Translations under genes and position numbers: made by a program
Assembly: GCF_003334765.1 (NCBI RefSeq)
Contig: NZ_QOWT01000113.1
DNA: 532 nt
Direction: 5' to 3' (one strand)
Origin: Escherichia coli
Lineage (GTDB): Bacteria > Pseudomonadota > Gammaproteobacteria > Enterobacterales > Enterobacteriaceae
Shown here: positions 1 through 532 of the stretch, piece after piece
Layout: every line of letters starts with the position of its first letter
How positions within the stretch are numbered: position 1 is the stretch's first letter
Notes under the pieces: generated by a model
Databases searched by the model: none
What the model was told of the DNA's origin: nothing
The model's input: only the letters and a program-made list of their open reading frames with translations

Positions 1-497
1 GCCATATCCCATTCATGGCAGGGCTCCGTTTTGTCGGCCTGCGTCACCACAAACAGCACCTGCTGATGTCCCCGGTGCAGGATGTGTCGCCAGAAATACT
101 CATCCACAGACAGGGCACGGTCATCGGCTTTAATCAGCCACAGTACCAGGTCAAGTTCAGGCAGAATGTCACGGTACAGGGCTTCATACTCTGCATCCCT
201 GTCCCGGCTCTCGCCCACCCCGGGCAGGTCAGTGATAACCATGCTGTGACCATGGCCACTCAGACGGAAGCGCTGCACTTCCCGGGTGCCGGCGTGAACA
301 TCACTGACCGGGGTGACCTCCCCCTGAAACAGTGCATTACAGAGTGAGGATTTACCGGCCCCGCTTTTACCCATAATGCCAATCACGGGTTCGTGACTGG
401 TGAGTTTGCGCAGATGTTCCAGGATGTGACGGGAAAGTGAGTAAGGCAGGGAGGAGAGCGGTTTTTCAATTGCCTCAATGGCATCAGACGGATTCAT
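1..497 (-). CDS. yfjP: P-loop small GTPase of the YfjP/YkfA/YeeP cryptic-prophage family (MMR_HSR1-like GTP-binding domain); N-terminal 165 codons, 3' end beyond the window edge at position 1
   Basis: Manual minus-strand translation from ATG (497..495) is open to the window edge: MNPSDAIEAIEKPLSSLPYSLSRHILEHLRKLTSHEPVIGIMGKSGAGKSSLCNALFQGEVTPVSDVHAGTREVQRFRLSGHGHSMVITDLPGVGESRDRDAEYEALYRDILPELDLVLWLIKADDRALSVDEYFWRHILHRGHQQVLFVVTQADKTEPCHEWDM. GTPase motifs are present in canonical order and spacing: G1 P-loop GKSGAGKS (aa 43-50, nt 348..371), G2 Thr71 in GTRE (nt 285..287), G3 hydrophobic stretch plus DLPG (aa 90-93, nt 219..230), G4-like TQAD (aa 152-155, nt 33..44). The symbol is a family-level call from memory; ykfA or yeeP are equally possible. 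Confidence 0.9.
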   Translation of the reverse strand, partial: MNPSDAIEAIEKPLSSLPYSLSRHILEHLRKLTSHEPVIGIMGKSGAGKSSLCNALFQGEVTPVSDVHAGTREVQRFRLSGHGHSMVITDLPGVGESRDRDAEYEALYRDILPELDLVLWLIKADDRALSVDEYFWRHILHRGHQQVLFVVTQADKTEPCHEWDM

Positions 498-505
498 ACA
501 TGTAT

Positions 506-511
506 TCCCGG
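506..511 (-). promoter_or_regulatory. Weak putative ribosome-binding site (minus-strand CCGGGA, GGGA core) about 8 nt upstream of the ATG at 497
   Basis: Minus-strand sequence upstream of the start reads caccgggaatacatgt-ATG; the GGGA core is a partial match to the Shine-Dalgarno consensus at acceptable spacing. Weak signal. Confidence 0.3.
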
Positions 512-513
512 TG

Positions 514-532
514 AAAAAAGACAAAACCCCGC
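514..532 (-). terminator. Possible 3' tail of a Rho-independent terminator belonging to an upstream minus-strand gene (truncated by the window edge)
   Basis: Minus-strand sequence at the window edge reads gcgggg-ttttgtctttttt: a GC-rich segment followed by a T-rich tract, as expected for the descending stem arm plus U-tract. The complementary stem arm would lie beyond position 532, so the hairpin cannot be confirmed. Confidence 0.25.

Follow-up and report, generated by a model that had tools for sequence, protein, structure and literature searches.

The window, a 532-nt stretch of Escherichia coli DNA, contains the first part of one gene, read from the minus strand, an orientation missing from the preliminary description. 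From the ATG at positions 497-495, the frame stays open for 165 sense codons and reaches base 3 without a stop, as had been claimed; the chance expectation for 165 stop-free codons is ~3.6e-4. This ATG (495..497, minus strand) is the RefSeq CDS start and aligns with the ATG of ykfA, of yfjP, and of the Yersinia and Serratia homologues; a weak Shine-Dalgarno-like GGGA precedes it at ~506-509 on the same strand. E. coli strain ESY002 carries a locus 100% identical to the window, where it forms the 5′ part of an 873-nt CDS encoding a 290-aa "GTPase family protein" (WP_001069714.1). Positions 1..497 (minus strand) hold the N-terminal 165 of these 290 codons, as indicated by translation, the ESY002 match, Pfam, and dN/dS, and the CDS extends 376 nt past window base 1. 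The best Pfam family is MMR_HSR1 (E = 1.5e-14, residues 39-151), and the protein is a ~290-aa stand-alone TRAFAC GTPase. The C-terminal half, which the preliminary description had singled out for a check, is undisrupted in ESY002. The longest alternative ORF, a 110-aa antisense frame at 15-347 on the plus strand, was discounted as an incidental product of the coding sequence on the other strand: substitutions between alleles track the minus-strand frame. The gene is common, with the window matched at ≥95% in 4,535 of 5,426 complete E. coli genomes and a full-length copy present in 4,072 of them (~75%). Copies number up to eight per genome, with a median of two, and are island-borne and dispensable.

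What kind of GTPase is this? The preliminary description had placed it in the YfjP/YkfA/YeeP family of island GTPases, and the full protein indeed aligns end to end with both YkfA and YfjP (BLASTP, 49.5-49.8% identity over 291 columns, E ~1e-97); for the window's 165 residues, identity is 56-58% (E ~1e-65). The identity and family of the gene are virtually certain. YkfA (CP4-6) and YfjP (CP4-57), both putative GTP-binding proteins, share with it their length, G motifs, ...VSVARAVW-D/N-FFF tail, leader cassette, and island module. However, they belong to another paralogue clade, with DUF932 and a WYL regulator downstream rather than Ag43, and with SQSD rather than TQAD at G4. Full-protein and nucleotide comparisons make the gene YeeP-type, which settles the paralogue. 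K-12 annotation agrees with the placement given in the preliminary description of ykfA in CP4-6, yfjP in CP4-57, and a yeeP pseudogene in CP4-44. That pseudogene (b1999, UniProt P76359) is of the same lineage and has the same downstream layout of isrC and Ag43, but it is a remnant, 96.6% identical over 555 nt, and K-12 matches span only nt 321-873 of the gene. Positions 1..177 (minus strand; blastn, 98.3%) are the sole part of the window kept in K-12. Because the breakpoint falls at 177/178, K-12 yeeP lacks residues 1-107, including G1-G3; the missing first 320 nt encode the N-terminal helices as well, and the promoter and leader are also gone, whereas the gene that begins in the window is complete.

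NCBI CDD lists the YkfA/YfjP group as the Era-like "YfjP" subfamily; NCBIfam, PADLOC, and PHROGs hold no specific family for the GTPase. In a contig search with the family alignment, where the query was effectively a generic P-loop, the matches listed included two close relatives, from Citrobacter and Oscillibacter, and distant cyanobacterial G domains. The homologue from Oscillibacter, a Firmicute, is 37% identical and lies beside a DUF932-type TIGR03299 protein, a lambda-type exonuclease, and RecT. The gene is an ordinary one, annotated before, in a family and island context already recognized. The earlier statement that the family has no established function holds in the literature on yeeP, yfjP, ykfA, the module genes, and leading regions, where no functional study of, or experiment on, any family member was found. 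The locus yeeP appears there mostly as a neutral integration site for metabolic engineering, and a yfjP deletion occurs in one persister study, without follow-up there.

The GTP-binding motifs were read from an alignment of 48 homologues. G1, the P-loop GKSGAGKS (residues 43-50; 348..371, minus strand, as for all motifs), aligns with the Der P-loop, and its G43, G46, G48, K49, and S50 are invariant. The G2/switch I residue Thr71 (285..287) is conserved at ≥90%. G3 is DLPG (residues 90-93; 219..230), followed by V-G-E; D90 and G93 are invariant, P92 and E96 are ≥90% conserved, and the Ras-type catalytic Gln is absent there. G4 is TQAD (residues 152-155; 33..44), aligned to NKLD of Der, with D155 ≥90% conserved and a family consensus of NQxDK. 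Across the whole family, G4 is an (N/T/S)QxD variant of NKxD in which the Asp is kept. The earlier statement that all G motifs are preserved therefore needs amending: G1-G4 do lie in the window, but G4 is not the canonical NKxD, and G5 (SAR, residues 199-201) falls outside the window, though it is present in the full gene. The full CDS carries the complete family signature, namely G1-G5 with (N/T/S)QxD at G4 and DxPGxGE at G3.

These motifs are invariant over the 48 homologues, down to 28% identity, and the gene is under strong constraint. For example, dN/dS is 0.10-0.15 for the whole gene and 0.03-0.07 over the window's 165 codons, compared with 0.13-0.20 among ykfA/yfjP-type genes. Truncated copies do exist in K-12 and many assemblies, and neighboring genes are frequently pseudogenes, as they would be if the gene were a leftover without function in a cryptic element undergoing decay, open only by chance. 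That reading, already disfavored, is extremely unlikely given dN/dS values of 0.03-0.15, full-length copies in 75% of complete genomes, and a fold conserved below 30% identity, with invariant G motifs, across phyla. The window is the 5′ two-thirds of the G domain of a YeeP-type family member that is intact and selectively maintained.

Under its common annotation, "50S ribosome-binding GTPase," the protein would be a ribosome-associated GTPase with an assembly role, like Era, EngB, and Der. The MMR_HSR1 match fits this, as do the top sequence matches among solved structures, which are the G domains of Der, Era, and MnmE. Nevertheless, the Pfam name denotes a generic G domain and no tested property of the YfjP/YkfA/YeeP family, and the NCBIfam matches all fall far under their cut-offs (Era, 52 versus 237 bits; Der, 47.7 versus 306.7; YsxC, 38.9 versus 124.5). 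Pfam finds no KH or other RNA-binding domain; the parts outside the G domain are helices and a hydrophobic tail. The protein differs in the same way from Era, EngB (YihA), Der (EngA), and MnmE, having neither a second G domain nor a KH or GidA-binding domain. The P-loop Asn typical of K+-activated TRAFAC members is also absent, as read from the sequence. A gene that is multi-copy, island-borne, dispensable, and truncated in K-12 is a poor candidate for such a role, and a ribosome-assembly function is improbable.

A single-sequence AF2 model was unusable (pLDDT 42.6), and an alignment-based model built from the 48 sequences was used instead (pLDDT 94, pTM 0.91). In this model, two N-terminal helices (residues 3-14 and 19-33; 399..491, minus strand) and two long C-terminal helices hold an Era/EngB-like G domain (residues 38-226) between them, and the last residues of the chain make up an aromatic/hydrophobic tail, ...VARAVWNWIFF. 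Hydrophobic or amphipathic tails recur throughout the family. The best whole-chain Foldseek matches are the IRG proteins Irga6/IIGP1, Irgb6, and Irgb10 (TM 0.57, E ~1e-9, ~285 aligned columns). Query-normalized TM scores for Irga6, Irgb6, Irgb10, and GM4951 are 0.55-0.58 (E 1e-9 to 1e-8), values that speak for a shared fold and not for membership. In AFDB50, uncharacterized relatives of ~290 aa match at TM 0.9-0.98. The predicted whole-chain fold is thus nearest to IRG and dynamin-like GTPases, a relationship newly seen here. It is a resemblance at the fold level only, with a TM score to IRG proteins of 0.57 at 17-22% identity. Pfam IIGP (PF05049) gives an i-Evalue of 0.017 and covers only residues 24-99, and IRG membership by sequence is not found. 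IRG proteins (~400 aa) and the bacterial dynamin-like LeoA, BDLP, and IniA (560-700 aa) are longer than the 290 aa here and are 15-22% identical; the stalk and paddle are absent, and Pfam IIGP and Dynamin_N matches are insignificant.

The structural relatives suggest a biochemical proposal. The protein may be a low-affinity GTPase activated by nucleotide-dependent dimerization, like its IRG, Toc, GIMAP, and dynamin-like relatives, and would probably act at a membrane through its C-terminal tail. It would then serve the mobile element, in establishment, maintenance, or conflict with phages or other elements, rather than ribosome assembly. GTP binding, dimerization, and membrane association are inferred from motifs and the model; because pLDDT is high in the monomer model, the tail might just pack into the helical bundle. 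We consider this mechanism, a dimerization-activated membrane GTPase in the service of the element, a tentative one.

The surroundings of the gene support service to an element. The preliminary description expected Ag43-like and CbtA/CbeA-type neighbors, and both are present at the exact-match ESY002 locus; in K-12, yeeP likewise lies beside isrC/flu and cbeA/cbtA. In ESY002, an Ag43/Cah gene, a pseudogene with an internal stop, lies 372 nt downstream of the GTPase. Beyond it follow genes for DUF932, antirestriction, RadC/JAB, and DUF987 proteins, the YeeU antitoxin, and the CbtA toxin, all co-directional. These predicted island neighbors abut core genes (a yagP remnant and paoDCBA). Of the other features looked for in the flanks, an integrase was found ~35 kb away in a mosaic region, and no tRNA attachment site occurs in the ~120 kb of fetched E. 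coli context. The ESY002 island also encodes, at 28406-28612 of locus L001, a 68-aa protein that is 85% identical to a PF05930 AlpA-family protein. A YeeP-type context is annotated at the O157 and EC9952 alleles as well. The module order (GTPase, WYL regulator or Ag43, DUF905, DUF932, antirestriction, RadC, DUF987, CbeA, CbtA) is the same in E. coli, Yersinia ruckeri, Serratia, Klebsiella, Plesiomonas, and Salmonella plasmids. Within this conserved backbone module, whose genes all run in one direction, the GTPase gene lies nearest the promoter; across Enterobacterales, the module is located in CP4-like islands that carry a P4-type integrase and an AlpA-family gene. Homologues of DUF932 and DUF905 are leading-region genes of IncF conjugative plasmids, and DUF932 is found on at least 5,000 plasmids, 88% of which are conjugative. 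The module headed by the GTPase resembles a plasmid leading region, which is newly seen here.

In every YeeP-type island, isrC and agn43/cah come immediately downstream of the GTPase gene, with a three-GATC phase-switch region between, and Rfam identifies IsrC/IS102 downstream of the gene. This constant arrangement could suggest that the GTPase assists or regulates the adjacent Ag43/Cah autotransporter, acting on its expression, phase variation, or secretion. Against such a role, the autotransporter is missing near most family members, including ykfA, yfjP, the Yersinia, Serratia, Klebsiella, and Plesiomonas genes, and the plasmid copies. Moreover, K-12 expresses phase-variable Ag43 despite its truncated yeeP, and in ESY002 the GTPase is intact where Ag43 has an internal stop. 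An Ag43-specific function is very improbable.

A role in phage defense deserves more weight. The protein could be a miniature IRG- or dynamin-like immune GTPase akin to Eleos (LeoA/LeoBC), sensing or blocking infection at the membrane, either alone or with a small partner. Besides the predicted fold, PADLOC gives matches to LeoBC (1.9e-8) and LeoA (1.5e-4), and plasmid homologues do better, up to 1e-13. However, these matches span just the G domain of 560-600-aa models (LeoBC positions 52-162 of 601), no PADLOC system includes the family, and for this 290-aa protein no full-length LeoA/LeoBC match with stalk and paddle was found. Next to the gene there is always variable cargo in which defense genes abound (NERD helicase, OLD/UvrD, Lamassu LmuB, nSTAND3, TIR, RES, R-M, and a CBASS-like nucleotidyltransferase), and its divergent neighbor is a PDC-S31 candidate defense gene (2.5e-58). 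A position at the edge of this cargo suits a defense role equally well. Nevertheless, the gene itself sits outside the variable cargo, in the conserved backbone, co-directional with antirestriction (that is, anti-defense) and toxin-antitoxin genes. On two small mobilizable plasmids (4.8 and 5.9 kb), a family GTPase is nearly the sole cargo, whereas the gene is absent from sequenced phages, rare in viral contigs, and has no reported phage phenotype. Past Cah, the O157 island encodes a protein annotated as dynamin-family, together with an RdcB-family protein and a patatin-like phospholipase; that dynamin-family protein, two genes downstream, has only a weak LeoBC match (9.4e-6). An 838-aa neighbor in ESY002, considered as a possible dynamin partner, gained no support, having no Pfam or dynamin match. 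A dedicated defense function is a serious possibility, if on balance an unlikely one.

How might expression of the GTPase be controlled? At the end of the window (514..532, minus strand), a T-run, TTTTGTCTTTTTT (514-526), and the 3′ arm of a hairpin, GCGGGG (527-532), form part of a terminator-like leader hairpin whose 5′ arm, like the promoter, lies beyond the window end. MAFFT/RNAalifold on the leaders gave no consensus structure, the hairpins not being homologous in sequence or register, and the leaders were then assessed by folding each sequence against shuffles. The complete hairpin in locus L001 has an MFE of -19.5 kcal/mol (z = -4.0, 0/200 shuffles equally stable). Overall, 9 of 12 leaders contain a hairpin with z of -3.0 to -8.7, again with 0/200 shuffles equally stable and with a U-run after each. 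The stems are of at least five unrelated kinds in sequence, with paired changes within groups, and Rfam has no family for the leader. Paralogues and other genera show this same arrangement, although the cassette is missing from some family members (L032, L036, L037, L041).

The promoter block is invariant over paralogues and genera. It equals the RpoD-holoenzyme sites TTGAAA-15-TATCAT that genomic SELEX located ahead of both ykfA and yfjP (PMC3946193); the promoter of the leader had thus been detected earlier for these two genes. Across 843 kb of fetched loci, the motif occurs almost exclusively in these leaders, and it recurs before the DUF932/antirestriction sub-module. A scan of viral contigs with the promoter motif gave 57 matches, of which two were real cassettes followed by a family GTPase and the others chance. 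The conserved sigma-70 promoter/operator and terminator-like hairpin before the gene are newly seen here as one arrangement. The promoter appears to bear a conserved putative operator, GATA-N(1-2)-TATC, within and beside its -10 element, and would start a short leader ending at the intrinsic-terminator-like hairpin ~15-30 nt before the ATG. With such a leader, production of the GTPase and of the downstream gene products would have to await either read-through of the terminator or release of the operator. The obvious candidate regulator would be the WYL protein or the AlpA-family protein encoded by the island itself. Alternatively, the hairpin could act not as an attenuator but as a 5′ stabilizer, or it could mark where a small RNA ends.

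A partial precedent for leader control exists in Pseudomonas aeruginosa, where AlpA is a proven antiterminator whose binding element lies in the -35 to -10 interval, with a terminator preceding the first gene (PMC7969949). The likeness to this AlpA/PalpB/tB switch (PMC7969949, PMC9371919) would lie in the leader and not in the protein: an element in a sigma-70 promoter, an intrinsic terminator before the first gene, and an AlpA-family gene in the element. The Pseudomonas element, GGGACGN5GGTA, does not resemble GATA-N-TATC, and the AlpA proteins are distant; E. coli AlpA and the 68-aa ESY002 protein share only 23% identity.

Taken as a whole, the account that combines gene identity, module, GTPase mechanism, and leader control is the best explanation, and we regard it as probably correct. 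A bolder version is a long shot. Specifically, the YfjP/YkfA/YeeP proteins might be miniature bacterial counterparts of IRG, GIMAP, and dynamin-like immune GTPases, acting as dimerization-activated membrane switches used by islands against phages and rival elements, with their expression and that of the whole leading-region-like module gated by a previously undescribed promoter-operator-terminator cassette through an AlpA-type antiterminator or the WYL regulator.

What does the window add? As a sequence finding it matters little, being an exact copy of a RefSeq protein that most E. coli genomes encode. What value is left lies in drawing attention to an intact, strongly constrained GTPase, very widespread yet unstudied, at the head of the conserved backbone of CP4-type islands; Ag43, the CbtA/CbeA toxin-antitoxin pair, and many defense systems are found in these islands too. 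K-12 is a misleading guide to this gene because its yeeP is truncated. Three observations make the function experimentally approachable: the predicted IRG/dynamin-like fold, the link to plasmid leading-region genes, and the putative promoter-operator-terminator leader.

The stretch carries a genuine GTPase gene, as the preliminary description had it without saying on which strand. The sole long open frame of the window lies on the minus strand, beginning with an ATG at 497–495, continuing for 165 sense codons (probability of no stop by chance ~3.6e-4), and exiting at base 1. All 532 bases match three strains at 100% identity in a megablast search of complete E. coli genomes. The matching sequence in E. 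coli strain ESY002 is the 5′ portion of an 873-nt CDS encoding 290 aa (WP_001069714.1, annotated as “GTPase family protein”) that is uninterrupted up to its natural stop, including the C-terminal half, where disruption was to be checked. The gene is very common and already known from earlier annotation: among 5,426 complete E. coli genomes, the window occurs at ≥95% identity in 4,535, with a median of two copies each, almost all chromosomal, and 4,072 have a copy spanning at least 80% of the GTPase gene. An intact YeeP-type GTPase is the normal state in E. coli; K-12 is the exception.

Membership in the YfjP/YkfA/YeeP family is borne out by an end-to-end protein match to YkfA and YfjP (49.5–49.8% identity over the full length, E about 1e-97) and by 96.6% DNA identity to the K-12 yeeP remnant. 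Because the DNA is so close to yeeP, the gene is an intact YeeP-type member. K-12-lineage genomes keep only gene nt 321–873; the deletion breakpoint is at window 177/178, so residues 1–107, G1–G3 included, are lost from K-12 yeeP. The K-12 facts in the preliminary description agree with annotation, which gives ykfA in CP4-6, yfjP in CP4-57, and in CP4-44 a yeeP pseudogene adjoining isrC, flu and cbeA/cbtA.

The suggestion that this copy is functional fits the signature of purifying selection. Across three YeeP-type alleles (ESY002, O157:H7 SS52 and EC9952), dN/dS is 0.10–0.15 for the entire gene and 0.03–0.07 for the 165 window codons; among four ykfA/yfjP-type genes it is 0.13–0.20. HMMER detects homologues at E < 1e-3 in 2,054 cluster representatives (158 at E < 1e-30), and relatives of ~60% identity occur throughout Enterobacterales. 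The low dN/dS and wide homologue spread make a decaying remnant very unlikely.

Pfam places MMR_HSR1 on residues 39–151 (E = 1.5e-14), and the G motifs were positioned by aligning the protein with Der and by a family alignment of 48 sequences. All are on the minus strand: G1, GKSGAGKS (residues 43–50, window 348–371); the G2 Thr (residue 71, window 285–287); G3, DLPG (residues 90–93, window 219–230); and G4, TQAD (residues 152–155, window 33–44). The claim that all G motifs are preserved therefore stands for G1–G4, with two reservations: G5, SAR (residues 199–201), is beyond the window, and G4 is non-canonical. Family-wide, G4 is (N/T/S)QxD, which differs from NKxD by Gln in place of Lys and retains the guanine-specifying Asp. 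The family form can be written NQxDK versus NKxD (query residues 152–156, window 30–44), and Y108, D116, R127 and P159 are invariant across the same alignment. Val-Gly-Glu directly follows G3, so the Ras-type catalytic Gln is absent. By analogy with Era-, MnmE-, dynamin- and septin-group GTPases, the missing Gln hints that GTP hydrolysis here would need another element, typically one arising from dimerisation. Overall, the earlier interpretation is supported, with the strand, the YeeP-type assignment, the position of G5 and the form of G4 as refinements.

What kind of GTPase is this? An AF2 model built with the 48-sequence alignment (pLDDT 94, pTM 0.91) has N-terminal helices (residues 3–14 and 19–33), a G domain (38–226) and C-terminal helices (236–260 and 264–289). 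In Foldseek, the top whole-chain PDB matches are the immunity-related GTPases Irga6/IIGP1, Irgb6, Irgb10 and GM4951 (TM 0.55–0.58, E about 1e-9), with Era and Toc34 next; AFDB50 holds numerous uncharacterised ~290-aa proteins with TM > 0.9. C-terminal tails in the family are aromatic/hydrophobic or amphipathic, and certain distant members end in a glycine-zipper-like sequence. Given the modelled fold, its mode of action may be that of the similar GTPases that dimerise and act at membranes. An Era/EngB/Der orthologue was rejected because every NCBIfam score is far under the family cut-off and Pfam finds no RNA-binding domain; an Eleos component is disfavoured because PADLOC matches to LeoBC and LeoA are confined to the G domain. 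The family was described as having no established function, and the literature found assigns none.

An island setting, unconfirmed in the preliminary description, is borne out: the predicted island neighbours, among them Ag43/Cah, antirestriction, YeeU and CbtA, are present at the exact-match ESY002 locus (L001), where the listed downstream genes are all co-directional with the GTPase. As in K-12, the interval separating the GTPase stop from the start of Ag43/Cah contains the IsrC/IS102 sRNA (RF00124, 74.6 bits in Rfam) with three GATC sites (L001 19272–19508, minus strand), the latter being the agn43 Dam/OxyR phase-switch region. The Ag43/Cah autotransporter gene (L001 16407–19253, minus strand) is disrupted by an internal stop, making it a pseudogene; ESY002 thus has a broken Ag43/Cah and an intact GTPase, whereas K-12 has the opposite, with flu intact and yeeP truncated. 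Next come an 838-aa protein lacking any domain match, IrmA, DUF905, DUF932, antirestriction, RadC/JAB, DUF987, a hypothetical protein, YeeU antitoxin and CbtA toxin, then a yagP remnant and the core genes paoDCBA. The slot of the 838-aa protein is filled differently in O157:H7 SS52 (L043 16205–20558, plus strand), where Cah is followed by an annotated dynamin-family protein of 794 aa that weakly matches LeoBC, then by an RdcB-family protein and a patatin-like phospholipase. The divergent gene upstream of the GTPase encodes a DUF2971 protein (L001 20851–21591, plus strand) matching PADLOC's candidate single-gene defence system PDC-S31 (2.5e-58). Farther upstream, IS debris and a group II intron are found together with a Gp2-like protein and a 68-aa protein with 85% identity to a PF05930 AlpA-family protein from a Serratia island. 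In the mosaic upstream region, the intron (ltrA) is inserted in an IS3/IS629 element, and there is also an lsr (AI-2 uptake) operon, which is complete (L001 35151–36659, plus strand, and fetched locus L045 691–10226); both have island remnants on one side and a tyrosine recombinase on the other. The recombinase is ~35 kb from the GTPase, and the stretches examined around the locus contain no tRNA.

Beyond E. coli chromosomes, the GTPase leads a co-directional module in Yersinia ruckeri, Serratia, Klebsiella, Plesiomonas and Citrobacter, and also on plasmids of Salmonella and E. coli. It is followed by, usually, a WYL/YfjR-type regulator, then YfjS/YafY, IrmA, DUF905, DUF932, antirestriction, RadC, DUF987, CbeA, CbtA and DUF4942. 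Ag43 is restricted to YeeP-type loci and the module occurs elsewhere without it, which argues against an Ag43-related role for the GTPase. The elements housing the module encode a P4-type integrase, AlpA, a YagK/YfjJ (Gp2-like) protein and DUF3987, and their variable region holds defence genes (NERD helicase, OLD/UvrD, LmuB, nSTAND3, TIR, RES and R-M systems). A direct role in phage defence is the main rival explanation for the GTPase, rated only a little less probable than the tentative reading given below.

Immediately 5′ of the ATG is CCCCGCCACC-TTTCC-GGTGCGCGGGG, then TTTTGTCTTTTTT. The leader as a whole (L001 20514–20620, minus strand) reaches the window only with its end, the hairpin 3′ arm and T-run (window 514–532, minus strand). 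A block ~25 nt upstream of the hairpin is invariant in YeeP-type, ykfA, yfjP, Yersinia and Serratia sequences. Genomic SELEX located an RpoD-holoenzyme site, TTGAAA-15-TATCAT, at ykfA and yfjP (PMC3946193), and in these two genes the block coincides with it exactly; it is a predicted sigma-70 promoter. At its core, an inverted repeat, GATA-N(1–2)-TATC, overlaps the −10 element. The GC-rich hairpin and T-run lie ~15–30 nt 5′ of the ATG. Nine of 12 leaders form a hairpin (z −3.0 to −8.7; equally stable shuffles 0/200), each followed by a U-run, and the structure is retained between lineages with at least five unrelated stem sequences. By our reading, stem changes are paired within groups: A-T to T-A and C-G to A-T when L001, L039 and L005 are compared, and C-G to T-A for ykfA and the second copy in CP4-57. 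Rfam has no matching family for the leader. In 843 kb of fetched loci, the promoter/operator motif is nearly limited to GTPase leaders. Extra copies lie upstream of ypjI/lfgA in CP4-57, with its own hairpin and T-run (L003 23456–23530, plus strand), and ahead of DUF932 genes in a further two islands (L041 10424 and L043 20626, both plus strand). These copies lead a second sub-module, from DUF932/antirestriction to CbtA, which suggests that the two parts of the island backbone could be under a single regulator. In the AlpA antitermination switch of P. aeruginosa, the promoter contains the operator, and a terminator immediately precedes the first gene (PMC7969949). The leader shares this layout, and the islands likewise encode AlpA-family proteins, but the operator sequences are unrelated; the likeness is one of layout, read from sequence. 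Alternatively, a WYL/YfjR repressor, of the type usually encoded in the module, could act at the leader, or the hairpin could stabilise the 5′ end. With an AlpA-like arrangement, the GTPase would be expressed behind a gated leader.

What might the GTPase do? GTPases of the family are nearly the sole cargo of two small mobilizable Col-type plasmids, pE1246_2 (5.9 kb; L036 3101–5492, minus strand; 44% identity) and pN16-1393-c (4.8 kb; L037 1245–2126, minus strand; 32% identity), hinting at a self-contained selectable function. One of the two adds a 144-aa hypothetical protein and an EcsC-family protein with a weak PDC-S29 match. An Oscillibacter MAG, from a Firmicute, has a string of TIGR03299 (DUF932-type), lambda-type exonuclease, RecT, a 113-aa ORF and a GTPase of 37% identity (L012 6739–10810, plus strand), so the GTPase–DUF932 linkage crosses phyla. 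At least 5,000 plasmids, of which 88% are conjugative, carry DUF932 homologues (60–63% identity); the family GTPase is on only 83 plasmids and in essentially no phages. The leading region of IncF plasmid pRM9131-2 runs ssb, DUF905, ParB, psiB, hok, DUF932, then traM (L046 3195–9822, plus strand), placing DUF905 and DUF932 between ssb/psiB and oriT/traM. Since their homologues occupy this region, the island backbone resembles a plasmid “establishment” region, but one headed in islands by a GTPase, and by analogy the module may share that role. Based on fold resemblance and gene context, our tentative proposal is that the GTPase acts as an IRG/dynamin-like switch, turned on by dimerisation and probably located at the membrane, which would serve the island from behind a putatively gated leader.

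Follow-up and report, generated by a model that had tools for sequence, protein, structure and literature searches.

The window (the whole stretch of 532 nucleotides analysed here) holds the 5′ part of a GTPase gene on its minus strand, together with a short upstream segment that continues past the window edge. It matches E. coli chromosomes at 100%, including NZ_CP086556.1 (strain ESY002, referred to as L001), and positions outside the window are given on L001, where the L001 position equals 5533 minus the window position. The features at the locus are the following:

1 to 497, minus strand: YeeP/YkfA/YfjP-family GTPase gene, 5′ part (first 165 codons), from the translation; it runs off the window at position 1
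348 to 371, minus strand: P-loop or G1 motif GKSGAGKS, residues 43-50, from the translation
495 to 497, minus strand: start codon ATG (the M of MNPSD), from the PGAP start, homologous N-termini and upstream stops in relatives
506 to 509, minus strand: weak Shine-Dalgarno-like GGGA, 8 nt before the ATG, read from the sequence
514 to 526, minus strand: U/T-tract TTTTGTCTTTTTT of the predicted leader terminator, from a terminator scan and fold
527 to 532, minus strand: GCGGGG, outer 3′ stem arm, from extension and fold
L001 4981 to 5000, outside the window: the partner CCCCGC, the inner stem CACC/GGTG and the loop, from extension and fold
L001 4943 to 4969, outside the window: sigma-70-like motif TTCCAA-15-TATTAT, from motif conservation
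L001 6025 to 6261, outside the window: IsrC / IS102 RNA (Rfam RF00124, 74.6 bits)

The coding sequence in the window is that of the PGAP CDS WP_001069714.1 (“GTPase family protein”, 290 aa; 100% match). It contains G1 (GxxxxGKS) as GKSGAGKS and G3 (DxxG) as DLPGVG, is similar to its relatives over the full length, and has G46, G48, K49, and S50 at positions that are invariant in the GTPase family alignment (A3). A homologue search with this GTPase returned 3543 proteins (precomputed Pfam PF01926); it shares 98-99% identity with E. coli proteins named “GTPase family protein” and 51% with K-12 YkfA and YfjP, and its similarities to Era/Der/MnmE-type NCBIfam models are all below cut-off. One 322 aa homologue (P0001) has an internal tandem duplication of the P-loop segment IGIMGKSGAGKSSLCNALFQGEVTPVSDVHAG, which may be an assembly artefact or real. 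A 110-aa ORF at window positions 15-347 on the plus strand, antisense to the GTPase coding region, is probably spurious.

Of 5426 complete genomes, 4535 contain relatives of the window, the median copy number being two; for CP4-type islands, the share of complete E. coli genomes is about 77-84% (4166 and 4535 of 5426), often with several copies each. In L001 the GTPase gene is the first of a 12-gene co-oriented array of about 11.5 kb: it is followed by the IsrC/IS102 RNA, an Ag43 gene, and genes for YeeR-like, IrmA, DUF905, and DUF932 proteins, and the array continues with antirestriction, YeeS, DUF987, YeeU, and CbtA genes. The IsrC/IS102 RNA sits between the GTPase gene and the pseudogenised Ag43 gene, the same layout as in K-12 CP4-44, and the locus is an island module of the CP4-44/CP4-57/CP4-6 type. 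The K-12 paralogues of the GTPase gene are yeeP (CP4-44), yfjP (CP4-57), and ykfA (CP4-6). Unlike the window copy, yeeP is a 5′-truncated pseudogene without the leader, and it was dropped as a comparator. A scan for tRNA and tmRNA genes returned none.

The first-pass annotation, made from the window alone, had pointed out that the minus-strand frame stays open from ATG 497 to the window edge. This is correct: the minus strand reads 532-GCGGGGTTTTGTCTTTTTTCACCGGGAATACATGTATGAATCCG from the edge, and the codons upstream of the ATG (GGG GTT TTG TCT TTT TTC ACC GGG AAT ACA TGT, or G V L S F F T G N T C) contain no stop. In the full genome the frame of ATG 497 is open for 57 codons, reaching L001 4865. 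The choice of ATG 497 as the start, made on the basis of a family N-terminus MNPSD, agrees with the PGAP start and with the homologues: proteins of 290-291 aa from more than 15 genera start at the same position and align to MNPSD, and their N-termini, M[NQK]K[SPT][DE]GLQAIEKPLASLP..., line up with MNPSDAIEAIEKPLSSLP of the window GTPase. Relatives at about 60% identity and 100% query coverage come from Yersinia, Serratia, Citrobacter, Klebsiella, Enterobacter, Erwinia, Pectobacterium, Salmonella, and Hafnia. The weak GGGA that had been noted about 8 nt upstream is present at 509-506, and the homologues have GAGG, GGAG, or GAGA at the equivalent place.

We gathered related loci from other genera and scanned 170 nt upstream of each start; the 60-locus set used below consists of enterobacterial loci, from about 20 genera, that share the motif CAGAYAKATATYAT. 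In 47 of these 60 loci there is an in-frame stop between the upstream motif and the ATG, often 12 nt before the ATG. ATG 497 is almost certainly the genuine GTPase start, and the 57-codon open frame is best read as a local accident of the window's lineage, because of the homologue starts and the stops in these 47 loci. An N-terminally extended protein, in which the upstream frame would be coding and would begin at TTG 524 or farther upstream, has the 57 stop-free codons on its side and is used by a single automated ENA gene call (P0002, 355 aa). We give it virtually no chance: homologues start at the position equivalent to MNPSD, the relatives have their stops between motif and ATG, the stretch contains the hairpin and T-tract described below (TTG 524 lies inside the T-tract), the indels among paralogue leaders are not multiples of three, and PGAP does not accept the extension. 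For annotation, this settles the start codon and makes the unbounded upstream frame a non-coding leader. An out-of-frame ORF of five codons (ATG TAT GAA TCC GTC TGA, MYESV*; window 484-501, minus strand) begins 4 nt before the GTPase ATG and runs across it; it is probably meaningless.

The G+C segment and T-run next to the window edge had been suspected to be the tail of a terminator, with a complementary arm to be sought beyond position 532. Extension past the edge found this arm: L001 4981-5006 reads CCCCGCCACC-TTTCC-GGTG(C)GCGGGG, followed by TTTTGTCTTTTTT, and the gcgggg segment with its T-run is the 3′ half of a real hairpin. The hairpin has a 10-bp G+C-rich stem with one bulge and a 5-nt loop, with the T-tract directly on its 3′ side, the combination of G+C-rich stem, short loop, and adjoining U/T-tract that characterizes intrinsic terminators. 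It folds at -19.5 kcal/mol (z = -2.9 relative to dinucleotide shuffles, and -3.8 for the 44-nt RNA from the predicted start), and a simple consensus terminator scan also picks it up. From the T-tract to ATG 497 the distance is 16 nt. The leader matches no Rfam family at a permissive E-value (the search returned the downstream IsrC/IS102 and sub-threshold terminator-like noise), and the K-12 annotation lists no feature and no ncRNA at the ykfA and yfjP leaders.

A hairpin (dG ≤ -10) followed by a T-tract lies between the motif and the ATG in 52 of the 60 loci, compared with 25 of 570 dinucleotide shuffles (4.4%). The hairpins comprise 49 different sequences, all at the same position in the leader; their median dG is -15.8, and by the medians they start 16 nt past the motif and stop 27 nt short of the ATG. 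A global MAFFT/RNAalifold fold of 46 leaders failed, since the hairpin classes are not positionally homologous, and was replaced by per-sequence hairpin detection with shuffles and by within-class alignments. In the ykfA/yfjP class (19 sequences), compensatory double changes are found at 8 of 9 stem pairs and 90.6% of cells are paired; the covariation score was reached by 0 of 500 shuffles, and slid registers fall to 38-52% paired. The stems of K-12 ykfA and yfjP are unrelated in sequence to that of the window, with a T-tract at the same place (yfjP: ACGGCAGAACC-TCGC-GGTTCTGCCGT), and their 74-nt segments fold at -27.3 and -18.3 kcal/mol. The stem energies of sense and antisense strands are equal and do not discriminate between strands, so the polarity of the hairpin rests on the T-tract: over the 49 distinct hairpins, 7.0 of 10 positions are T on the 3′ side, against 2.9 of 10 that are A on the 5′ side. 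The K-12 pseudogene ypjI retains the whole leader. Together, the conservation, the covariation, the flank polarity, and the ypjI leader indicate that the hairpin is unidirectional, selected, and tied to the 5′ end of the GTPase gene, and we are highly confident that hairpin and U-tract are a selected terminator-type structure. Distant betaproteobacterial homologues (Vogesella L076, L081, and L083; Aquitalea L089), in which the enterobacterial motif is absent, have a strong hairpin of the AGCCACC-TTCG-GGTGGCT type and a T-run that ends 24-56 nt before the inferred start (the start codon inferred for L081 is uncertain).

The motif shared by the 60 loci is always upstream of the hairpin; it lies outside the window, about 70-90 nt upstream of the ATG, and is the sole conserved promoter-like element. 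In the window's island it consists of a -35-like TTCCAA (L001 4943-4948) and a -10 hexamer (L001 4964-4969), with a predicted transcription start at G4976; its counterpart at ykfA and yfjP is TTGAAA-15-TATCAT. Across an alignment of 46 sequences, the hexamer T-A-T-Y-A-T shows little or no variation other than at the position that corresponds to -9, and the base 7 nt after it is always G; a sigma-70 -10 element with its start site would be expected to look like this. The window's copy has its weak points: the -35 hexamer TTCCAA matches at 3 of 6 positions, and the 15-nt spacer is suboptimal. Conservation extends to the spacer block TTTCAGACAGA, to a degree that promoter activity by itself would not call for. 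RpoD holoenzyme bound the perR-ykfA and rnlB-yfjP spacers in vitro by genomic SELEX, and TTGAAA-15-TATCAT was assigned to both in silico, the binding being at spacer resolution (Shimada et al., 2014; PMC3946193). This promoter assignment, which is not a mapped start site, corroborates the conserved motif. Six loci (Morganella, Providencia, and one Yersinia rohdei copy) have no hairpin at all, with 28-42 nt from the motif to the ATG. That hairpin-less loci keep the motif is expected if the motif is the GTPase promoter and the hairpin a separate module inserted in the leader.

The motif holds a near-palindrome, AGATA-T-TATCT. We searched the islands for further copies of the motif that could serve as a common operator; the one other good copy precedes ypjI (L006 22455-22817, in K-12 CP4-57 upstream of yfjX/lfgA). 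This pseudogene, which reads MSNSEGW*SF*QTLSGLPQW..., is itself a GTPase stump, the remaining 5′ end of a second GTPase gene of the ykfA type, with a complete motif-hairpin-T-tract leader in front of it.

Where, then, is the GTPase gene transcribed from? The first-pass annotation had supposed that, if the T-run ends a terminator, the gene has its own promoter in a very short intergenic space. This does not hold: the space from T-tract to ATG is 16 nt, a sequence scan found no promoter-like site in it, and the conserved promoter-like element lies upstream of the hairpin. Because 16 nt are too short for a promoter and none was detected there, the GTPase mRNA must start upstream of the hairpin and read through it; because the conserved promoter-like element lies upstream as well, the terminator would be inside the GTPase gene's own leader. 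The reading that we favour, with moderate confidence, is that the hairpin is a leader attenuator downstream of a functional promoter. Transcription would begin at the conserved sigma-70-type promoter, at the invariant G 7 nt after the -10 hexamer; the 10-bp G+C-rich hairpin and the U-tract would begin 5 nt past this predicted start, to be followed by 16 nt with the weak Shine-Dalgarno sequence and the ATG, for a predicted leader of 60 nt. The promoter's own transcripts, as well as any read-in from the upstream gene family described below (gene X) or from foreign upstream DNA, would have to pass the terminator; most would presumably terminate at the U-tract and a fraction would pass, giving expression of the GTPase and the downstream genes. 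As an attenuator or insulator, the element would hold expression of the island operon down except where termination leaks or is overridden. Transcription of the GTPase gene thus probably has to pass a “brake” in its own leader and does not start at a promoter wedged behind the terminator.

The part of the earlier proposal that assigned the terminator to a preceding gene fared in a mixed way. In the window's genome, the upstream gene in the annotation (DUF2971), at a distance of 353 bp, is divergent; the hairpin therefore has no co-oriented gene before it that it could terminate. An intergenic-region search showed that homology among E. coli islands typically starts at L001 ~4931-4942 (just before the -35-like hexamer) or at ~4857-4876, which is 40-125 nt upstream of the hairpin, regardless of the DNA farther upstream; motif, hairpin, and GTPase gene are inherited as a block while the upstream neighbours vary. 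The idea retains some ground in other genomes: 24 of the 60 loci have a co-oriented ORF whose end is no more than 130 nt from the ATG and immediately precedes the motif, and 21 of these 24 ORFs belong to one family, gene X (~285-400 aa as mechanically called; for example L004 1860-3011 and L013 1936-2892, with 19 further loci), which may be the ancestral neighbour. In E. coli strain 2D, for instance, gene X ends 84 nt upstream of the ATG, and the leader and hairpin are identical to those of the window. Gene X had no assignment in Pfam, NCBIfam, or PADLOC; a weak C-terminal RHH/copy-control-like match in the Serratia orthologue alone hints that its product may bind DNA. The ancestral order is likely to have been X, motif, hairpin, GTPase, with X lost from the window's island.

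In 21 loci the motif comes straight after the stop codon of the co-oriented gene X, so the main role of the hairpin could be to terminate that gene. In its full form this alternative makes the hairpin the terminator of the preceding co-oriented gene (ancestrally X) and the motif no promoter, with the GTPase expressed by residual read-through or from an unrecognised start. It would account for the 24 loci with a close co-oriented ORF and for strain 2D, with its gene X and identical hairpin, and the hairpin lies about as far from the stop codon as a gene's own terminator usually does. Nevertheless, the hairpin is intact where no co-oriented gene precedes it, here and in thousands of E. coli copies. 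Three loci that have no hairpin (L055, L059, and L062) are still ordered gene X, motif, GTPase, which indicates that the motif is independent of termination; and the motif has the conservation pattern of a sigma-70 -10 element, while the K-12 spacers bind the holoenzyme. The conserved order is stop-motif-terminator-SD-ATG, not stop-terminator-promoter. On balance, we consider the alternative unlikely; a terminator role for gene X and a leader role are, however, not mutually exclusive. A second hairpin, GTCCGCT(A)CTG-GCA-CAG-AGCGGAC, is found still farther beyond the window edge, at L001 4876-4899, some 45 nt before the -35-like hexamer. Neither of its flanks carries a T-tract; it shows compensatory changes in strain MNCRE44 (L003) and has a relative, CCGCTTTTGGCACAGAACGG, upstream of ypjI.

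Folds of the predicted leader contained no alternative antiterminator structure and no leader peptide, and 5 nt precede the hairpin. An outer helix between the discriminator region and the SD region was considered and rejected: its RNAduplex z had a median of -1.5, with 34% below -2, and on the class alignment 71% of cells were paired with a compensatory change at only 1 of 11 pairs. A classical RNA switch is unlikely, given that there is no competing fold and no room for one and that the outer helix has no covariation support, so any regulation of the leader attenuator would be by protein.

Small RNAs derived from leaders are known, such as GraL of greA, and the locus might likewise make an sRNA of about 40-50 nt, composed of terminator hairpin and U-tail (the usual Hfq-binding module), with the GTPase gene merely downstream. 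Measured from the predicted start to the U-tract, the RNA would be 44 nt long for the window's leader and 45-55 nt for leaders of the ykfA/yfjP types, and the latter have a fairly conserved 5′ single strand of about 15 nt (GAACATACC..ATTAA). We regard such a product as very unlikely: the 5 nt before the hairpin in the window's class are too short for a seed, the leader has no Rfam match and no ncRNA is annotated at the K-12 loci, and the element is always tied to a GTPase start, even in the ypjI stump. The accessible part of the Term-seq supplements of Adams et al. (2021) lists no 3′ end in the yfjP or ykfA leaders, which speaks against the leader attenuator as well as against an sRNA, and is uninformative if expression is low.

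The inverted repeat could also act as DNA, as a recombination or boundary site or as a protein-binding palindrome. The island homology breakpoints do cluster within 50 nt upstream, the stem energies do not differ between sense and antisense, and the near-palindrome lies within the motif. This reading is extremely improbable in view of the stem, whose sequence, unlike a protein site, changes freely while pairing is kept, and of the strongly asymmetric T-tract, which is always 3′ on the gene strand; moreover, the sense strand has 25 G.U wobbles against 8 A.C mismatches, a count that carries a detection bias.

Compared with known systems, the leader attenuator that we favour is an ordinary kind of element. 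It resembles the greA leader with GraL in having a G+C-rich stem-loop and U-tract between a sigma-70 promoter (putative here) and the first ORF, in lacking a leader peptide, and in the short terminated RNAs and read-through fraction that would be expected. Unlike the greA leader, the window's hairpin is only about 5 nt from the predicted 5′ end and is known from sequence alone, and the element is carried on a mobile island module and conserved in about 20 genera, with stems that are replaceable. It shares with the trp and pyrBI leaders, riboswitches, and T-boxes a leader terminator that would gate downstream expression, but differs from them in that no antiterminator helix or leader peptide is predicted, there is no room for either, and Rfam has no match. 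Its closest likeness is to K-12 ykfA and yfjP, of the same family and with the same leader order (motif, hairpin, T-tract, SD, which is AGAGGAG in K-12, and ATG), although in the window copy the stem sequence differs and both the -35 and the SD are weaker. In the literature on these leaders the SELEX promoter assignment was the sole match, and this widespread, island-borne instance of a leader terminator is apparently undescribed.

CP4-type islands carry Ag43, antirestriction, RadC-like, and CbtA/CbeA toxin-antitoxin genes, the control of which is poorly understood. A predicted promoter and a conserved terminator within a few nt of each other, heading the array in about 20 genera, provide a concrete control point, and the leader terminator may explain the near silence of the island genes in laboratory culture.

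Promoter-proximal antitermination by a dedicated factor is established for lambda Q at pR′-tR′ and for P. aeruginosa AlpA at PalpB-tB (PMC7969949; PMC9371919), where the factor's binding element falls within the -35/-10 spacer and a terminator immediately precedes the first ORF (PMC7969949). The window's locus is similar in its conserved promoter-spacer block and its intrinsic terminator directly before the first gene of a long operon that is part of a mobile or prophage-like element, and AlpA-family (PF05930) genes occur in the window's island as well as in related ones. It differs in that the published AlpA-binding motif (ABE), GGGACG-N5-GGTA, is absent from the TTTCAGACAGA block, and in that no conserved -10-like pause element was seen in the initially transcribed region. 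An analogous switch, in which an island-encoded factor would bind the TTTCAGACAGATAT block, load on RNA polymerase, and override the leader terminator, is suggested by this analogy and is, in our estimate, a long shot; candidate factors are the AlpA-family HTH protein, gene X with its possible RHH tail, and a WYL regulator. If true, such a switch would turn on the array of GTPase, Ag43, antirestriction, RadC, and toxin-antitoxin genes in the CP4-type islands of Enterobacterales, and antitermination of the Q/AlpA type would extend to very common enterobacterial islands.

AlpA of E. coli itself is known for activating intA. On L095, an AlpA-family HTH regulator of 68 aa is encoded at 30909-31115 on the minus strand (PF05930, E 2e-8), about 8 kb upstream of the GTPase gene. 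The protein shares 82% identity with the copy from the Serratia island, and its gene adjoins inovirus-type Gp2-like and Hha/YmoA-family genes in a decayed part of the island.
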